From an uncultured Nitrospiraceae bacterium (GTDB taxonomy: Bacteria; Nitrospirota; Thermodesulfovibrionia; Thermodesulfovibrionales; SM23-35): DNA of 64,000 nt. This document shows positions 1 through 64,000 of the stretch, one piece after another. A program made the translations under genes and the position numbers. The stretch is taken from NCBI GenBank assembly GCA_937138415.1, contig CAKZPA010000033.1, positions 124,511 through 188,510 on the forward strand. Reading direction: 5' to 3'. Every line of letters begins with the position of its first letter. Positions within the stretch are counted from its first letter, which is position 1. Below the pieces are notes generated by a model that saw only the letters and a program-made list of their open reading frames with translations, did no database searches and was not told the DNA's origin.

Positions 1-1764
1 GACGCCTTCTTTGACCTTCGTCAGACCGCTCATCCGCAGGGTTTTCATGCCGAAACGTATCGCGGTTCTTTTGAGTTCGTCTGCTGACGCTCCTTCGAGT
101 ATCATCTCTTTCAGGTCTGCGCCGACCGGCATAATCTCGTACAGGGCGATTCTTCCCTTGTATCCCGAATTATTGCATGACGGACAACCTCGTCCCTTGT
201 AACAGACGACGGATTGCGCTTCCTTCTCGGGGAATCCGAGCTGAACGAGGGTGGGCACCGGTACCTTTTCCTCCTCCTTGCACGAAGGACAAATCTTCCG
301 CGCGAGCCTCTGCGCAGCGATAAGAATGAGCGAGGCGGAGACGAGAAAAGGCTCGATCCCCATGTTGAGGAGCCTGCTTATGCTACTCGGAGCGTCATTG
401 GTATGGAGGGTGCTCAACACGAGGTGTCCCGTCAGCGCCGCTTTCACCGCAATCTCTGCCGTCTCGAAGTCCCGTATCTCGCCGACAAGAATGATATCCG
501 GACTCTGTCGAAGAAAGGCACGCAAGGCAGATGCGAAGGTGAAACCTATCTCCTCGTTCACCTGCACCTGATTCATCCCCTGGAAGTTGTACTCGACAGG
601 ATCTTCAGCCGTCATGATGTTGATGCCGGGTTTGTTGAGATAGTTGAGTGCGGAGTAAAGCGTCGTGGTCTTTCCGCTGCCCGTTGGACCGGTCACGAGG
701 ATCATCCCGTACGGTTTGTTCAGGGCGTCCATGAATTTCTTCAGGGCATCTTCCTCGAAACCGAGCTTCGTGAGGTCGGCCTGCAGATTCGATTTGTCCA
801 GAATCCGGAGGACAGTTTTTTCCCCGAAAAGACAGGGTAGAACCGAAACGCGGAAATCGATTTCTCTCTTCCTCCCAAGTCTCAATTTGATACGCCCATC
901 CTGCGGCAGCCTTCGCTCCGCGATATCGAGTTTCGACATGATCTTTAACCGTGACGTGATCGGATTCTTGATTTTGAGCGGGAGATTCATCGCATTGAAG
1001 AGCACGCCGTCAACGCGGTATCGTACCCTCAATGACTTCTCGTACGGCTCTATATGAATGTCACTCGCACCGCCTTTGATTGCATTGATCAAAATGCCGT
1101 TCACGAGCTTGACGATCGGCTCATCGACCTCGCCAGAGACCGCGTCATCCTGTTCGGAGTACGTCTCGATGCTGTCGAGTGCGTCACCGACAATTTTATC
1201 GAATTCGTCCACGTCGACCGTGATGGATTCATCGAAGTGTCCCTCGTCGGCCTCCTTCAGATCCTCGTCGCTAAGGGTGAAATCCTGTGATTGCAGCAGG
1301 TTATTCGTGCTCTTCTTTGGCGGGACGAGCGCAGCGCCGCCGTTTCGGTAGTGCGTCGCGATCGCCTGGAGAATCGAACTCTCCCCCGAGACCACGACCT
1401 CAACGTTATACCCCGTCATGAATTTCACGTCGTCTATCACGAACACGTTCGACGGATCCGCCATCGCTATCGTCAGCGTCGCCCCTACCCGCGCAACCGG
1501 TATGATGAAATACTTCTGCGCCACCTCCACAGGAACTAACTTCAACACCGATGGATCTATCCGGTAATCAGCAAGATTGATCGCCGGGACCCCCCACTGC
1601 TTGCTCAAAAACCCCACCAGCTTCTCCTCGCTAATGTACCCCAACTTCACCAAATTCGCCCCGAGCCTCCCCCCCTCCTTCCGCTGAAGACTCACCGCCT
1701 CCTTCAGCTGATCCTCCGTGATCAGTTGCGCCCCTATCAGTAACTGCCCTAACTTTACCGACAT
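1..1764 (-). CDS. Type IV pilus / T2SS-family secretion ATPase (PilB/MshE/GspE-like), paralog 1; 3' end runs off the window
   Basis: Absent from the ORF track, presumably because its stop lies left of position 1. My reverse-complement spot checks are in frame with ATG at 1764-1762. 661-720 reads NKPYGMILVTGPTGSGKTTT (Walker A). 1-60 reads IRFGMKTLRMSGLTKVKEGV, parallel to the C-terminus of the neighbouring 602-aa paralog. 1261-1338 reads GAALVPPKKSTNNLLQSQDFTLSDED. GAGG lies 6 nt upstream of the ATG. No competing minus-strand ORF is listed here. Confidence 0.85.
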   Translation of the reverse strand, partial: MSVKLGQLLIGAQLITEDQLKEAVSLQRKEGGRLGANLVKLGYISEEKLVGFLSKQWGVPAINLADYRIDPSVLKLVPVEVAQKYFIIPVARVGATLTIAMADPSNVFVIDDVKFMTGYNVEVVVSGESSILQAIATHYRNGGAALVPPKKSTNNLLQSQDFTLSDEDLKEADEGHFDESITVDVDEFDKIVGDALDSIETYSEQDDAVSGEVDEPIVKLVNGILINAIKGGASDIHIEPYEKSLRVRYRVDGVLFNAMNLPLKIKNPITSRLKIMSKLDIAERRLPQDGRIKLRLGRKREIDFRVSVLPCLFGEKTVLRILDKSNLQADLTKLGFEEDALKKFMDALNKPYGMILVTGPTGSGKTTTLYSALNYLNKPGINIMTAEDPVEYNFQGMNQVQVNEEIGFTFASALRAFLRQSPDIILVGEIRDFETAEIAVKAALTGHLVLSTLHTNDAPSSISRLLNMGIEPFLVSASLILIAAQRLARKICPSCKEEEKVPVPTLVQLGFPEKEAQSVVCYKGRGCPSCNNSGYKGRIALYEIMPVGADLKEMILEGASADELKRTAIRFGMKTLRMSGLTKVKEGV

Positions 1765-1766
1765 GC
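1335..1766. repeat. 432-bp perfect direct repeat, copy 1 (5' end of ATPase paralog 1)
   Basis: Base-by-base comparison with 3219-3650 (offset 1884) shows no mismatch. Identity breaks at 1334/1332 on one side and at 1767 on the other. Independently visible in the track as identical C-terminal tails of the antisense ORFs 1291..1539 and 2095..3423. Confidence 0.95.
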
Positions 1767-1839
1767 CAGCCTCTTCGCCCAGCACCAATCGAAAAAAATG
1801 GACCGCCGGCACCTGGTCTCCCCGCTCTCTGAAATACCT

Positions 1840-3648
1840 CTAATCACTGAATGTCACCCTCAAGACCTCGTCGAGAGACGTGATCCCTTTCTTTATCTTC
1901 GCGAGTCCGCTCATCCGGAGCGTTTTCATGCCCAATCTGATCGCGGTCTTCTTCAGTTCGTCCGCGGACGCCCCTTCGAGAATCATCTCCCTTAGTTCGT
2001 CGTAGAGGGGCATGACTTCGTAGAGTGCCAGTCGCCCCTTATAGCCGGAATTATTGCAATCAGGGCACCCTTTGCCACGATAGCACGTGACCGATTGTGC
2101 CTCCTCCGGCGAAAACCCGATCTCTACAAGCCCGTTGACCGATACAGTGTCCTTGACTTTGCAGGAGGGACAGAGCACCCTCACAAGCCTCTGCGTAGCG
2201 ATGAGAATCAAGGACGCCGCAACGAGAAATGGCTCGATGCCCATGTTCAGCAATCTGCTGACAGTGCTCGGAGCGTCATTGGTGTGGAGCGTGCTCAGCA
2301 CAAGATGACCAGTCAAAGCGGCTTTCACCGCGATCTCCGCGGTCTCGAAATCCCTGATCTCTCCCACCATGATGATGTCGGGGTCCTGCCTCAGGAACGC
2401 CCGCAACGCCGCTGCGAACGTCAGCCCGATATCCTCTCTCACGTGCACCTGATTAACCCCATGGAAGTTATACTCGACCGGATCCTCAGCCGTGGAGATA
2501 TTGACACCGATCTTATTGAGGTAGTTCAGCGCGGAGTACAATGTCGTCGTCTTGCCACTCCCCGTTGGACCGGTTACGAGGATCATGCCGTACGGCTTGT
2601 TGATGGCATCCATAAACTGGCGCAACGCATCGTCCTCGAAGCCGAGCTTGGTGAGATCGACCTGGAGATTGGCTTTGTCGAGCAGTCTGAGCACCGTTCT
2701 CTCTCCAAAGAGACACGGAACGGTCGATACCCGGAAATCTATTTCTCTTTTCTTGCCGAGCTTCAGCTTTATCCTTCCGTCTTGCGGAAGACGGCGCTCA
2801 GCGATATCGAGATTCGCCATGATCTTCAGGCGCGAGGTGACGGCATTCTTTATCTTCACCGGCAGATTCATCACTGTATACATGACTCCGTCCACCCGTT
2901 GCCGCACCCGCAGAGAATTCTCGTAGGGCTCGATATGGATATCGCTCGCTCTCTCCTTAATCGCATTGATGAGGATGCCATTGACGAGCTTTACGATGGG
3001 CCGCTCGACTTCCTGAACGACATTGTCTTCTTTCTCTTCTACAATCTCGATATCGCTCAGTGCCTCACCGATGACCTTATCGAATTCGTCGACGTCGATC
3101 ATCGTCCCTTCGTCGTTCGTCGCGAATGCCCCTTCGCCACCGGGCTCATCCTCGGAGAATGTATAATCCTTTGCCGAAAGGATCTCAGCAGTCGCTTTCT
3201 TGCTCGGGACGAGCGTACCGCCGCCGTTTCGGTAGTGCGTCGCGATCGCCTGGAGAATCGAACTCTCCCCCGAGACCACGACCTCAACGTTATACCCCGT
3301 CATGAATTTCACGTCGTCTATCACGAACACGTTCGACGGATCCGCCATCGCTATCGTCAGCGTCGCCCCTACCCGCGCAACCGGTATGATGAAATACTTC
3401 TGCGCCACCTCCACAGGAACTAACTTCAACACCGATGGATCTATCCGGTAATCAGCAAGATTGATCGCCGGGACCCCCCACTGCTTGCTCAAAAACCCCA
3501 CCAGCTTCTCCTCGCTAATGTACCCCAACTTCACCAAATTCGCCCCGAGCCTCCCCCCCTCCTTCCGCTGAAGACTCACCGCCTCCTTCAGCTGATCCTC
3601 CGTGATCAGTTGCGCCCCTATCAGTAACTGCCCTAACTTTACCGACAT
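1840..3648 (-). CDS. Type IV pilus / T2SS-family secretion ATPase (PilB/MshE/GspE-like), paralog 2, 602 aa
   Basis: Walker A GPTGSGKTTT, Walker B/Asp box DPDIIMVGEIRD and His box GHLVLSTLHTN are present. There is a tetracysteine CPSC...CPDC. The N-terminal T2SSE_N/MshEN-like domain begins MSVKLGQLLIGAQLITEDQL. Confidence 0.93.
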   Translation of the reverse strand: MSVKLGQLLIGAQLITEDQLKEAVSLQRKEGGRLGANLVKLGYISEEKLVGFLSKQWGVPAINLADYRIDPSVLKLVPVEVAQKYFIIPVARVGATLTIAMADPSNVFVIDDVKFMTGYNVEVVVSGESSILQAIATHYRNGGGTLVPSKKATAEILSAKDYTFSEDEPGGEGAFATNDEGTMIDVDEFDKVIGEALSDIEIVEEKEDNVVQEVERPIVKLVNGILINAIKERASDIHIEPYENSLRVRQRVDGVMYTVMNLPVKIKNAVTSRLKIMANLDIAERRLPQDGRIKLKLGKKREIDFRVSTVPCLFGERTVLRLLDKANLQVDLTKLGFEDDALRQFMDAINKPYGMILVTGPTGSGKTTTLYSALNYLNKIGVNISTAEDPVEYNFHGVNQVHVREDIGLTFAAALRAFLRQDPDIIMVGEIRDFETAEIAVKAALTGHLVLSTLHTNDAPSTVSRLLNMGIEPFLVAASLILIATQRLVRVLCPSCKVKDTVSVNGLVEIGFSPEEAQSVTCYRGKGCPDCNNSGYKGRLALYEVMPLYDELREMILEGASADELKKTAIRLGMKTLRMSGLAKIKKGITSLDEVLRVTFSD

Positions 3649-3650
3649 GC
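3219..3650. repeat. 432-bp perfect direct repeat, copy 2 (5' end of ATPase paralog 2)
   Basis: See 1335-1766. Covers codons 1-143 plus 2 nt upstream of the ATG. Confidence 0.95.
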
Positions 3651-3654
3651 TCTA

Positions 3655-3683
3655 AAAATATATAAATTATTCATAAAAGTCAA
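3655..3683 (-). promoter_or_regulatory. Sigma-70-like promoter TTGACT-N17-TATTTT, followed by 6 nt and then the ATG of ATPase paralog 2
   Basis: The minus strand reads TTGACT TTTATGAATAATTTATA TATTTT TAGAGC ATG. It sits in a strikingly AT-rich stretch (about 3650-3740). No SD-like purine run precedes the ATG. Confidence 0.4.
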
Positions 3684-3993
3684 CAAAATACATTTTTTTA
3701 CTTTAACCATTACTTTACATCTTGTGAGCACAGACTACCCTCTTCCGCATGGCTAATCAATGCTAAAGGAGAACGAGAAACCATAACCGTGATAGTCATC
3801 ACAACACAAACGGAAACTTTTCATACGATGAAGTTTACTAGCAAGGCATATGCCTGCAACACAGTCCGTATTCACAGGCCACACGCGCCGATACGAGTCA
3901 AAAACACGGTCACGTTGTCGTTGGCAGGTGCCGGGCTTTTGTCCTGACCATTCCAAGATGCGTCACCCTTTCTCGGCAACGCGTCATCGAGGC

Positions 3994-4023
3994 AAAAGAA
4001 AAAAGAGCTTATCGAAGATCAGC
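3994..4023 (-). terminator. Candidate intrinsic terminator downstream of the oxidoreductase operon
   Basis: The minus strand reads GCUGAUCUUCGAUAAGC (6 bp plus one mismatch, 3-nt loop) followed by UCUUUUUUCUUUUG. The stem is weak and AU-rich, about 170 nt after the stop at 4193. Confidence 0.3.
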
Positions 4024-4192
4024 CGGAGAAGTGTTTTTCAGCGGCACGGCGTGGCGAGCACAATTGTTTTTCGACTCGGCAGGATACCTCGGCCCGAGGC
4101 ACCACGCATACGATCGTCTCGCTACCGCTGAACGGCACCGTGAAAACATCATCAACCTCAATAATTTCCCGAGAGAGCTTACAAACGCGGGA

Positions 4193-5047
4193 TCAATAGA
4201 ATTCAAGAATGGTTTTTTCTACGCGCGCGGTCGCGATCGGTTGGAGAACGAGCGGCACATCCTTAATGGTGGGAATCCGCTCCTCGAGCAGAGGTCGGTC
4301 ATTCCTGTAGAGAATACCGGTAGGGATCCGGTCTCCCCACTCCAATGCCCTCTGGAATGCAGAACTCTTCTCTTCAGGATTATAGTCGGGCTCGATACGA
4401 TAGACGCGTTGACGATACCACTCGTAGGTGTTAACCTTATTGAACGTCACGCAAGGCTGAAGGATGTCCAAAAGGGCGAATCCCTTGTGGCGGATGGCCG
4501 CCTTCATGAGGTCCTTGAGAAAAGCGATATCACCGGCAAAGCCCCTCGCCACGAAACTGCAGTCGAGCGCAACCGCGAGGGCGATGGGATTCAGCGGCTC
4601 TGAAAAAACGCCGAATGGCTGATTCTTCGTGATCATTCCCTCCCCGCTCGTGGGCGACGGCTGGCCTTTCGTAAGCCCGTAGATCTGGTTATCGTGCACA
4701 AAGAGTTTCAGATTGACGTTTCTCCTCATCGCATGGACGAGGTGATTCCCCCCCTCCCCATAACAGTCCCCATCACCCGCCACGGCGATCACGAGCATCT
4801 CGTGATTAACGAGTCTGATCCCCGTTGCCACGGGGAGGGTTCTTCCGTGCAGCCCGTTGAACGTATTGCACAGCACATAGTGCGGGAATTTCCCGGCTTG
4901 TCCGATCCCTGAGACGATGGTGAACTGGTGCGGTTCGATGGCCAGTTCTGCCATCGCCTGCTGAAAGGCTTTCAGAATTGCAAAATTACCGCACCCGGGA
5001 CACCACGCTGGGGTCTTCCCTCTATAATAGTCGTCCAAGGCAGGCAC
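4193..5047 (-). CDS. 2-oxoacid:ferredoxin oxidoreductase, beta (TPP-binding) subunit
   Basis: N-terminal WCPGCGNFAIL motif and TPP motif GDGDCYGEGGNH. GTG start overlaps the alpha gene by 26 nt. Substrate (2-oxoglutarate versus other) cannot be assigned from sequence alone. Confidence 0.9.
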   Translation of the reverse strand: MPALDDYYRGKTPAWCPGCGNFAILKAFQQAMAELAIEPHQFTIVSGIGQAGKFPHYVLCNTFNGLHGRTLPVATGIRLVNHEMLVIAVAGDGDCYGEGGNHLVHAMRRNVNLKLFVHDNQIYGLTKGQPSPTSGEGMITKNQPFGVFSEPLNPIALAVALDCSFVARGFAGDIAFLKDLMKAAIRHKGFALLDILQPCVTFNKVNTYEWYRQRVYRIEPDYNPEEKSSAFQRALEWGDRIPTGILYRNDRPLLEERIPTIKDVPLVLQPIATARVEKTILEFY

Positions 5048-6791
5048 TCACTTTTTCCAAAAGTTCTTCGACCGTAAACGGCCGCCCATCGTATTTGTGA
5101 ATCGCGTGATCGAATGCATACCCCGTCTCTGCCCTGAAAAACCTTTCGAATTGCCCCGTTGCGTTCTGCTCGACGCAAAGCGAGGCCTTCGCCTCTTTCA
5201 GCCGGCTGAGGAAATCGGTTTCAGGCCTTACCCCTGTTGGCACGGGTATATCACCTGCGGATGCGACACTCCCAACGGGTAAGGGAAAAAGTTCACTGAA
5301 ATGGAGCATTCCGATCTTTCGGACATTCGCAAGCGCATCGACGACTTCCTTGACGATTCCGTAGAGAGAGCCCCAACATACGAGGAGAGTGTCCGCACCT
5401 TCCTCCCCGTAAAACAGGGGCGGTGCGATCTCTCGCCGAATCTGCGGCAGTTTTCTCAGTAACCTCTTTTGAACCATGCTTACGCGGGTTTCGGCGTCCT
5501 CGATAATGTGGCCCTCCTCATCATGTTCGTCGCTGTCGGTTACGACGAGATTTTTCGACTGACCGGGTACACCAAGCGGAGAAATACCATTATCGGTGAA
5601 TGCGTGACGCTTGTAAGCGGTAACCTGCCTCCACTCCTCTCCCCGGATCCGATAGTCGCGATAGCGAATTCTCTTCACGTCGAAACCATCGAATGTCCAT
5701 GCCGAATCAGCGAGATACTGATCAAAAACGACGAATGTCGGTATCTGATACTTTTCCGCGAGATCGAAGGCTTTATTGGTGAGGAACAGTGCCTGTTCCG
5801 GCGTTCCGGGCGCGAAGACGACCCTTGGGAACTCCCCATGGGCAGCATGGATTGCGAAGAGCAAATCGCCTTGCTCCGTGCGCGTCGGAAGACCCGTGGC
5901 CGGTGCCGGCCTCTGGCCGAGCGCGATGACGATCGGCGTCTCGGTCATGCCCGCCAGCGAGAGGCCTTCCACCATGAGGGCGAATCCGCCACCGGCTGTT
6001 CCGGTCATCGCTCTCACGCCCGCGAACGAGGCACCAATGGCCATGTTGATGGCAGCTATCTCGTCCTCTGCCTGTTCGACAATCAAGCCGTATTCTTTCG
6101 CCTTGCCGGCAAGGTAATTCATGATACCCGTCGAGGGTGTCATAGGATAGGCTGCATAGAAACGGCATCCGGAGGCGAGCGCACCGAGCGCGATTCCCTC
6201 GACGCCGTTGATCAGAAGCTTCGGTCTGCCAAACTGTGATGGGATGAACGCGCACTTCGGGCAGTTTCGGACAGCGTAGTCGTGGCCTGCCCGCGCAGCA
6301 CGCCGATTCGCCTCAACGATCTCGTCGCCCTTCTTGCGAAAAGTATCATCGATAATTTTTTCAAAAATATCGAGCTCGACCCGGAGCATTCCAAGGACGG
6401 CCCCGGTCGCAACGGTATTGGCCAAGATTTTGCTCCCCTGCCGGAGTGCGATTTCCGTGAACGGGACATCGAGAAAAGAATCGCCTTCGAGCACGAGCTT
6501 TAGATCGGCCGCGTCATAAATGAGAACTCCGTTATCGGAAAGCTCGTCCCGATGACGGGTGATGCTTTCGCGATCGAGCGCAACGATGATGTCAACGCGC
6601 CGGCGCGATGCGGAGATACCCTTCTCCGAAAATCTGACTTGGTAGAAATTGTGGCCGCCGCGGATGCGGGACTCGTAATCCTGGTGCGTGAAGACGTGGT
6701 ATCCTGACCGCGAGAATACCTTCGCGAGCGTATCACCGATGGTCTGAATGCCTTGTCCGGCCTCACCGCCTATCTTTATAGAGTAGTCCAC
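5022..6791 (-). CDS. 2-oxoacid:ferredoxin oxidoreductase, fused gamma-alpha subunit (two-subunit KorAB-type enzyme)
   Basis: 589 aa. The N-terminus IKIGGEAGQGIQTIG is gamma-domain-like and is followed by an alpha domain (YAAYPMTPST, GTAGGGFALM). GTG start lies 7 nt after the upstream stop. Confidence 0.9.
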   Translation of the reverse strand: MDYSIKIGGEAGQGIQTIGDTLAKVFSRSGYHVFTHQDYESRIRGGHNFYQVRFSEKGISASRRRVDIIVALDRESITRHRDELSDNGVLIYDAADLKLVLEGDSFLDVPFTEIALRQGSKILANTVATGAVLGMLRVELDIFEKIIDDTFRKKGDEIVEANRRAARAGHDYAVRNCPKCAFIPSQFGRPKLLINGVEGIALGALASGCRFYAAYPMTPSTGIMNYLAGKAKEYGLIVEQAEDEIAAINMAIGASFAGVRAMTGTAGGGFALMVEGLSLAGMTETPIVIALGQRPAPATGLPTRTEQGDLLFAIHAAHGEFPRVVFAPGTPEQALFLTNKAFDLAEKYQIPTFVVFDQYLADSAWTFDGFDVKRIRYRDYRIRGEEWRQVTAYKRHAFTDNGISPLGVPGQSKNLVVTDSDEHDEEGHIIEDAETRVSMVQKRLLRKLPQIRREIAPPLFYGEEGADTLLVCWGSLYGIVKEVVDALANVRKIGMLHFSELFPLPVGSVASAGDIPVPTGVRPETDFLSRLKEAKASLCVEQNATGQFERFFRAETGYAFDHAIHKYDGRPFTVEELLEKVSACLGRLL

Positions 6792-6798
6792 CGGCAGT

Positions 6799-7266
6799 CT
6801 ATAGAAAACTTTTCTTGAGATTGTTCAACCACACGATGTGACTCTTCTCTTCCCTGATAATCTCGTCGATCACGTTTTTTTCACGCAGCGTTTCGCGGAG
6901 CGTATAGTAATAAAGGAGCGTTTCGCGCTCGAAACAGAGAGCAAAATCGATAGCCTCTGCAGCGGTTTTCACGTGTTCGAGGGAAGGGAGACACTTGTCT
7001 TTGCCGAGAAAGAACTCCGAATCGACGATCGCACGGAGGTAGGGCGTCACTTCTCCCCAACCCTCCGGCGCGTCATCCGACAACCGTCCTTCAAGGTTCA
7101 TAAAGCTCGCCTCGTGCTTTGCCTCGTGCACGGCGAGCAACTCAAACAGTCTCCTCAACTCCGTCTGATCGCGAAATTTCTCCGCCATCCGGGCGTAGAA
7201 TTCCCTGCCCAATTTCTCCGTCTGCACCGCCTGTTCGACAACTTCTCTTACCGAAAAGGTTATCAT
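6799..7266 (-). CDS. Rubrerythrin/ferritin-like di-iron protein (no rubredoxin domain)
   Basis: Two ExxH-type motifs (VHEAKHE, REEKSH) sit in a four-helix-type sequence. The start is set at MITFSV because GGAGGAG precedes that ATG. The track ORF extends to 7305. Confidence 0.8.
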   Translation of the reverse strand: MITFSVREVVEQAVQTEKLGREFYARMAEKFRDQTELRRLFELLAVHEAKHEASFMNLEGRLSDDAPEGWGEVTPYLRAIVDSEFFLGKDKCLPSLEHVKTAAEAIDFALCFERETLLYYYTLRETLREKNVIDEIIREEKSHIVWLNNLKKSFL

Positions 7267-7313
7267 GCGTTCTCCTCCCGCCCTTCGACGAACCGATGTG
7301 GGCATTTAGAAGT

Positions 7314-7679
7314 TTAGACGATACGCCCTCTACCGTCAATCTCTATCACATGCCGCTCGAGAAGATAAGCGAGGAAAAGGAATCCTCCGCACGGGAGCGG
7401 GGATTTGCCGTCATTCGCTCCGGACGGATCCCGCCTGCGCGCGATAAAGTCGCACCCGTCTTCGTTGAATGCGCACACCGAGCATAGATTCCGGCTGAGT
7501 CTTTCCTGCATCGCTGCATCGGTCGGCAGACCGAACTGCTCGAATGGGAGGGATTTCCCTTCCCTCACGAGTCTCTCGACAACGAGGAATCCTTCGCACG
7601 CGATTTCCTCGTCCTTCCAAGGCTTGAAATAAGAACAGATGTTCCCGCAAAGGCAATCCCGTAGGAAAGGGTTCAGCAT
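7314..7679 (-). CDS. Cysteine-rich hypothetical protein (8 Cys, 122 aa from MLNPF)
   Basis: The ORF is open to 7736 (GTG). The ATG at 7679 lies 1 nt after the UAA of the upstream small ORF (UAA-C-AUG), a coupling-like junction. No family recognised. Confidence 0.55.
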   Translation of the reverse strand: MLNPFLRDCLCGNICSYFKPWKDEEIACEGFLVVERLVREGKSLPFEQFGLPTDAAMQERLSRNLCSVCAFNEDGCDFIARRRDPSGANDGKSPLPCGGFLFLAYLLERHVIEIDGRGRIV

Positions 7680-7680
7680 G

Positions 7681-7938
7681 TTATCGACCCGGGACCGGCA
7701 TCGGAAGCACTGTCGGCGTTCGAAAGTCTCCCACACGAAAACTATTCACTGCTGTCCGACCTATTTCTAACTGCCGCTCGATGCCGAAGAAACACCGTGA
7801 CGACACCGTGCACAGATAATCCACGCCTTCTGTCACGATGCATATAATAAGCGTCAATGGGAATCTGCCCGTCATCAAAACGAGGTTCGCCATGAAATCA
7901 TCCTGTCGTTTCATAATGTTCATGAAATATTCAGCCAT
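7681..7938 (-). CDS. Small ORF A (85 aa) with a conserved N-terminal 28 codons; coding status unproven
   Basis: AAGGAG lies 5 nt upstream of the AUG. The first 84 nt align without gaps to 10360-10277 (61/84 nt; MAEYFMNIMKRQDDFMANLVLMTGRF versus MAECSINIVSRRDESVAHLVSMAGRF). It is divergent from radical SAM gene 7985. Could instead be a cis-regulatory RNA. Confidence 0.3.
   Translation of the reverse strand: MAEYFMNIMKRQDDFMANLVLMTGRFPLTLIICIVTEGVDYLCTVSSRCFFGIERQLEIGRTAVNSFRVGDFRTPTVLPMPVPGR
7780..7810 (-). promoter_or_regulatory. 31-nt conserved motif, copy A (11-bp-phased direct repeats)
   Basis: Plus strand GATGCCGAAGAAACACCGTGACGACACCGTG. It matches copy C (16859-16889) at 28/31. It contains ACACCGTGACG followed by ACACCGTG at an 11-bp period. 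Confidence 0.45.
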
Positions 7939-7984
7939 AAAGACTCCTTTTTAGGCACCTATGCGAACTATTATAAAATAGAGC

Positions 7985-9166
7985 ATGCGATATTATCTGA
8001 GCCGTGCCGCCGTTCTAAAAATGCTCGAGCATCGGGCCGTGTACCACGTCGAAACGGACGACCTCTATGAACTCGACGAGGCCTCCTTCGCCTTCCTCAG
8101 GAATTGCGGTTCCGAGGAGGGTTGTGAAGACGGCGAGGAAAGATTCGTGGAATATTGTCTTCGCGAGGGTATCCTCTCGCGCACCCGCGTCCCTGCTAAA
8201 AGGCCACCCATCGTTCAGGCACCTATTCCGTCGCTCAGGTACCTGGAACTTCAGATAACGAACTCGTGCAACCTCCGCTGCAAGCATTGCTACCTGGATG
8301 ATCACGCGTATAGAATCGAAACGAAGAGCGCCAGGAATGAGCTTTCCGTGGACACCGTTGAACGGGTACTCCAGGAATTCGAGGAGATGCAAGGTCTCAG
8401 AGTTCTTATCAGCGGAGGGGAGCCCCTCCTGCACAGCCGGTTCGAAGACATCAACACACTCCTTCCCAACTTCGCCATCAGAACAGTATTGATGACAAAT
8501 GGCCTTTTGCTCACCGAGCGCCTCCTTTCGAGCTTGCGCGTCAATGAAATTCAGATCAGCATCGACGGTCTCGAAGCATCGCACGACGCCCTGAGGGGTT
8601 TAGGGTCGTTCAGAGTGGCGATGGATGCTGTAAAAAGATCTATCGCTGCGGGGTTCCACGTCTCGATCGCGACGATGGTCCACCGGAAAAACCTTCAGGA
8701 TTTTCCCGAGATGGAGAAACTATTCAGCGATCTAGGGGTTAGGGAATGGTTGGTCGACGTGCCGTGCGTAACCGGGAGACTGAGGGACAATCCCGATTTC
8801 CAGCTTTCCCCCGAGGAGGCAGGCGCTTACCTCAGATATGGGTACGGTGAAGGATTTCATGGCAGCACCCATGGCTACGCCTGCGGCACGCACCTTATGG
8901 CGATCACGGCCGACGGGAAGGCGGCGAAATGCAGCTTCTACGCAGACCGACCGGTCGGCTCTGTCACTGAGGGGATCGGAGAAAACTGGCGGAGAGTCGA
9001 ACGTCTTGAATTGAGCGAACTGCGTTGCGACTGCGCACACATCAACGAATGCCGCGGCGGCTGCCGGTATCGGGCCTTCCTTTTGGGGGACGAGCGCGGT
9101 AAAGACTCCTATCGCTGTAATTTCTACGGGCTCTCAGAACCCGTGAATGGCGAGACCGTCCGATGA
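7985..9166 (+). CDS. Radical SAM / SPASM-domain protein with an approximately 90-aa N-terminal extension
   Basis: CNLRCKHC (CxxxCxxC). C-terminal Cys-rich region ACGTH...KCSF...CDCAHINECRGGCRYR. The N-terminal segment before the core (HRAVYHVETDDLYELDEASFAFLRNCG) is reminiscent of PqqD-like RRE domains; that is inference. Confidence 0.9.
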   Translation: MRYYLSRAAVLKMLEHRAVYHVETDDLYELDEASFAFLRNCGSEEGCEDGEERFVEYCLREGILSRTRVPAKRPPIVQAPIPSLRYLELQITNSCNLRCKHCYLDDHAYRIETKSARNELSVDTVERVLQEFEEMQGLRVLISGGEPLLHSRFEDINTLLPNFAIRTVLMTNGLLLTERLLSSLRVNEIQISIDGLEASHDALRGLGSFRVAMDAVKRSIAAGFHVSIATMVHRKNLQDFPEMEKLFSDLGVREWLVDVPCVTGRLRDNPDFQLSPEEAGAYLRYGYGEGFHGSTHGYACGTHLMAITADGKAAKCSFYADRPVGSVTEGIGENWRRVERLELSELRCDCAHINECRGGCRYRAFLLGDERGKDSYRCNFYGLSEPVNGETVR

Positions 9167-9216
9167 ATCTGGCAGAGAGAGGGGGGCGGTGTTGCACCGA
9201 CCCCCGGCGATTGTTC

Positions 9217-9402
9217 TTATTGGAAGGTGATTGCCTGTACGGGACACGTATCGGCAGCTTCCTGACAGTTGCAGGTATTGCACTTGTCGGGTCCTATGAC
9301 GCGCGCCTTCCCGTCATCTCCAACCTTGAACACCTCAGGACACATTTCTTCACATGTTCCGCATCCTTCACAGGCATCTTCATCCACGACCGGCTTTGCC
9401 AT
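9217..9402 (-). CDS. Small [4Fe-4S] ferredoxin (61 aa)
   Basis: CEGCGTCEEMCP and a distal C..C.C....CP. GAGGAGG upstream of the ATG. Confidence 0.85.
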   Translation of the reverse strand: MAKPVVDEDACEGCGTCEEMCPEVFKVGDDGKARVIGPDKCNTCNCQEAADTCPVQAITFQ

Positions 9403-9588
9403 ACTCTTTCCTCCTCATTCGTATAATTCGTATAAATTGTGTTTCCCTTTCTGGCCCAAAAAGGGAAGCGGTTCTAAACCTTTGCTTTTATTTTACCACT
9501 TTGGGTAATAGGGCTGCCGGTTCAGCGGCCTTTTCCGCTCCGGTATCCCTGTTTCCTGACATGCCGCCTCACGCCCTCCAATCCCGTC

Positions 9589-10089
9589 TCACGCCCACGC
9601 TGTCCCGCCATCGACTATACTATGCTCTTCCCACATGAACCAACTGCCCGTGTCCCGCATAAAATAATACGTATTCGCAAAGATCTCGTAGTGCTGTTGC
9701 TCCTCCGTGATGAGTCGCCGGAACAAAGCCTTCTCCTTCGGCCGATCCGTTTCCGATTCGACGCGCCGGTAAAATTCGATCCCTTCGTTTTCCATTTGCA
9801 TAGCGATCTTGAAGGCCTCCAGATCATCCTCCGTCGCCGCAATACGCTGCATCATGGTCTCCTTCATGGACTCGAAAATCGTTCGGATATTTCTCATCGG
9901 GCTGACCTCTTGTATGGTGATGTCAACCTCCCGAAAGATATCGGAAAGCATCCGCAGATGTCTTTTCTCGTCCTCCGTCACCGAAAGAAACATCTTCTTC
10001 CCCGCGGGATGCTTCGTTCTTTCCGACGCTTGCGTGTAGAAATCGATCGCGTCTTTCTCCATCTTTATCGCAATTTCGATCGCATTCAT
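9589..10089 (-). CDS. Rubrerythrin/ferritin-like di-iron protein (no rubredoxin domain)
   Basis: Duplicated helix pairs carry E...ExxH (TEDEKRH, TEEQQH). GGAG upstream of the ATG. Confidence 0.85.
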   Translation of the reverse strand: MNAIEIAIKMEKDAIDFYTQASERTKHPAGKKMFLSVTEDEKRHLRMLSDIFREVDITIQEVSPMRNIRTIFESMKETMMQRIAATEDDLEAFKIAMQMENEGIEFYRRVESETDRPKEKALFRRLITEEQQHYEIFANTYYFMRDTGSWFMWEEHSIVDGGTAWA

Positions 10090-10189
10090 GGCTGCTCCTT
10101 TCTCCGGAAATACTCTTGTTTCAGTTTAATCTTTTTCTGACGCGATAATCAACGCAGCGCTCGAAAAAGCCATCGCACTCCACGACAGC

Positions 10190-10360
10190 TCAAAAATGGC
10201 TGGATATCGAGGAAACACCCTGACGGCACTTTGACGAGGCAGGCCGGGTTTTCTCAGGATCCAGTCTGTTTGTGTAAAACAGGAATCGGCCTGCCATTGA
10301 AACGAGGTGAGCCACTGATTCATCCCGTCGACTCACGATGTTTATGGAGCATTCAGCCAT
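10190..10360 (-). CDS. Small ORF B (56 aa from MAECS) paralogous at its start to small ORF A; coding status unproven
   Basis: GAGGGA lies 8 nt upstream of the AUG at 10360. The conserved 84-nt start is described under 7681-7938. It is divergent from radical SAM gene 10423. Confidence 0.3.
   Translation of the reverse strand: MAECSINIVSRRDESVAHLVSMAGRFLFYTNRLDPEKTRPASSKCRQGVSSISSHF
10203..10233 (-). promoter_or_regulatory. 31-nt conserved motif, copy B
   Basis: Plus strand GATATCGAGGAAACACCCTGACGGCACTTTG. It matches copy C at 25/31. It lies about 115-145 nt upstream of the rubrerythrin-like gene start (10089) on the minus strand. Confidence 0.4.
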
Positions 10361-10422
10361 ACCGGTTCCCTCGGGACTGACGGGCACAAAAAAAACAGCT
10401 ATAGTATAGCGAGAGAGAGCCC

Positions 10423-11454
10423 ATGGACCGCCCCGCGTTCATTCAATGGTATCCGACCTTCCGGTGTAACCAGGAGTGCGTCTTCTGTTCAAACCGGCGT
10501 TTGCCCCGCCTTCGCCGGCAGCGGACCATGCCGGAGGAAGACGCTTTCGCCCTCGTTGACGTCCTCCTCCGTAACACCGTAATGGAACTCGATATCCTCG
10601 GTGGCGAACCGTTGCTCGTTCCGTACCTGGAAGACCTTATCACGCACGCTGCGCAGGGTGGCATCTCCATCTACGTCAGCACCAACGGGAGCTTGCCAGA
10701 TGTGGTGACGCGACTTGCCCGCACGCAGCATCGCTCGCTGACGATCGGTTTCTCTCTTCACGGGTCCGAACGAACGCACAATGCGCTAACGAGGTCTGCG
10801 AATTTCGCGAATGCCATAGAAAGCATCAAAAAAGTGATCGGAGAGGGTGTACCCCCTGTCGTCAAGAGCGTTTTGACGCGCGCCAATGCAGGCGAGATCA
10901 GAACCCTCATCCGCTATCTATCGGAAATCGGCGTCCGACAGTATTTTATCCTTCATGAGGACATCATGAGAAAAGCCGATCTCCCAGGCAGCCTTCCTTT
11001 TCCGGATTTTACCAAACACTATTCGGCGCTCAGATCCGAATTCGAAGGACGCGTCGACATCCGTTTCGTTGCCGCATCCGGCTTTTTTCGGGGCCGTGCA
11101 CGCCAAGGAAGGAGATGCGACGCCGGTACGACGAAACTCGCCGTCCTCCCCGATGGTTCGTGCTTCCCCTGTAGCCTCCTGATCGGGTGCAGCGAATTCC
11201 TTCTCGGCAATATAGTGCGAGACAGCTTCGGCTCGCTCCGTGACCACCCCGTACTGAGCCCTTTCAAGCGTTCTTCCCCGAATCCGTGCGGGTTCACTCC
11301 TTGCGGGCACTATGAAACCTGCACCGGTGGGTGTCCGGCGCAGAGTTATCTCTTGTGCGGCGACATCAATGTCGCAGACCCCCGATGTGCGCGCAAAGAT
11401 CGCGAAAAAAACCGCTCGCGAGATAAACGCACCAGAAAAAAATTTTTGTGTTGA
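10423..11454 (+). CDS. Radical SAM / SPASM-domain protein
   Basis: FRCNQECVFC (CxxxCxxC) at the extreme N-terminus. C-terminal CDAG...LPDGSCFPC...CGHYETCTGGCPAQ. Basic C-terminal tail. Confidence 0.88.
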   Translation: MDRPAFIQWYPTFRCNQECVFCSNRRLPRLRRQRTMPEEDAFALVDVLLRNTVMELDILGGEPLLVPYLEDLITHAAQGGISIYVSTNGSLPDVVTRLARTQHRSLTIGFSLHGSERTHNALTRSANFANAIESIKKVIGEGVPPVVKSVLTRANAGEIRTLIRYLSEIGVRQYFILHEDIMRKADLPGSLPFPDFTKHYSALRSEFEGRVDIRFVAASGFFRGRARQGRRCDAGTTKLAVLPDGSCFPCSLLIGCSEFLLGNIVRDSFGSLRDHPVLSPFKRSSPNPCGFTPCGHYETCTGGCPAQSYLLCGDINVADPRCARKDREKNRSRDKRTRKKFLC

Positions 11455-11479
11455 CATTCTGTGTGAAGCATATGATAAT
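11451..11479 (+). promoter_or_regulatory. Near-consensus sigma-70 promoter TTGACA-N17-GATAAT upstream of the flavodiiron gene
   Basis: Read directly: TTGACA TTCTGTGTGAAGCATAT GATAAT. It overlaps the last codons of the radical SAM gene. It is bracketed by the inverted repeat TTCTGT (11457-11462) / ACAGAA (11485-11490). Confidence 0.45.
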
Positions 11480-11539
11480 TTTCTACAGAAAAAGCTTTCC
11501 ATAGCGAATACCTTTACCAGCAATCTCAGAGGAGGATCG

Positions 11540-12757
11540 ATGAAACCTATTGAACTGAAACCCGGGATATACTGGGTTGGCGCTATCGACTGGGCGGTGA
11601 GGGACTTCCACGGCTATGTCACTCCCAACGGCACGACGTACAACAATTACCTCGTGCTCGACGAACAGGTAACCCTTCTCGACACCGTCAAGCACGATTT
11701 CTCCGACGTAACCATCAGGAACATCCGTCATCTGGTCGATCCCGCGGAAATCAAACATATCGTCATCAATCACATCGAGAACGATCACGTGACGAGCATC
11801 GCCGAAATTATGCATATGACGCCGAATGCGACTATCCATATCAGTGAGAAAGGGAAGAAGGGTCTCGACAGATTCTTCGACACCTCCGGATGGCGCGTCA
11901 ATATCGTGAAGACCGGCGACACCCTCCGGATCGGGAAGCGAACCCTCTTGTTCCTCGAAACACCGATGCTCCACTGGCCCGACTCAATGATGACATACGT
12001 GAGAGAGGACAGAATCCTCATAAGCCAGGATGCCTTCGGGCAGCACTACGCGTCTGCCGCCCGTTTCGACGATGAATTCATTTCGTGCTTTTCCGCAGCC
12101 GAACTGAATGACGCGGTGATCGACTATTACGCAAATATTTTGATGCCGTTCGGGACGCTCATCAAAACCAAGATCGCCGAAGTGGAGAAACTCGGACTCG
12201 AAATCGACATGATAGCGCCGGATCACGGGATCATATGGCGAAAAGATCCCTCGAACATTCTGCGCATGTATCTCGATATGGCGAACGGCAAGGCGGACCT
12301 TCGCGTCGCGATCATTTATGACACGATGTGGCACAGCACAGAGCGAATGACTGTGCCGCTCATGCAGGGAATCAAAGATGAAGAGGTCGACGTGAAAGTC
12401 GTCAAATTGAGAGCAAATCCGATCAGTCTTGCGGTGAAGGAATTCTGGAAGGCGAGGGGATGCCTCATCGGATCGCCCACGCTCAACAATGGCATGTTTC
12501 CCACGGTCGCGCAGTTCCTCACGTACTTGAAAGGCCTCCGACCAAAGAACCGCCTCGTGGGCGCTTTCGGGAGTTATGGCTGGATGGGCGGAGCGGTGAG
12601 CAGTATCTACAAAGAACTGGAGAAAATGGGCTTGGCGATCGTCGAGGACGGCGTGCAAGTCGTGTACAAACCATCGCCCGAAGACGAGAGACGCTGTTAT
12701 GACTTCGGGAGGGAATTCGCAAAGAAGGTAAAAGAGTATCACGAGACTTTCCAGTGA
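11540..12757 (+). CDS. fprA: Flavodiiron protein (FprA / rubredoxin:oxygen-NO oxidoreductase family)
   Basis: A metallo-beta-lactamase-like domain with HIENDH is followed by a flavodoxin-like domain (VAIIYDTMWHSTE). The start is set at MKPIELKPGIYWVG, which is preceded by GGAGGA. The track ORF begins spuriously at 11312. Confidence 0.9.
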   Translation: MKPIELKPGIYWVGAIDWAVRDFHGYVTPNGTTYNNYLVLDEQVTLLDTVKHDFSDVTIRNIRHLVDPAEIKHIVINHIENDHVTSIAEIMHMTPNATIHISEKGKKGLDRFFDTSGWRVNIVKTGDTLRIGKRTLLFLETPMLHWPDSMMTYVREDRILISQDAFGQHYASAARFDDEFISCFSAAELNDAVIDYYANILMPFGTLIKTKIAEVEKLGLEIDMIAPDHGIIWRKDPSNILRMYLDMANGKADLRVAIIYDTMWHSTERMTVPLMQGIKDEEVDVKVVKLRANPISLAVKEFWKARGCLIGSPTLNNGMFPTVAQFLTYLKGLRPKNRLVGAFGSYGWMGGAVSSIYKELEKMGLAIVEDGVQVVYKPSPEDERRCYDFGREFAKKVKEYHETFQ

Positions 12758-12772
12758 AAGGAGGGAGAAGAA

Positions 12773-13093
12773 ATGCCTGAACTGCCGAAGCACTATCAAC
12801 ACCTCAAAAAGCGTTTCAAGAAATACTTCACTGCGGTCGACAATCTCGGGAAAGCAGTCCGCAATGCCGGTCCCATCGACCGGAAAACGTCGCACCTCAT
12901 TCAACTCGCGGGGGCGGCCGCGATACGTGCGGAGGGATCCGTCCACTCCCACGCGCGGAGGGCGATCGAGGCAGGAGCGAATCCGGACGAACTTTACCAT
13001 GCCCTGATACTCCTGACGAGCACGATCGGCTTCCCGACGGTATCCGCAGCGCTGAGCTGGGTCGACGACGTTATCCCAACGACAAAAAAATGA
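12773..13093 (+). CDS. Carboxymuconolactone decarboxylase (AhpD-like) family protein
   Basis: 106 aa. The KTSHLIQLAGAAAIRAEGSVHSHARRAIEAGA region is typical of the CMD family. No CxxC. Confidence 0.75.
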   Translation: MPELPKHYQHLKKRFKKYFTAVDNLGKAVRNAGPIDRKTSHLIQLAGAAAIRAEGSVHSHARRAIEAGANPDELYHALILLTSTIGFPTVSAALSWVDDVIPTTKK

Positions 13094-13104
13094 CAGGAGG
13101 CACT

Positions 13105-13599
13105 ATGGCAAAGACAGAGAAAAACCTTCAGGAAGCATTCGCCGGCGAGTCACAGGCAAACAGAAAATACCTCGCTTTTGCCAAGAAGGCGGAAGCCGAA
13201 GGATACGCGCAGGTCGCGAAACTGTTCAGAGCGACCGCGGACGCGGAAACGGTGCACGCCATGAATCATCTCAGGGAACTCGGCGGCATAAAAACGACGA
13301 AGGAAAACCTCGAGTCCGCAATCGGAGGCGAGACGTACGAGGTAGAGAGCATGTACCCGCCCATGATCGAGGACGCCAAAGCGGAAGGCGAGAAAGAGGC
13401 GGAGAACAGCTTTCGGTACGCGTTCGAAGTGGAGAAGATTCACGCCGCCCTTTACAGGAAAGCCCTGGAATCTCTCGGGAAAAACGAAGAGGTGGACTAC
13501 CACGTCTGCCAAATCTGCGGGAACACGGTCGAAGGCGAGCCGCCTGATCAGTGCCCTATATGCAAGGCCCCGAAAAAGATGTTCAAAAAAGTAGGATAG
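13105..13599 (+). CDS. rbr: Rubrerythrin (di-iron domain plus C-terminal rubredoxin-like domain)
   Basis: NLQEAFAGESQANRKY with EVEKIHA motifs, and C-terminal CQICG...CPICKAP. GGAGG upstream of the ATG at 13105. Confidence 0.9.
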   Translation: MAKTEKNLQEAFAGESQANRKYLAFAKKAEAEGYAQVAKLFRATADAETVHAMNHLRELGGIKTTKENLESAIGGETYEVESMYPPMIEDAKAEGEKEAENSFRYAFEVEKIHAALYRKALESLGKNEEVDYHVCQICGNTVEGEPPDQCPICKAPKKMFKKVG

Positions 13600-13636
13600 C
13601 GTTTTCCTCTTTAACTATCGCGAAAAGGAGCAAGGC

Positions 13637-15151
13637 ATGAAACCCACAACAGCAGTGCTACTGTTTTTGATCGTCTGTGCGCTCATCGCCGCTGGCGATG
13701 AGGTGCTGGCGATCGAAGGCCAGACAGGCGAGGTGCCGCTCAGTGCCGAGACACAGGCATGCGTCAGTTGCCACATGCTTTACACGCCCGGCATCGTGCA
13801 CGACTGGCTCAAGAGCCGGCATTCGAAAACCATCCCCAGCGAAGCGGCGAAAAAACCGGCGCTCGAAAAGAGGATGTCAGCGGAGGATATACCGGAGAAT
13901 CTCCTGAGGCGTGCCGTTGGTTGTTACGAATGCCACAGCCTGAATCTCGATGCCCATACGGATAGCTTTAGCCACATGGGCTACCGTATCAATGTCATCG
14001 TGAGCCCGAACGATTGCAAGACGTGCCATGCGGTCGAAGCGCAACAGTTCGCCGGTTCGAAAAAGGCGTACGCTTATCAGAATCTTGCGGGAAATCCCGT
14101 CTATTGGGCGCTTGTGAGCACCGTCTCCGGCATGAGGAAAGTCGAAAATCACCACCTCATCGCCGAACAACCGTCCGCTGCGACTCTCCACGAAACCTGC
14201 TTCGGCTGTCACGGCACAAAGGTCGAGACAAAGGGGCTCAAGACGCTGACGACGAGATTGGGTGAAATACAGGTGCCTGACCTCTCGAACTGGCCGAATC
14301 AGGGGGTCGGCAGATTAAATCCCGACGGCAGCACCGGCGCATGCACTGCGTGCCATCCGCGCCACGGGTTCAGTATCGAGGTCGCGAGAAAACCTTACTC
14401 CTGTTCGCAGTGCCACCTTGAGCCCGACGTGCCCGCGTGGAATGTCTATCGGGAGAGCAAACATGGGAATATCTATTCTTCCAAATACCAACAGTGGAAT
14501 TTCGATGTCGTGCCGTGGGTAATCGGCAGGGACTTCACAGCGCCGACGTGCGCGACCTGTCACAACAGCCTCCTCACTTCGCCCGAAGGCACGGTCATCG
14601 TGGAACGGACGCACGACTTCGGTGCGCGTCTGTGGGTTCGCCTTTTTGGATTGATCTACAGCCATCCTCAGCCAAAGTCGGGGAACACCTCCATTATAAA
14701 AAACAAAGATGGGCTTCCTCTCCCCGTGACGTTCGCAGGGGAACCGGCGACGGAATACCTCATCGACACACCGGAACAAAGCAAACGCATGGCGACGATG
14801 AGTGGAATCTGCAAAAATTGCCACAGCTCTACCTGGGTGTCTAGCCATTTCGCAAAGCTCGATAGCACGATCAGGGAAACCAACGCGATGACGGCAGTGG
14901 CGACAAACCTTATGGCGAGAGCGTGGCAGGACAACATCGAAGACAATGCCAACCCCTTTGATGAGTCGATCGAACAATTGTGGGCAAGCCAGTGGCTCTT
15001 TTACGGGAATTCCATCCGCTACGCGTCGGCGATGACCGGTGCACCCGATTACGCGACATTCAAGAATGGGTGGTGGAACTTGAACGTGAACCTGCAGCAG
15101 ATGAAAAACTGGATAGACATCAAGGAGGAAGTGCAGGAGAAGGACCGATGA
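13637..15151 (+). CDS. Secreted octahaem c-type cytochrome, hydroxylamine-oxidoreductase (HAO)-like family
   Basis: Signal peptide MKPTTAVLLFLIVCALIAAG. Eight CxxCH motifs counted (CVSCH, CYECH, CKTCH, CFGCH, CTACH, CSQCH, CATCH, CKNCH). The family assignment rests on haem number, spacing and size and needs an HMM check. Confidence 0.8.
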   Translation: MKPTTAVLLFLIVCALIAAGDEVLAIEGQTGEVPLSAETQACVSCHMLYTPGIVHDWLKSRHSKTIPSEAAKKPALEKRMSAEDIPENLLRRAVGCYECHSLNLDAHTDSFSHMGYRINVIVSPNDCKTCHAVEAQQFAGSKKAYAYQNLAGNPVYWALVSTVSGMRKVENHHLIAEQPSAATLHETCFGCHGTKVETKGLKTLTTRLGEIQVPDLSNWPNQGVGRLNPDGSTGACTACHPRHGFSIEVARKPYSCSQCHLEPDVPAWNVYRESKHGNIYSSKYQQWNFDVVPWVIGRDFTAPTCATCHNSLLTSPEGTVIVERTHDFGARLWVRLFGLIYSHPQPKSGNTSIIKNKDGLPLPVTFAGEPATEYLIDTPEQSKRMATMSGICKNCHSSTWVSSHFAKLDSTIRETNAMTAVATNLMARAWQDNIEDNANPFDESIEQLWASQWLFYGNSIRYASAMTGAPDYATFKNGWWNLNVNLQQMKNWIDIKEEVQEKDR

Positions 15152-15726
15152 ACGTCATTGCTTTTCTCGGGAGCCCGCGAGAAGACGGCAACTCGGAGCT
15201 TCTCCTCAAAGAGGCGTGCAGGGGAATCGAGGAGTCAGGGTACGTTGCCCGCACTTTTCGTTTGAATACGATGAACATCATGCCCTGCCAGAACTGCGGC
15301 GGCTGCGACGAAACAGGCGTCTGCGTGTACGACGACGACATGGGGCAGGTCTATGATGCTATCAGGACATGCGAGCGGATCGTTCTTGCTTCGCCGATCT
15401 TCTTCTCGGCTCTCAGCGCTCAGATGAAAACCATGATAGACCGATGCCAGGCTTTCTGGTGCGAGAAATATCTCTTGAAAAAACCGATCCCTTCCGGCCC
15501 TCATGGCCGGAAGGGCCTGCTTCTGCTCGTCGGCGGCCAGAAGAAAGAGATCGGCCTTCAAGGCATCCAGTGCGCGGAGACTTCGGCACGGGCGTTCTTC
15601 AGGACGATCAGCGTGCCGGAACATAGTACCCTCAGTTACACGGGGATCGACGCGAAGGGCGCAATTCTCAAACACCTGACCGCGATGAAGGATGCTTACG
15701 AAGCAGGCAGGAACCTCGTCATGTGA
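15148..15726 (+). CDS. Iron-sulfur flavoprotein (Isf) / NADPH-dependent FMN reductase-like flavodoxin-fold protein
   Basis: MNVIAFLGSPREDGNS together with the compact Cys cluster CQNCGGCDETGVC. Its ATG overlaps the cytochrome stop (ATGA at 15148-15151). Confidence 0.8.
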   Translation: MNVIAFLGSPREDGNSELLLKEACRGIEESGYVARTFRLNTMNIMPCQNCGGCDETGVCVYDDDMGQVYDAIRTCERIVLASPIFFSALSAQMKTMIDRCQAFWCEKYLLKKPIPSGPHGRKGLLLLVGGQKKEIGLQGIQCAETSARAFFRTISVPEHSTLSYTGIDAKGAILKHLTAMKDAYEAGRNLVM

Positions 15727-15874
15727 GATCTTCTCCGACGGAGACTACCACGGAAGGCTCCGGCATGAGCAATCGAACTCTCCCTCCTAACCTGCCAGAC
15801 TATCGACAAAGATGCTTCTGTAACGACACTCGTGCCGGCCATTCGATCTTTTGCTGCGAAAGCGCCTCTTGGAT

Positions 15875-16207
15875 TTAGTGATGTCCGGTGTCCGAGTGAC
15901 CGCCGGCGATGACGTAGGTTGCGTCGGCATCGCCGTCATTTTCGAGGAGGCATTCGTGTTCGCCGGAGAGGTGAAACGCACACCCTTCCTCGAGTCTCGT
16001 GACACCGTCACCGGTGACGTTGAGGTCGCCTATCACAGCGAGGACGATCTCCTCGTGGCCTCTCCCCGGCTTAACCACTCTCTTTTCCCGAGGCTTGAGA
16101 ACGCCATATATCATGTAGCACGCATGGCTGCCGGTATCTTGGAAGCCGAGGATAGACTCTCCGCTCTCGGAGCGCATCGCCTTGTTTTTGAGTTCAAATA
16201 ACTTCAT
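15875..16207 (-). CDS. Cupin-domain protein (110 aa)
   Basis: AAGGAGG upstream of the ATG. A His-rich beta-barrel-type sequence (GRGHEEIVLAV...GCAFHL). Weak family-level call. Confidence 0.65.
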   Translation of the reverse strand: MKLFELKNKAMRSESGESILGFQDTGSHACYMIYGVLKPREKRVVKPGRGHEEIVLAVIGDLNVTGDGVTRLEEGCAFHLSGEHECLLENDGDADATYVIAGGHSDTGHH

Positions 16208-16504
16208 TCAATGGGTTCCTCCTTTTAAGATCTGCTGATTATAGCAAAAAATGAACGCGTTCTGGTCTCCGACCGTCTCTCTTTCGATGGCCCTCCGATC
16301 TCCATAGGCGGCCGAGAATGAGAGGAGACACTGTGTCCTGTCATTAAAGAATTATCCGGGTTCGAAGCGGCCTCTTGTGGATTTTTTTCTCGGGATCGCT
16401 TAAACTTATCCTGAATGGTCGGCAGAACAAATGCGACACAGTTGGAATGGGAGGCGCAGGCGATTCCATGGACGACGTTCCTCGAGTCAACTCCTCCCGG
16501 GCGG

Positions 16505-16771
16505 ATGTCCCCCGTCGAAAGCGTGATCGAAGTCGATGGTCCTTTTCTCAACGTCTCGACACCGGACATCCGGCAGTTCTGTGACTATCCATCCTGCCAG
16601 TGCGAGCAACTCTTTCGGTACGATGGGATACGTCTTCCCATCAGCATCGGGAAAAAAGCAGACTACCTCCTCACGTACATCTGCCGCGCGTGCGGAGTAT
16701 CGCGCAGAGCGATAAAAGTGCATATCGAAACGCACAGCCTCTTGGGCATTCAGAAAGCGATGAAGTACTGA
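16505..16771 (+). CDS. Hypothetical Cys-containing protein (88 aa from MSPVES); strand uncertain
   Basis: CDYPSCQC...CRAC. I counted GC3 of 60/88 versus GC1 of 46/88 in this frame, which favours plus over the antisense ORF 16487..16735. No SD. Confidence 0.35.
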   Translation: MSPVESVIEVDGPFLNVSTPDIRQFCDYPSCQCEQLFRYDGIRLPISIGKKADYLLTYICRACGVSRRAIKVHIETHSLLGIQKAMKY

Positions 16772-16858
16772 CCACGATCCGCCCCTCCAATGGAATACCT
16801 ACTCGTAAGCAAATACACCGCATCTTTGGTCTCCGAACTATTTCAAGATGTGTGTCCG

Positions 16859-16889
16859 GATGCCGGAGAAACACCCTGACGACACCTTG
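16859..16889 (-). promoter_or_regulatory. 31-nt conserved motif, copy C
   Basis: Plus strand GATGCCGGAGAAACACCCTGACGACACCTTG. A second block shared with copy A, TCCGAACTATTTCAAG (16832-16847), corresponds to TCCGACCTATTTCTAA (7755-7770). Confidence 0.4.
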
Positions 16890-16958
16890 TCTCTCCACGG
16901 TTTTTACAAGGTATTCACCCGTGTCCCCTCTCTTATCAGGGACGAGAATGACATCGAC

Positions 16959-17852
16959 TTAATGATCCACGCGTTTCCACCGCCGGTGTATCCAGAGCCA
17001 CTCATCAGGATGGCGACGAATATACTCTTCAATGAAAGATGAAAATCGCTCGGTGTCCTCCCTCACGGCCTGTTCCGTGTCCCCCTTGTCGCTCAGTTTC
17101 ACTGCAGGGAAGATCGTTATCCGATGGCTATCTCCTTCCCTGTGGATGAAGGCGGGGAGAACCGCCGCCTCTGTCTTCCGCGCAATGAGAGCAGGCATCT
17201 TCGTCGTCCAGGCACCCCTGCCGAGGAAATCGATCACGTACCCTTCCTCGGGGATAACCGCCTGATCCATGAGTATGCCGATACAGGCATTCCGCTTGAG
17301 CTCCTGCAAGGCCCGTTTGAGGGCGCCTTTCTTGTAGATCACCGTATTGCCATATTTCCGCCGCACGCGTTCGACGAAACCATTCACGAAGGAATTATCG
17401 ATTCGACGCGCGATGACCGCGAGCGGCGACAGTTTGATCGAAGCGGCAATGGCGAGCAGTTCCCAATTGCCGCAGTGTCCCGTGATGAAAATGACCCCTT
17501 TCCCTCTCCTGCGAGCCTCGGCGAAGTGCTCGTATCCGTCGATGCGCACGGCATCGACGGCGTTCCGGCCGTGTCCGTAGTAAATCTTCACGACCTCGGC
17601 GGCCGATCTGCCGAGATTCCTGAACGCGTCTCTGATGATTGACTCGACCGGTCGATCGACGTGAAGCGAGCCGTTCGCAACTGCCCTCGCGAGGTTTTCG
17701 ATGGCGATTCGGCGTCTGCTCTTCCACAGATAGAAAAGGAGAAGGCCGAGAATTGCCCCGGCCTTCACCGACCAACCAAATGGCAAGATTGCGAGCGGAA
17801 CGGACAGAATGACCGCCAGTCCCGTCTCAACCAGCCATATCGCTCTTTTCAT
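16959..17852 (-). CDS. Lipid A biosynthesis (LpxL/HtrB-type) lysophospholipid acyltransferase family protein
   Basis: N-terminal TM helix, the HCGNWE (Hx4E) acyltransferase motif, and a C-terminal PDEWLWIHRRWK signature. The start is set at MKRAIW. The track ORF's K/R-only extension to 17933 is discounted. Confidence 0.8.
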   Translation of the reverse strand: MKRAIWLVETGLAVILSVPLAILPFGWSVKAGAILGLLLFYLWKSRRRIAIENLARAVANGSLHVDRPVESIIRDAFRNLGRSAAEVVKIYYGHGRNAVDAVRIDGYEHFAEARRRGKGVIFITGHCGNWELLAIAASIKLSPLAVIARRIDNSFVNGFVERVRRKYGNTVIYKKGALKRALQELKRNACIGILMDQAVIPEEGYVIDFLGRGAWTTKMPALIARKTEAAVLPAFIHREGDSHRITIFPAVKLSDKGDTEQAVREDTERFSSFIEEYIRRHPDEWLWIHRRWKRVDH

Positions 17853-20289
17853 TCTCTTTTCTCTTTTCCTTCCCCTCTTCTTCTTTTTCCTCTTCTTTTT
17901 CCTTCTCTTTTTTCTTTTCCATAGACTCCGCAATTTCCGTAAGCCTCTTCACCACGAGATAATTCAGAGTGCCTTCCGGGTACGTGCCGTCTTCCGCAGC
18001 CTGCCCCACACTCATGCCGGTGAGGATTTCCAGTCCTTCATCCACGGTACGGATAGGGTATATCGAAAACTTTCCCTCCCGTACCGCAGCAACGACGTCT
18101 TTCCTGAGCATGAGATTCTTCACGTTCCGGTAAGGGATGATGACGCCCTGGCTCCCGTCCAATCCCGTCATGCGGCACAGGTCGAAAAAACCCTCGATCT
18201 TCTCGTTGATGCCGCCCACCGGCTGTACCTCGCCGTTCTGATCCATCGAACCGGTCACCGCGATATTCTGTTTCAAAGTAAATCTCCCGATACTGCTTAA
18301 AAGCGCATAGAGTTCGGCACACGAGGCGCTGTCGCCCTCCACCATATCATAAAGCTGCTCGAATGTAATGGACGCCGCGAGGCTGATCGGTTTCCTCGTG
18401 GCATAACGGCTGCCGAGATAATTCGAGATGATGAGGATGGCTTTATCGTGAATTCTGCCGCTCATCTTCGTCTCGCGCTCGATATTGACCACGCCCGCTT
18501 TCCCGACGTAGGTTCTTGCCGTTATCCTCGACGGTTTCCCGAAACGGTAATCGCCGAGGTCAAGAATCGCCAAACCGTTGATCTGGCCAATCTTCTCGCC
18601 TGTCGTGTCGACGATAATCGTTCCTTCGAGAATCAATTCCCTCAGTCGTTCCTCGATCCTGTTCGTCCTGAAGACACGTTCGTCGATCGCTTTTTGTACG
18701 TGCTCCCCTGTGACGACGGCGCTGTCCTCCTTCGATGCCCAGTAGCTTGCCTCCCTGAGGACGTCCGCGATATCGCTGAATCTCGCCGAAAGTTTCTGCT
18801 GATGTTCCGCGAGACGCGAGCTGAACTCTATGACCGTCGCGGCACCCGATCGGTCGAGTGGCAGCAGTCGCTCCTCCCTGCAGAGATTCGCAATGAAAGA
18901 CGCATACTTGTCGATATTCTCCTGATTTCTCGGCATCCTGCTGTCGAAGTCCGCCTTCACCTTGAACAACTCCCTGTAATCCTCGTCGAGGTTGTAGAGA
19001 AGATAGTACAGATACGGATCGCCGACGAGGATGACCTTGATATCGAGGGGGATCGCCTCCGGCTTGAGCGTCGTCGTCGAGATGAGGCGGTACTGCTCCC
19101 ATACGTCCTCGATTTTCACCTCACGGTTACGGATCGCGCGCTTCAGCGCATCGTACGCGAAGATATTGCGCAGGAGGTCGAGCGCATTGATGACGAGATA
19201 CCCTCCGTTCGCCCTGTGGAGGGACCCGGCCTTTATCATCGAAAAATCGGTCAACGCGAGGCCGTACTGGATCTTGTGCTCGATCCTCCCGAAAAGGTTG
19301 TAGTATGTTGGATTGCTCTCGAATACGCAAGGCGCCCCCTTGCAATCCTTGTTGTTGACGAGCACATTGACCGCATAGCGCGTAAACGTCGGCTCGGCCT
19401 TCGGCGGCTTCATAAAGGGCAAGGGCTGGGGCTGTTCCTCCTGCGTCTTGAAATCCTCGAGATGCTCGAGGATGTCCTCCTTCACAGCATCGAGATATGT
19501 GACGATCTTCTCATGTTCCCCGTATGTGCTTTTCAGTTCATCGACGAGGTGACCGACGGCGGAGAGTGCCGCCTCCTTTTCGAGCTTCCCGATCAGCTCT
19601 TTCACGAGTTTGTCGCTCTCACGCACCATGCGCACGACGTCATTGAGTTTTTCCTGGAGATTCTTCCCGATCTCGTCGATCCGTCTCCTCGTCTTCTCGT
19701 CAAGGAGTTCGTATTCTTCTTCAGTCAGCGGCTCGCCGGTTTTTTTCACCGGGACAATGACGAGGCCGCTCACGGTTTTGCGCACCAGGAACCCTTTCCC
19801 CTGAGCCTCTTCCTCGAGACTCGCGAATATTTCCTTCTGCTTTCTCTGCGCCTCCTCGATGATGGATGTCCTTTGCCGTTCGTATTCCTTTGATTCGAAG
19901 ACCTTCGGAATTTCGACCCTCAGTACCTTAATGAACTCCTCCATATCCTTCTGGAAGATCACCGCCCTTCCGGGGGGCAGAGAAATGGCGACCGCCGCGT
20001 CGGGCTCTTTGAAGTTGTAAACATAGCACCAATCGTCGGGAACCGGTTCCTTCAACGCCCTTTCGCTAAGAAAAGAACGCACGGTGGTCATTTTCCCGGT
20101 GCCATGCTCACCGAGGATAAAAATATTGAACCCCGAGCTCTCGAGGCTCAGGCCGAAATCGAGTGAACGCAGTGCCCGCTCCTGCCCTATCGTCTCCTTG
20201 CGCACCGGCACGTCATCGGTGGTAGCAAATGAGAATACCGAAGGGTCACAAAATCCGTACAGCTGCTCAGGTCGCAGTTTTTCCGGCAT
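17827..20289 (-). CDS. Lon-like ATP-dependent protease with a long helical insertion in the AAA+ module (LonC / AAA_32-type)
   Basis: Walker A GEHGTGKMT. A long charged helical stretch occupies residues about 150-300. The Lon proteolytic domain carries GDSASCA (Ser) and GGINEKIEG (Lys). The start is set at MPEKLRPEQ after GGAGG. There is a KE-rich C-terminal tail. Confidence 0.85.
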   Translation of the reverse strand: MPEKLRPEQLYGFCDPSVFSFATTDDVPVRKETIGQERALRSLDFGLSLESSGFNIFILGEHGTGKMTTVRSFLSERALKEPVPDDWCYVYNFKEPDAAVAISLPPGRAVIFQKDMEEFIKVLRVEIPKVFESKEYERQRTSIIEEAQRKQKEIFASLEEEAQGKGFLVRKTVSGLVIVPVKKTGEPLTEEEYELLDEKTRRRIDEIGKNLQEKLNDVVRMVRESDKLVKELIGKLEKEAALSAVGHLVDELKSTYGEHEKIVTYLDAVKEDILEHLEDFKTQEEQPQPLPFMKPPKAEPTFTRYAVNVLVNNKDCKGAPCVFESNPTYYNLFGRIEHKIQYGLALTDFSMIKAGSLHRANGGYLVINALDLLRNIFAYDALKRAIRNREVKIEDVWEQYRLISTTTLKPEAIPLDIKVILVGDPYLYYLLYNLDEDYRELFKVKADFDSRMPRNQENIDKYASFIANLCREERLLPLDRSGAATVIEFSSRLAEHQQKLSARFSDIADVLREASYWASKEDSAVVTGEHVQKAIDERVFRTNRIEERLRELILEGTIIVDTTGEKIGQINGLAILDLGDYRFGKPSRITARTYVGKAGVVNIERETKMSGRIHDKAILIISNYLGSRYATRKPISLAASITFEQLYDMVEGDSASCAELYALLSSIGRFTLKQNIAVTGSMDQNGEVQPVGGINEKIEGFFDLCRMTGLDGSQGVIIPYRNVKNLMLRKDVVAAVREGKFSIYPIRTVDEGLEILTGMSVGQAAEDGTYPEGTLNYLVVKRLTEIAESMEKKKEKEKEEEKEEEGKEKRKENEKSDMAG
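17852..17920. repeat. 69-nt uninterrupted homopyrimidine (plus-strand) tract
   Basis: Read directly: only C and T from 17852 to 17920. On the minus strand it encodes the KE-rich tail of the Lon-like gene and lies immediately 5' of the acyltransferase ATG. Confidence 0.95.
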
Positions 20290-20487
20290 AAAAAACCTCC
20301 GTATAGAATTTGAGGAAGATACCACAGTTTACACGTTCTGCGCACGGGATGCAACCGAAGGGCTCGCCTTGAGGAGAGTTAGTCCCGCCATTATTCAGCG
20401 ATTGCGACAGGCGGGATTCGTACTGCGGATGGCCCAGCGCAAGCCGCGCCAATTTCACGCGCGTGTCCAGCCCGCTGCCTCGTTCCT

Positions 20488-21396
20488 TCACGCCCGCGGG
20501 TGATGTTTCGAGTAGACCTGCTTCAAACGATCCGGTGTTACCTTCGTGTAAATCTGCGTCGTCGATATGTCCGCGTGACCGAGGAGCTTCTGCAGCGAAC
20601 GGAGGTCGGCACCCCGTTCGAGGAGATGGGTAGCGAAGCTGTGGCGCATTATATGGGGAGAGATGTCGAGGCCGATCCTCTTGCCGAGGGATTTCATCGT
20701 CTTCCAAAAACACTGTCGCGTCATCGGACCCCCACGACGCGTAACGAAAAGGTATGTCGATCGTCTTTTCGAAAGGATCTCTGGCCTTTCGTTTTCGACG
20801 TACCGTTTCAGTTTCTCGAGTGCCCGCGCGTGGAGCGGAACAATGCGTTCCTTCGATCCCTTGCCGGTTACCCTCAAGAAGCCGGCATCGAAACTGATGT
20901 CCTCCACCTTGAGCGATATGAGTTCACTGACCCGCAGGCCGGAAGAATAGAGGAGTTCGAACATCGCCGAATCCCGCCGCGTCAGAGGTCCGCCCTTGTC
21001 GTTCCGTTCACCCGCCTCGAGGAACGCTGTCACCTGTTCGAGGCTGATCGCCTTCGGCAATCTCTCCCATCTCCGCGGCGATTCGAGATTCTCCATGGGA
21101 TCCTCCGCCATACCATGTTCGAGAATTAGATACCGGCAGAACCCCCTGAGGGTCGAGAGAAAGCGGCAGACACTCGCAGCAGAATACGAGCCATCTCGCA
21201 GAGTCTGTACGAAATCAAGCACGTCGTTCCTCGTAAAAACCGGCAGGTCTTTTTCCCTTTGGAGGAGGAACCACTGAAATTTTCGCAAATCCAGGGAGTA
21301 GGAGAGGGCGGTATTCTTCGACAATCCCCTCTCGGCAGTAAGGTAGGAAATGAACCGTTGAATGATCCCTGAGCCGTCACTCGTGTTAGATTCCAT
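20488..21396 (-). CDS. xerD: Site-specific tyrosine recombinase XerD
   Basis: RHSFATHLLERGADLRSLQKLLGHADISTTQIYTKV, with the end ...YSKHHPRA typical of XerD. GKGSKERIVPL is also present. Confidence 0.88.
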   Translation of the reverse strand: MESNTSDGSGIIQRFISYLTAERGLSKNTALSYSLDLRKFQWFLLQREKDLPVFTRNDVLDFVQTLRDGSYSAASVCRFLSTLRGFCRYLILEHGMAEDPMENLESPRRWERLPKAISLEQVTAFLEAGERNDKGGPLTRRDSAMFELLYSSGLRVSELISLKVEDISFDAGFLRVTGKGSKERIVPLHARALEKLKRYVENERPEILSKRRSTYLFVTRRGGPMTRQCFWKTMKSLGKRIGLDISPHIMRHSFATHLLERGADLRSLQKLLGHADISTTQIYTKVTPDRLKQVYSKHHPRA

Positions 21397-22111
21397 AAAT
21401 CCTCGTCATCTCCTCAGTATAGGAGCCGTCCTCCCGGTAGATAAACAGAGGCTTTTCGACCTTCAGTCCTCCCCTCGCTCCCCGCACGGCTTCGACGAGT
21501 AGCATCTTGGCCTCCGTGCGTGGGGTCGAGTGCACGAACCGCATTCTTTTCAGTTCGAGACCCGCTCTCTGCATCTCCCCGGTCAATTCCGGAAGCCTGC
21601 CCGGGAGGTGAATCATGGCAAGCCGCCCTCCATTTTTGAGCAAAGTCGAGGCCGCCGTAACGCATTGGTGCAACTGAAGGGTGATCTCATGCCGCGCGAT
21701 GGCCTTCTGCTCCCCGATGCTCAGAAGCCCGCTCTTCACACGCCGGAACGGGGGGTTCGAGACCACGAGATCATAGTGGTGGAAGGGGACGCCGAGCAGA
21801 GACACGTTTCTGAGATCGCCTTCGATCACGCGGACCCGCCCATCGAGCCTGTTCAGCAGAATGTTTCTCCCCGCGAGACGAGCGAGACTCCCCTGGATCT
21901 CGAACAGATCCACGCAGGCATAGGGGTACTTTTGGGCAAGGAGGATGCCGACGATCCCGCAACCGGCACCTAGGTCGGCTATTTTTTCGGCTTTTCGGAG
22001 GTGAACGAAATCGAAAAGCAGCAGGGAATCCACCGAAAAACGGTAGCCATGCTTCGGCTGGTAAACCCGAACGGTTCGAATGCTGTCGAGTGTGACCTCC
22101 ATGAACCGCAA
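21386..22111 (-). CDS. SAM-dependent N6-adenine methyltransferase, tRNA1(Val) m6A37 TrmN6/YfiC-like
   Basis: GYRFSVDSLLL, SAM motif DLGAGCGIVG and the NPPF catalytic motif. Overlaps xerD by 11 nt. Confidence 0.75.
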   Translation of the reverse strand: MRFMEVTLDSIRTVRVYQPKHGYRFSVDSLLLFDFVHLRKAEKIADLGAGCGIVGILLAQKYPYACVDLFEIQGSLARLAGRNILLNRLDGRVRVIEGDLRNVSLLGVPFHHYDLVVSNPPFRRVKSGLLSIGEQKAIARHEITLQLHQCVTAASTLLKNGGRLAMIHLPGRLPELTGEMQRAGLELKRMRFVHSTPRTEAKMLLVEAVRGARGGLKVEKPLFIYREDGSYTEEMTRIYGI

Positions 22112-22132
22112 TCCGCCACTCAGAATGCGCGG

Positions 22133-23602
22133 CTACCCGAAATCTATCAATCCTCTCTCGCGCAGGATCGACAGCAATATCTCGACGATCGCCGGGTCGA
22201 ACTGCCTACCCGAAAAATCCCTGAGTTCCTGCAACACTTTGTCCATGGGCAAAGCCTTCCGATAAGGCCTGTTCGTCGTCATCGCGTCGAACGCATCCGC
22301 AACCGCGATAATCCGTGCACCGAGCGGGATGTCCTTCCCTTTCAAGCCGTCGGGGTATCCCGAGCCGTCAAAGTATTCATGGTGATGAAGAATTATTTCC
22401 CGAGCTTCTCTCAGGGGCTCGATGGCTTCGAGCATCTTCGCCCCGCGGGCCGGATGGTTCCTGATGACCGCCATCTCCTCAGCCGTCAACTTTCCCGGCT
22501 TTTTGAGGATGTCATCGGGAACGCTGATCTTTCCCAGGTCATGGAGGAGCGCGGCCATACGGATATGTTCGACCTCCGCATCCGGTAGCCCGAGCCTGCG
22601 CGCGATCTCGACCGCAAACTCCGAGATATCCTTCATGTGTTTGTCGGTATAGAAGTCCTTCGATTCCGCGATGCCCGAAAGAGTGACGATCGTCGAAAGG
22701 TACGATTGCTGAAGTTTTTCGTAGAGGCGGGCGTTCTCGATAGCCACGGCAGCCTGACCGCTCAGAACCGAGACCAGCTCGAGGTCGGAAAGCGAGAAAG
22801 GGCGCTCCGAGGCGGATCTGGAGAGGCCGATGACGCCGATGTGACTCCCGCGCACAGAGAGGGGGGTATAAATGTTCGAAAAGCCGCGCACGCCGGGTAT
22901 CTCTTCGAACCCGGCGGGAACCTCCGCTCCCGGGACAACGAGCACGGGCTTCTTTTCGTTCCGAAGGAGACTCATCAACGTGTGGACGTGCTTCTCTTTG
23001 AAATCGTGGATGAACTCCAGCGGGAACCCGTGATGCGTCTCCATAGTAATCGAACCGGCCTGCTCGTCGTAAAGGAAGAGAAAGGCCCGGTCCGCACGCG
23101 TTTCCCTCACTACGACACCCGTGATCAAACCGAGGAGCCTCTTCGTGTCGGTCTCGCTGATGATCTCCTTGTTCACCTCGAAGAGTGGCATGAGAGCGCG
23201 CATCCGGATGTTCTCGTTCAATAAAAGGGTCTTTTCGAGGGCGTCCGCTACCGCGGTTCTGAGTTCGTCTATGGTGAACGGTTTCAGAAGAAAACCCTGC
23301 GCGCCCATTTTGAGCGCCTTAATCGCCACTTCGAGGGTACCGTGGCCGGTGATGATAATGATCGGGATTTCCTTGTTCCACTCCCGAACGTGCTGAATCA
23401 GTTCCAGCCCGGTGATATCCGGCATTCTGATATCGGTCATCATGAGAGAAAATTTCTCGCGCCGCAGCAGACTGAGACCTTTATACCCGTCAGGAGTGAT
23501 CGTGACATCGAATCCCATCTTGGTCAGGACCTCGCGCACGATGTCGAGAATAAACTCTTCGTCGTCGATGACCAATATTTTTTCGCGCTCCATCTCACGC
23601 AT
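22133..23602 (-). CDS. Response regulator receiver - GAF - HD-GYP phosphodiesterase
   Basis: REC (KILVIDDEE...MMTDIRMP), a central GAF-like region, then HDLGK ... HHEYFDGSGYP. The start is uncertain: ATG at 23602 or 23593. The track ORF runs to 23725. Confidence 0.88.
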   Translation of the reverse strand: MREMEREKILVIDDEEFILDIVREVLTKMGFDVTITPDGYKGLSLLRREKFSLMMTDIRMPDITGLELIQHVREWNKEIPIIIITGHGTLEVAIKALKMGAQGFLLKPFTIDELRTAVADALEKTLLLNENIRMRALMPLFEVNKEIISETDTKRLLGLITGVVVRETRADRAFLFLYDEQAGSITMETHHGFPLEFIHDFKEKHVHTLMSLLRNEKKPVLVVPGAEVPAGFEEIPGVRGFSNIYTPLSVRGSHIGVIGLSRSASERPFSLSDLELVSVLSGQAAVAIENARLYEKLQQSYLSTIVTLSGIAESKDFYTDKHMKDISEFAVEIARRLGLPDAEVEHIRMAALLHDLGKISVPDDILKKPGKLTAEEMAVIRNHPARGAKMLEAIEPLREAREIILHHHEYFDGSGYPDGLKGKDIPLGARIIAVADAFDAMTTNRPYRKALPMDKVLQELRDFSGRQFDPAIVEILLSILRERGLIDFG

Positions 23603-23677
23603 CCATTTCCAACGTATTACTTTGACACATTTTTTCTCCCGGGGGCAAATGCACGAAAAGCGACGCCCCCGCAGAGC

Positions 23678-23711
23678 AAAAAAAAGAGGCCATGCGTTCC
23701 GCATGGCCTCT
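23678..23711 (-). terminator. Rho-independent terminator of the atp operon
   Basis: The minus strand reads AGAGGCCAUGCG-GAA-CGCAUGGCCUCU (12-bp perfect stem) followed by UUUUUUU. It lies 23 nt after the atpC stop. Confidence 0.85.
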
Positions 23712-23733
23712 TTGTGCCGAAGCAATCACATCT

Positions 23734-24144
23734 CTATCTGAATTTCTCTGCGATCTGTATCCGTGTGACGGCACGCTCGAGAGACGCGGTCGCGCGGGCG
23801 AAATCGAACTCCTCCATCTTTCTGAGCCGCTCTTCCGCTCTCTTCATCGCCGCCTTTGCCCGCTCAACGTCGATATCCTCGGACTTCTCGGCACTGTCAG
23901 CCAACACGGTAACCCGTTCAGGACCAACCTCCGCATATCCCCAGTTGACGAATACGTACTTCGTCGTCGTGCCCTTCTTGTACGAGAGCATCCCGATCTT
24001 CAGCGTCGTGAAGAACGGCACGTGACCAGGCAATACCCCGAACTCGCCTTCGCTGCCGGAGCACGTCACCTCGTCCACATTCTCACTCAGGATGAGACCG
24101 TATGGGGTTACGACTTCGAGTTTCAATTTGCCTTCTTTTTCCAT
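23734..24144 (-). CDS. atpC: F1 ATP synthase epsilon subunit
   Basis: 136 aa. KLEVVTP...FGVLPGH... is a typical epsilon sequence. Last gene of the atp cluster. Confidence 0.92.
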   Translation of the reverse strand: MEKEGKLKLEVVTPYGLILSENVDEVTCSGSEGEFGVLPGHVPFFTTLKIGMLSYKKGTTTKYVFVNWGYAEVGPERVTVLADSAEKSEDIDVERAKAAMKRAEERLRKMEEFDFARATASLERAVTRIQIAEKFR

Positions 24145-24174
24145 AATTCTCCCGCCTTACGATGAGCTTTTCGC

Positions 24175-25608
<1,434 letters not shown>

Positions 25609-25641
25609 TCACTCTATGAATATTTTCCAATCCTGTATTCC

Positions 25642-26520
25642 CTACTCTTTGAGGGCCTCGACACCACCGACGATGTCCATGAGGTCCTTCGTGATACTCG
25701 CCTGCCGTACCTTATTGGCGAGGAGCGTCACTTTCTTGATGAGCTCCGAGCAGTTCTTCGTCGCGTTCTCCATGGCGGTCATTCTCGACGCTTCTTCCGC
25801 CGCGGACGATTCGAGGAGCGCGCGATAGATCTGGATCTCGACGTACTTCGGCAGGAGCCGCTCGAAAATCACCGCCCGCGAAGGCTCGTACAGGAAATCC
25901 GCTGTCAGCGCCGGTTCGCGCTCTCCGCCTTCGTCTTCGATCGATCCAAGCGGGAGGAGCTTCAGAGATGTCACCTTCTGGGATATGAGCGACTTGAACT
26001 CGTTATAGATGATGACGACCTCGTCGAATGTCTCGTTCACATAGTTCTCTATGATGTCTTTCGCGATCTCCTGAGCATGGGTATACGTGATTCTTCCTGA
26101 AAGGCCGATCCACTGCTTCCTCATCGGGACATTTCGCCTCCGGAAATAATCTCTCGCCTTTCTCCCGACCACGTTATAGCTCACCTCGATGCCGTCTTTC
26201 TTGAGGGTGCTGATGTAATTCGATGCCATCCTCAAAATATTCGTGTTGAACGCGCCGCACAGACCCTTATCCGACGTGACGACCAAAACCTCGACGGTTT
26301 TTCTCGGTCTCAGGAAGAGGAGCGGATGCGACTCTCTTTCGGATACTTTTGCAAGGTCGGAGAGTACCATCTGCATACGGGAGGCGTAGGGCCTGAAATT
26401 CAACATCCGGTCCTGCACCTTCCTCAGTTTGGCCGCCGCCACCATCTTCATTGCGGCGGTAATCTTCTTGGTGCTCTGTATTGCCTTGAGTCTCTTTCTT
26501 ATATCCCGTAACGTTGGCAT
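25642..26520 (-). CDS. atpG: F1 ATP synthase gamma subunit
   Basis: MPTLRDIRKRLKAIQSTKKITAAMKMVAAAKL is a canonical gamma N-terminus. Confidence 0.95.
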   Translation of the reverse strand: MPTLRDIRKRLKAIQSTKKITAAMKMVAAAKLRKVQDRMLNFRPYASRMQMVLSDLAKVSERESHPLLFLRPRKTVEVLVVTSDKGLCGAFNTNILRMASNYISTLKKDGIEVSYNVVGRKARDYFRRRNVPMRKQWIGLSGRITYTHAQEIAKDIIENYVNETFDEVVIIYNEFKSLISQKVTSLKLLPLGSIEDEGGEREPALTADFLYEPSRAVIFERLLPKYVEIQIYRALLESSAAEEASRMTAMENATKNCSELIKKVTLLANKVRQASITKDLMDIVGGVEALKE

Positions 26521-26542
26521 GTCGTTCTCCTATCTGCCTACG

Positions 26543-28054
26543 TTATGCGGAAAAGGTCTTCTTGAACGTGGTGATCGCCTCGGTTATCTTTGCCCTCAGA
26601 TCGTCGTCAAGTTCCTTCTTTTCCATGATCTCTTTCTTGATTGCCGGCCTCTCAGCCCGCACGAACCTGAGCAACCCTTCCTCGAACGCCCTCACGGCCT
26701 CCACCGGGATATCATCCATGAATCCCTGCGTTCCGGCAAAGATCCCGATAATCTGCTCGTCGACCGGCATGGGCACATACTGATCCTGTTTCAGGAGCTC
26801 GACCATTCTCTTTCCTCTTTCGATTTGTGCAAGGGTCGCTTTATCGAGATCCGAGGCAAACTGAGCGAATGCGGCGAGTTCCCTGTACTGAGCGAGATCG
26901 AGACGGAGCATACCGGCGACCTGCTTCATCGCCTTGATCTGGGCTGCGCCGCCGACGCGGCTCACGGAAAGACCGGCGTTCACCGCGGGACGTACACCGC
27001 CGTAGAAGAGTTCCGGCTCGAGATAGATCTGCCCGTCGGTAATCGAGATGACGTTCGTCGGAATATACCCGGACACGTCGCCAGCCTGTGTCTCGATGAC
27101 CGGGATCGCGGTCAATGATCCGCCGCCCATCTCGTCGCTCATCTTTGCCGCTCTCTCGAGAAGTCGCGAATGGAGATAAAAAACGTCACCCGGATACGCC
27201 TCGCGGGCCGGGGGACGTCTCAAAATCAGGGAGAGCTGCCGGTAGGCGTGGGCCTGTTTCGTGAGGTCGTCATACCCAATGAATGCGTGCTGGCCGTTAT
27301 CCCTGAAATACTCTCCCATCGTGCACCCGGTGTAGGGCGCGATATACTGCATGGGCGCCGGTTCACTCGCCGTCGCGACAACGACGATCGTGTGCTCCAT
27401 TGCACCCATATCTTCGAGTTTTTTCACGACGTTCACGACCGCCGGACGCCGTTGGCCGACGGCAACGTAGATACATGTAACGTCTCCGCCCTTCTGATTG
27501 ATGATGGTGTCGATGAGGATCGCCGTCTTTCCGATCTGGCGGTCGCCGATGCAGAGTTCACGCTGACCGCGTCCGATCGGTATCATCGAATCGATCGCTT
27601 TTAACCCCGTCTGGAGCGGTTCGTGAACGGGTCTCCTGCGGATGATGCCCGGTGCGATAACCTCGACACGTCGCGTCTCTTTTGCATTGATCGGGCCCTT
27701 GCCGTCGATCGGCTGACCGATCGCATTGACAACTCTCCCGCGGAGTTCGGGGCCGACCGGCACCTCCATAACCCTGCCGGTCCGCTTCACGATATCCCCT
27801 TCCTTAATGAGCTTGTCCTCGCCGAAGAGAACGGCACCGACCGCTTCCTCTTCGAGGTTGAGGGCCATGCCGTAAACGCCGTTCGGGAACTCGAGCATCT
27901 CTGACGCCATGCAGTTTTCGAGGCCGTAAACCCTTGCGACACCGTCGCCGATGTACGTGACGATACCGATCTCGCTCACGTCCACCTTTTTCTCGAAGTC
28001 CGTTATCTGCTTCCTTAACAGCTCACTGATTTCTTCTGTCTTGATCTCTGGCAT
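26543..28054 (-). CDS. atpA: F1 ATP synthase alpha subunit
   Basis: GDRQIGKTA Walker A. 503 aa. Confidence 0.97.
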
Positions 28055-28058
28055 AATT

Positions 28059-28598
28059 TCACCCCTTTAATAACTCATCTTTTAAAAGCCGTAGCTGGCC
28101 TTTTAAGCTCGTGTCATACATGGTGCTTCCGATCCTGACGAGAACCCCGCCAAGGAGGGAAGGGTCTATCGTGTACTCTATGTCAAGCTCCCTATCCGTT
28201 ACCTTTTTTAGAGAGGTCCTGAGCTTTGCCTCCTGCTCTCCGGTAATCGGGAGAGGCGTCATGATGATCGCTTTCGCTTTTTTCTTCTTCTCGAGGTAAA
28301 GATTCGTCGCGATCCGGATGACCTCCCACAGGGCCTGAATGACGCCGACCTCCGACAGGTGGAGAATAAACTTGACGGTGTAGTCGGACAATTTCAGTTT
28401 CCCGGTCATCTGCTTGATGACCGCCGTCCGCTCGTCACTCGAGAACATCGGGTTCACGAGGAGGCTCTTGAACTCTTTGCTCGCCTCCATATAATCGTGA
28501 ATCATGGTGAGCTCGGACAGGATCTGGGGGATTGTTTCAAGATCGACACTCCTCAACAATGCCTTTGCGTACCTGCTTGCTTGTTTAACGGGCTTCAC
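28059..28598 (-). CDS. atpH: F1 ATP synthase delta (OSCP) subunit
   Basis: 179 aa. The position between b and alpha and the OSCP-like sequence (YAKALL...) support the call. Confidence 0.9.
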
Positions 28599-29209
28599 CC
28601 TTTGCCTCCTATTCTCAACAGAGCGTCTTCAAGAAGCTTTTCTTGTTCCTTCGTGGTCAACTTTTCTTTGATTTTCTGCTCCGCGAGTTCCATCGCCAGT
28701 TCGACCGCTTCGGCCTTGATCGCCTCTTTTGCGTGTTTCAATTCGAAATCGATGTTTGTTTTCGCCTGCTCCATGATCTTCGCCTTCAACCGATCGCTCT
28801 CGGCGATGATCGCTTCCCTCTCCTGCTCGCCCGATTTCTTTGCCGCAGCGAGGATCGCTTCCACCTCCGCATCCTTCGCTCTCAGGCGCGCCTCGACTTC
28901 CTGGAGCGCCTTCATAGAAGCATCTTTCGCTTCCTTCGCCTCATTGAGGGTCTTTTCGATCATTTCCGTCCGCTTCTGGAAGAAACTTTGCATCGGTTTT
29001 CTGGCAAATTTAAAGAGGAGCACGACGAGGATGAGGAAGTTGATGATCTTCCATATATAATCCTTCCACCACGGCGCAACGTGTCCCCCTTCGCCACCAG
29101 CGGAACCTGCCATGAGAAGGGACGTAACCGCAAACGTGCTCACGATGAAAAACATCACCTGAACCATTCTCTTCGTACCGGCTATGCTATGGCGTGGTAT
29201 GTTTCTCAT
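28595..29209 (-). CDS. atpF: Fo ATP synthase b subunit (with N-terminal extension)
   Basis: A TM helix is followed by a long charged coiled coil. 4-nt overlaps with both neighbours. Confidence 0.88.
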   Translation of the reverse strand: MRNIPRHSIAGTKRMVQVMFFIVSTFAVTSLLMAGSAGGEGGHVAPWWKDYIWKIINFLILVVLLFKFARKPMQSFFQKRTEMIEKTLNEAKEAKDASMKALQEVEARLRAKDAEVEAILAAAKKSGEQEREAIIAESDRLKAKIMEQAKTNIDFELKHAKEAIKAEAVELAMELAEQKIKEKLTTKEQEKLLEDALLRIGGKG

Positions 29210-29625
29210 ACATTCACCAGCTTTCTTACGATTTCGTCGGAGAACCGGTCAACGTCGGCCCGGAGAGCCTGACGGGCCTTTTCGGCGTCGGCTTTAATCT
29301 CGGCCTTCGCTTTCTCCAGCATTGCGAGTGCTTCCGCCTCCGTCGCCGAGAGAACTTCGCGCTGTTTGTTCAGTCCCTCGGCTTTCAGCGACTCGAAGAT
29401 CTCCTTTGCCTTGCTCCGAGCTTCTGCAATCTCTCTGTTGAGCCTGGCAATTCCTTCCTCGCTCTTCTCCCGCATCTCTCTCGCAGCGTCAAGGTCTCCT
29501 TTCACAGTGTCTTCCCGCTCTTTGAAAATCTGGAGGAGGGGTTTGAAGAGGATTGCGTTGAGGATAAAGAGGAGGATAATAAAATTGACGAAAAGGACGA
29601 AGAACCACTTGTTAAATTCTAACAT
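29206..29625 (-). CDS. Fo ATP synthase b' subunit
   Basis: 139 aa. An N-terminal TM helix (FVLFVNFIILLFILNAILF) is followed by a coiled coil. It is the second b-type gene, directly upstream of atpF. Confidence 0.85.
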   Translation of the reverse strand: MLEFNKWFFVLFVNFIILLFILNAILFKPLLQIFKEREDTVKGDLDAAREMREKSEEGIARLNREIAEARSKAKEIFESLKAEGLNKQREVLSATEAEALAMLEKAKAEIKADAEKARQALRADVDRFSDEIVRKLVNV

Positions 29626-29790
29626 CGTTCACCTTCCCTCAAGAAGTTTAAGAAAAGCGACAAAAGCATATCACACGCCAAAAATGATTGTCAAGAGATT
29701 TTTGCCGATACAATGGCGATGAATAAAAGAGCGTCGATGCGCGATAAGTCGTTGAATATTCCTTCAAAATCAGTGTGATAGAATACTACC

Positions 29791-30921
29791 ATGTTCGAGG
29801 AACACCTCGCGCGCCTGAGAAAGGTAAATCTCGAGAGAAAAATCCGGGACAGGGAATCACCGCAGGGACCGCGAATTGTCATTCACGGAAAGGAATACGT
29901 TCAGTTCGCGTCGAACGATTATCTCGGCCTCGCCGCAGATCCCTCCCTCGTCAATAAGGCGGCTGAAGCAATGACCCGTTTCGGCTTCGGAGCGGGAGCG
30001 TCGCGCCTCCTGTGCGGAGGGAGCTCTCTTCACGGGGAACTCGAAAAGAAGATGGCATCCTTCAAAGGCACCGAATCCGCTCTCGTCTTCAATTCCGGAT
30101 ACTCGGCAAATGTCGGCGCGATTCAGGCGCTCGGCACCGCAGATACCGTCTTGTTCAGTGACGAACTCAATCACGCGAGCATCATCGATGGGTGCAGGCT
30201 CAGCAGATCCGCGACGATCGTCTACCGTCATAAAGATACGGCAGACCTCGAGGCGTGTTTGAAGAAGAAGCCGTCATCGAGAAAGATCGTCATTACGGAT
30301 GCCGTCTTCAGCATGGATGGCGATATCGCGCCCATCCCAGACATCGTGCGCCTTTGCAGGGCTTATGGTGCGTATCTTTACGTCGACGAAGCGCACGCGA
30401 CGGGGGTGATCGGGAAAGGGAGGGGTGTCTTCCCGCATTTCTCTCTTGGTCCGGAGCCGTGGATCATCCAGATGGGAACCTTTTCCAAAGCGCTTGGATC
30501 ATTTGGCGGTTTCGTCGCCGGCACCGCGGAGACGATCGAGTGGGCGGTCAATACCGCACGGAGTTTGATCTTTTCGACGGCGCTGCCGGCCTGCGTCATC
30601 GCTGCGTCGCTTGCCGCTCTCGAGCTCGTCGAATCGGATTCGCAGAGGATCGATCGATTGTGGAGAAACAGGGAAAAACTCGCCCGGGGGTTGACCGCTG
30701 CGGGGTTCGACATTTCGGGAAGCGAAACGCCCATCATTCCTCTTCGCACGGGGAGCATCGAGAATACGCTCCGTGTTGCGGGATACCTGCGCGAGCAGGG
30801 CATCTTTGCTCCGGCAATAAGGCCCCCTGCCGTCAGGGAATCGCGAATCAGGATAACGGTCACCGCAGCGCACACGGACGAAGACATCGAGAGACTGCTC
30901 GAAGCAGTGAAAAAAATATGA
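29791..30921 (+). CDS. bioF: 8-amino-7-oxononanoate synthase (or closely related alpha-oxoamine synthase)
   Basis: FASNDYLGLA, DEAHATG and TFSKALGSFGG (PLP lysine). Confidence 0.8.
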   Translation: MFEEHLARLRKVNLERKIRDRESPQGPRIVIHGKEYVQFASNDYLGLAADPSLVNKAAEAMTRFGFGAGASRLLCGGSSLHGELEKKMASFKGTESALVFNSGYSANVGAIQALGTADTVLFSDELNHASIIDGCRLSRSATIVYRHKDTADLEACLKKKPSSRKIVITDAVFSMDGDIAPIPDIVRLCRAYGAYLYVDEAHATGVIGKGRGVFPHFSLGPEPWIIQMGTFSKALGSFGGFVAGTAETIEWAVNTARSLIFSTALPACVIAASLAALELVESDSQRIDRLWRNREKLARGLTAAGFDISGSETPIIPLRTGSIENTLRVAGYLREQGIFAPAIRPPAVRESRIRITVTAAHTDEDIERLLEAVKKI

Positions 30922-31176
30922 CAGACGGTGCCCGATGGGTCAGGGAGCGACGGTTATTCCGAAAGCGAGCGCCGAGAACCCCGCGGCACTCGAGGGCTGA
31001 AGAGTCACATCGCATTCTGTCATTCTCCGGCTTGCCCGCCCGCCGGTTTCTTGGAAGGACCGGAGAATCGAGTTCCTTCATAATCCCCTCTGTTCAGGTC
31101 GATTGCCCCAACAAGTGCCGGCGGCCATCGGCAACTGCAATTGAGTCGATCAACGGAATCTTTATTGTTTTAGACT

Positions 31177-32049
31177 TTAGACCAACTTCAGATCCGTCAG
31201 AACCTTCCTCAATTTTTCTTTGTTCGCGGGTGCCATTTCACAGAGCGGCATCCTGAACTCCTCCTGAATCTTCCCCATCATCGCGAGCGCCGTCTTCACC
31301 GGTATCGGGTTCGTCTCGATGAACATCGCGGCATTCAATGGTTCCAATGTGTAGTGGATCGCCCGCGCCTTCTCTATCTGTCCCTTCATCCAGGAAGAGC
31401 ACATCTGAGACACTTCTTTCGGCATCACATTGGCGGTGACCGAAATAACGCCTTTGCCCCCGAGAGCGAGGAGAGGAAGCGTCGTGAAATCATCACCTGA
31501 GATGACCGTGATCCTGTCTCCGCAGAGCCTGATGACTTCGCTCACCTGCTTCATGTCTCCGGTTGCTTCTTTGATCGCGACGATATTCTTGATCTCGGCA
31601 AGCCGTGCAACGGTGGCAGGCAAGAGATTGACACCGGTTCGCCCCGGCACGTTATAGAGGACGATCGGTATGTCGATTTTTTCGGCGACGACTTTATAGT
31701 GACGGTAGAGGCCCTCCTGCGTCGGCTTATTATAATATGGTGTGACGAGCAACGCGGCGTTCGCGCCGGATTTCTTCGCGTGTTTCGTGATCTCGATCGT
31801 CTCGTCCGTCGAGTTGGCGCCGGTACCGGCGATGACCGGTATGCGCCCGTTAACCGTCTTCACCGCGATATCGATGACCCTGTAATGTTCCTTATAGTCG
31901 AGCGTCGACGCCTCCCCAGTCGTCCCGCACGGCACGATCGCATTCGTCCCCTGCGCGATATGCCACTCGATGAGGTCACCGAAGGCTTTTTCGTCGACCT
32001 TCCCCTTTTTGAACGGCGTGACGATAGCAACAATAGAACCTTGTATCAT
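31177..32049 (-). CDS. dapA: 4-hydroxy-tetrahydrodipicolinate synthase
   Basis: GSIVAIVTPF...GTTGE...YNVPGRT motifs. The start is set at MIQGS after GGAGGA. Confidence 0.93.
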   Translation of the reverse strand: MIQGSIVAIVTPFKKGKVDEKAFGDLIEWHIAQGTNAIVPCGTTGEASTLDYKEHYRVIDIAVKTVNGRIPVIAGTGANSTDETIEITKHAKKSGANAALLVTPYYNKPTQEGLYRHYKVVAEKIDIPIVLYNVPGRTGVNLLPATVARLAEIKNIVAIKEATGDMKQVSEVIRLCGDRITVISGDDFTTLPLLALGGKGVISVTANVMPKEVSQMCSSWMKGQIEKARAIHYTLEPLNAAMFIETNPIPVKTALAMMGKIQEEFRMPLCEMAPANKEKLRKVLTDLKLV

Positions 32050-32091
32050 TTCTTCCTCCTTTTTCGTGGAGTTTGCGGCAAACTCCATGTG

Positions 32092-32928
32092 TTAAGAAAT
32101 ATCGACAACCCCTTCGAACACCTGAACGGCAGGTCCCGTCATGTATACGTGCCCGTCCAATGACTGTTCAATAAGCAGATCGCCGCCCGGAAGGTGCACA
32201 GTCACGATAGCGGCGGTGAGTCCTTTCAGCGAAGATGCGACGGCTGCCGCGCATGCGCCTGTCCCGCACGCCAGGGTCTCACCGGACCCTCTTTCCCAGA
32301 CTCGCACCCGTAGCTCATCACTGCCGATCACCTGAACGAACTCCACATTCGTCCGACGGGGAAAGAGGGGATGCGTCTCGATGAGAGGCCCGTAGAGCGA
32401 TACCGGGAACCCGGAAATATCGTCAACGAAGATCACGGCGTGGGGATTCCCCATCGAAACACAGGTGATGCTGAATTCCCGGTCCGTCATCCGGAGGGGA
32501 AAATCCATGACCCGAGACGACGAGATTGCAACCGGTATCCTCTCCGGATCCAGGATCGGTTCGCCCATATCGACTTTGACGAGATCCCCCGACTTCTCGG
32601 GTCGGATCGTCCCGGCGAGCGTCTCGATTTCGAGTACGCTCTTTTCCGAGAGTCTTCTGTCCCAGATATATTTCGCGAGGCACCGTATGCCGTTCCCGCA
32701 CATCTCCACTTCGCTCCCGTCGGCATTTATGATCCTCATACGAAAATCCGCCTCCTTCGAATCCTCGAGGAGCAGGATCTGATCGGCACCAATGCCGAAT
32801 CTTCTCTCGCAGAGCCGCCTGCTGAGGTCCCGAAGATCCTGCGATGCCGAGGGGCACGCCTGTTCTCGGCAATCGATGAGAATGAAATCATTGCCCAGGC
32901 CATGCATCTTCGTGAAACGCAAGTTCAT
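32092..32928 (-). CDS. dapF: Diaminopimelate epimerase
   Basis: FTKMHGLGNDFILID, with the two catalytic Cys contexts MCGNG and ACGTGA. The start is set at MNLRF. Confidence 0.92.
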   Translation of the reverse strand: MNLRFTKMHGLGNDFILIDCREQACPSASQDLRDLSRRLCERRFGIGADQILLLEDSKEADFRMRIINADGSEVEMCGNGIRCLAKYIWDRRLSEKSVLEIETLAGTIRPEKSGDLVKVDMGEPILDPERIPVAISSSRVMDFPLRMTDREFSITCVSMGNPHAVIFVDDISGFPVSLYGPLIETHPLFPRRTNVEFVQVIGSDELRVRVWERGSGETLACGTGACAAAVASSLKGLTAAIVTVHLPGGDLLIEQSLDGHVYMTGPAVQVFEGVVDIS

Positions 32929-32989
32929 CCTTGTTTTTCCGGAAAGATTCCCGTCGAGCGGGAATGACAAACAGGTTCCTGAGAATCTT

Positions 32990-34246
32990 TCATCTTAAGA
33001 ATGGAGGGATCCGGTCGTACCTGACAAGGTCGTCGTAGGTCTCGCGCTCCCTGATCAGGAAGTGCTTTTCCCCCTTCACGAGAACCTCCGCCGCCCGCGG
33101 CCTGCTGTTATAGTTGGAACTCATCGAGAATCCGTAAGCGCCCGCGCTCATGACCGCGAGGTACTCGCCCTGTCGCACTATCGGCATCTCCCTCCCCCTC
33201 GCGAGAAAGTCACCGGACTCGCATATCGGCCCGACGACATCGTAGACGGCCTTCTTTCTCTTCCTCTTCACCACGGGGAAAATGTTGTGGTACGCGTCAT
33301 AGAGAGAAGGCCGAATGAGATCGTTCATGCCGGCGTCCACGATAAGAAATTTCTTGTCGACCCCTTTTTTGATGTAGAGGGACCTCGTAACCAGTATCCC
33401 GGCGTTTCCGACAATAGACCTGCCCGGTTCCGTGATGAGCGTCAGGTTTCTGCCTTTCAAAAGGGGCATCAGGCCCTTCGCCAGATCTTGTGGGTCGGGC
33501 GGTACTTCGTTTTGGTAGGTAATGCCGAGGCCTCCGCCCACATCGAGGTATCTCAGGGACACACCTCTCGCGGCGAGGTCGTCGATGAGGCGCAAAACCC
33601 GCTCGAGGGCGTCAACGAACGGGGAAACAGTGGTGATTTGCGACCCGATATGTGTATGGACACCCACAACAAAGACATTGCCGAGCTTTGCCGCCAGCCG
33701 GTAATATTCGAGCGCCATCTCTATCGGTATCCCGAATTTATGCTTCTTCATACCGGTCGTGATATAGGGGTGCGTGCCCGGATCTATGTCCGGGTTGATC
33801 CGCAGCGCGATCGGCGCTTTTGTTTGCATGCGTCGCGCCACCTTGTCGATCTCCCTCAGCTCGTTCTCTGACTCTACGTTGAACATGAGGATTTTCGATC
33901 TGAGGGCAAATGCGATTTCATCGTCGGTTTTGCCGACTCCCGCATAGACGATCTTTTGCGAGGGGATTCCCGCTTTGAGCGCGACGAAGAGTTCTCCTCC
34001 CGAGACGATGTCGGCGCCGCCTCCCATCTTCGCGAACAGTCTCAAGATGGCGCTATTCGAGTTCGCTTTCACCGCGAAGCAGGTCACGTGAGGATAACCG
34101 TCGAAGGCGGTCTCGTACGCCTGGAAATGCCTGCGCAGCGTCTGATAACTATAAACATAGAGCGGCGTGCCGTACCGTTCGGCGAGAATCCTCACCGGCA
34201 CGTCTTCGGCGTGCAACTCGCCTGCGCGATAGTGAAAGTGGTGCAT
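32990..34246 (-). CDS. lysA: Diaminopimelate decarboxylase
   Basis: FAVKAN (PLP Lys), GGGLGI and CESGD motifs. 418 aa. Confidence 0.93.
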   Translation of the reverse strand: MHHFHYRAGELHAEDVPVRILAERYGTPLYVYSYQTLRRHFQAYETAFDGYPHVTCFAVKANSNSAILRLFAKMGGGADIVSGGELFVALKAGIPSQKIVYAGVGKTDDEIAFALRSKILMFNVESENELREIDKVARRMQTKAPIALRINPDIDPGTHPYITTGMKKHKFGIPIEMALEYYRLAAKLGNVFVVGVHTHIGSQITTVSPFVDALERVLRLIDDLAARGVSLRYLDVGGGLGITYQNEVPPDPQDLAKGLMPLLKGRNLTLITEPGRSIVGNAGILVTRSLYIKKGVDKKFLIVDAGMNDLIRPSLYDAYHNIFPVVKRKRKKAVYDVVGPICESGDFLARGREMPIVRQGEYLAVMSAGAYGFSMSSNYNSRPRAAEVLVKGEKHFLIRERETYDDLVRYDRIPPFLR

Positions 34247-34383
34247 GGTTCCCAGAGTGCAAATACGCGCTGTATTTTAAACACATTGCCGTTTTTTCCA
34301 CAAGATGACGACCAGCTCCGTCGTGCTTTTGCAGGGGTATCTATGGTACATTTGTATCCACATTACGTTGCCATGGAGGACGC

Positions 34384-36333
34384 GTGGGGAAAAACATCGT
34401 AGAAAAAATCGTCGAGGTTCACAAAGTATACGGCTCTCTCAAGCCGGGCACGCCTGTCGGCTTGAACGTTGACCAGGTCTACACGCAGGATGCGACCGGA
34501 ACCATGACGTGGCTCCAGTTCGAGGCGATCGGCGTCGATCGCGTGAACGTGCCGCTCGCCGTTTCTTACGTCGACCACAATATGATCCAATCGAACCACA
34601 TGAATGCAGACGACCACGTTTTTTTACAAACTGTCGCAGCGCGTTACGGCGCGTATTTTTCGAGACCCGGAAACGGCATCAGCCATCAGGTGCATCTCGA
34701 GCGGTTCGCCGCGCCCGGGAAAATAGCGCTCGGAACGGATAGCCACACACCGACCGGCGGAGGCATAGGGATGCTCGCAATTGGGGTCGGCGGACTCGAC
34801 GCTGCGACGGTGATGGCCGGCGCGCCGTTTGAATTGACGATGCCGCACGTCGTGCGCGTCACGTTGCAAGGCACCCTCGCACGGCCCTGGGTTACCGCGA
34901 TGGACATCATCCTGGAGATCTTGAGACGACTCACCGTGAAAGGCGGCGTGGGGAAGATCTTCGAATACGGCGGTCCCGGAGTCGCGGAACTGAGCGTGCC
35001 CGAGCGGGCGACGATCACGAATATGGGGGCAGAACTCGGGGCGACATCGTCGATCTTCCCGAGCGACAGGAGGACGAGGCGATTCCTGAAGGCGCAGGGG
35101 AGAGAATCCGATTGGGTGGAACTCCGCGCCGACCGGGACGCTCGCTACGCGGGGAGCATCGACATCGACCTATCCCGGATCGAACCGATGATAGCGCGTC
35201 CGCACAGTCCCGACAATGTGGTCCCTGTGCGGGAGCTTGCCGGGACGAGGGTGGATCAGGTGTGCATCGGCAGCTGCACGAACTCGTCATATGAGACCAT
35301 GAGGTCGGTCGCCTCCCTTCTCAAGGGCCGCTCCGTCGCGCGCGGGGTCAATCTCCTCGTCAACCCGGGATCGAAACAAGTTTACGAGATGCTTTCGCGC
35401 AAGGGAGCGATTGCCGATATGATAGGAGCTGGCGCCCGGATACTCGAATCGTCATGCGGGCCATGTATCGGCATGGGTGGAGCCCCTGGTACCGGACAGG
35501 TCTCCGTGAGGTCCTATAACCGGAACTTCAAGGGACGGAGCGGGACAAAGGATGCTTTCGTCTACTTGGCGAGTCCTATTACGTGCGCCGTATTCGCCCT
35601 CAGAGGGGAAATCGTCGATCCGAGAACTGCTGGGTTCGCCGCGGAGGCGACAAGGGAACCCCGGCGCTACGTCCAGAACGACAACATGATCGTGAAACCA
35701 CCCGAACATCCCTCAGCCGTTACGGTGATAAAGGGGCCGAACATCAGAGAGGTGCCGGTCAAAGAGCCGCTCGGGGATCGGATCGAAGCCGACGTGCTCC
35801 TCAAAGCATCCGATAACATCACGACGGATGACATCCTGCCGGCCGGGTCCACCATATTGCCTCTCCGTTCCAATATCCCCGCGATATCGGAGTATGTCTT
35901 CTCTGCGATCGACAGCACGTTCAGCAAACGGGCGAAAGAAGTCCGTGAAAAAGGCGGCGGGATCATTGTCGGCGGCGAGAATTACGGGCAGGGCTCCTCG
36001 AGAGAACACGCGGCGCTGGCACCGATGTTTCTCGGGGTTCAAGCCGTGATTGCCAAGTCGTTTGCCCGGATCCACCGGTCGAATCTGATAAATTTCGGCA
36101 TTGTGCCCTTTCTCTTCAGGAGCGGCGAAGATTACGAAAAAGTGAAGCAAGGGGACAGGTTGGTCATCGAACGGGTACTCGAATCCTTGCGAGGAAATCA
36201 GTCATACACCGTGAAGAACGTCACGGCGGATTATTCTTTCGTGGTATCGACCAATCTGAACGATCGCGAGCGGGAACTGATTTTCGCTGGTGGACTCCTG
36301 CCATACACGAAGAGACAAGTCTCGGGAGTTTGA
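34384..36333 (+). CDS. Aconitate hydratase (about 650-aa short aconitase type)
   Basis: GTDSHT, IGSCTNSS and SCGPCIGMG cluster-ligand motifs. GTG start after GGAGGA. Confidence 0.88.
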   Translation: MGKNIVEKIVEVHKVYGSLKPGTPVGLNVDQVYTQDATGTMTWLQFEAIGVDRVNVPLAVSYVDHNMIQSNHMNADDHVFLQTVAARYGAYFSRPGNGISHQVHLERFAAPGKIALGTDSHTPTGGGIGMLAIGVGGLDAATVMAGAPFELTMPHVVRVTLQGTLARPWVTAMDIILEILRRLTVKGGVGKIFEYGGPGVAELSVPERATITNMGAELGATSSIFPSDRRTRRFLKAQGRESDWVELRADRDARYAGSIDIDLSRIEPMIARPHSPDNVVPVRELAGTRVDQVCIGSCTNSSYETMRSVASLLKGRSVARGVNLLVNPGSKQVYEMLSRKGAIADMIGAGARILESSCGPCIGMGGAPGTGQVSVRSYNRNFKGRSGTKDAFVYLASPITCAVFALRGEIVDPRTAGFAAEATREPRRYVQNDNMIVKPPEHPSAVTVIKGPNIREVPVKEPLGDRIEADVLLKASDNITTDDILPAGSTILPLRSNIPAISEYVFSAIDSTFSKRAKEVREKGGGIIVGGENYGQGSSREHAALAPMFLGVQAVIAKSFARIHRSNLINFGIVPFLFRSGEDYEKVKQGDRLVIERVLESLRGNQSYTVKNVTADYSFVVSTNLNDRERELIFAGGLLPYTKRQVSGV

Positions 36334-36372
36334 CAATATTTGCCTGTGTCCTTTAGAGTATATGTCTAATCT

Positions 36373-36448
36373 GGGCCGCTAGCTCAGTAGGTAGAGCAAC
36401 GCCCTTTTAAGGCGTGGGTCGTTGGTTCGAATCCAACGCGGCTCACCA
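36373..36448 (+). tRNA. tRNA-Lys (anticodon UUU)
   Basis: Manual cloverleaf. Acceptor GGGCCGC/GCGGCUC, D arm GCUCAGUAGGUAGAGC, anticodon loop CUUUUAA, T arm GGUUCGAAUCC, and an encoded CCA. Confidence 0.92.
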
Positions 36449-36453
36449 GACGC

Positions 36454-36531
36454 GTCCCCATCGTCTAGCCCGGCCTAGGACATCGCCCTTTCAAGGCGGT
36501 AACACGGGTTCAAATCCCGTTGGGGACGCCA
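36454..36531 (+). tRNA. tRNA-Glu (anticodon UUC)
   Basis: Acceptor GUCCCCA/UGGGGAC, anticodon loop CUUUCAA, T arm GGGUUCAAAUCCC and an encoded CCA, followed by a T-run. It closely parallels the canonical bacterial tRNA-Glu layout. Confidence 0.9.
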
Positions 36532-37000
36532 ATTTTTTCAACCGATTAGCACCCTTCTGCTGGTGTCCGCTGCCGTAGTCTTTCCGAGAGCCATATCTTT
36601 ATATTATAAGCGATTGTAAGGCACATCCCGTTTATTGGCCTCGATACGTGTCGCTTCGAGAAGCGAAACAGAAAGGCGAAGGGAAATGGACTGAGTGGAA
36701 GGCTTCAAGTTCGGAAATATACTGCGTCCCTGGAGAGATGGACAGGCCGAAGGTACAGAGGATAGACTCTCCGCATGAGCGGAGAGAACCTTTAAAGAGA
36801 ACCCCCTCATAGACTGCAGAGATGACAAGGATAGATATTCTCCTTCGTTTACCTCACACTTGGCGGCCCTATACTCGCCGGAGAGGAGGCAGCTTCAGGA
36901 GAAGGGGGGTTCGGTCATTCCGCTCACCGCCCCGTGCCGATCCGAAAGAAGCCTCTCGCACCCTTGCATCCTTTCTGATTCGTACGCTATGATGCTCTGT

Positions 37001-37477
37001 ATGAAAGTTCTCAGGAAAAAAATGAGGCCGGACTGGGACGAATACTTCATCGGCATCGCAAAGGCCGTTTCCGCCAGAGCAACGTGCCTGCGGAGGAAAT
37101 ACGGGGCGGTCATCACGAAAGACAATATTATCGTGAGTACCGGCTACAATGGGGCCCCGGCGGGGATGAAGGACTGTCTCGAGGTGGGGAAGTGCACGAG
37201 GAAAGAACTGCAGATACCCCACGGGGAGAGGTACGAACTCTGCCACAGCGTGCACGCTGAAGCCAATGCCATCATCCGCGCGTCCGTCGATGAACTGCGA
37301 GGAGCGACGATATATATCGCAGGGAGCGATAGCTCGGAGCGCGAATGCGTATCGGAGCCCTGCATGATGTGCAAGAGGATGATCCTGAATGCCCGGATTG
37401 CGAAGGTTGTGTATTCTGATGGCAGGAACGGATTCAAGGTCATCGACCCGAAGAAGTGGCTAAAGAAAAGGGTATAG
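37001..37477 (+). CDS. dCMP deaminase (ComEB-type cytidine/deoxycytidylate deaminase)
   Basis: WDEYF..IA, HAEANAI and PCMMCKRMI zinc motifs. The start is uncertain (36989, 37001 or 37022). Confidence 0.85.
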   Translation: MKVLRKKMRPDWDEYFIGIAKAVSARATCLRRKYGAVITKDNIIVSTGYNGAPAGMKDCLEVGKCTRKELQIPHGERYELCHSVHAEANAIIRASVDELRGATIYIAGSDSSERECVSEPCMMCKRMILNARIAKVVYSDGRNGFKVIDPKKWLKKRV

Positions 37478-37492
37478 GCCGAAAAGGGAAAC

Positions 37493-38467
37493 ATGAAAAC
37501 AGTTCTCGTGACGGGATGTGCCGGATTCATAGGGTGGAAGGTCAGTCAGATGCTGCTCGAAAAGAATATCGGCGTCGTCGGCATCGACAATATAAATGAC
37601 TACTATGACACGAAGCTGAAAACCTGGAGACTCGAACAGCTAAAAAGCAATGAAAAATTCATCTTCCACCAGCGGGATATCGGAATCTTCAATGACGTAA
37701 GAACAGTATTTGCGAACCACATATGCGACGCGGTTATCAATCTCGCCGCACGGGTCGGCGTGAGGGCATCAGTAGAAGATCCGTGGGCATACCTCGACAC
37801 GAACGTGAAAGGCACACTCAACCTCCTCGAATGCTGCAAAGAGTTCGGGGTAAAAAAATTCGTCCTGGCCTCGACATCGAGTCTTTACGGATTAAACGAG
37901 ATGCCCTTCAGGGAAGCAGACCGGACGGATACGCCTCTTGCACCATACTCGGCAACGAAAAAGGGCGCCGAAGTCCTCTGCTTCAGCTATCATTACCTTT
38001 TTGGCATTGACGTCAGCATCCCTCGTTACTTTACGGTTTACGGGCCGGCGGGACGCCCGGACATGAGCATTTTCATTTTCATCAAAAATATCGACAACGG
38101 CGTTCCGATCACGGTATTCGGTGACGGGAAGCAGAAGCGGGACTTCTCTTTCATCGATGATATCGCAGACGGGACATTGAAATGTCTCGAGCCGTTTGGC
38201 TACGAGATTTTCAACCTCGGGAATGACAATTCTGTCGAGTTGCTGTACGTGATCAACCTTATCGAAAGCTTGCTCGGGAAAAAGGCGGTGATTACGTTCG
38301 CGCCGCGTCATCCCGCCGATGTCATGACGACATGGGCGGACATCGAAAAATCGAAGGCCCGATTGCACTGGTCTCCACGAACGACCATAGAGGACGGGAT
38401 CGAAAAAACCGTCCGTTGGTATCTCGACAATAGGGACTTCGTCAGGAGCCTCCGAGACCCTTCATGA
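37493..38467 (+). CDS. NAD-dependent nucleotide-sugar epimerase (UDP-glucuronate 4-epimerase-like SDR)
   Basis: VTGCAGFIG Rossmann motif and the YSATK catalytic motif. 324 aa. Confidence 0.82.
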   Translation: MKTVLVTGCAGFIGWKVSQMLLEKNIGVVGIDNINDYYDTKLKTWRLEQLKSNEKFIFHQRDIGIFNDVRTVFANHICDAVINLAARVGVRASVEDPWAYLDTNVKGTLNLLECCKEFGVKKFVLASTSSLYGLNEMPFREADRTDTPLAPYSATKKGAEVLCFSYHYLFGIDVSIPRYFTVYGPAGRPDMSIFIFIKNIDNGVPITVFGDGKQKRDFSFIDDIADGTLKCLEPFGYEIFNLGNDNSVELLYVINLIESLLGKKAVITFAPRHPADVMTTWADIEKSKARLHWSPRTTIEDGIEKTVRWYLDNRDFVRSLRDPS

Positions 38468-38550
38468 CTTCATTGCCCGTAGCGATAAGAAGTTCTCCTC
38501 CGCCGTCAAAGCGGCTTCCGTTGGGTGCGTTTATGGTATCATTGATTCTC

Positions 38551-39273
38551 ATGGAAAAGAGGCTTCAGAAAATCCTTGCCGAGATGGGGATTGCCTCGAG
38601 GCGACACGCGGAGGAATTGATCACCGGGGGAAGAGTGACGGTCAACGGCAGGGTCGCGACTCTCGGGATGAAGGCCGACCCTGAAAAGGACCACATAAAA
38701 CTCGACGGGAAATTGCTCCGGGGACGCGAACCGAAAGTGTACCTTATTTTCAACAAGCCGACCGGCGTCGTGACGTCGCTCAGCGACCCCGAAGGCCGGC
38801 CGACGATAGCGGACTATCTCAATCGGATAAGATACAGGATATTTCCTGTCGGGAGGCTCGATTACGACTCGGAAGGGCTCCTCCTCTTGACGAACGATGG
38901 CGATTTTGCCCACGCAATCCTTCACCCCTCGAGGGAAATCCCAAAAACGTACCTCGTGAAAGTCAAAGGCGTCCCTGACGAGAAAGTCTTGAATAAAATG
39001 CGGACCGGCGTGCGGCTCGAGGATGGCCGTACAGCCCCGGCGAAGGTCCAAACGCTGAAAACGACCGAGAACAATACCTGGCTCGAGATCACGATTCACG
39101 AGGGACGCAAGAGACAGATACGGCGCATGCTCGAATACACGGGACACCCCGTACTGAAGCTCAAGAGGATCAAGATCGACGGCATCGCACTGGGCAACCT
39201 GCCCCCCGGGGAGTATCGGTACCTGAAGCCAGAGGAGGTTTCGAGAATAAAAAAAGAAGTCGCCAGCACTTAG
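38551..39273 (+). CDS. rluB: 23S rRNA pseudouridine synthase, RluB/RsuA family
   Basis: An S4 domain (RLQKILAEMGIASRRHAEELI) and the catalytic GRLDYDSEGLLLLTNDG. The start is set at MEKRLQ. Confidence 0.85.
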   Translation: MEKRLQKILAEMGIASRRHAEELITGGRVTVNGRVATLGMKADPEKDHIKLDGKLLRGREPKVYLIFNKPTGVVTSLSDPEGRPTIADYLNRIRYRIFPVGRLDYDSEGLLLLTNDGDFAHAILHPSREIPKTYLVKVKGVPDEKVLNKMRTGVRLEDGRTAPAKVQTLKTTENNTWLEITIHEGRKRQIRRMLEYTGHPVLKLKRIKIDGIALGNLPPGEYRYLKPEEVSRIKKEVAST

Positions 39274-39441
39274 ATATCAGTTACGGATATCGGTTATTCG
39301 TGTGGCGTGAGAAAGATCTCGACATAGGGTGAAATACAGATTCGAAAAATCAATCGCATTGCGGAGGCCTATCATCAATGCGTTTCGCGCACAACTGACA
39401 ATCAATAACTGCCAACTGTCATCTCTATCTTCGGAGGATAC

Positions 39442-41223
39442 ATGATTCGCAACAAGGGATGCGGAGAGACAAGCACAACGGATATCGGCCGGAATGTGAC
39501 TCTCTGCGGCTGGGTCTTCAGACGCCGCGATCACGGCGGTCTCATTTTCGTCGATTTGCGCGATAGGAGCGGCATCCTCCAGGTTGTGTTCAGCCCTGAG
39601 GCCTCACCCGACGCTCACCGGCAGGCTCATACACTGAGGAGCGAATACGTCATTGCGGTGTCTGGCACTATCAGAAAACGCCCGCCTGGGACCGAAAACC
39701 CGGCTATGTCGACGGGTGATGTCGAACTCTATGCCGTCACGCTCGACGTCCTGAACGAATCCTCCACGCTGCCGTTCATGATCGAAGATGCGGCGGAAAC
39801 CTCCGAATCCCTCAGGCTGAAGCACAGGTATCTCGACCTCAGGAGGCCTGACCTCCAGAACAATTTACTTATACGCCATAAGGTTACAAAAATCGTCAGA
39901 GACTACCTCGATGAGAACGGTTTTATCGAGATCGAAACGCCCATGCTCACGAAGTCCACACCCGAAGGGGCACGGGATTACCTGGTGCCGAGCCGACTGA
40001 ATCCGGGACACTTCTACGCGCTCCCTCAGTCTCCCCAAATATTCAAACAGATCTTGATGGTAGCGGGCCTCGAGAAATATTTTCAGATCGTGAAGTGTTT
40101 CCGGGACGAAGACCTCCGCGCGGACAGACAGCCGGAATTCACCCAGATCGACCTCGAAATGTCCTTTGCCGACCGGGAAGATATCATTGCGCTCGTCGAA
40201 GGCATGTTGCAGCGCACCTTCAGGAGCACGCTCAATGTCGAACTCCCGATTCCCTTCCAAAGGCTCGGCTTCAATGAATGTATGGAGCGGTTCGGAACCG
40301 ATAAACCCGACCTCCGATTCGGGCTCGAACTGAAAGACATGGGTGACCTTGCGATGGAGGGAAAATTCAAAGTTTTTCGCGACGCTATCGAGTCGGGTGG
40401 AAGGGTGAAGGCGCTCAACGGAAAAGGACTGGCACACCTTTCGAGGAAAGATGTCGATGCCTTGACGGACGAAGCAATCGCATACGGCGCGAAGGGTCTC
40501 GCGTGGATAAAAGTCAAAGACGGGTTCGAATCGCCTATCGCGAAGTTCTTCCCTGAAAACGCGCTCAGAGAAATGGCGTCACGGCTCGGGGCAGAGGAAG
40601 GAGACCTCATGCTCTTCGTCGCGGATAAAGAGAATATCGTTCACGATGTGCTCGGCAGGCTCCGACTCGATCTCGGGAAGCGATTGAATCTGATCGAGCG
40701 CGGATTCCGCTTTGCCTGGGTCGTCGATTTTCCGCTCCTTGAGTGGAATGACGAGGAAAGTCGTTTCGAGGCGATGCACCACCCGTTTACGTCGCCCGTG
40801 GACGACGATGTCGAAAAATTGCTGTCAGATAACGTGAACGACGGAGACATTCTCAGGAACCTCCGAGCGAAAGCGTACGACCTCGTCCTCAACGGATACG
40901 AAATAGGCGGAGGGAGCATCCGAATCCACAGGCGCGACGTCCAAAGAAGAATGTTCGCAGTCCTCGGCGTTACGGACGAGGACGCAAAGGCAAAATTCGG
41001 ATTTCTCCTCGACGCCCTCGACTACGGTGCACCGCCGCACGGCGGCATTGCGCTGGGGCTCGACCGTCTCGTCATGATCATGGTCGGTGCCTCATCGATC
41101 AGGGATGTCATCGCCTTTCCGAAAACGCAGAAAGCCACCTGTCTCATGAGTGGTACTCCCTCGCCGGTCGATCCGAAACAGCTGAAGGAACTGTCCATTA
41201 GGGTAGACCTGCCGGAACTCTGA
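39442..41223 (+). CDS. aspS: Aspartate--tRNA ligase
   Basis: 593 aa. It has an OB-fold N-terminus, [22 protein letters not shown] and [10 protein letters not shown] class II motifs. Confidence 0.96.
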
Positions 41224-41231
41224 AACGCCTC

Positions 41232-42749
41232 TCAGTGTTCCTTGAACGCGCTTAACGCCTCTTCCGCCGCAGCGCGGACCGAGGAATCCTTATCGTTGAG
41301 AGCGTCGCGGAGGGGCTCGATAGCGCGCGGGTCCTTGATCTTCCCCAGCGAGATGGCCGCTTCAAAACGCACGAGCCATGTCGGATCTTTCAACGCCTCG
41401 ATGAGGGGGATGACGGCCCGCCGCTCCCGCATTTCCCCGAGAAGGGACGCCGCGGTTGACCTCGCGTAGAGATCGTCCTCCCTGAGGGCGACAATAAGTT
41501 TGTCGATCACGGTTACCCCCATCCCTCTAAGCGCAGACGCCGCCCTGTCTCGCACGAGGGGATCCTTGTCCCTGATAGCATCGAGCAAAGGTTCCGCCGC
41601 GAGAGGGTCCTGCAATTTCCCGAGAGCGGCCGCCGCTTCCGAGCGGACTAATGGGGATTCATCTTTAAGAGCTTCGACCAGCGGCACGACTGCCCGCGTA
41701 TCTCTTATATCCCCGAGTATGGCAGCAGCCTTAGCCCTTATCGGCGGCTGGGGATCCTTAAGGACGGAAGCGAGGAGGGGGGCCACCGAAGGTACGCCGA
41801 TCTCGGCCAGCGCCCTCGCAGCGGCGTCACGTACGCCCGGGGAGTCATCATGGAGAGATTCTATGAGCGGGACGACCGCACGAGGGTCGCGTATCGCCCC
41901 GAGGGCAAGCGCGGCATTTCGTCTCACATTCTTGTCATCGTCTCGCAGAGATTCGATCAGCGGTTCGACAGTGCGCGGATCCCCCGTTTCCTGGAGCGAT
42001 TTGATCGCCATCTGTTTCACCGCGCAATCGCCGATTCGCGATGCTGCGAGCAGGGCCTCCACCTCGCGGTTCTCCTTCAAACGCGCGATAATTTTCTCCA
42101 ATGCTGCGTGTGCAGACGTCTTCACTTTGAGCTTTTTGTCCCGCAGCAGGGCACAGAGCGGCCCCACCGCCCGAGGATCCCCCAATTCGCCAAGGGCTTC
42201 AGCAGCGGCGGCACGGGTTGCCGTATCCTCCACGGTGAGCACACCGATGAGGGGCTCGACAGCGCGCCTGCTCCTTATGGCACCGAGCGCTTCCACGGCC
42301 CGCTTCTGGAGAGACGCATCCTTATTCCTCAGAAGCCCCGCCAATGCGTCGACGGCGGGCGCCCCTATCTGGACGAGCGCCCTGAAAGCCTCTTTCTCCG
42401 GCGAGGTGGAGATGGTCTCCCCGCCCTCGCTCTGGAGAAGAACAGGAGTGGTATCGCCGAGGAGTGCGATGAGGTGAGAGATCGAGGGCGCAGCAGCGTT
42501 CCCCATCTCTGCCAATTTCCGGGCCGCCAGGCATCGTTCCAACGGACTTCCGGATCGGAGTGATTCGATGAGTATCTTTGCCGAGACAGGAATATCCGAC
42601 GGGTTGGCATCTCGACCCTGGTGGGATTGACTGGATGAAAGTCCCCACATCAACAGGACAAGCGCGAGAGCGCACGGCAGCAAACATCTCCACCGGGTTG
42701 CCGGCGGGAGACTGCGTTTCGATGCCGACAGGCGCAAAAGGCGCTCCAT
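41232..42749 (-). CDS. Secreted or membrane-anchored HEAT-repeat (PBS-lyase type) protein
   Basis: An N-terminal hydrophobic signal or anchor is followed by at least 12 iterations of the roughly 31-aa unit D..VR..AA.ALG.I.D.RAV.PL...L. Confidence 0.8.
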   Translation of the reverse strand: MERLLRLSASKRSLPPATRWRCLLPCALALVLLMWGLSSSQSHQGRDANPSDIPVSAKILIESLRSGSPLERCLAARKLAEMGNAAAPSISHLIALLGDTTPVLLQSEGGETISTSPEKEAFRALVQIGAPAVDALAGLLRNKDASLQKRAVEALGAIRSRRAVEPLIGVLTVEDTATRAAAAEALGELGDPRAVGPLCALLRDKKLKVKTSAHAALEKIIARLKENREVEALLAASRIGDCAVKQMAIKSLQETGDPRTVEPLIESLRDDDKNVRRNAALALGAIRDPRAVVPLIESLHDDSPGVRDAAARALAEIGVPSVAPLLASVLKDPQPPIRAKAAAILGDIRDTRAVVPLVEALKDESPLVRSEAAAALGKLQDPLAAEPLLDAIRDKDPLVRDRAASALRGMGVTVIDKLIVALREDDLYARSTAASLLGEMRERRAVIPLIEALKDPTWLVRFEAAISLGKIKDPRAIEPLRDALNDKDSSVRAAAEEALSAFKEH

Positions 42750-42754
42750 CCCTC

Positions 42755-43975
42755 TTAAAACCGCTTCACCTGCTCGAGGTAAGACACATAATTTCTGCGC
42801 ACTTCTTCCATGCTATCGCCGCCGAACTTTTCAAGGAATGCGTCAGCGATCACGAGGGCGACCATCGCCTCGGCGATGACAGCAGCCGCTGGCACGGCAC
42901 ACACGTCAGAGCGCTCATACGTCGCCTCAACCGATTTCTTCGTCACGATATCGACAGAGCGGAGGGCTCGCCGCAGCGTTGGGATCGGCTTCATCGCCAT
43001 TCTCGCGATAATCGGCATCCCGTTCGTCACACCGCCTTCGATGCCTCCCGCGTGATTCGATTTTCGATAAAAACCGGAGCGGCGAGAATAGAATATCGGA
43101 TCCATGACCTTCGATCCGGTGCGCGCGCTCATCGCGAATCCAAGCCCTATCTCTACTCCCTTCATCGCCTGGATGCTCATCAGTGCATGAGCGAGCCGCC
43201 CGTCGAGCTTCCTATCCCAGTGCGCGTAACTTCCAAGGCCAATCGGGATACCCGTCGCAAACACTTCGCATACCCCGCCGACCGAGTCCCCGGACGCAGT
43301 GGCACTGTCAATAGCCTCGATCATTGCCTTCTCGGCGTCCGGATCCGGGCATCTCACAGGAGACTTTTCCGCTTTTTTATGCAAAGATTCGAGGCTTCGA
43401 GGGTTCGAGAACAGGCCGGGGGAAGACCGGCTCCCACCTTTCGCACCCTGCGCCTCCGATCCCTTTATGCAAATGCCGCCAATTTGTAAAACGTAGCTCC
43501 CGATCATAATGCGAAACGCACGTAAAAATTTTTTTGCCACGGCACCGAGAGCGACTCTCATCGCCGTCTCCCGCGCACTGGATCGTTCGAGGACATTTCT
43601 CACATCGCGGTGCCCGTACTTGATCGCCCCTGCTATGTCCGCGTGGCCCGGCCTCGGCGAGGTAACCGATGGGATCGACCCGTCATCTTCGGCATCGGGG
43701 GACATCCCTTTGCTCCAATTCTGGAAATCTCTGTTGACGATAAGGATGGCAATCGGCGAACCCAGTGTCTTCCCCCACCTCACGCCGGAGAGGATTTCCG
43801 CGCGATCCGTCTCGATCTTCATCCTCCCGCCGCGACCGTAGCCGACCTGCCGACGCGAGAGGTCGGCGTCGATATCCGAAGGAGAAAGGTCGAGACCGGA
43901 AGGGATTCCTTCGATGATACCGATGAGGGCTTTACCGTGCGATTCGCCCGCGGTCAAGTATCTCAGGGTAGCCAT
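42755..43975 (-). CDS. aroC: Chorismate synthase
   Basis: [14 protein letters not shown] and GGISNG-like ([10 protein letters not shown]) motifs. The start is set at MATLRYL. Confidence 0.93.
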
Positions 43976-44189
43976 TTTCAAAAAAGTATACCACACTTTC
44001 GACGCCTCTCCCCGAAAGATCGGTCATGTCGCGCGACCGGCATATAGAAGGCCGCGTGACACAAGCACTTGGAGACCGAACCGTCGGCGCGGCGGTGAGG
44101 GAAAACGCAGGATCACACAGGCCACGGAGAACCGATCATTGCATCTTGTTCTCCGTTTCAAGCAATATAGAAAGAAAAAGGAGATTGCT

Positions 44190-45128
44190 ATGATAACACG
44201 TTTGCTGCCCCTTCTCATGGTAATGGTACTGGCGACGTCTTCGTTCGCCGAGGATGCGATCGTCGCGAAGGTGAACGACGCGGTGTTTACGCAGAAAGAT
44301 CTCGAGGCGGAGGTAGATCGCCTTATTCCGCGCATGACGTTTCACCGGAGTGTCTCACCGGAAAAACGCAAGCGCTACTACGGAAAGGCGCTCGATAGCC
44401 TCATCGAGAGAGAACTCCAGTATCAGGACGCCAAAGCGCAGAATATCGTGGTGGAGAAAGAGAAAATAGACGCTCAGCTCGAAAAGTTCAAGAAGCGCTT
44501 CCCCTCCGAGAAGGAGTATCAGGCGGCTCTCGCGAGAGAGAACGCGACGGAAGATCAGGTGAGGGCCCGCATCGAAAAGGAACTCCTCGCTCAGGCCGCG
44601 TTCGCGCGGAACGTGACGGAGAAGGCGCAATTGAGCGAATCAGCACTGAAAGAGTACTACGAAAAAAATGCCGCAAAATTCAAGGAACCGGAAAGCGTGA
44701 AACTCAGGATCATCTCGACGAAGGATGAACAGAAGGCAAAGGATATCCTTACAAAGATCAAGCAGGGGGAAGACTTCGGGATGCTCGCCTATACCCTCTC
44801 GGAAGACAGTTATCGAGTGAAGAGCGGCGATATCGGGTACATTCACAAGGGGAGAATGCTCCGCGAGATCGAGGACTCGGCGTTCAAGCTCTCGCCGGGC
44901 GAGGTGAGCGATATCATAAAAGCCGATGCCAACTTTTTCATCGTCAGGCTCGAGGACAAGAAGCCCGAACATCAGCTGACGTTCGAGGAAGCAAAAGCAA
45001 AGCTCAAGAACGATCTCGAGGAGGAGCGCGTTTCGGATCTGAAGAAGAAATGGTTGGACGGACTGAGGGCGAAAGCAAAGATAGAAATTCTTTTGAAAAC
45101 CGAAGCGGAAAACGGCGACAAGAAGTGA
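44190..45128 (+). CDS. Periplasmic SurA/PpiC-type peptidyl-prolyl isomerase
   Basis: Signal peptide MITRLLPLLMVMVLATSSFA and a parvulin domain (SGDIGYIHKGRM...F.L..GEVS). AAGGAG precedes the ATG at 44190. Confidence 0.82.
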   Translation: MITRLLPLLMVMVLATSSFAEDAIVAKVNDAVFTQKDLEAEVDRLIPRMTFHRSVSPEKRKRYYGKALDSLIERELQYQDAKAQNIVVEKEKIDAQLEKFKKRFPSEKEYQAALARENATEDQVRARIEKELLAQAAFARNVTEKAQLSESALKEYYEKNAAKFKEPESVKLRIISTKDEQKAKDILTKIKQGEDFGMLAYTLSEDSYRVKSGDIGYIHKGRMLREIEDSAFKLSPGEVSDIIKADANFFIVRLEDKKPEHQLTFEEAKAKLKNDLEEERVSDLKKKWLDGLRAKAKIEILLKTEAENGDKK

Positions 45129-45162
45129 ACCGACCAGGCGGCGCATCAACGCTCAGCGAGCA

Positions 45163-45774
45163 ATGATCGCGATCGTCGACTATGGCATGGGAAACCTGCG
45201 CAGCGTGGAGAAGGGTTTCCAGCGGGTCGGGATAGACGTACGCGTCGTCTCGACTTCCCAGGCGATCGACGATGCGTCGGCGGTTGTGCTCCCCGGCGTG
45301 GGAGCCTTCAGGGACTGCATGAGAAACCTGGAGCAGAAATCGCTGACCTCTTCCCTCCTAAAGTCCCTCGCTGCGGGAAAACCGTTCATGGGTATCTGCC
45401 TCGGGCTTCAGGTGCTCTTCACGGAGTCCGAAGAATTCGGGCTTACCGCAGGGCTCAACGTCCTCCCGGGTCGCGTCGTAAGATTTCGGACAGATCTGAA
45501 AGTCCCGCATATGGGATGGAATACCATAAGAATTCTCAACAGGCCGCCGATCCTCGAAGGCATACGTGACGGGTCGTTTTTCTACTTCGTCCATTCTTTC
45601 TACGTCGTACCGGAAGAGAGCGGGGTGATCGCGACGACGACGGAGTACGGTGTGACGTTTCCCTCAATGGTGTGGAAAGACAACATTTTCGCGACCCAAT
45701 TTCACCCGGAAAAGAGTCAACAGAGCGGGCTCACGGTACTGAAGAATTTCGGTGCGTTCGCGCGGAGAGCTTAA
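45163..45774 (+). CDS. hisH: Imidazole glycerol phosphate synthase, glutamine amidotransferase subunit
   Basis: MIAIVDYGMGNLRSV, GICLG (catalytic Cys) and QFHPEKS. Confidence 0.93.
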   Translation: MIAIVDYGMGNLRSVEKGFQRVGIDVRVVSTSQAIDDASAVVLPGVGAFRDCMRNLEQKSLTSSLLKSLAAGKPFMGICLGLQVLFTESEEFGLTAGLNVLPGRVVRFRTDLKVPHMGWNTIRILNRPPILEGIRDGSFFYFVHSFYVVPEESGVIATTTEYGVTFPSMVWKDNIFATQFHPEKSQQSGLTVLKNFGAFARRA

Positions 45775-47771
45775 CCCTTCGCGTGCCAGGGGACGGTTCT
45801 GTCCTTCCCCTCCATCTTTGCCATGTAGAGGGCTTTGTCCGCGTTCCGTATGAGCTCCTTCCGATCCTTGCCGTCGTACGGAAACGTCGCGATGCCGATA
45901 CTGACCGTAATGGACTTTCTCGGGAAAAAACTCCACGTAGAGGGTATCTGCTCCTTGATGGATCTCCGTATCCTCTCGGCGACGAGCACGGCCTCTTCCC
46001 GCTCGGTCTGCGGCATGATGACCGCGAACTCCTCACCGCCGAATCGCGCGAGCACGTCACTGACCCGCAGACAGTCCTTCGCGATAGCCGCGATAGACTT
46101 GAGAATCTCATCGCCGGCGAGGTGTCCTTCCGAATCGTTGAAGAGCTTGAAGTCATCGATGTCTATCATGGCGAGAGAAAAAGCGAGATTGTGCCGATCG
46201 GACCGGTTCAACTCCTCGAAAAACCGCTCTTCGAAATAACGCCGGTTGAAGAGACCCGTGAGGGAATCCGTCACCGACAACGCTTTCAAATGTCCCGCGA
46301 GGCTGTAGTACGTAGATCGTTCAAGGGCGATCACCGCGTACGATGCAAATGAACTGATGAGCGCCATGTCGTCTTCCGAAAAGACCTCGCCCGAAATCTT
46401 GTCGGAAAGATTGAGTACCCCGATAATTTTTTCGCCAAGTTTCAGCGGAACGCTGACGAAAGAGCCGGTTCTGTACTTATGCCTCTTTGGAAACCCCCAC
46501 TCGTTCTTTTCGATATCGTCCATGACGAGGGGAACGCCCTCCTTGAAAACCCACCCCGCGACTCCCTCGCCCGCCTTAACCTTTATGTCGGTCAGAAGCC
46601 TCCGGTTGATTCCCTTCGCCGCCCTGACGGTCAGACAGGACAATTCCTCGTTCATGAGCATCAGTGAACCCTTTTCTGCCTCCGTCAGCCGAACCGACAT
46701 GTCCAGGATTGTTTCATAGAGCACATCGGGTTCTTTCACCGGTATGAGACGCGTCGCAGCGGTGTTCAGCACCTCTTTCTCCTTCAAGCACCGGTAATAG
46801 GTTCCCTCCAGTTCCGCGATTCTGAGAGAGCCGCCCATCATACGACAAATATCAAAGATAATGTCCGCATCTTCTTCCGAGACGCTCGAGTTGCAGATGA
46901 GTAGTGCGCCGGTCACCCTGTTCTCCGAAAGAATGGGAAATGCGTGAAACGAGATAATTTTGTCACTGAATCCCAACCGGAGAATGTCCATGGCGGAGTC
47001 AGAGGAAAGCGGCCGTTGCTTCTCGATCACGTCGGAGAGAATCCCGCTGATGCGGCAGGTCACGGTCGATAGGTAGTCCCTCATTCTTCCACCCGTTCGC
47101 CGAGCCTTGAGTACGCTCCCTTCCCTCACCATGATGGCGATACTCTCGACATTGAATAGGAAGAGAATCATATCGAGAATTATGTCGTAGAGCTTGTCCG
47201 GCTCTTTCTCGGGCTGAACGTCGGATAAAAGACCGAAGACCGCTTTGACGAGGCGATAACGCTTCTCGAGAATGGCACCCCTGTAACTGCTCCGCAGACC
47301 GAGGCTGAATATCGAGCAGAGGGCCCTTGCGATCGATTGCAACTCGGATGACCCCCGAATCGCCACTTCCTGGGCGAGGGCCTTCTGCCGGTCAGCGCTC
47401 ATCCCATACTCCGTCGCCGGCATTTTGAGGAACGTTTCTCTATCTTCGGAGGATGCGAAGACGCCGCCACCAACCACGAGGAACGTTGCCGTATCGATGC
47501 GAATCGGCATGAAGAAGTGCGACAGCTCGCCCGGACCCTTAAAGATCGACACGTCACTCCTCTGGAGAGCCCTCTTCATCGAGGCCTGGAGAAACTCGCG
47601 GTACTCGTCCCTTGCCGTCGGCGCTCCCCGGAGAGACATCAGGAGCGCATTTTCGTTCGACGGCGGCAGAATCAGATTGCCACGTTCACCGTAAAGGGCA
47701 AGATAAAGGCCGCTCAAACTGGCGAGGTTTCGCTGCAGAGGCGCGAGTGCATCAATATCAAGATATTCCAT
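45771..47771 (-). CDS. GAF-domain diguanylate cyclase (GGDEF)
   Basis: C-terminal GGEEF with an RxxD I-site five residues upstream (RVSDVLARFGGEEF). GAF-like regions are central and the N-terminal sensor region is unassigned. Confidence 0.9.
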   Translation of the reverse strand: MEYLDIDALAPLQRNLASLSGLYLALYGERGNLILPPSNENALLMSLRGAPTARDEYREFLQASMKRALQRSDVSIFKGPGELSHFFMPIRIDTATFLVVGGGVFASSEDRETFLKMPATEYGMSADRQKALAQEVAIRGSSELQSIARALCSIFSLGLRSSYRGAILEKRYRLVKAVFGLLSDVQPEKEPDKLYDIILDMILFLFNVESIAIMVREGSVLKARRTGGRMRDYLSTVTCRISGILSDVIEKQRPLSSDSAMDILRLGFSDKIISFHAFPILSENRVTGALLICNSSVSEEDADIIFDICRMMGGSLRIAELEGTYYRCLKEKEVLNTAATRLIPVKEPDVLYETILDMSVRLTEAEKGSLMLMNEELSCLTVRAAKGINRRLLTDIKVKAGEGVAGWVFKEGVPLVMDDIEKNEWGFPKRHKYRTGSFVSVPLKLGEKIIGVLNLSDKISGEVFSEDDMALISSFASYAVIALERSTYYSLAGHLKALSVTDSLTGLFNRRYFEERFFEELNRSDRHNLAFSLAMIDIDDFKLFNDSEGHLAGDEILKSIAAIAKDCLRVSDVLARFGGEEFAVIMPQTEREEAVLVAERIRRSIKEQIPSTWSFFPRKSITVSIGIATFPYDGKDRKELIRNADKALYMAKMEGKDRTVPWHAKG

Positions 47772-48243
47772 GGTTCGCGGTCGACTTCCGGATCAGCCCG
47801 AAGAAGAGTTCACGGACACTCGTCCCCAGTGAGGGGTGGACGACATCAGGCGCTATCTCAAATAATGGCTTCAACACAAACTCCCTCTCGTGCAATAAAG
47901 GATGGGGGATTGTCAATCCGTTTTCATTCAATATGATATGGTTATAGAAGAGAATGTCAAGGTCTATGACGCGCGGTCCCCACCTCCGCGTCCTTTCCCT
48001 TCCCATCTCGGCTTCTATGCGTTGAAGCACGCCTAAAAGCGCGGCCGGCTCGAGACCGGTTTCGATCTCGATCGCCATGTTGAGAAACAATGGCTGATTC
48101 GGATCCCCCCAGGGCTCCGTCTCGTAGAGGGAAGACTGTTTGCGCACGACGATTCCCTCTCGTCGAAGAAGCCCGACCGCCTTCCTCAAGTTCTCCGCCT
48201 TCTCCCCGAGATTCGAACCGAGGCCGAGGAATGCCGTCGCCAT
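47758..48243 (-). CDS. folK: 2-amino-4-hydroxy-6-hydroxymethyldihydropteridine diphosphokinase
   Basis: FLGLGSNLG...YETEPWG...RWGPRVIDLDIL are hallmark HPPK motifs. Confidence 0.92.
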   Translation of the reverse strand: MATAFLGLGSNLGEKAENLRKAVGLLRREGIVVRKQSSLYETEPWGDPNQPLFLNMAIEIETGLEPAALLGVLQRIEAEMGRERTRRWGPRVIDLDILFYNHIILNENGLTIPHPLLHEREFVLKPLFEIAPDVVHPSLGTSVRELFFGLIRKSTANHGIS

Positions 48244-48266
48244 CTGTGACTCCGGAGCAGGGCCTC

Positions 48267-49439
48267 CTAAAGAACCTGCCGGATCCTCCCGACCGCTTCC
48301 CTGATTCTCTCTGCTGGAGCGGTTAGCGCAAACCGCACATACCCCTCCCCGGCGTCACCGAACCCGTTCCCGGGAGTCACCAGGACACCCGCCCGTTCCA
48401 GGAGATGCGCCACGAAATTCATCGAGGTAAACCCCGGCGGCACTTTCACCCACATGTAGAACGTGGCCTTCGGTTTCACGGCATCGAGACCCATCTCTGT
48501 AAGCCCGCGGAACAGAATTCTGCTTCTCTCCTCGTACGTCTTTCTGATCGGCGTGAGTTCCTTCTGACCCATAGAGAGAGCGGTAATAGCCGCTTCCTGG
48601 ATCGCTTGAAAGACGCCGGAATCGAGGTTCGTCTTGATCTTACCCAAACCTTTCAAAATGTCACGGTTACCGACCGCGAATCCGATCCTCCACCCGGTCA
48701 TGTTGAACGTCTTGGAGAGGGAATGGAACTCGATGCCCACGTCGCGCGCGCCGGGAATCTGCAAAAAACTGAGCGGTTTCTCTCCGAAATAGATCTCTGT
48801 ATACGAGGCATCGTGGCACACTATAATGTCATTTCGACGCGCGAAGGCGATGACATCCGCAAAAAAATCCACAGGTGCCATAGCCGAGGTCGGATTGTTC
48901 GGATAATTGATGAACAGCAATTTCGTTCTCTCGAGCACCCTCGCTGGAATTCTCTTGAGATTCGGCAAGAACTTCTGCTCGATCGTGAGCGGCATGAAGT
49001 AGCTCTTTCCGCCTGCGAAAAGTGTCCCGATCGCGTAGACGGGATAACCGGGAGAAGGAACGAGAACAAAATCTCCGGGATTCACGAAGGCAAGAGGTAT
49101 GTGCCCTATGCCCTCTTTGGATCCTATGAGCGAGAGAACCTCTGTCGCGGGATCGAGGGACACCCGGAAGCGTTTCTTATACCATCTCGCAACGGCCTCA
49201 CGGTAGGAGAGCATCCCCTCGTAGGACGGATAGCGGTGGTAGTGCGGGTTCTCGACAGCCTTTTTCATCGACTGGACGATTGGGATGGGAGTCGGAAGAT
49301 CCGGATCGCCGATACTGAGGTCGATGAGATCTATGCCCCGTCGCAGCGCATTCTGTTTCATCGCATCAATCGAAGCGAAGAGGTACGGCGGAAGATGCTT
49401 CACCCGTTCAGCAAGTTCAATCGAAATCTTCTTTTTCAC
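48267..49439 (-). CDS. Class I/II aminotransferase, LL-diaminopimelate aminotransferase (DapL)-like
   Basis: LPPYLFA...GDPDLPTP, and SLSKTFNMTGWRIG (PLP Lys). The DapL assignment is inference from this motif set and from the presence of dapA/dapF/lysA without dapD/dapE in the window. Confidence 0.7.
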   Translation of the reverse strand: MKKKISIELAERVKHLPPYLFASIDAMKQNALRRGIDLIDLSIGDPDLPTPIPIVQSMKKAVENPHYHRYPSYEGMLSYREAVARWYKKRFRVSLDPATEVLSLIGSKEGIGHIPLAFVNPGDFVLVPSPGYPVYAIGTLFAGGKSYFMPLTIEQKFLPNLKRIPARVLERTKLLFINYPNNPTSAMAPVDFFADVIAFARRNDIIVCHDASYTEIYFGEKPLSFLQIPGARDVGIEFHSLSKTFNMTGWRIGFAVGNRDILKGLGKIKTNLDSGVFQAIQEAAITALSMGQKELTPIRKTYEERSRILFRGLTEMGLDAVKPKATFYMWVKVPPGFTSMNFVAHLLERAGVLVTPGNGFGDAGEGYVRFALTAPAERIREAVGRIRQVL

Positions 49440-49582
49440 GATATCCTCCCTCCACTCGGATGCAGTATTATACAGGAAAAAGGGAGTACCATTGCGGCGT
49501 TCTTCGATGGCTAAAGAGAAACAACAGGATGAAAATAAAAGAGGACACCGCGCTGAGATACGGTGCCCTCTCGTGAGGACGT

Positions 49583-50044
49583 TTAATACTTTTTCTCGGC
49601 TGGTTTTGCAGGCTTCTCCGCAGGAGCCGCTGGCTTCTCTGCCGGAGCTGCGGGTTCTGCTTTCTTCTCCTTCGCCTCTCCCGCCTTCACCTCGGCCTTC
49701 TTGACCGACTTGGCGACATTCTTGCCCTCGGACTCAACGTACTTGACGACCGCCTTGTCACCAACTTTGACGGCTGCCATCATCTTGTCGTCCACCGAGA
49801 CAACCACATCGCCCTTTTTGCCTTTCACCGTGATGGTCTTCGCCTTTGCGTCGACCGCGGTCACTTCACCGGTAACCATCTTCACTTTCACCGGTGTCGC
49901 CTTCTCCTCCGCTTTCACGGGCGCGCCAGGCTTTTCAGTCGCGGCCGGCGCCGGGGCTGCCTTCTTCTCTTCGGCTGCAAAAGACAGCGAGGCGATAGCA
50001 ACGACGAAAAATACTGCCAAAAGAATTGCGATAGCTCTCTTCAC
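49583..50044 (-). CDS. Small secreted protein, paralog 1 (central beta-rich domain flanked by A/P/K/E low-complexity arms)
   Basis: GTG start after GGAGGTG, and a signal peptide KRAIAILLAVFFVVAIASLSFA. The core VTGEVTAVDAKAKTITVKGKKGDVV...VKVGDKAVVKYVESEGKNVAKSV aligns with 53242-53619. Confidence 0.7.
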   Translation of the reverse strand: MKRAIAILLAVFFVVAIASLSFAAEEKKAAPAPAATEKPGAPVKAEEKATPVKVKMVTGEVTAVDAKAKTITVKGKKGDVVVSVDDKMMAAVKVGDKAVVKYVESEGKNVAKSVKKAEVKAGEAKEKKAEPAAPAEKPAAPAEKPAKPAEKKY

Positions 50045-50118
50045 TCTTCCCACCTCCTTCCATTTCAAAATGCGCACTGACATAACCTCGTTGGTGCTTT
50101 CTGAGACCGACTCGTAAA

Positions 50119-50134
50119 AGCAAGAGGCATACCA
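50119..50134 (-). promoter_or_regulatory. Sigma-54 (-24/-12) promoter
   Basis: The minus strand reads TGGTAT-GCCTC-TTGCT, with GG and GC at the canonical 10-nt separation of TGGCAC-N5-TTGCW. It lies about 75 nt upstream of the GTG at 50044 and about 60 nt downstream of the enhancer-binding-protein gene stop. Confidence 0.65.
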
Positions 50135-50192
50135 GCGAGAAATGGCTATAAATACGGGGAACTTACGGGAGGAAAATCCTCATTTCAGGAAG

Positions 50193-51560
50193 TCATTCCT
50201 TTTTTGAGGATTGGAGATTGAGCTTCTCCCAGCGATACCAGAATGTCTTATAACTCATGCCGAGGAGTTTTGCCGCCTTCGCGGCAACACCATTGGCCTT
50301 CTGCATCGCTCTCTTCAAAAGCTCTTGTTCGAGTTCCTCGATGTTGATTCCTTCGTCAGGCAGGTCAATATCGAGGACCCCCCGTCCTTCGAGATACCGC
50401 AGTTCACTCTTGATATCGCGCAACCCTATCTCCGGGGTTGCGCACATAAGAACAGCTCGTTCAATGACCGATTCGAGCTGCCGTATATTCCCGGGCCAGT
50501 GATAGTCCCGCAGGGCCTTCAGGGCTCCTTCCTCGATCCCCTTCAGACGCTTGCCGAACTCCCGGTTGTATTTTTGGATGAAGAAAGAGACGAGCTCCGG
50601 GATGTCCTCCTTCCGCTCCCTCAACGGAGGGAGTTCTATGGTAACTACTTTGAGGCGGTAGTACAGATCTTCCCTGAACGCCTTGTTCGCGATCTGCTTT
50701 TCGAGGTCTTTATTCGTGGCGGCAATTATCCTGACATCGACCCTCACGCTTTCCCTGCTGCCCAGCCTCCGTATCTCCTTGTCCTGGAGAACTCTCAGAA
50801 TTTTTGACTGGGTCAGGAGAGGGAGGTCTCCGATCTCGTCGAGAAAGAGGGTACCACCGTTGGAGGCTTCGAAGAGCCCGATGCCTCGGGAAACGGCACC
50901 GGTGAACGCGCCGGGCTCATAGCCGAACAATTCACTCTCGATGAGGTTATCCGGAATTGCCGCACAGTTGACCGCTGTGAACGGCTTCGCTCTCCGAGTG
51001 CTGTTGTAATGGATCGCGCGCGCGACGAGTTCTTTCCCGGTACCGCTCTCCCCTAAAATGAGGACCGTCACATGGCTGGACGAGACCTTCTTCAGAATCT
51101 CGATGGCTTCCACCATTTTCTTTGAGCGACCGACAATCCCTTCGATCTTGAACTGTTCGAAGAGCGTCTTCTGGAGCTGCAGGTTTTCCTTGAGCAAGCC
51201 TGCCTTTTCGGCTGCCCGCCTCACCGTGATGAGGAGGACATCTTCGTCGAGCGGCTTCGTCAGATAGTCGAACGCGCCTTTTTTGATGGCATCGACGGCA
51301 GACGAGATTGTCCCGAAGGCGGTCATGACGATCGCGGGAGGCCTGAACGGTTCGCTGGGCAAGGCCTCTATGAAATCGATCCCGTCCATCCCTTCCATTT
51401 TGAGGTCCGTCAAGACGACATCGGGCTTTATCTTCCTGGCGATCCTCAGTCCTTCCTCGGCCGAGGGCGCCGTGAACGTTTCAAAGCCCTCATCCTCGAG
51501 AATTGTTTTGACTATGTTGCGCTGATTCTCTTCGTCATCAACTATCAGGACGACCGCCAC
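50193..51560 (-). CDS. Sigma-54-dependent response regulator (NtrC/AtoC family enhancer-binding protein)
   Basis: REC (VVLTDLKMEGMDG), an AAA+ module with GESGTGKE and the GAFTGA loop, and a C-terminal Fis-type HTH. GTG start after GGAGGAGG. Confidence 0.93.
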   Translation of the reverse strand: MAVVLIVDDEENQRNIVKTILEDEGFETFTAPSAEEGLRIARKIKPDVVLTDLKMEGMDGIDFIEALPSEPFRPPAIVMTAFGTISSAVDAIKKGAFDYLTKPLDEDVLLITVRRAAEKAGLLKENLQLQKTLFEQFKIEGIVGRSKKMVEAIEILKKVSSSHVTVLILGESGTGKELVARAIHYNSTRRAKPFTAVNCAAIPDNLIESELFGYEPGAFTGAVSRGIGLFEASNGGTLFLDEIGDLPLLTQSKILRVLQDKEIRRLGSRESVRVDVRIIAATNKDLEKQIANKAFREDLYYRLKVVTIELPPLRERKEDIPELVSFFIQKYNREFGKRLKGIEEGALKALRDYHWPGNIRQLESVIERAVLMCATPEIGLRDIKSELRYLEGRGVLDIDLPDEGINIEELEQELLKRAMQKANGVAAKAAKLLGMSYKTFWYRWEKLNLQSSKKE

Positions 51561-51677
51561 GCTATGCCTCCTCCGAGAAGAAATGCACTGTTCTCACAAC
51601 GCAAAGAACCGACAACAGAAGCGGACACCACTAAAACGGGAACGCGCGACCTCATACTGCCAAGCCATTTTGTTCCT

Positions 51678-53102
51678 CTATGATAAAGGGAGAGACAACG
51701 TAACCCTGCTCCCCTTCCCCTCCACACTCTGAAAATCTACCTTGCCCCCATGCTCCTCGATGACCCTGTTCGTCATTGCCAGGCCAAGTCCCAGTCCCAT
51801 CTTTTTCGTCGAGAAAAAAGGGTCGAAGATCTTGGGGACGTTTTCCCGCGAGACGCCTATGCCCGAGTCTTCGATGATGACCGTCGCCTTGTCACCGGTC
51901 TGTTTGAGAGTCACGGTGATCGTACCCCCCTTCGGCATCGCCTCGAACGCGTTGATAACGACATTGAAGACACACGTCTTGATGAGTTCGGGATCGAGGA
52001 ACATCGTTGGGATGCCTTCGTCGCGAAGCTCTATTGTTATCCCGTCTTTCTCTGCCTTTGCGGAAACCAACGTGATGACATCGCGGACGAGAGCCGACAG
52101 GTCGGTCAGCCGCCGATTCAGGCGGAGCGATTTCCCGTAATCGAGGAAATCCTGCACGAGATTGTTCAGCCGCTGGATTTCCTGTTTGATCGTCGAGATG
52201 AGCGAATCGAACTGCTCCTTTTCCGCACTGCCGGCAGGGCTGAACTTCTTTCTCAAATGGTCGATGGAGAGGCTGATAAAATTGAGCGGGTTCCGTATCT
52301 CATGAGCGATCCCCCTTGCGAGCTGGGCAACTGCCGACAGGTGCTCGGTCTCCCGAAGCTTCTCTTCGTTCGCCCGCTGCTCTCTCAACTTCTCGATCAT
52401 ATACTGAACGGCGTTCGTCAATTCGCCGATTTCGTCCCGCCTGTCGGTACGCAACTCCGCGGATAGATCGCCTGCGGCGACACTCCTCGCAGCGTCGACA
52501 ACGCGATGAATCGGCTTTGTGTACATGAGCGAAAGCGACACCGCGAGGATCAGACCGAGCCCGAATACGAACGACGTCGCAATGATCCGCTTGATCGCGT
52601 TGGCGGCGATAATATCAGAAAAATCCTCCGTATTGATTTTCAGATGGATGTATCCGTAGTGTTCGTTCCCCGCCACAACCGGGAGAATCACATTATACGA
52701 CTTCCCTTCCCTCGAGACCGGCTCGCCGAGCTCCGCCTTGATGATGCGCTCCTTCTTTTTCGGTCCGACTTCCTCGCCCACGTACCCTGGGTTCGTGCTC
52801 GCCACAATCACATCGTCGTTGCCGATAATTGATATTTCATCGACGCCGCGCCGACTGAGCACCTGGAGATAGTTCTGGAGTCTCGCTTCATCCGTCCCCC
52901 CGGTACTCGTCACCTCCTCGACACCAATCTGGATCGCCTTCGAAAGATCGGCTGCCTGCCTCTCAAATTCATGGAAGAGCGCATTTTCGAACGTCGAGAA
53001 GAAAACCGTCAGGAGAGACACGAGGATAAAACTGAGAAAGAGCATCATGCCGATGAGTTTTTTGTTGAGGGAAAGGTTGAGAAAATAGTTCTTCAGGGAC
53101 AT
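51678..53102 (-). CDS. Sensor histidine kinase (2 TM, HAMP, HisKA, HATPase_c)
   Basis: H-box AHEIRNPL, N/G boxes (NAFEAM, DSGIGV, GLGLGLA), and a periplasmic loop between two hydrophobic segments. Confidence 0.9.
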   Translation of the reverse strand: MSLKNYFLNLSLNKKLIGMMLFLSFILVSLLTVFFSTFENALFHEFERQAADLSKAIQIGVEEVTSTGGTDEARLQNYLQVLSRRGVDEISIIGNDDVIVASTNPGYVGEEVGPKKKERIIKAELGEPVSREGKSYNVILPVVAGNEHYGYIHLKINTEDFSDIIAANAIKRIIATSFVFGLGLILAVSLSLMYTKPIHRVVDAARSVAAGDLSAELRTDRRDEIGELTNAVQYMIEKLREQRANEEKLRETEHLSAVAQLARGIAHEIRNPLNFISLSIDHLRKKFSPAGSAEKEQFDSLISTIKQEIQRLNNLVQDFLDYGKSLRLNRRLTDLSALVRDVITLVSAKAEKDGITIELRDEGIPTMFLDPELIKTCVFNVVINAFEAMPKGGTITVTLKQTGDKATVIIEDSGIGVSRENVPKIFDPFFSTKKMGLGLGLAMTNRVIEEHGGKVDFQSVEGKGSRVTLSLPLS

Positions 53103-53241
53103 TTTTCCTATTCTACATGGGATCGATCTGGAGAAGTCAAATCAACGATTCAGCGGGAAACGAGTTTCCAGGACAGAGCACCCATTTGGAGCACGCGATG
53201 GGGTGGAATGCTCCGGGACCCATCGCGTGCATCATGACATC

Positions 53242-53619
53242 TTACGACGGAGGGGATTTCGGTTTTTTGCTTGTGGTCTTGATATCGATGCTCTTCGCGG
53301 CGAGCTGGCCATCCGACTCCCGGTACTTTACAGTCACCCGATCGCCTACCTGGACGTCCGAGAACTGTTTCGTCTGTCTTTCCATACGGACCAGGGTCTT
53401 ATCTGTAAGCAAAAGAGTAACAATGCCACTCTTGCCCTTGACGGTAAGCGTTCTTGCCGGCAAGTCAAATGCCGTCACCTCGCCCGTCACCTGGCGGGTG
53501 TTTGCCTTCCCTTTTCTGTCACTCTGCTTTCCGTCAGCGGCACTCGTCTGCGCACCCGCTCCAAGCGCAAACGTTATGACGACAATCGCCCAGACAAACT
53601 CTCTCATGAACCTTTTCAT
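53242..53619 (-). CDS. Small secreted protein, paralog 2
   Basis: AAGGAGG precedes the ATG at 53619, and there is a signal peptide FVWAIVVITFALGAGA. The core VTGEVTAFDLPARTLTVKGKSGIV...VQVGDRVTVKYRESDGQLAAKSI aligns with paralog 1. Confidence 0.7.
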   Translation of the reverse strand: MKRFMREFVWAIVVITFALGAGAQTSAADGKQSDRKGKANTRQVTGEVTAFDLPARTLTVKGKSGIVTLLLTDKTLVRMERQTKQFSDVQVGDRVTVKYRESDGQLAAKSIDIKTTSKKPKSPPS

Positions 53620-53653
53620 TGTGTCACCTCCTTTCTCCGAAAAGATGTGATCT

Positions 53654-53682
53654 ATGTTAGCATATGCTAAATAACAAGTCAA
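53654..53682 (-). promoter_or_regulatory. Sigma-70-like promoter TTGACT-N17-TAACAT with an embedded perfect 14-bp palindrome
   Basis: The minus strand reads TTGACT TGTTATTTAGCATATGC TAACAT. The palindrome TTAGCATATGCTAA occupies 53657-53670 and overlaps the -10. Confidence 0.45.
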
Positions 53683-53914
53683 CCCCCCTTTTCACCTTAA
53701 AAAAGGCAGCTCAAAGGTCCGGACGTTGTGAGAGGAATTATCATTCGATACCGCACCGTGCCTAACCCTTGCGTCATGACGACCTATTGCTTCTCCACAC
53801 CACGCCTACAGATACTGCGATACCACCAGCGAGTTAAGGAATGTGTAAACGAACGTCGAACGTTTCGGGTCAAGCAGATTTTGTGCTCGTTGAATGTTTC
53901 TGGTAGAATGCTCC

Positions 53915-54817
53915 ATGTTTCTCCAACAAATCATTAACGGGCTCACCCTCGGCAGCGTTTACGCCCTCATTGCGCTCGGATACTCGATGGTGTACGGAAT
54001 CCTCGAACTCATCAACTTCGCCCACGGGGAAATTTACATGCTCGGCGCGTATCTCGGCATCATATTCCTCGCCTTTTTCACGGCGATCGGACTCACTTCT
54101 CACAGCCTGCCCCTCGCCCTTGCTCTCACCGTGATCCTCTCCGTGGCTTTCTGCTCCTGCTACGGTTTCACGATAGAGAAGATCGCCTATAAACCGCTCA
54201 GGAACGCTCCTCGGCTGAGCCCGCTCATCAGTGCCATCGGTGTTTCGATTTTCCTCCAGAATTACGTTATGCTCACGCAGGGAGCGACCGACAAGGTTTT
54301 CCCCCATCTCTTCGGTGCATCCGGTTTTCAGTTCATGTCGACCAGAATGACGTACCTCCAGGTCACGATCATCGCGACTTCCATCGCGTTGATGCTCGTT
54401 CTCCGCTTCTTCGTGCGCAAGACGAGAATCGGCGCGGCAATGAGGGCAGTGGCCCAAGATAAGACCATGGCGGCGCTGCTCGGTGTCAACATCGACACGA
54501 TCATTTCCGTGACCTTTGTCATCGGATCCGGGTTAGCGGCCGTTGCGGGACTGATGGTTGCCATGTACTACGGCCTCGTCAATTATTTCATCGGATATAT
54601 CGTGGGGATTAAGGCGTTCACTGCGGCCGTGCTCGGAGGCATCGGCAGCATTCGCGGTGCCATGGCGGGGGGGATACTGCTCGGTCTCGTCGAAAGCCTG
54701 GGTGCCAGTTACATTTCGAGCGAGTATAAGGACGCCTACGCCTTCATCATTCTGATTATCGTCCTCCTCATTAAGCCCGGCGGTCTCTTCGGGAGAGCGG
54801 AACTCGAAAAAGTCTGA
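53915..54817 (+). CDS. livH: Branched-chain amino acid ABC transporter permease (LivH family)
   Basis: FLQQIINGLTLGSVYALIALGYSMVYG...INFAHGE is a typical LivH N-terminus. An alternative ATG lies at 53894. Confidence 0.88.
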   Translation: MFLQQIINGLTLGSVYALIALGYSMVYGILELINFAHGEIYMLGAYLGIIFLAFFTAIGLTSHSLPLALALTVILSVAFCSCYGFTIEKIAYKPLRNAPRLSPLISAIGVSIFLQNYVMLTQGATDKVFPHLFGASGFQFMSTRMTYLQVTIIATSIALMLVLRFFVRKTRIGAAMRAVAQDKTMAALLGVNIDTIISVTFVIGSGLAAVAGLMVAMYYGLVNYFIGYIVGIKAFTAAVLGGIGSIRGAMAGGILLGLVESLGASYISSEYKDAYAFIILIIVLLIKPGGLFGRAELEKV

Positions 54818-54939
54818 TCCCCGCGCTCTTCGAAGGGGCGCGGGTCTGACAAACGATTATCTTCGCTTCCAGTGAAAAAGAGATTTACTTTATTAAGTAA
54901 AGGACTTATTATAGAAAAAATGCAGTATCCGGAGGAACC

Positions 54940-55194
54940 GTGCAAAAAAAAATTAAGATGTATACTCTCAGCACATGCGTACACTGTAAAGCAACCAAAC
55001 GATTCCTCGACAACCGTGCGGTCGTGTACGAATTCACGGATGTCGATCTCCTCCCCGAGAGCGAGAGAAAAGGGGTTCTCGCAGAAGTCATGAAACTCAA
55101 TCCCGAATGCTCTTTCCCGACAATTATCATCGGGGACACGGTAATCGTCGGCTTCCAGGAACAGAGGATCAGAGAAGCGCTCGGACTTCCGTGA
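54940..55194 (+). CDS. Glutaredoxin-like (thioredoxin-fold) protein
   Basis: 84 aa. CVHC active site after beta1 (KMYTLSTCVHCKATKRFL), and the cis-Pro context FPTIIIG. GTG start after GGAGGA. Confidence 0.75.
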   Translation: MQKKIKMYTLSTCVHCKATKRFLDNRAVVYEFTDVDLLPESERKGVLAEVMKLNPECSFPTIIIGDTVIVGFQEQRIREALGLP

Positions 55195-55226
55195 CCTTTC
55201 TCTATGGGACGAAAGGAGGTGAGAAA

Positions 55227-55565
55227 ATGAAGAGTGCAAGGTCAAGCCTGATTTGTTGCATTACCCTCCTCTTCCTCGCTTCATTCGCGCACGCAGGCGA
55301 CGTAGCGAAGGGCAAAGCCCTTTTCAACGATCCGACGCTCGGCGGCGGCACTGCGGGAAAATCGTGCGGCTCATGCCATCCGAACGGCAAAGGGCTACAA
55401 AATGTTACCGGCAAGACTGAATTCAAGTTCGCCGGGAAAGTGCATAAGAGCCTCGAGGATATCATCAACGCGTGTATCGAAAAAGCCAATAAGGGCAAGG
55501 CCCTCGATCCAAAATCGGAACAGATGCAGGATCTGATCGCCTACCTGAAATCCCTCAAGCCTTAA
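55227..55565 (+). CDS. Secreted monohaem class I cytochrome c
   Basis: Signal peptide plus a single CGSCH. GGAGGTG upstream of the ATG at 55227. Confidence 0.8.
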   Translation: MKSARSSLICCITLLFLASFAHAGDVAKGKALFNDPTLGGGTAGKSCGSCHPNGKGLQNVTGKTEFKFAGKVHKSLEDIINACIEKANKGKALDPKSEQMQDLIAYLKSLKP

Positions 55566-55588
55566 CAGAAAGACTGATAACAGCGGAG

Positions 55589-55636
55589 CGAAGCGACTAC
55601 CCTGCGGTCAACGCCGCAGGGTATACAATCGCTTCG
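55589..55636. terminator. Two-tier GC-rich hairpin between convergent genes (candidate bidirectional terminator)
   Basis: CGAAGCGA-CU-ACCCUGCGG-UCAACG-CCGCAGGGU-AUACAA-UCGCUUCG. There is no U-tract on either side. Confidence 0.4.
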
Positions 55637-55753
55637 ACAACGCAATTCAGCGTGCAGACGGCCTGAAAAAGTCGTTTATTGGTACCGCCAACAGAGCATG
55701 CGGTGCAATCACGGATGGAGCCGATGTGTCGGGCAACGCCCGCACCTTTTCCG

Positions 55754-56923
55754 TTAACCCGAACGCAGAGCCTCGACGATATTCATGCGGGAGGCATGCA
55801 CCGCGGGAAGAACACCTCCCACGAATCCCATAATGAGAGAGAAGAGGAGAGCCTCAAAGAAGATTTCGACGGTCAATGTGAAGGAGAACGCAAGCTCCGA
55901 AAAGGTCTGGAAATTCAGCGTCGAGACGGTTATGAACTGGAGGAAAGAGGCGCAGAAAAGGCCCAGGAGACCCCCGATCAAACCGAGCAGCATCGATTCA
56001 AAGAGAAACGCGGCAAGGATATTCTTCCTCTGGAAACCGAGCGCCCGCAGCGTCCCTATCTCGGAGACCCGGTTCGCAACAGCGGCGTACATGGTTATCA
56101 TAGCGCCTATGATCGCGCCCGTCGAGAAAATGAGCGTGAGCGTGATTCCGAGAATACGGAGAAATTTCGCCATCATCTCGGATTGTTTTTCGTAGTACCT
56201 CGTTTCTCGCAGCGCCTCGAGAGACAAGCGAGGATCGTTTTCTATCCTGTTTTTCAGCTCCTCAAACCTGAGTGGCTCGCGGAGCCTCAGGATCACCGAT
56301 GAATACACGGGCCTCCTGAATGCCTGCATGAACTGATCCACGTCGCCCCATATCTCGGAACTGAAGGCGGTATTGCCCGCGTCGAACACTCCGACAATGG
56401 TCCAGTCCCTCATGCCGAACCGAAGGGACTCCCCGAGCCCGCCTCCTTCGAAGCGCTTTGCGATATTCGACCCTGCGATGATTTCAGAGGAGCCCATGCG
56501 CGGCACACGGCCCTGGACGAGTTTGACCTGAGGCCTGAGATTCATGGACTGCTCCTCGATTCCCCGAATGACCACGTTCGAGGGTTTTTCGGTCCCTCTC
56601 TTCGGCAATGTGATAAGTACGACGAGTTCTTTAGCGACGAGCGGTTTGCCGTCGACTCCCGTCGCGATCTCGGGCTGCATCTCGATGATGGATGCCTGCT
56701 GCCTCTCGACACCGCTCTGCACCTCCGACTCGGACGATTTTCGAATGACGACGACGTTATCGTACGAACCCGTTTGCACGAGGGTTTCCTCCAGTCCCCG
56801 GGCAAGCATCAGAACAGCGGCAAAGACGAAGACGACGAGCGCCATGCCCGTAACGGTGAGGACGGTCGTCAGCCTCCGTGTCCACAGATTTCGAATGCTG
56901 TAGAGAAGCGGGATGTTCGTCAT
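55754..56923 (-). CDS. ABC transporter permease, FtsX/MacB-type
   Basis: 389 aa. An N-terminal TM helix, a large periplasmic domain and a C-terminal FtsX-like 3-TM bundle (RALGFQRKNI...). Confidence 0.85.
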   Translation of the reverse strand: MTNIPLLYSIRNLWTRRLTTVLTVTGMALVVFVFAAVLMLARGLEETLVQTGSYDNVVVIRKSSESEVQSGVERQQASIIEMQPEIATGVDGKPLVAKELVVLITLPKRGTEKPSNVVIRGIEEQSMNLRPQVKLVQGRVPRMGSSEIIAGSNIAKRFEGGGLGESLRFGMRDWTIVGVFDAGNTAFSSEIWGDVDQFMQAFRRPVYSSVILRLREPLRFEELKNRIENDPRLSLEALRETRYYEKQSEMMAKFLRILGITLTLIFSTGAIIGAMITMYAAVANRVSEIGTLRALGFQRKNILAAFLFESMLLGLIGGLLGLFCASFLQFITVSTLNFQTFSELAFSFTLTVEIFFEALLFSLIMGFVGGVLPAVHASRMNIVEALRSG

Positions 56924-58077
56924 CCGATATGCCTCAGACCGTCAGCGATGCGCATTCTCAAAGCACGCCAGGTCGGGAAAAGAGCGGCGGAGAGACCGAC
57001 GAAGAGCGCGGCGGCTGCGTCGACGTACAGAGTCGCGGGCTCGACATTGAACACGGGGAAATACGCGCTGAGCTTGTGAGAAAAGATGCGCGCTGCGGGA
57101 AACGTGAGTGCCATTCCCAACCCCGCGCCGACCATCGTGATGAAGAGGGATTCCCCGAAAATGAGACCGGCGATGTGGAATCCGCCGAACCCGAGTGTCT
57201 TGAAGATCGCGTACTCGCCGATCCGCTCGCGGGCCGTCATCGCCATCGTGTTCGCGACGACCGCCATGATGATCAGTATGATCACGTAGGAAACGAGCTG
57301 AATGACAATCAGGATTGCCTCCGTCATCGCGATAAAACTGAGGTTGAATGCCTTCTCGGTTTCGGTCAGTGTCTCGGCAAGCGAGTTCTTGAAAGCCTTG
57401 TCGATCCTCTGGGACACTTCGGCGGCCATATTCGGGTTTTCCACCTCGACGAGGTACCATCCGACCTGATCCGCCCGCGCCGGCGCCATCTTCTTGAGCG
57501 TCTCGTTCAAATAGTCCCAGTGAAAAAAGAACGCCGTCTCGTCGACGTTCTCGTCCCGCCCGCTGTAAATTCCCCGTATCACGAAATCCCAGTTGCCGGG
57601 GAATATCGTCCCGCGCAGCGTCACCGAATCCCCGATCTTCCACCTAAACCGTGCCGCGAGTTTTCTCCCGACAACCGCGGACTTTCTGTCCCGAAAGAAA
57701 GCCGCTTTCTGATCGGGGGGCAGGATGATCTCCGGATAGATCGCGAGGTACCGTTCCGCCTCCATCGCATAGTTCGCGAAAAAGTGTCTCTCGTCGATAT
57801 AGATTCCACCGAACCAGGACCCGTAAGAGACTGACTTGACGCCTTCGATCTGGCGTATTTTTTCCTTATACGAAAGCGGCAGTGGAAATATGAGCGAAAT
57901 GGCATTCCTCGTGACGAGCCTGCTTGCGGATGATGCCTCCACGCCCGCGTACCACGCACTGACAACCGTTCGGAGAAGCCCAAAGGCGAGGATGGCGATG
58001 GCGACGCCGAGCACGGTCAGAAACGTTCTCAGCTTGTGGCGGAAGGAATTCTTAAAAATCAGTTTGAGGACGTGCAT
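56920..58077 (-). CDS. ABC transporter permease, FtsX/MacB-type (second copy)
   Basis: 385 aa with the same architecture ([10 protein letters not shown]...). 4-nt overlap with the downstream gene. Confidence 0.85.
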
Positions 58078-58756
58078 TCAGTACTCCTTTATCGAGATGC
58101 CGAATGGAATGCGCCACCCGGGCTGCCCGCGGATCATGCGTGACCATGATGATCGTCTTGCCGAGTTCATGCACGAGACGCTCCATGAGTTCGAGGACCT
58201 CCGTCGCGGAGACCCTGTCGAGGTCACCGGTCGGCTCGTCGGCAACGAGAATACGGGGATCCGTCACAATCGCCCGGGCAATGGCCACGCGCTGTTGCTG
58301 CCCTCCCGAAAGCTCCCCGGGATAGTGATCCATGCGGTCCGAGAGGTTGACGACGCTGAGCGCCATTTCCGCGTGCGCCTTTCGATCTTTCTTCGGAAGG
58401 CCCGTGATGAGAAGGGGCAGCTCGACGTTCTCGAAGGCGGTGAGCACGGGAATGAGATTGTAGAACTGGAAGATGAAGCCGACATTCCATGCTCTCCAGA
58501 GAGCAAGCTGATTCTCCGACAACGCGGTGATGTCAACGCCGCCCACCCGTATGATCCCGCTGTCTGCTTTGTCAATGCCTGCGATGAGGTTAAGGAGTGT
58601 CGTCTTGCCGGAGCCGGACGGACCCATGAACGCGATGAACTCACCCTCGAGAATGTCGAGCGAAATATCGATGAGTACCGGAAGGATCTGGCTTCCGCGA
58701 CGGTAGGATTTGTAGAGATTTCTTATTTCGACGATGACGGGCTTGCCGGTCATCAC
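58052..58756 (-). CDS. ABC transporter ATP-binding protein (MacB/LolD-type)
   Basis: GPSGSGKTT, the signature [14 protein letters not shown], and Walker B LVADEPTG. Confidence 0.93.
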
Positions 58757-59970
58757 TTTTCTGCGATCTTGATCCTGCGGCCGTCTCGCATCTTCTGGAG
58801 AGGCTTCAGTACAACCGTATCGCCGACGCGCAGACCCTCGCGAATCTCGATCATGTCGCCGATCTTTTCCCCCGTCGTCACGAATACTTCTCTCACGCGG
58901 TTGCCCTCGATCAAGAAGACGGTCGCTTTCCCGTTCTTTTCTTGAACAGCAGCACGCGCGAGGGCGGTGCGGGGCTTCAGGTCGTCGGGACCGATCTCCC
59001 GCGAGAGGAATGCCACCTTCGCGCTCATTTCAGGGAGTACCCTGCTGTCCTTGTCCAGGAAACCGACTTTGACCATGATCGTGGCCTTCGTCCTATCGGC
59101 CGTCGGCACGATCATGTGCACTATGCCCCGAAAACGGGTATCGGGGAGCGCGTCAAGCTGTATTTCGCACGGTTGACCCTTTTTCACGATCTGGATATTC
59201 GACTCCGAGACGTCGACTTCGACCTGAAGTGAATCCATATCCGCAATCGTCACGACCGCTGCTTTCGCATCGGCGGCGGCACCGATCGGGGTCACGATAT
59301 CGCCGATGTCGGCGTTTTTCGTGAGGACGACAGCGTCAAAGGGAGCCCGAATGAACGTATACCGATATGCCACATCTGCTCCCTTAAACGCCGCTTCCGA
59401 AGCCGCGAGCGCCGCTTCTGCGGCGGCGACAGACGCGGACGCCTTCCGGTAACGTGCTTCCGAAGCATCGAACTCGGCCTGTGAGATAAAACCCCGCCCG
59501 ATCAGTTCCCTGCCCCTCTCGAACGACAGGGTGGCATCGCGCAATTCGGCCTTCGCCTGCTCAAGGTGCTCCCTGGCTGCCCGAAGATTTGCCTCCGCCT
59601 GCTGTCGCGATGCGAAGAGGTCATCGTTTTCGAGTCTGGCGATAACCTCTCCCGCCCGCACCCTGCTCCCCTCCTCAACCGAAAGCGATACCAGTCTCCC
59701 GGTAACCTTCGAAGCAACCGCGGCCTTGCGTTGGGCAACCACGTATCCGCTCGCATTCAGGAGCGTAACTCCCTGGGAAGGAAACGTCTGCACGACATGC
59801 GCGCTCTCAACCTGTACTGCGGGGGTAAAAACCCCGAGCACCGCGAGTGCGATCACGATCGCACCGGCGAGCCCCGAAAGAATCCAAAAAACATATTTCT
59901 TCCGCCGTTCCGGGCGGTAGAGTGACGCGGCCTTATCGATTTTTAACTGCGAGAGATCCTTATCTGGCAT
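58753..59970 (-). CDS. HlyD-family periplasmic adaptor (membrane fusion protein)
   Basis: An N-terminal anchor, a coiled-coil hairpin and beta-barrel segments (RAPFDAVV...). First gene of a 4-gene operon with 4-nt and 26-nt overlaps. Confidence 0.88.
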   Translation of the reverse strand: MPDKDLSQLKIDKAASLYRPERRKKYVFWILSGLAGAIVIALAVLGVFTPAVQVESAHVVQTFPSQGVTLLNASGYVVAQRKAAVASKVTGRLVSLSVEEGSRVRAGEVIARLENDDLFASRQQAEANLRAAREHLEQAKAELRDATLSFERGRELIGRGFISQAEFDASEARYRKASASVAAAEAALAASEAAFKGADVAYRYTFIRAPFDAVVLTKNADIGDIVTPIGAAADAKAAVVTIADMDSLQVEVDVSESNIQIVKKGQPCEIQLDALPDTRFRGIVHMIVPTADRTKATIMVKVGFLDKDSRVLPEMSAKVAFLSREIGPDDLKPRTALARAAVQEKNGKATVFLIEGNRVREVFVTTGEKIGDMIEIREGLRVGDTVVLKPLQKMRDGRRIKIAEK

Positions 59971-60072
59971 GCGTAGGCACTCCTTCCCCGAATGTCGAGA
60001 CAGTCTGCGGACAGACCTTCGCAGAGACCCCCCGTCGTCGCAATGCCAGGGGGTCTCCCGAGAATGACGGAG

Positions 60073-60651
60073 CTATTTCACGCGGGCTTCCACGGCTGCC
60101 CAGTTCACATTCTTGAAAAAGGCAGCAATGTAGTCGACCCTCTTGAGTCCGTAGTCGAGCATGAAGGCGTGTTCGAAAACGTCCATAACGAGGAGGGGAT
60201 TGCATCCCGCGGGGTGGGACACATCGTGCTCATTGATCCAGAAATTGACGAGCAAGCCGCTCTGCATGTCCTGGTACAGGATCACCCATCCGATGCCTCG
60301 CATCGTCCCCGTCGCTTTAAAGTCCTTCTCCCACATCTCATAGCTGCCGAAATCTGCTTCCATCTTCTTCGCGAGCTTTCCGTTCTTATCGAACGGGGTT
60401 TTTCCGCCGAGGTTCTCGAAATAGTACTCGTGAAGCCGCATACCGTTAAATTCCCAGCCAAGCCGCCTCTTGAGTTCCGCGAACTCGGGCGTTCCGCCCT
60501 TGTCCGCCTTGAGCATCTGATCGAGCAGATCGAGGACTTTGTTCGTGTTCGTGACGTACCCCTGGTAGAGCGTAAAGTGGTTCTTGAGGAGCCCCTCGCT
60601 GAACCCCTCCATGCCGATGAGGTGTGCGTAATCTTTCGCAATATATGCCAT
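60073..60651 (-). CDS. Fe/Mn superoxide dismutase family protein (atypical N-terminus)
   Basis: C-terminal DVFEHAF (the D-x-[WF]-E-H ligand motif) and GWVIL. N-terminal NH...Y context. Less canonical than textbook SodA/SodB. Confidence 0.7.
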   Translation of the reverse strand: MAYIAKDYAHLIGMEGFSEGLLKNHFTLYQGYVTNTNKVLDLLDQMLKADKGGTPEFAELKRRLGWEFNGMRLHEYYFENLGGKTPFDKNGKLAKKMEADFGSYEMWEKDFKATGTMRGIGWVILYQDMQSGLLVNFWINEHDVSHPAGCNPLLVMDVFEHAFMLDYGLKRVDYIAAFFKNVNWAAVEARVK

Positions 60652-60743
60652 GTTGTTCCTCCTTTTCTCGCGAGCCAGTAAACGTTATCGCGCTCTTCTA
60701 TCCGATGTATGAGATCCGCCGAAGGGCAAGAGCATCCTGTGCC

Positions 60744-61361
60744 CTACTTTCTCGACCAGTTCCCCGAAGGATCCTGGATCCACCAGCCCTTTTTCGCCGC
60801 ATCCCTCCTGATCGCGGCGAACTGCTCGGTCGCCTGCGGCGTGACCTGAGCGATATTCGCTTCGTTCTCCGGGAGTCGGTTGATCCGGATTATCGCCTTT
60901 GCCATGCCCTGCATGACCGTCTTCCTGTCATGGTTTTCACGCTCGACGAGCTTCTGGTCCTCGGGGGACAAGGCTCCCTCTCTCACGACAAGAAGCCCGT
61001 TTTTCCCTTCCCCTACGGCACCGCTATTGCGGAGCCTGTCGATGTCGGCAATCCTCGCCCCCATCTCTTTGTACGCATTGACGACGTCCGGCATCCGTTT
61101 CACCAATTCAGCGATACGATCCGGCAAGCCCGCTTCCTGCGCGTATGCCGTCCCCACAAGATCAACGTCGAGGAAACTTTCGGGCTTCCCCCCCGGCGCT
61201 TTCTCCGCCGGAGACCCTTCGGTACCCATGAGTTCCTTCTCCAACAGCTTGTACGCCTCTTTCACGTCCTTCTCCGGAAAATAGATGTTCACGGTAATCA
61301 CCGCACAGGAGAGCAGGATGAGGCAAAACGACGTCGCGACAATCTTCACCGTCCTCTTCAT
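60744..61361 (-). CDS. YdbL-like (DUF1318) periplasmic protein with a lipoprotein-type signal
   Basis: LILLSC lipobox. The C-terminal region LVERENHDRKTVMQGMAKA...GWWIQDPSGNWSRK resembles DUF1318. Confidence 0.7.
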   Translation of the reverse strand: MKRTVKIVATSFCLILLSCAVITVNIYFPEKDVKEAYKLLEKELMGTEGSPAEKAPGGKPESFLDVDLVGTAYAQEAGLPDRIAELVKRMPDVVNAYKEMGARIADIDRLRNSGAVGEGKNGLLVVREGALSPEDQKLVERENHDRKTVMQGMAKAIIRINRLPENEANIAQVTPQATEQFAAIRRDAAKKGWWIQDPSGNWSRK

Positions 61362-61395
61362 ACTGATTCCTCCTTTCCCGATAAAAGCGACCCGC

Positions 61396-64000
61396 TCACT
61401 TCTTCCGGGCGCGATATGCAGCCTCCGTGACAGCCCACAGAAGATGGTCGAGCGAGATCCTGTTGTTCAGAGGTGCCACCTTGATATCGAGGTCCTTGAC
61501 ACCGAAGACGTTCCTGTTTGAAATCTCCAGTTCCTTAAAGATGATCGACCCGTTCTGCACGTAAAGATCCATGACTCCCCTGTCAAAGTTCCTGTCCCCG
61601 AGGTATCTCCTGAGAGAAGGTCCTCCTATCTTCTGCAAAAACTCCTTACTTATCTTTGTCTTTTCGTTGCTGGCGCTGAATGTCCAGAACTCCGCCTTCC
61701 CGATTAACCGGGACAGGCTCTTGCCTTCTCCCTTAAACGCGGCGATACCGTTCAGTTTCCCCGATAGGTATCCCCGGATCGGGTCAATACGATCACAGAG
61801 GTGAGAAAGGCTCAATTCCTCTATGAGAAAACCGCCCTTGTAACGGACGGAATCCGCGAACGAAAGGACAGCCGATCCGTTCAACTTTCCTCCGAATATA
61901 TTACCACTAACGTGCGTCGCGTGTAAGGAGTTTTCGACCATTCTCAGCGATATACGGACATCCTCGAGCAGGTCGAACCCGTAACGAACTTTGCCGACAG
62001 AAAGGATGCTGTCGCGCGCGTCGCCGGACCTTCCCGCATAGGAGAGGCTCAGATTCCGAAAATTATCCCGCTCGAAAGACGGCCACTCCAGATCCCCCCC
62101 CTCGCTCCGGCCGTTCTTTCCCCCGTCCCGAAACGACGCCGTCGATGACCCGTCGTCTTTCGCGTAGCCTATCGGTATCACGCCGTTGACCGGTCCGAGC
62201 GTATATTCTCCGTTTTCACCCTCGAGGAGGACGTTCCCCAGCGTAACCTTACCATCCACCTTCGTACTCGCCTCACCAAACCGGACGAACACATCCGACG
62301 ACAGCGTCCCTTCGAGACCAACGTACAGAAACTGATCGGGAACAACGTCCCACAATGTTTCCCGTATATCCGCGGCTCGCACGGGAGGCACGTGTACCGA
62401 GAATTCTCCGGAACGTGCTTTCCCCGCGAAATGCATGATATCTCCGCTGATCGACATCAATAGGTTCCCGGCACCTAACGTGGCGCGGACGGTAGCGTTT
62501 TTCCCCTGAAATGTGATCTCGACGTTCGTCCGAACGTCTTTCACGAACTGGCTCCGGCTCCCCGGAGCCCGAACCGCTACGTTTTCAGCACGCACCGATG
62601 CTCTGCCCTCGATCGCGTCCGCTGACATGATCGTGCCTTCGAATGCCGCTTCCTGCAGGATGCCCGACAGTGGATAGGAGATGTCCAGGACCTGCGATCC
62701 CTCTCCGAGGAGTTGTTCCATGATGACGTGATCGGCACTCGCCCTGAGCGAGACAGGAAAGAGAGAACTCGACAGAGTGCCCGCGGCATTCACAGCGATT
62801 CTCCCGCCGGCAACCTCGGCCACCGGAACGTCAAGGTATACCTTCCCACCGCGGACGATCACGCGCCCTTTCACATGTCCGACACGGACACCCCTGATGA
62901 CACCGTCGTCCGCCGAGAAATCGGCGCTCCCGCTCCATTCAGCACCTTTTTTCGATGCGGTGATCGAAAGGAGCCCGCCACCGACCCGGGAACCGCTCCC
63001 GGGATGTGCAGCGTACAGACCCGCAACGCCTATCGCCAGAGGCTTGCCAGCAGAAGAAGACGGCAATCGAATTGTCGCGTGGCGGGACGATAAGGAGAAA
63101 GCGGGAGAAGCGAGATCGAACGAATCAAAGCGTACCTCACGGTCACGAAATGTTATATCCGACGCAACGCGGAGGGAGGGGACTTCGAACCGAGGACCTT
63201 TCACGCGCTGCAACAGGACGTCTATCGAGCCTCCGGAAGAAGATTGTGCTCTCAGCGCAGCATCAATCCTTCCCACTTCGTAGTTTTGCATCCGGAAGGA
63301 AGCGTCCTCGACCCGAATCTCGCCCGATAAGGCCGGCACCGTCCCTCTTCCCGCCCCGTGGACGCGAAAATTCTCCGCCCTGACGATCCCGGTCATCGCC
63401 GCATTTTCCAGGACGTCGATGGCGGACAGATCCAAATCATTTATCGTAACCCACGCGTCGTACGCGAGAACGCCGTCTTCCCATCGAACATCTCCGCGCC
63501 CCGTTATCGAAGCGACACCGCCGGCCTTGAGCGTGAGGTCACGGATGCTCAGCTTCTTCTCCGGAAAGCTCAGAAAAGCCCTCACGTTCAGCTCCGTCTC
63601 TTGCAGCGCCGTCCTCAGAAAAAAAGCCCGCGCATCCCTGATCCGCACGCTCGCATCGAGGGAGGCCCCGTTCCCAAAATCTCCCTCACCGGCGAGAGCG
63701 AAGGACACCTTTGTCTTTTTCAGCTCAAGACCATAGGCCTGCAACGATTTCTGCACAGCGGAGACAGAAACGTCTGGCGATGAGAGCGAGAGAGAGAATT
63801 TTCCAGGCTTTTCCCCCGTGACAATCCAGCCGTCGATCGTGAGGCGGGTATTCGCGTAGAGGGTGTTGCCGCTCAGTGACGTCCTCGCCATCTTTTCCGA
63901 TGAGACGTTCCGGAACGCGAGGTTGATGTCATCGTTTCTGAACCGCTCGTCGCTATCGATGTCGACGACCCCCGACCGGACGATCACCTCGTCGATGACA
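61396..64000 (-). CDS. YdbH/AsmA-like large envelope protein; 5' end probably beyond the window
   Basis: More than 863 aa of repetitive beta-rich sequence. The frame stays open from the GTG at 63987 to position 64000. Directly upstream of the YdbL-like gene, as in the enterobacterial ydbH locus. Confidence 0.7.
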   Translation of the reverse strand, partial: VIDEVIVRSGVVDIDSDERFRNDDINLAFRNVSSEKMARTSLSGNTLYANTRLTIDGWIVTGEKPGKFSLSLSSPDVSVSAVQKSLQAYGLELKKTKVSFALAGEGDFGNGASLDASVRIRDARAFFLRTALQETELNVRAFLSFPEKKLSIRDLTLKAGGVASITGRGDVRWEDGVLAYDAWVTINDLDLSAIDVLENAAMTGIVRAENFRVHGAGRGTVPALSGEIRVEDASFRMQNYEVGRIDAALRAQSSSGGSIDVLLQRVKGPRFEVPSLRVASDITFRDREVRFDSFDLASPAFSLSSRHATIRLPSSSAGKPLAIGVAGLYAAHPGSGSRVGGGLLSITASKKGAEWSGSADFSADDGVIRGVRVGHVKGRVIVRGGKVYLDVPVAEVAGGRIAVNAAGTLSSSLFPVSLRASADHVIMEQLLGEGSQVLDISYPLSGILQEAAFEGTIMSADAIEGRASVRAENVAVRAPGSRSQFVKDVRTNVEITFQGKNATVRATLGAGNLLMSISGDIMHFAGKARSGEFSVHVPPVRAADIRETLWDVVPDQFLYVGLEGTLSSDVFVRFGEASTKVDGKVTLGNVLLEGENGEYTLGPVNGVIPIGYAKDDGSSTASFRDGGKNGRSEGGDLEWPSFERDNFRNLSLSYAGRSGDARDSILSVGKVRYGFDLLEDVRISLRMVENSLHATHVSGNIFGGKLNGSAVLSFADSVRYKGGFLIEELSLSHLCDRIDPIRGYLSGKLNGIAAFKGEGKSLSRLIGKAEFWTFSASNEKTKISKEFLQKIGGPSLRRYLGDRNFDRGVMDLYVQNGSIIFKELEISNRNVFGVKDLDIKVAPLNNRISLDHLLWAVTEAAYRARKK

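Follow-up and report, generated by a model that had tools for sequence, protein, structure and literature searches.

Recurrent, domain-restricted gene conversion as the probable cause of an identical sensor-domain tract in two anciently duplicated pilB genes of Nitrospirota

Two tandem genes for PilB-type pilus ATPases in an uncultured Nitrospirota bacterium are identical over the part that encodes their N-terminal domain and clearly diverged thereafter. The repeat is genuine, the two genes go back to a single old duplication, and their N-terminal tracts have been homogenized genome by genome, synonymous sites included. As judged from sequence comparison, it is very probable that the tract is kept identical by long-lived, recurrent, domain-restricted gene conversion between the two genes. 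The tract also carries an excess of synonymous G on the coding strand that simple gene conversion does not predict.

RESULTS

The two genes and their products. The window analyzed here is a 64,000-nt stretch of a contig of this bacterium, in which both genes lie on the minus strand. pilB-A (1840..3648), the upstream member of the tandem, is complete and encodes a type IVa pilus extension ATPase of 602 aa. pilB-B (1..1764) is a diverged paralogue that runs past the window start, leaving 588 of its 601 codons in the window; the full protein (P0035, 601 aa) is encoded in an independent contig, L166. PilB-A contains the Pfam domains MshEN (residues 57-143) and T2SSE (E = 1e-141), and PF00437 was matched by the two PilB proteins with E values of 1e-141 and 3e-139. 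GPTGSGKT, DII(M/L)VGEIRD, and TGHLVLSTLHTN were found in both proteins. pilB-A retains an intact Walker A motif, Walker B region, His box, and tetra-Cys motif, and the catalytic motifs of pilB-B are likewise intact. The C-terminal tetra-Cys zinc motif reads CPSC...CPDC at residues 493-531 of A and CPSC...CPSC at residues 492-530 of B. Beyond pilB-B, L166 continues with pilT (364 aa), pilC (407 aa), pilS, and pilR, a gene order that is kept in all relatives. By their core, tetra-Cys motif, and context, both genes are assigned to the PilB-type type IVa pilus extension ATPases of the GspE/PulE superfamily.

Extent and edges of the identical tract. Self-comparison of the window showed that positions 1335-1766 equal 3219-3650 exactly over 432 nt, at the coordinates and the offset of 1884 reported in the first-pass annotation, with no second long identical run at that offset and no third copy of the block within the 64-kb window. 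Both the pilB-A copy (3219..3650, minus strand) and the pilB-B copy (1335..1766, minus strand) span from 2 nt 5' of the ATG to nucleotide 430 of the open reading frame, covering codons 1-143 (N1/MshEN), again as annotated. Given the 72% background identity, a perfect run of this length has a p of ~2e-62. The homogenized tract makes up ~24% of the pilB gene length. Beyond it, the alignment continues at offset 1881, reflecting a one-codon indel, with an identity of 0.718 overall (50-87% per 60-nt window) and no identical run longer than 17-21 nt. The bodies thus share 72% of their nucleotides and 80% of their amino acids, in keeping with the annotated status of the genes as older paralogues, and the sharp mosaic on the sensor domain that had been proposed coincides exactly with the N1/MshEN domain.

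The encoded domain. The N-terminal MshEN (GSPII) domain of MshE, PilB, and PilF is a c-di-GMP receptor domain (PMC5013675; PDB 5HTL, 3JC8, 5TSG, and 6F8L). The tract-encoded domain resembles these N-domains: it matches PF05157, is homologous over residues 1-146 to solved MshEN/GSPII N-domains (E = 1e-20 to 1e-45; 5HTL, 2e-20; 3JC8, 2e-45; 5ZFR, 5e-45; 6F8L, 3e-40), and contains, as read off the sequence, a 24-residue motif in tandem, its two copies lying 5 residues apart (spacer R28-G32). Motif 2 (R33-Q56) matches 10 of the 11 strict positions of the published pattern (PMC5013675), the exception being Y43, the second of the (L/V/I) pair, which fits only the relaxed hydrophobic class. Motif 1 (K4-Q27) fits 8 of 11 positions strictly and 10 under the relaxed pattern; relative to the known receptors, its three strict deviations are K for R, Q for G, and V for L. 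We take the domain to be a probable c-di-GMP sensor. A protein search with the 143-aa tract returned chiefly short, partial N-terminal fragments, with pilB-B absent from the matches listed, and is uninformative on a third copy of the domain elsewhere in the genome. We know of no described system in which two motors carry one identical copy of an MshEN domain.

Sequences flanking the tract. Upstream of pilB-A lies a sigma-70-like promoter, TTGACT-N17-TATTTT (3655..3683, minus strand), which ends 6 nt 5' of the ATG. No Shine-Dalgarno sequence precedes this ATG, and the pilB-A mRNA is probably leaderless, with a predicted transcription start site; the layout TTGAC(T/A)-N17-TATnnT-N6-ATG was found before pilB-A in eight of nine genomes inspected. 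The A-B intergenic spacer (1765..1839, minus strand) is 75 nt long, carries GAAGAGG 8 nt 5' of the pilB-B ATG, and is unrelated in sequence to the AT-rich, promoter-like region abutting the ATG of pilB-A, a difference that the first-pass annotation had also recorded. In five close genomes the spacer is likewise exactly 75 nt long, with differing sequences. It holds neither a terminator nor a stable hairpin (minimum free energy of -16.2 kcal/mol, weaker than that of shuffled sequences), and so the two genes would be co-transcribed. On the 3' side, the tract is followed by a hypervariable interdomain linker (pilB-A, 3030..3218, codons 144 to ~206; pilB-B counterpart, ~1149-1334; both minus strand), the putative 3' barrier, which shows the lowest A/B identity in the gene (0.43 to 0.63 per 60 nt) plus the one-codon indel. 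Window positions 1-5000 gave zero matches to Rfam families, including c-di-GMP riboswitches, and no similar DNA was found among plasmids.

Reality of the tandem. In two further assemblies of this sequence, contigs end or close on themselves exactly at the edges of the repeat. JGI contig L001 (2,011 nt) equals window positions 3650..1640, its first 127 nt being identical to its last 127 nt (1884 + 127), and ENA contig L166 (88 kb) starts exactly at 1766 and matches window positions 1-1766 at 1,766 of 1,766 nt. Such breaks, the apparently metagenomic origin of the contig, and the existence of a truncated, 420-aa version of A in another contig might suggest an assembly or binning artifact, in the form of a collapsed or chimeric repeat or of two strain variants of one gene joined in tandem. 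We consider this highly unlikely. L001 runs from the A body through the spacer into the tract, L166 from the tract through the B body to pilT, and the window from the promoter into the tract; the tandem arrangement is the sole path through all three. Moreover, the tract is in frame and domain exact, and 10 other genomes, from SPAdes-, MEGAHIT-, and "contig_N"-style assemblies, show the same architecture; several of them come from a single study (ERZ250394xx-ERZ250396xx). In long-read assemblies, near-identical paralogues could conceivably be homogenized by polishing. The N-terminally truncated A is on record in a contig of 204,933 nt and may reflect an alternative arrangement or assembly. The repeat itself explains why short-read assemblies break at pilB in these organisms.

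Related genomes. The comparison set comprised 11 Nitrospirota genomes with a tandem pilB-A/pilB-B pair, drawn from several studies and assemblers; codon numbers below are those of pilB-A in the window. In the protein tree of the bodies, all A copies form one clade and all B copies another, with the single-copy genes L006 and L007 outside, which indicates one ancient duplication. The pilB-A body groups with the A-type orthologues and is nearer to single-copy pilB than the B body is. Across the 11 genomes, 23 paralogue-specific positions are conserved, and the catalytic motifs are kept in both paralogues. In the tree of the tracts, by contrast, the A and B copies of a genome form a pair in 9 of the 11 genomes. 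Within each of these nine genomes the two tracts differ at 0 to 4 positions in 430 to 500 nt (99 to 100% identity), whereas identity between genomes is 72 to 89%, with the differences mostly at synonymous sites. The tract thus shows the marks of concerted evolution: the two paralogues of a genome resemble each other more closely than either resembles its orthologues in other genomes, the regions outside group by paralogue after a duplication that predates the speciations, and synonymous sites are homogenized up to tract ends that are sharp and lineage specific.

The first-pass annotation had suggested comparing orthologous loci for the same boundary. The 5' edge lay 0 to 5 nt before the ATG in every genome, and the 3' edge shifts within the linker among the relatives (codons ~144 to 168), as expected for independent events ending there. 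Uniformly diverged paralogues, which that annotation had named as the contrary pattern, were seen in only two of the 11 genomes (L170/L171 and L172), where the N-termini have diverged and both genes are retained; we regard these as lineages that escaped from conversion and not as counter-evidence, the other nine each having an identical tract of their own. Distant tandem PilB pairs from other phyla (L008, L041, and L072) had no identity tract.

Synonymous G excess in the tract. At four-fold sites of the coding strand in this genome, the tract has a G fraction of 0.75 versus 0.37, with C at 0.10; among 393 windows of the 64 kb, none has a more extreme four-fold G/C composition. The G excess stops at the tract boundary. 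Pooled coding-strand sites behave in the same way, with G rising (0.46 to 0.54 versus 0.26 to 0.30) and C falling (0.08 to 0.19 versus 0.24 to 0.31). Excess of this type is absent from the nonconverted pairs and, among the matches listed, from 144 other pilB genes. As a codon-composition baseline, and for that purpose only, we used the matches from scans of genome and metagenome contigs with pilB-A; these scans picked up generic PilB motifs, and the matches listed were mostly distant single-copy pilB genes with at most 72% identity and not close relatives. In each of the nine converted genomes, the four-fold GC fraction of the tract exceeds that of the body, the difference being +0.03 to +0.14; in the nonconverted pairs it is below that of the body. 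Raised GC would fit plain GC-biased gene conversion; G goes up while C goes down, however, and because of this strand asymmetry we do not file the signature under that process.

Other sequence features and explanations were also considered. The E. coli-type Chi sequence (GCTGGTGG) occurs in each tract and looked enriched, with 7 matches versus 0.9 expected. We do not accept it as a specific signal, since 787 other octamers reach or exceed its frequency on one strand and the Chi site is not conserved in the relatives. No canonical G-quadruplex motif with loops of up to 12 nt is present in the tract of this genome. Horizontal acquisition of the N-domain is not supported as an explanation for the unusual codon usage, as tract trees follow the clade; in L174, the N-domain of which groups with native single-copy types, both the tract and a G excess are present as well.

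DISCUSSION

The nine genomes with species-specific identical tracts imply that homogenization has been recurrent and has lasted through speciation. We propose that the first 430 to 500 nt of both genes are homogenized by nonreciprocal homologous recombination between direct repeats. With hundreds of bases of perfect homology, recombination can start inside the tract, which would then act as a self-sustaining island of identity. Its spread in the 5' direction would be blocked by unrelated upstream DNA, a promoter abutting the ATG in A and a 75-nt spacer before B, and in the 3' direction by the indel-bearing hypervariable linker, followed by bodies that in this genome have no identical run above ~20 nt. 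The bodies, comprising the N2 domain and the ATPase core, have diverged and are conserved each in its own way, so that the cell would make two different motors with one and the same sensor domain. Limits of homology may in this manner set the tract boundaries, but by themselves they leave unaccounted for why the 3' edge never crept into the bodies over such a time, and some selection against homogenization of the bodies has to be assumed.

The recent gene conversion of the first-pass annotation accordingly stands as far as the mosaic is concerned, but not as an event of a single genome. A perfect 432-nt tract beside bodies of 72% identity is just the trace that one recent event peculiar to this genome would leave, and the window alone would fit it; yet eight further genomes have identical tracts of their own, with differing 3' ends and 11 to 28% nucleotide difference between genomes, a pattern that one event cannot give, making this reading very improbable. 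Less probable still, we judge extreme purifying selection on the N-terminal nucleotides without any conversion, for instance on an embedded RNA or regulatory element, to be scarcely credible. Four-fold sites of the tract do evolve somewhat more slowly than those of the bodies in most lineages (in the lineage of the window, 15/40 changes in the tract versus 69/96 and 55/93 in the bodies), and the unusual, G-rich choice of codons may point to some sequence constraint. The tracts nevertheless differ by 11 to 28% of nucleotides between genomes, mostly synonymously, while being identical within each; selection by itself has no way of making two copies evolve in parallel, and Rfam gave no match. Direct repeats of such length recombine readily, and a deletion or amplification of 1884 bp between them is plausible. 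That the repeats serve as a programmed switch, changing the motor under the pilB-A promoter, seems very unlikely to us: L001 resembles an 1884-bp circle or an amplified unit, and a truncated A is recorded elsewhere, but a contig of exactly the period plus k (127), such as L001, is what de Bruijn graph assembly normally yields for any repeat of this kind, we found no deletion allele, both genes are kept in all 11 genomes, and there is no recombinase gene at the locus.

A different question is whether identity itself is selected, with conversion as the means, possibly because both motors must respond alike to c-di-GMP, dock to a common partner, or be able to form mixed hexamers. Identity-breaking variants would then be purged, and the composition of the tract may have evolved to favor recombination. 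The coincidence of the tract with a complete structural domain, the stability of the boundary over nine lineages in which the bodies keep paralogue-specific conserved residues, and the end of the G excess at the end of the tract are all consistent with this possibility. On the other hand, both genes persist in L170 and L172 although their N-domains have diverged, which shows that identity is dispensable, and a self-sustaining island of identity needs no selection. A selective benefit of the shared sensor is therefore possible but doubtful. More speculatively, and with greater reserve, the G excess might be tied to the homogenization, either as the footprint of strand-asymmetric biased conversion or repair, or as a recombination-promoting composition that selection maintains and that keeps two motors on one identical c-di-GMP sensor. 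Under the latter variant, a G-rich nontemplate or lagging-template strand might be prone to R-loops or gaps.

It is well established that paralogues in bacteria undergo gene conversion, and the proposed recurrent conversion of the pilB pair has several parallels. The babA/babB genes of Helicobacter pylori, as Pride and Blaser reportedly described in 2002, are homogenized within a strain over one segment, while another segment is diverged and defines function. There, as here, only part of the paralogous genes is homogenized, but bab genes are dispersed, encode outer-membrane adhesins, and serve antigenic or adhesive variation within the host, whereas the PilB proteins are cytoplasmic motors and the pattern is stable across species. 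To our knowledge, clean long-term homogenization of a single domain, with a remainder that diverges and specializes, is rare. The tufA/tufB genes of Salmonella and E. coli are likewise two near-identical paralogues subject to recurrent homologous conversion with tracts limited by the bounds of homology, to which conversion extended in the Salmonella experiments (Paulsson et al. 2017, PMC5485169); unlike the tandem pilB copies, in which one domain is homogenized and the rest has diverged to 72% nucleotide identity, the tuf genes are dispersed and homogenized as whole genes. In a 26-gene survey of long-lasting concerted evolution in prokaryotes (PMC6053082), paralogues group by species over deep divergences, as in our tract tree; the authors ascribed this grouping to conversion that recurs. 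Tandem pairs (fla and mtrA) are among the genes surveyed, and the text makes no mention of pilB, the pilus, or secretion ATPases; what sets the pilB case apart is the restriction of homogenization to a single domain and the escape of two lineages. We regard the pilB pair as a new case of an established process, marked by an unusual base composition.

The locus comes with built-in controls, namely, nine converted lineages with their own tracts and end points, two escaped lineages, and single-copy outgroups, and thus lends itself to estimating, in an uncultured phylum, how often conversion occurs, how far its tracts reach, and how it is biased. If the G excess is indeed tied to homogenization, the locus would amount to a natural replicated experiment on conversion bias. 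A synonymous excess limited to the tract is also relevant to the long-standing debate over an influence of recombination on bacterial base composition. For practical purposes, the N terminus of pilB is unsuited to paralogue assignment or phylogeny. For the organisms themselves, our findings predict that two distinct pilus extension motors would read the same signal via an identical sensor domain.

Two tandem pilB genes with an identical 5' block

The type IVa pilus extension ATPase genes of this locus lie in tandem on the minus strand, pilB-A at 3648..1840 (602 aa) and pilB-B from its start at 1764 past the beginning of the window. A 432-nt tract is shared without mismatch by positions 1335-1766 and 3219-3650 (offset 1884). 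No other long identical run occurs at that offset, and the 64-kb window contains no third copy of the tract. In each gene, it comprises the last 2 nt ahead of the ATG and the first 430 nt of the open reading frame (codons 1 to 143). Past it, the alignment of the reading frames slips by one codon (to offset 1881), and the remainders of the genes, here called bodies, are 50 to 87% identical per 60 nt and 0.718 overall, a background at which the chance of a perfect 432-nt run is approximately 2e-62. The longest identical run between the bodies is 21 nt at most. Sequence comparison bore out what the first-pass annotation had described here, namely, the block with its edge 2 nt before the ATG, the diverged bodies, the 75-nt spacer with a GAGG (within GAAGAGG) ahead of pilB-B, and the AT-rich promoter-like sequence abutting the pilB-A ATG. 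A 442-aa open reading frame antisense to pilB-A (2095-3423, plus strand) is most likely a by-product of codon bias in the sense gene.

Both proteins combine an MshEN domain (residues 57 to 143) with a T2SSE ATPase core (E-values near 1e-140), with intact Walker A, Walker B region, His box, and tetra-cysteine motifs. Their nearest relatives are annotated as PilB of Nitrospirota/Thermodesulfovibrionales, and pilT, pilC, pilS, and pilR follow pilB-B on L166, a contig that derives from a second assembly and matches this sequence. Over all of its 143 residues, the block can be aligned to the N-terminal domains in structures solved for PilB, PilF, and MshE (3JC8, 5ZFR, 5TSG, 6F8L, and 5HTL). A tandem 24-residue c-di-GMP-binding motif has been described for MshEN (PMC5013675), and the block holds a putative version of this tandem motif with a spacer of 5 residues. 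Motif 1 (K4-Q27) matches 8 of the 11 strict positions and motif 2 (R33-Q56) matches 10 of 11, Y43 falling only in the relaxed hydrophobic class. Judging from sequence, we infer that the N-domain would bind c-di-GMP.

The repeat in independent assemblies

A JGI contig of 2011 nt (L001) equals window positions 3650..1640 with zero mismatches, and its first 127 nt are the same as its last 127 nt. Its length thus corresponds to one 1884-nt period with k = 127 added, and a de Bruijn graph assembler faced with a repeat of this kind outputs just such a cycle. The ENA contig L166 (88 kb) starts at 1766, exactly at the repeat edge, and matches at 1766/1766 nt. Together with the window, these contigs establish how the promoter joins the tract, how the A body joins it through the spacer, and how the tract continues through the B body to pilT, and since all three junctions must be satisfied, the tandem arrangement is the sole path. 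The branch points fall exactly at the tract edges, and both copies are therefore identical in the reads.

An N-terminally truncated but otherwise identical PilB-A of 420 aa (P0242; residues 183 to 602, 1840-3102 on the minus strand) is found on an NCBI contig of 204,933 nt, 718 nt shorter than the 205,651-nt contig that carries the full gene. This contig may represent an alternative assembly or an arrangement without the 5' tract of A. Among the listed matches to the tract (P0121-P0240), many are fragments of 130 to 250 aa with MshEN only, some of them on long contigs, consistent with assemblies or gene calls that break at the repeat in many samples.

Homogenization of the tract across related genomes

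The orthologous locus was taken from ten further Nitrospirota genomes via exact-protein look-ups, and in all ten, pilT and pilC come after a tandem pilB pair. In a tree of body proteins (residues 206 to 590 of PilB-A), the A copies (11/11) form one clade and the B copies (11/11) another, with the single-copy PilB proteins of two other Nitrospirota (L006 and L007) outside both. Because the bodies group by paralogue and the single-copy genes fall outside, one duplication predates all these lineages. Twenty-three positions, clustered at residues 233 to 320 and 380 to 430, are conserved across all genomes yet distinct between A and B.

The tract behaves differently from the bodies. In nine genomes (the window's own, L002, L003/L004, L005, L167, L168, L169, L173, and L174), the tract of A departs from that of B at only 0 to 4 nt per 430 to 500 nt, whereas nucleotide identity of the tract between genomes is only 72 to 89%. 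Tract trees join A with B genome by genome. A pattern of this kind is a textbook sign of concerted evolution. Homogenization extends to synonymous sites and the tract sequence is particular to each lineage, so that conversion must have recurred after every split. Summed divergence of the tract within genomes is roughly 0.2%, against a difference of 11% for the closest pair of genomes, which places the last homogenization very recently relative to speciation. The first-pass annotation had proposed a recent gene conversion of the N-terminal domain; conversion and the recency of the last homogenization are both supported, but a single event is not, as the process is clade-wide and ongoing. We consider it highly probable that gene conversion between pilB-A and pilB-B is recurrent. 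In L174 (pilB-A at 4001-5812 and pilB-B at 5877-7688), the bodies are closer as well, with 0.81 identity at the nucleotide level and 1.00 in the last 60-nt window, and they share identical runs of 68 and 44 nt. This suggests extra conversion patches in the 3' half.

Two lineages appear to have escaped. The N termini are uniformly diverged in L170/L171 (windows 62 to 87% identical) and in L172 (63 to 88%), although their B bodies still fall inside the B clade. In the N-domain tree, L172_A pairs with L172_B, whereas L170_A and L170_B are fully apart, which suggests a later escape from conversion in the L172 lineage.

Tract edges and the pilB-A promoter

In every converted genome, the 5' edge lies 0 to 5 nt ahead of the ATG, and the sequences upstream of A and B are unrelated. 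The 3' edge ranges over codons corresponding to about 144 to 168 of the window's pilB-A, always within the indel-bearing, poorly conserved linker past the N1 domain. Such varied end points in a narrow zone fit independent events that halt where homology fails. In Salmonella tuf experiments, conversion starts anywhere in the homology and continues to its end (PMC5485169). By the same logic, the tract probably acts as a self-sustaining island of identity, in which hundreds of bases of perfect homology are available for initiation. The bodies in the window's genome offer only runs of <=21 nt. Expansion of the tract is probably also held back by selection that keeps the motors distinct.

A promoter layout of the form TTGAC(T/A)-N17-TATnnT-N6-ATG lies directly before pilB-A (3648-3683, minus strand) and recurs in L002, L003, L005, L168, L169, L170, and L172; it is absent upstream of pilB-A in L167. 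The conserved layout includes no Shine-Dalgarno sequence, and transcription would be predicted to begin at or beside the A of the ATG, yielding a leaderless mRNA. The tract's 5' edge thus falls at what is likely to be the start of the transcript. The spacer between the genes (1765-1839) has a length of exactly 75 nt in each of the five closest genomes (the window's own, L002, L003, L005, and L167), with largely different sequence, and 13 to 62 nt in more distant ones. No terminator or stable fold was found in the window's spacer, making cotranscription of A and B likely.

Several further features were noted in this region. A possible regulator site, the conserved element AAGTAATGGTTAAAGT, occurs some 50 nt ahead of the pilB-A ATG (about 3700-3716, minus strand) in the window's genome, L002, L003, and L005, and has moved next to the ATG in L167. 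Within each tract, about 130 to 165 nt into the open reading frame, a terminator-like hairpin is followed by GGGTTTTTGA (3499-3520 and 1615-1636, minus strand), probably a chance match inside coding sequence. Upstream synteny is rearranged up to the pilB-A promoter, where the rearrangement stops: 2-oxoacid:ferredoxin oxidoreductase, rubrerythrin, and radical-SAM genes precede it in the window (3651-9166), L002, L003, and L167, and rpsM-rpsK-rpsD-rpoA-rplQ plus Toprim/UPF0102 genes do so in L005, L169, L172, L173, and L174. L168 has only the Toprim/UPF0102 pair in common, preceded by a greA/greB-like gene.

Excess of synonymous G in the tract

At four-fold degenerate sites, the window's tract has G = 0.75 and C = 0.10, compared to about 0.38 and 0.36 in the bodies (chi-square p = 1e-5 to 3e-7). 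Among 393 windows of 143 codons each, drawn from 49 crude gene calls across the 64 kb, none is more extreme (mean G 0.37, sd 0.08; next unrelated maximum 0.59). All nine converted genomes show a tract-minus-body excess of G (+0.06 to +0.37; at least +0.20 in six), whereas the same contrast in 144 other pilB genes averages -0.015 (sd 0.069, maximum 0.157). Pooled over the converted genomes, four-fold G stays at 0.46 to 0.54 through each quarter of the tract and is 0.26 to 0.30 immediately past it. The excess is absent from the nonconverted pairs and the single-copy outgroups, where the N-domain is G-poor if anything.

Summed four-fold GC is modestly higher in every converted tract, as GC-biased conversion would have it, but C drops as G rises, and this rules out the ordinary, strand-symmetric form. 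Strand-asymmetric repair of heteroduplex is one candidate explanation of the G excess; another is a G-rich nontemplate strand that would promote R-loops or gaps and hence recombination; a third is constraint on the mRNA. In the window's lineage, four-fold changes in the tract produced G in 11 cases and C in 2, as against 44 and 49 in the bodies (Fisher p = 0.016), while no continuing drive to G was shown in the other close lineages, where counts are small. The excess may thus be partly historical in origin. A Chi-like octamer and G-quadruplex motifs were also examined and set aside.

Relation to known systems

The process that homogenizes the pilB tract is the same as that in tufA/tufB. For partial homogenization, the nearest analogue is the babA/babB pair of H. 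pylori. The long-lasting concerted genes surveyed in PMC6053082 likewise reflect this process; the text of that survey makes no mention of pilB or pilus genes, and we found nothing in the literature on conversion between PilB paralogues. The pilB pair exemplifies long-lived concerted evolution confined to one domain of tandem motor-ATPase paralogues, which is not surprising in kind but unusually clean and replicated across lineages with natural controls. The G skew limited to the tract is an additional feature beyond the known process, and this compositional anomaly could allow a direct test of conversion bias in bacteria.

Follow-up and report, generated by a model that had tools for sequence, protein, structure and literature searches.

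A conserved unit of three genes, encoding a membrane sensor, a sigma-54 activator and a small Lys-rich secreted protein, is the core of the locus described here. In the window, by which we mean the whole 64-kb stretch of DNA that was analysed, this unit is accompanied by an extra copy of the small gene, and the locus as a whole probably comprises three separate transcription units forming one dedicated sigma-54 two-component regulon, an explanation that we hold with moderate confidence. The features on which it draws are the following (window coordinates):

49539-49572, minus strand: hairpin with T-run resembling an intrinsic terminator, directly 3′ of paralog 1
49583-50047, minus strand: paralog 1 (par1), open reading frame of 154 aa with a GTG start
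50119-50134, minus strand: sigma-54 (-24/-12) promoter TGGTATGCCTCTTGCT, GG-N10-GC spacing, unique in the window
50176-50190, minus strand: proximal candidate enhancer (UAS) TCCTGAAATGAGGAT, PWM score 16.7
50196-50210, minus strand: distal candidate enhancer (UAS) TCCTCAAAAAAGGAA, PWM score 23.1, the window's best, conserved across loci
50193-51560, minus strand: response regulator/sigma-54 enhancer-binding protein, 455 aa (Pfam)
51678-53102, minus strand: sensor histidine kinase, 474 aa (Pfam; AF2 and Foldseek)
53110-53140, minus strand: the kinase gene's sigma-70-type promoter TTGACT-N19-TAGAAT, ending 7 nt before the ATG
53191-53230, minus strand: 12-bp perfect hairpin GCACGCGATGGG...CCCATCGCGTGC, 3′ of paralog 2, no U-tract
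53242-53619, minus strand: paralog 2 (par2), open reading frame of 125 aa with an AAGGAGG ribosome-binding site
53654-53682, minus strand: sigma-70-like promoter of par2, TTGACT-17-TAACAT with TG before it, read from the sequence
53657-53670, no strand: perfect 14-bp palindrome TTAGCATATGCTAA, in the spacer and -10 region of the par2 promoter

The first-pass annotation had read the minus-strand order as paralog 2, kinase, regulator and paralog 1, and all four open reading frames are present where it placed them. Its limits were those of the most upstream start codons, and the starts of both small genes are corrected here: that of par1 to GTG 50047 in place of ATG 50083, as judged from where its ribosome-binding site (GGAGGTG) lies and from 33 aligned homologues, all of which begin MKKAIAI, and that of par2 to ATG 53619 in place of TTG 53682, a codon that belongs to the par2 -35 box. 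The hairpin behind par1 has a 13-bp stem with 7 G-C pairs, followed by TTATTTTCAT. The regulator gene and par1 are not separated by a terminator, and some sigma-54-independent expression of par1 could therefore come from read-through.

Both small proteins have signal-peptide-like N-termini, assigned by eye. Past the signal peptide of par1, residues 55-117 form an OB-fold core of five strands, flanked by two disordered A/P/K/E segments, an N-terminal arm and a tail with a KKY end; the AF2 model has a pLDDT of ~90 in the core and <50 in the arms, which had already been recognised by their composition. The protein is very basic (pI about 9.5-9.9), with 25% Lys and virtually no His, Cys, Trp or Arg. 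Behind its signal peptide par2 has a long-loop OB-fold core without the A/P/K/E arms, uses Arg and ends KKPKSPPS. BLASTP aligns the two at E=4e-18, with 37% identity over 112 columns, and so confirms their homology; the core motif that they had been said to share was quoted correctly, the cores being 48% identical over about 67-79 aa. Foldseek places the fold nearest SilF/CusF, IF1, CspA and YgiW. The domain was not recognised at the first pass; profile searches and structure prediction identify the core as a CusF/SilF-like OB fold bordering Pfam DUF5666 (PF18914), without copper or silver ligands, and this named family has, to our knowledge, no assigned function. Since DUF5666 is uncharacterised, the core does not fall within a well-characterised family of unrelated role. 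The kinship is in any case a borderline one, in that par2 barely passes the gathering threshold (27.9 vs 27 bits), 12 of 35 members of the small-protein family match at E<=0.01 and multi-copy DUF5666 proteins are the top relatives in an exhaustive search, whereas par1 itself has no DUF5666 match and the present subfamily is single-domain and Lys-rich, carries low-complexity tails and is linked to a sigma-54 system.

The regulator consists of REC, Sigma54_activat, AAA_lid_14 and HTH_8 domains (Pfam), with a GAFTGA loop and a Fis-type HTH, and it falls below the cutoff of every named NCBIfam equivalog. The kinase runs from TM1 through a periplasmic single-Cache/PDC-like domain to TM2, HAMP, HisKA and HATPase_c; its sensor region has a weak sCache_3_2 match, and the best Foldseek matches of its AF2 model (mean pLDDT 67) are WalK extracellular domains. 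The proximity of its promoter to the ATG implies a leaderless or near-leaderless mRNA, and several of the closest relatives, including ones that lack paralog 2, have TTGACT-N19-TAAAAT followed by 7-8 nt and an ATG.

Recurrence was assessed in 82 small-protein relatives (80 genome loci and the window), almost all from Thermodesulfovibrionales/Nitrospirota MAGs. An orthologous kinase-regulator pair adjoins 62 of the 82. Type A loci (kinase, regulator, small gene) account for 43 relatives just 3′ of an orthologous regulator, 67-84% identical, and type B loci for 19 relatives 5′ of an orthologous kinase; nearly all 62 have a sigma-54 promoter 51-122 nt 5′ of the start codon. Which genes the unit contains, how they are related and linked, the fold of the small protein and the conservation of promoter and enhancer can be regarded as established. 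The four-gene module that had been envisaged, built from a duplicated mini-protein, did not survive the comparison: copies on both sides of the system occur only in this lineage and in one further locus (L005), and it is the kinase-regulator-small-gene unit that recurs instead.

The spacing-perfect sigma-54 promoter claimed before par1 is indeed found at 50134-50119, and TGGTATGCCTCTTGCT is the sole match to TGG[CT]A[CT]N5TTG[CT][ATC] on either strand of the 64 kb; from it, transcription would start near 50108 and give a leader of ~61 nt. The gene rpoN does not lie in the 64-kb window. Among the 43 type A loci, 41 have TGGYAN-N5-YTG[C/T/A] 51-122 nt (mostly 51-90) 5′ of the start codon, as do 16-17 of 17 type B loci, a set without par2 and its L005 orthologue. 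The -12 base is T or A, not the canonical C, in 38 of 62 orthologous promoters, which is unusual among sigma-54 promoters; the window promoter itself has TTGC.

Upstream of this promoter lie two TCCYYAAAAARGGAW sites at a spacing of exactly 20 bp, one on each side of the regulator stop codon (50193-50195), such that the distal site overlaps the last regulator codons. A PWM, trained on the very promoters that it describes and with its specificity judged within the 1.1 Mb of fetched DNA, finds pairs of exact 20-bp spacing in about 52 of 62 orthologous promoters, the usual site starts being 76 and 56 nt 5′ of TGG, and the upstream pair is conserved in 40 of the 43 type A loci. In the 1.1 Mb there are 67 such pairs, every one on the upstream side of small-protein genes and none elsewhere: 63 are <400 nt from the start codon of the small gene, and the other 4 calls (three loci) lie directly after the regulator stop, separated from the small gene by an insertion of repeat-element DNA. 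The window pair scores 23.1 and 16.7, whereas Markov-shuffled windows yield 0.27 sites with a score of 16 or more. Five unlinked copies of the small gene bear the same enhancer and promoter, which suggests regulation in trans. Overall, the TCCYYAAAAARGGAW pair is most likely the activator's enhancer, newly defined here from sequence, and par1 would thus be its dedicated target, in keeping with the proposal that the adjacent activator acts on paralog 1.

The promoter of par2 is of another class, as had been noted, and its -35 to -10 block is kept in L005 although its flanks are not. The palindrome TTAGCATATGCTAA occurs once in the window, L005 bears TAAGCATCTGCTAA at the matching position, and we regard it as a candidate operator, so that the reading of a sigma-70-type promoter with a palindromic operator is borne out with the operator as a candidate. 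Neither a sigma-54 promoter nor an enhancer pair was found at par2. Just 5′ of its -35 box there is a single weak enhancer-like site (53694-53708, score 13.4) that is not kept in L005, and par2 may therefore still receive some regulator input. The strong hairpin that follows par2 indicates a separate transcription unit, and at the equivalent place behind the L005 orthologue there is a canonical hairpin with a T-run. That orthologue, 52% identical, is the only one, and core identity to every family member is about 51% for par2 and about 69% for par1; judged by these comparisons, par2 is a rare, long-branch, divergent and lineage-specific extra copy.

Two explanations of the arrangement compete with that of a dedicated target beside a divergent duplicate. 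It could be fortuitous that par1 adjoins the activator and matches a sigma-54 promoter, with par1 transcribed by read-through out of the kinase-regulator operon, or from a sigma-70 promoter, as the missing terminator and the many non-canonical -12 elements might suggest. We consider this extremely improbable, given that the -24/-12 motif and the 20-bp-spaced pair sit at fixed positions in >50 species-level genomes and persist through gene-order rearrangement, unlinking from the system and insertion of repeat elements. Alternatively, par2 could serve the kinase in the periplasm as a co-sensor or accessory ligand, with par1 as the output, the four genes making up a self-contained feedback module. 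Periplasmic accessory proteins do modulate kinases elsewhere (ZraP/ZraS, CpxP/CpxA, YycH-YycI/WalK), and here par2 is exported and encoded directly 5′ of a kinase whose sensor domain is WalK-like, a second genome keeps it together with its promoter, and the weak enhancer-like site adjoins its -35 box. However, an upstream copy is found in just 2 of 43 type A loci, so the kinase functions without a par2-like copy in nearly all relatives; par2, which has a 3′ hairpin of its own, is transcribed separately, and the upstream copies of type B are sigma-54 outputs rather than constitutive partners. Since par2 is also divergent and the kinase retains its own, ancestral promoter, the co-sensor idea is left unsupported, and we judge it unlikely.

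As to what the small protein does, par1 may be an effector of envelope homeostasis or stress that is made on demand, a role suggested circumstantially by its periplasmic location, by the neighbours at a minority of loci and by the sensor model, which is of medium confidence (mean pLDDT 67). Of 19 type B loci, 13 have a lipoprotein gene next after the small gene, its product resembling DUF4398 at a sub-threshold 24.6 bits (cutoff 27.9), and three genomes also encode two YkuD L,D-transpeptidases 3′ of the small gene. This class of enzyme joins the C-terminal Lys of Lpp to peptidoglycan in E. coli, and the small protein might likewise be a structural envelope protein tethered through Lys, its level set by cell-wall status. 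A C-terminal Lys is present in 88 of 120 homologues (KK in 76, AEKK in 48), the mature protein is 25% Lys with Arg nearly nil, the small gene that precedes the transpeptidases is sigma-54-driven, and WalK, which the kinase's sensor domain resembles, is a cell-wall sensor. The case is purely circumstantial and the idea distinctly doubtful: par1 itself ends KKY, as 29 of 120 homologues end in Tyr, the transpeptidases occur at just 3 of about 62 linked loci, and the lack of a lipobox argues against outer-membrane bridging of the Lpp kind.

Less probable again is a metal role, in which the small proteins would be periplasmic Cu/Ag chaperones and the two-component system a metal sensor analogous to ZraSR or CusRS. 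The resemblance is real, as the protein is small, exported and built on a five-strand OB fold, SilF and CusF are its top Foldseek matches (target-normalised TM-scores 0.6-0.7), 29 of 35 family members have weak CusF_Ec matches, hhalign gives CusF a 76% probability, entries for homologues carry the label "Cu/Ag efflux protein CusF" in several database sources, and the kinase's NCBIfam ranking has AtoS first and ZraS second. Yet the CusF loop with His36, Trp44, Met47 and Met49 is missing or has KGKKG in its place, His, Cys and Trp are at about 0% across the family, Met is not conserved, the CusF_Ec scores (17.3 and 16.2 bits) are under the gathering threshold of 27, and CusCBA or other metal-efflux genes are absent beside the conserved unit; the long A/P/K/E arms and the sigma-54 NtrC-type regulator, in place of the OmpR-type CusR, set it further apart. 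A CusF/SilF-type chaperone is thus largely refuted.

Returning to the dedicated regulon, what we infer of regulator binding, the nature of the signal and the small protein's function can be set out as one sequence of events. Kinase and regulator would be made from the kinase gene's sigma-70-type promoter on an apparently leaderless mRNA, and the kinase would sense a periplasmic signal through its single-Cache (PDC) domain and phosphorylate the regulator. The phosphorylated regulator would bind the two sites, which at 20 bp are two helical turns apart, astride its own stop codon and 56 and 76 nt 5′ of the -24 element, and there drive open-complex formation at TGGTAT-N5-TTGCT. The sole local output would be par1, an exported, very basic protein with its CusF-like OB core between disordered Ala/Pro/Lys/Glu arms; it might also exert feedback on the kinase, like that of ZraP on ZraS. 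For its part par2 would be a fast-evolving, lineage-specific duplicate that has lost arms, enhancer and sigma-54 promoter, is expressed from its own sigma-70-like promoter with an inverted-repeat operator and does not belong to the system generally.

Among known systems, WalK (YycG) shares the single-Cache/PDC topology of the kinase's periplasmic domain, which is also that of DctB and CitA, and gives its best structural matches (E=1.5e-5, target-normalised TM-score 0.67-0.70), but identity is only 17-21% with a kinase model of medium confidence, the partner of WalK, in Firmicutes, is an OmpR-type regulator, and YycH/YycI homologues are absent here. The closer parallel is ZraPSR of E. coli and Salmonella, likewise an NtrC-family system whose kinase has a periplasmic sensor domain, whose regulator is built of REC, AAA+ and Fis-type HTH domains as here and whose principal adjacent target is a sigma-54-dependent small exported protein; the D. 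vulgaris counterpart DVU3381-3384 is also annotated as an envelope stress response (PMC4641369). The differences are nonetheless considerable. Kinase and regulator score far under the ZraS and ZraR cutoffs (188 vs 479 and 357 vs 760 bits), the genes are co-directional and not divergent, autoregulation is not apparent since the kinase has its own promoter, and the candidate enhancer motif was derived from these promoters independently of published ZraR sites. The effector here lacks metal ligands and adopts a beta-rich OB fold flanked by Lys-rich, disordered arms, in contrast to the helical, CpxP/Spy-like ZraP. The logic of the circuit is thus ZraPSR-like, but it is carried through to an effector of a different fold.

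The locus very probably encodes a signalling circuit in which a kinase would activate a sigma-54 activator, which in turn would act through a two-site enhancer on a -24/-12 promoter that drives production of an exported OB-fold protein. The four minus-strand open reading frames described in the first-pass annotation are all present and span 49583-53682, and together with the elements that accompany them they can be set out as follows.

Features of the locus
49572-49539, minus strand: terminator after paralog 1
49583-50047, minus strand: paralog 1, small exported protein
50134-50119, minus strand: sigma-54 promoter TGGTATGCCTCTTGCT, GG-N10-GC spacing
50176-50190, minus strand: proximal candidate enhancer site, PWM score 16.7
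50196-50210, minus strand: distal candidate enhancer site, PWM score 23.1
50193-51560, minus strand: response regulator, 455 aa, with REC, Sigma54_activat, AAA_lid_14 and HTH_8 (Pfam) and GAFTGA
51678-53102, minus strand: sensor kinase, 474 aa, with HAMP, HisKA and HATPase_c (Pfam)
53102-53140, minus strand: kinase promoter TTGACT-N19-TAGAAT, stopping 7 nt before the kinase ATG
53242-53619, minus strand: paralog 2, small exported protein
upstream of paralog 2, minus strand: promoter TTGACT-17-TAACAT, spanning a perfect palindrome TTAGCATATGCTAA

The signalling proteins have the hallmarks of the NtrC type. The regulator joins a REC domain to an AAA+ domain and a Fis-type HTH (Pfam E-values of 1e-28 for Response_reg, 8e-73 for Sigma54_activat, 2e-27 for AAA_lid_14 and 1e-11 for HTH_8), it carries an exact GAFTGA, the sigma-54 contact loop, at about 50912 on the minus strand, and it is accompanied by a cognate HisKA/HATPase_c kinase whose translated H-box reads AHEIRNPLN. 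The promoter has the corresponding -24 GG and -12 GC with 10 nt between them; a six-frame translation of the window contained no match to an RpoN box. A named identity was considered for both proteins and rejected: the closest NCBIfam equivalogs are AtoC, NtrC and ZraR for the regulator (451 vs a cutoff of 714, 435 vs 559 and 357 vs 760, respectively) and AtoS and ZraS for the kinase (229 vs 646 and 188 vs 479). Since every such score lies well under its curated cutoff, the two proteins are, on profile evidence, an NtrC-family pair that is not orthologous to any studied system.

To place this pair in a comparative setting, one genome per species was scanned, yielding 80 loci, nearly all from Thermodesulfovibrionales/Nitrospirota MAGs, in which orthologues were identified by tblastn with the window proteins. 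The small genes fall into three arrangements.

Small genes and their control elements by gene order
Type A (kinase, regulator, small gene): 43 small genes, 41 with the sigma-54 promoter and 40 with the enhancer pair
Type B (small gene, 0.25-3.5 kb, kinase, regulator): 19 small genes, including paralog 2 and its orthologue in locus L005; enhancer pair in 16, and sigma-54 promoter in 16-17 of 17 after leaving out those two genes
Unlinked (no orthologous system within the flank): 20 small genes, 5 with the sigma-54 promoter and 5 with the enhancer pair

Type A regulators are 67-84% identical to that of the window and the kinases 50-72%. The four-gene synteny put forward in the first-pass annotation thus divides into two parts: the unit of kinase, regulator and paralog 1 recurs in the 43 type A cases, but the complete four-gene order, with a copy of the small gene on both sides of the kinase and regulator, is found only in the window and in L005.

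The sigma-54 promoter that had been proposed ahead of paralog 1 is correctly spaced, no other sequence on either strand of the 64 kb fits a relaxed sigma-54 pattern, and the promoter is conserved in the orthologous loci as TGGYAN-N5-YTG[C/T/A], lying 51-122 nt (mostly 51-90) 5′ of the start codon. Of 62 such promoters, 24 read TTGC at -12 (the form found in the window), 29 TTGT and 9 TTGA, so that 38 of the 62 conserved promoters have a non-canonical T or A for C at this position, including all of those in type B and unlinked settings. Upstream of these promoters lie two sites with the consensus TCCYYAAAAARGGAW, separated by exactly 20 bp in about 52 of the 62; they usually begin 76 and 56 nt before the -24 TGG, and the distal site of type A loci reaches into the final codons of the regulator gene. 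Markov-shuffled windows gave 0.27 sites scoring at least 16.

All 67 pairs in the 1.1 Mb of loci plus window lie on the upstream side of small-protein genes, 63 of them within 400 nt of the start codon, and the other four calls (in three loci) directly follow the regulator stop codon, with repeat DNA between enhancer and promoter. In the 1.1 Mb scanned no further regulon members were found near the loci, each pair belonging to a small-protein gene. With promoter and enhancer pair conserved in 41 and 40, respectively, of the 43 type A cases, the comparison strongly supports the small gene as the dedicated target of the system, in agreement with the earlier proposal that paralog 1 is controlled by the neighbouring activator, and we infer that the regulator itself may bind the paired sites. 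The five unlinked small genes that have both elements suggest that these copies may be controlled in trans.

In several loci inserted non-coding, MITE-like repeats separate the enhancer pair from the sigma-54 promoter, leaving both elements intact (L010 7711-7998; L045 7720-7998; L015 7509-7924; L035 6580-7924; L080 7027-7922). These insertions shift the enhancer 0.2-1.3 kb from the promoter and constitute a natural test of how much distance an enhancer can tolerate; along with the non-canonical -12 bases, the displaced enhancers amount to natural experiments on sigma-54 promoters.

The kinase and regulator appear to be transcribed separately from the small genes. The promoter form TTGACT-N19-TAAAAT or TAGAAT, 7-8 nt from the ATG, is shared by the window and several of the closest relatives (L004, L005, L016, L032, L042, L062 and others), and because some of these relatives lack paralog 2, the kinase-regulator pair would be an independent transcription unit. 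No Shine-Dalgarno sequence was found upstream of the kinase ATG in the window or in the relatives with that promoter, and this, taken with the short distance to the ATG, implies that the kinase-regulator mRNA is apparently leaderless. The type B counterpart is TTGACC-17-TAAGATACAAT, about 10 nt before the ATG. Positive autoregulation through a par-Y-kinase-regulator operon in type B loci was considered and rejected, because in these loci a terminator and then a separate sigma-70-type promoter precede the kinase gene.

Paralog 2 stands apart from this conserved unit. The first-pass annotation had correctly recognized the two small proteins as paralogues (BLASTP E=4e-18, with cores 48% identical). 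The core of paralog 2 is about 51% identical to that of every other family member, vs about 69% for paralog 1, and the protein has no A/P/K/E arms and makes use of Arg. Neither paralog 2 nor its L005 orthologue has a sigma-54 promoter, unlike the other type B small genes. Its sigma-70-type promoter with a palindrome is present as had been described; the block from -35 to -10, including an AGCAT-N-TGCT inverted repeat, is conserved in L005 while the flanks have diverged, which supports the promoter and candidate operator as real. The palindrome TTAGCATATGCTAA is unique in the window, where no further copy occurs nearer than 3 mismatches, the level expected by chance, and a 12-bp perfect hairpin lies directly 3′ of the gene. 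A single weak enhancer-like site, ACCTTAAAAAAGGCA, at 53694-53708 on the plus strand (score 13.4) is found directly upstream of the -35 box; it shows no conservation in L005 and is within chance expectation.

The L005 orthologue is 52% identical to paralog 2 and shares its KKPK(S/L)P tail. Homologues in the protein collection number more than 583 for paralog 1 and only three, from a word-index search, for paralog 2. A metagenome scan with the alignment of paralog 2 and its orthologue returned 600 pattern stretches and 0 confirmed cases; it is uninformative on rarity, so the rarity of paralog 2 rests on the genome collection. Judged by sequence and gene order, paralog 2 is a lineage-specific duplicate that has diverged and was inserted between livH and the promoter of the kinase gene. 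The earlier interpretation is supported in part: the observations were sound and paralog 1 is well supported as the target, but paralog 2 falls outside the conserved unit.

What kind of protein is the output? Ribosome-binding sites and a 35-member alignment place the start of paralog 1 at GTG 50047 (154 aa) and that of paralog 2 at ATG 53619 (125 aa), and by eye both N-termini resemble signal peptides; the public gene call for paralog 1, P0004 (166 aa; 49583-50083, minus strand), starts at an upstream ATG at 50083. AlphaFold2 with the family alignment models the core of paralog 1 as five strands (residues 55-117, pLDDT about 90) between disordered arms, and Foldseek matches the core to SilF/CusF, IF1, CspA and YgiW, that is, to an OB fold. 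The best PDB matches, SilF and CusF (E=2e-4 to 9e-4, target-normalised TM-score 0.61-0.71), are small periplasmic OB-fold proteins, as the family members would be. Profile searches with the family reached S1 domains and CusF only marginally. Pfam CusF_Ec is weakly matched by 29 of 35 members (17.3 bits for paralog 1 and 16.2 for paralog 2, under the cutoff of 27), while DUF5666 (PF18914) is marginally passed by paralog 2 (27.9 vs 27), is not matched by paralog 1, and is found at E<=0.01 in 12 of 35 homologues, with multi-domain relatives at 111-162 bits. The core that the first reading could not place is thus an OB fold, and on Pfam evidence its family lies between CusF_Ec and DUF5666.

A role as a CusF-type metal chaperone was considered and rejected. 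In the hhalign alignment with CusF an 8-residue gap covers HHDPIAAVNWPEMTM, the loop with His36, Trp44, Met47 and Met49; of these, His36, Met47 and Met49 are the Cu(I)/Ag(I) ligands of CusF and Trp44 is the capping residue. Lys makes up 25% and Ala 22% of the mature family, His, Cys, Trp, Arg and Phe are all but absent, the pI is about 9.8, and of 120 homologues 76 end in KK and 26 in GY. With the ligand loop deleted and His, Cys and Trp at about 0%, the small protein is by these sequence features no CusF-type metal chaperone, and the "CusF" names assigned to them automatically are probably mistaken. Labels of "CusF", "ribosomal protein S1" and "microtubule-associated protein 1" among homologues look like fold-level or low-complexity artefacts. 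Membership of paralog 2 in NOV5WD8W (NF052405), a family of CusF-like fold found next to nosZ and termed a "nitrogen cycling protein" (FESNov; PMC10849945), was likewise rejected (19.3 bits vs a cutoff of 170, and no nosZ nearby).

When the two window cores were searched exhaustively with HMMER, 1641 representative clusters were reached at E<=0.001, including many multi-copy DUF5666 proteins. Large secreted proteins carry the OB fold in tandem arrays, for example P0124 (889 aa, 11 copies), P0161 (954 aa, 12 copies) and P0158 (3637 aa, 16 copies and a CHU_C type IX secretion signal), so DUF5666 is a reusable extracytoplasmic repeat and also a stand-alone mini-protein. In one proteomics study a DUF5666 protein is listed with the most abundant proteins of Dissulfuribacter, a finding of uncertain bearing here.

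The type B neighbourhood and the sensor give some indication of function. In 13 of 19 type B loci the small gene is followed by a lipoprotein of about 200 aa that resembles DUF4398 (24.6 bits vs a cutoff of 27.9, sub-threshold in Pfam); three genomes add two YkuD L,D-transpeptidases and one more exported protein after it. The periplasmic domain of the kinase (residues about 40-165) has weak sCache matches, and the best structural matches of its AlphaFold2 model are the extracellular Cache domain of WalK, then DctB and CitA; since confidence in this model is medium (mean pLDDT 67), the similarity to WalK is taken as a hint only. A WalK-like sensor and the adjoining lipoprotein and L,D-transpeptidase genes point loosely to the cell envelope, and a role in envelope homeostasis may be entertained as possible rather than probable.

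A fuller reading, which we consider unlikely, would make the Lys-rich OB-fold proteins Nitrospirota-specific envelope effectors, linked to peptidoglycan via Lys by L,D-transpeptidases or binding a periplasmic polyanion; a WalK-like Cache kinase gauging cell-wall state would set their synthesis through the sigma-54 enhancer, and the constitutive, arm-less paralog 2 would have been recruited as a kinase modulator in this lineage. If true, both the envelope-homeostasis pathway and its effector fold would be new, and an accessory protein would have newly evolved.

Other features of these neighbourhoods deserve mention. In six loci (L017, L028, L047, L054, L024 and L056, at about 5000-7900) the type B arrangement lies directly 3′ of a conserved block of archease, RtcB and MqnA-like (VitK2_biosynth) genes, and the enhancer starts just past the stop codon of the MqnA-like gene. 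In L043, L058, L072 and L079 (about 7700-8400) a second small-family gene ends just upstream of the matched copy, and these tandem pairs have no sigma-54 promoter and adjoin another histidine kinase, one that is only distantly related (about 25% identity).

The Thermodesulfovibrionales are abundant sulfate reducers of subsurface and sediment that are mostly known from MAGs, and to our knowledge almost nothing is known of their signalling. The locus offers a complete regulatory unit (sensor, sigma-54 activator, two-site candidate enhancer, promoter and one dedicated output gene) that is kept across more than 50 species-level genomes, among them relatives of the cultivable Thermodesulfovibrio yellowstonii, and it provides a first regulatory context for a branch of the CusF/DUF5666 OB-fold superfamily that is large and uncharacterised. 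In the literature on DUF5666, Thermodesulfovibrio sigma-54, the D. vulgaris sigma-54 regulome and ZraPSR this system was not found described. No concept is overturned, since the circuit logic is already that of ZraPSR, which it matches. Unlike ZraPSR, however, the system shows no sign of autoregulation and has a different gene arrangement, and whereas ZraP is a helical protein of the CpxP/Spy family, to which no window effector had a Pfam or NCBIfam match, the effector here has an all-beta OB fold.
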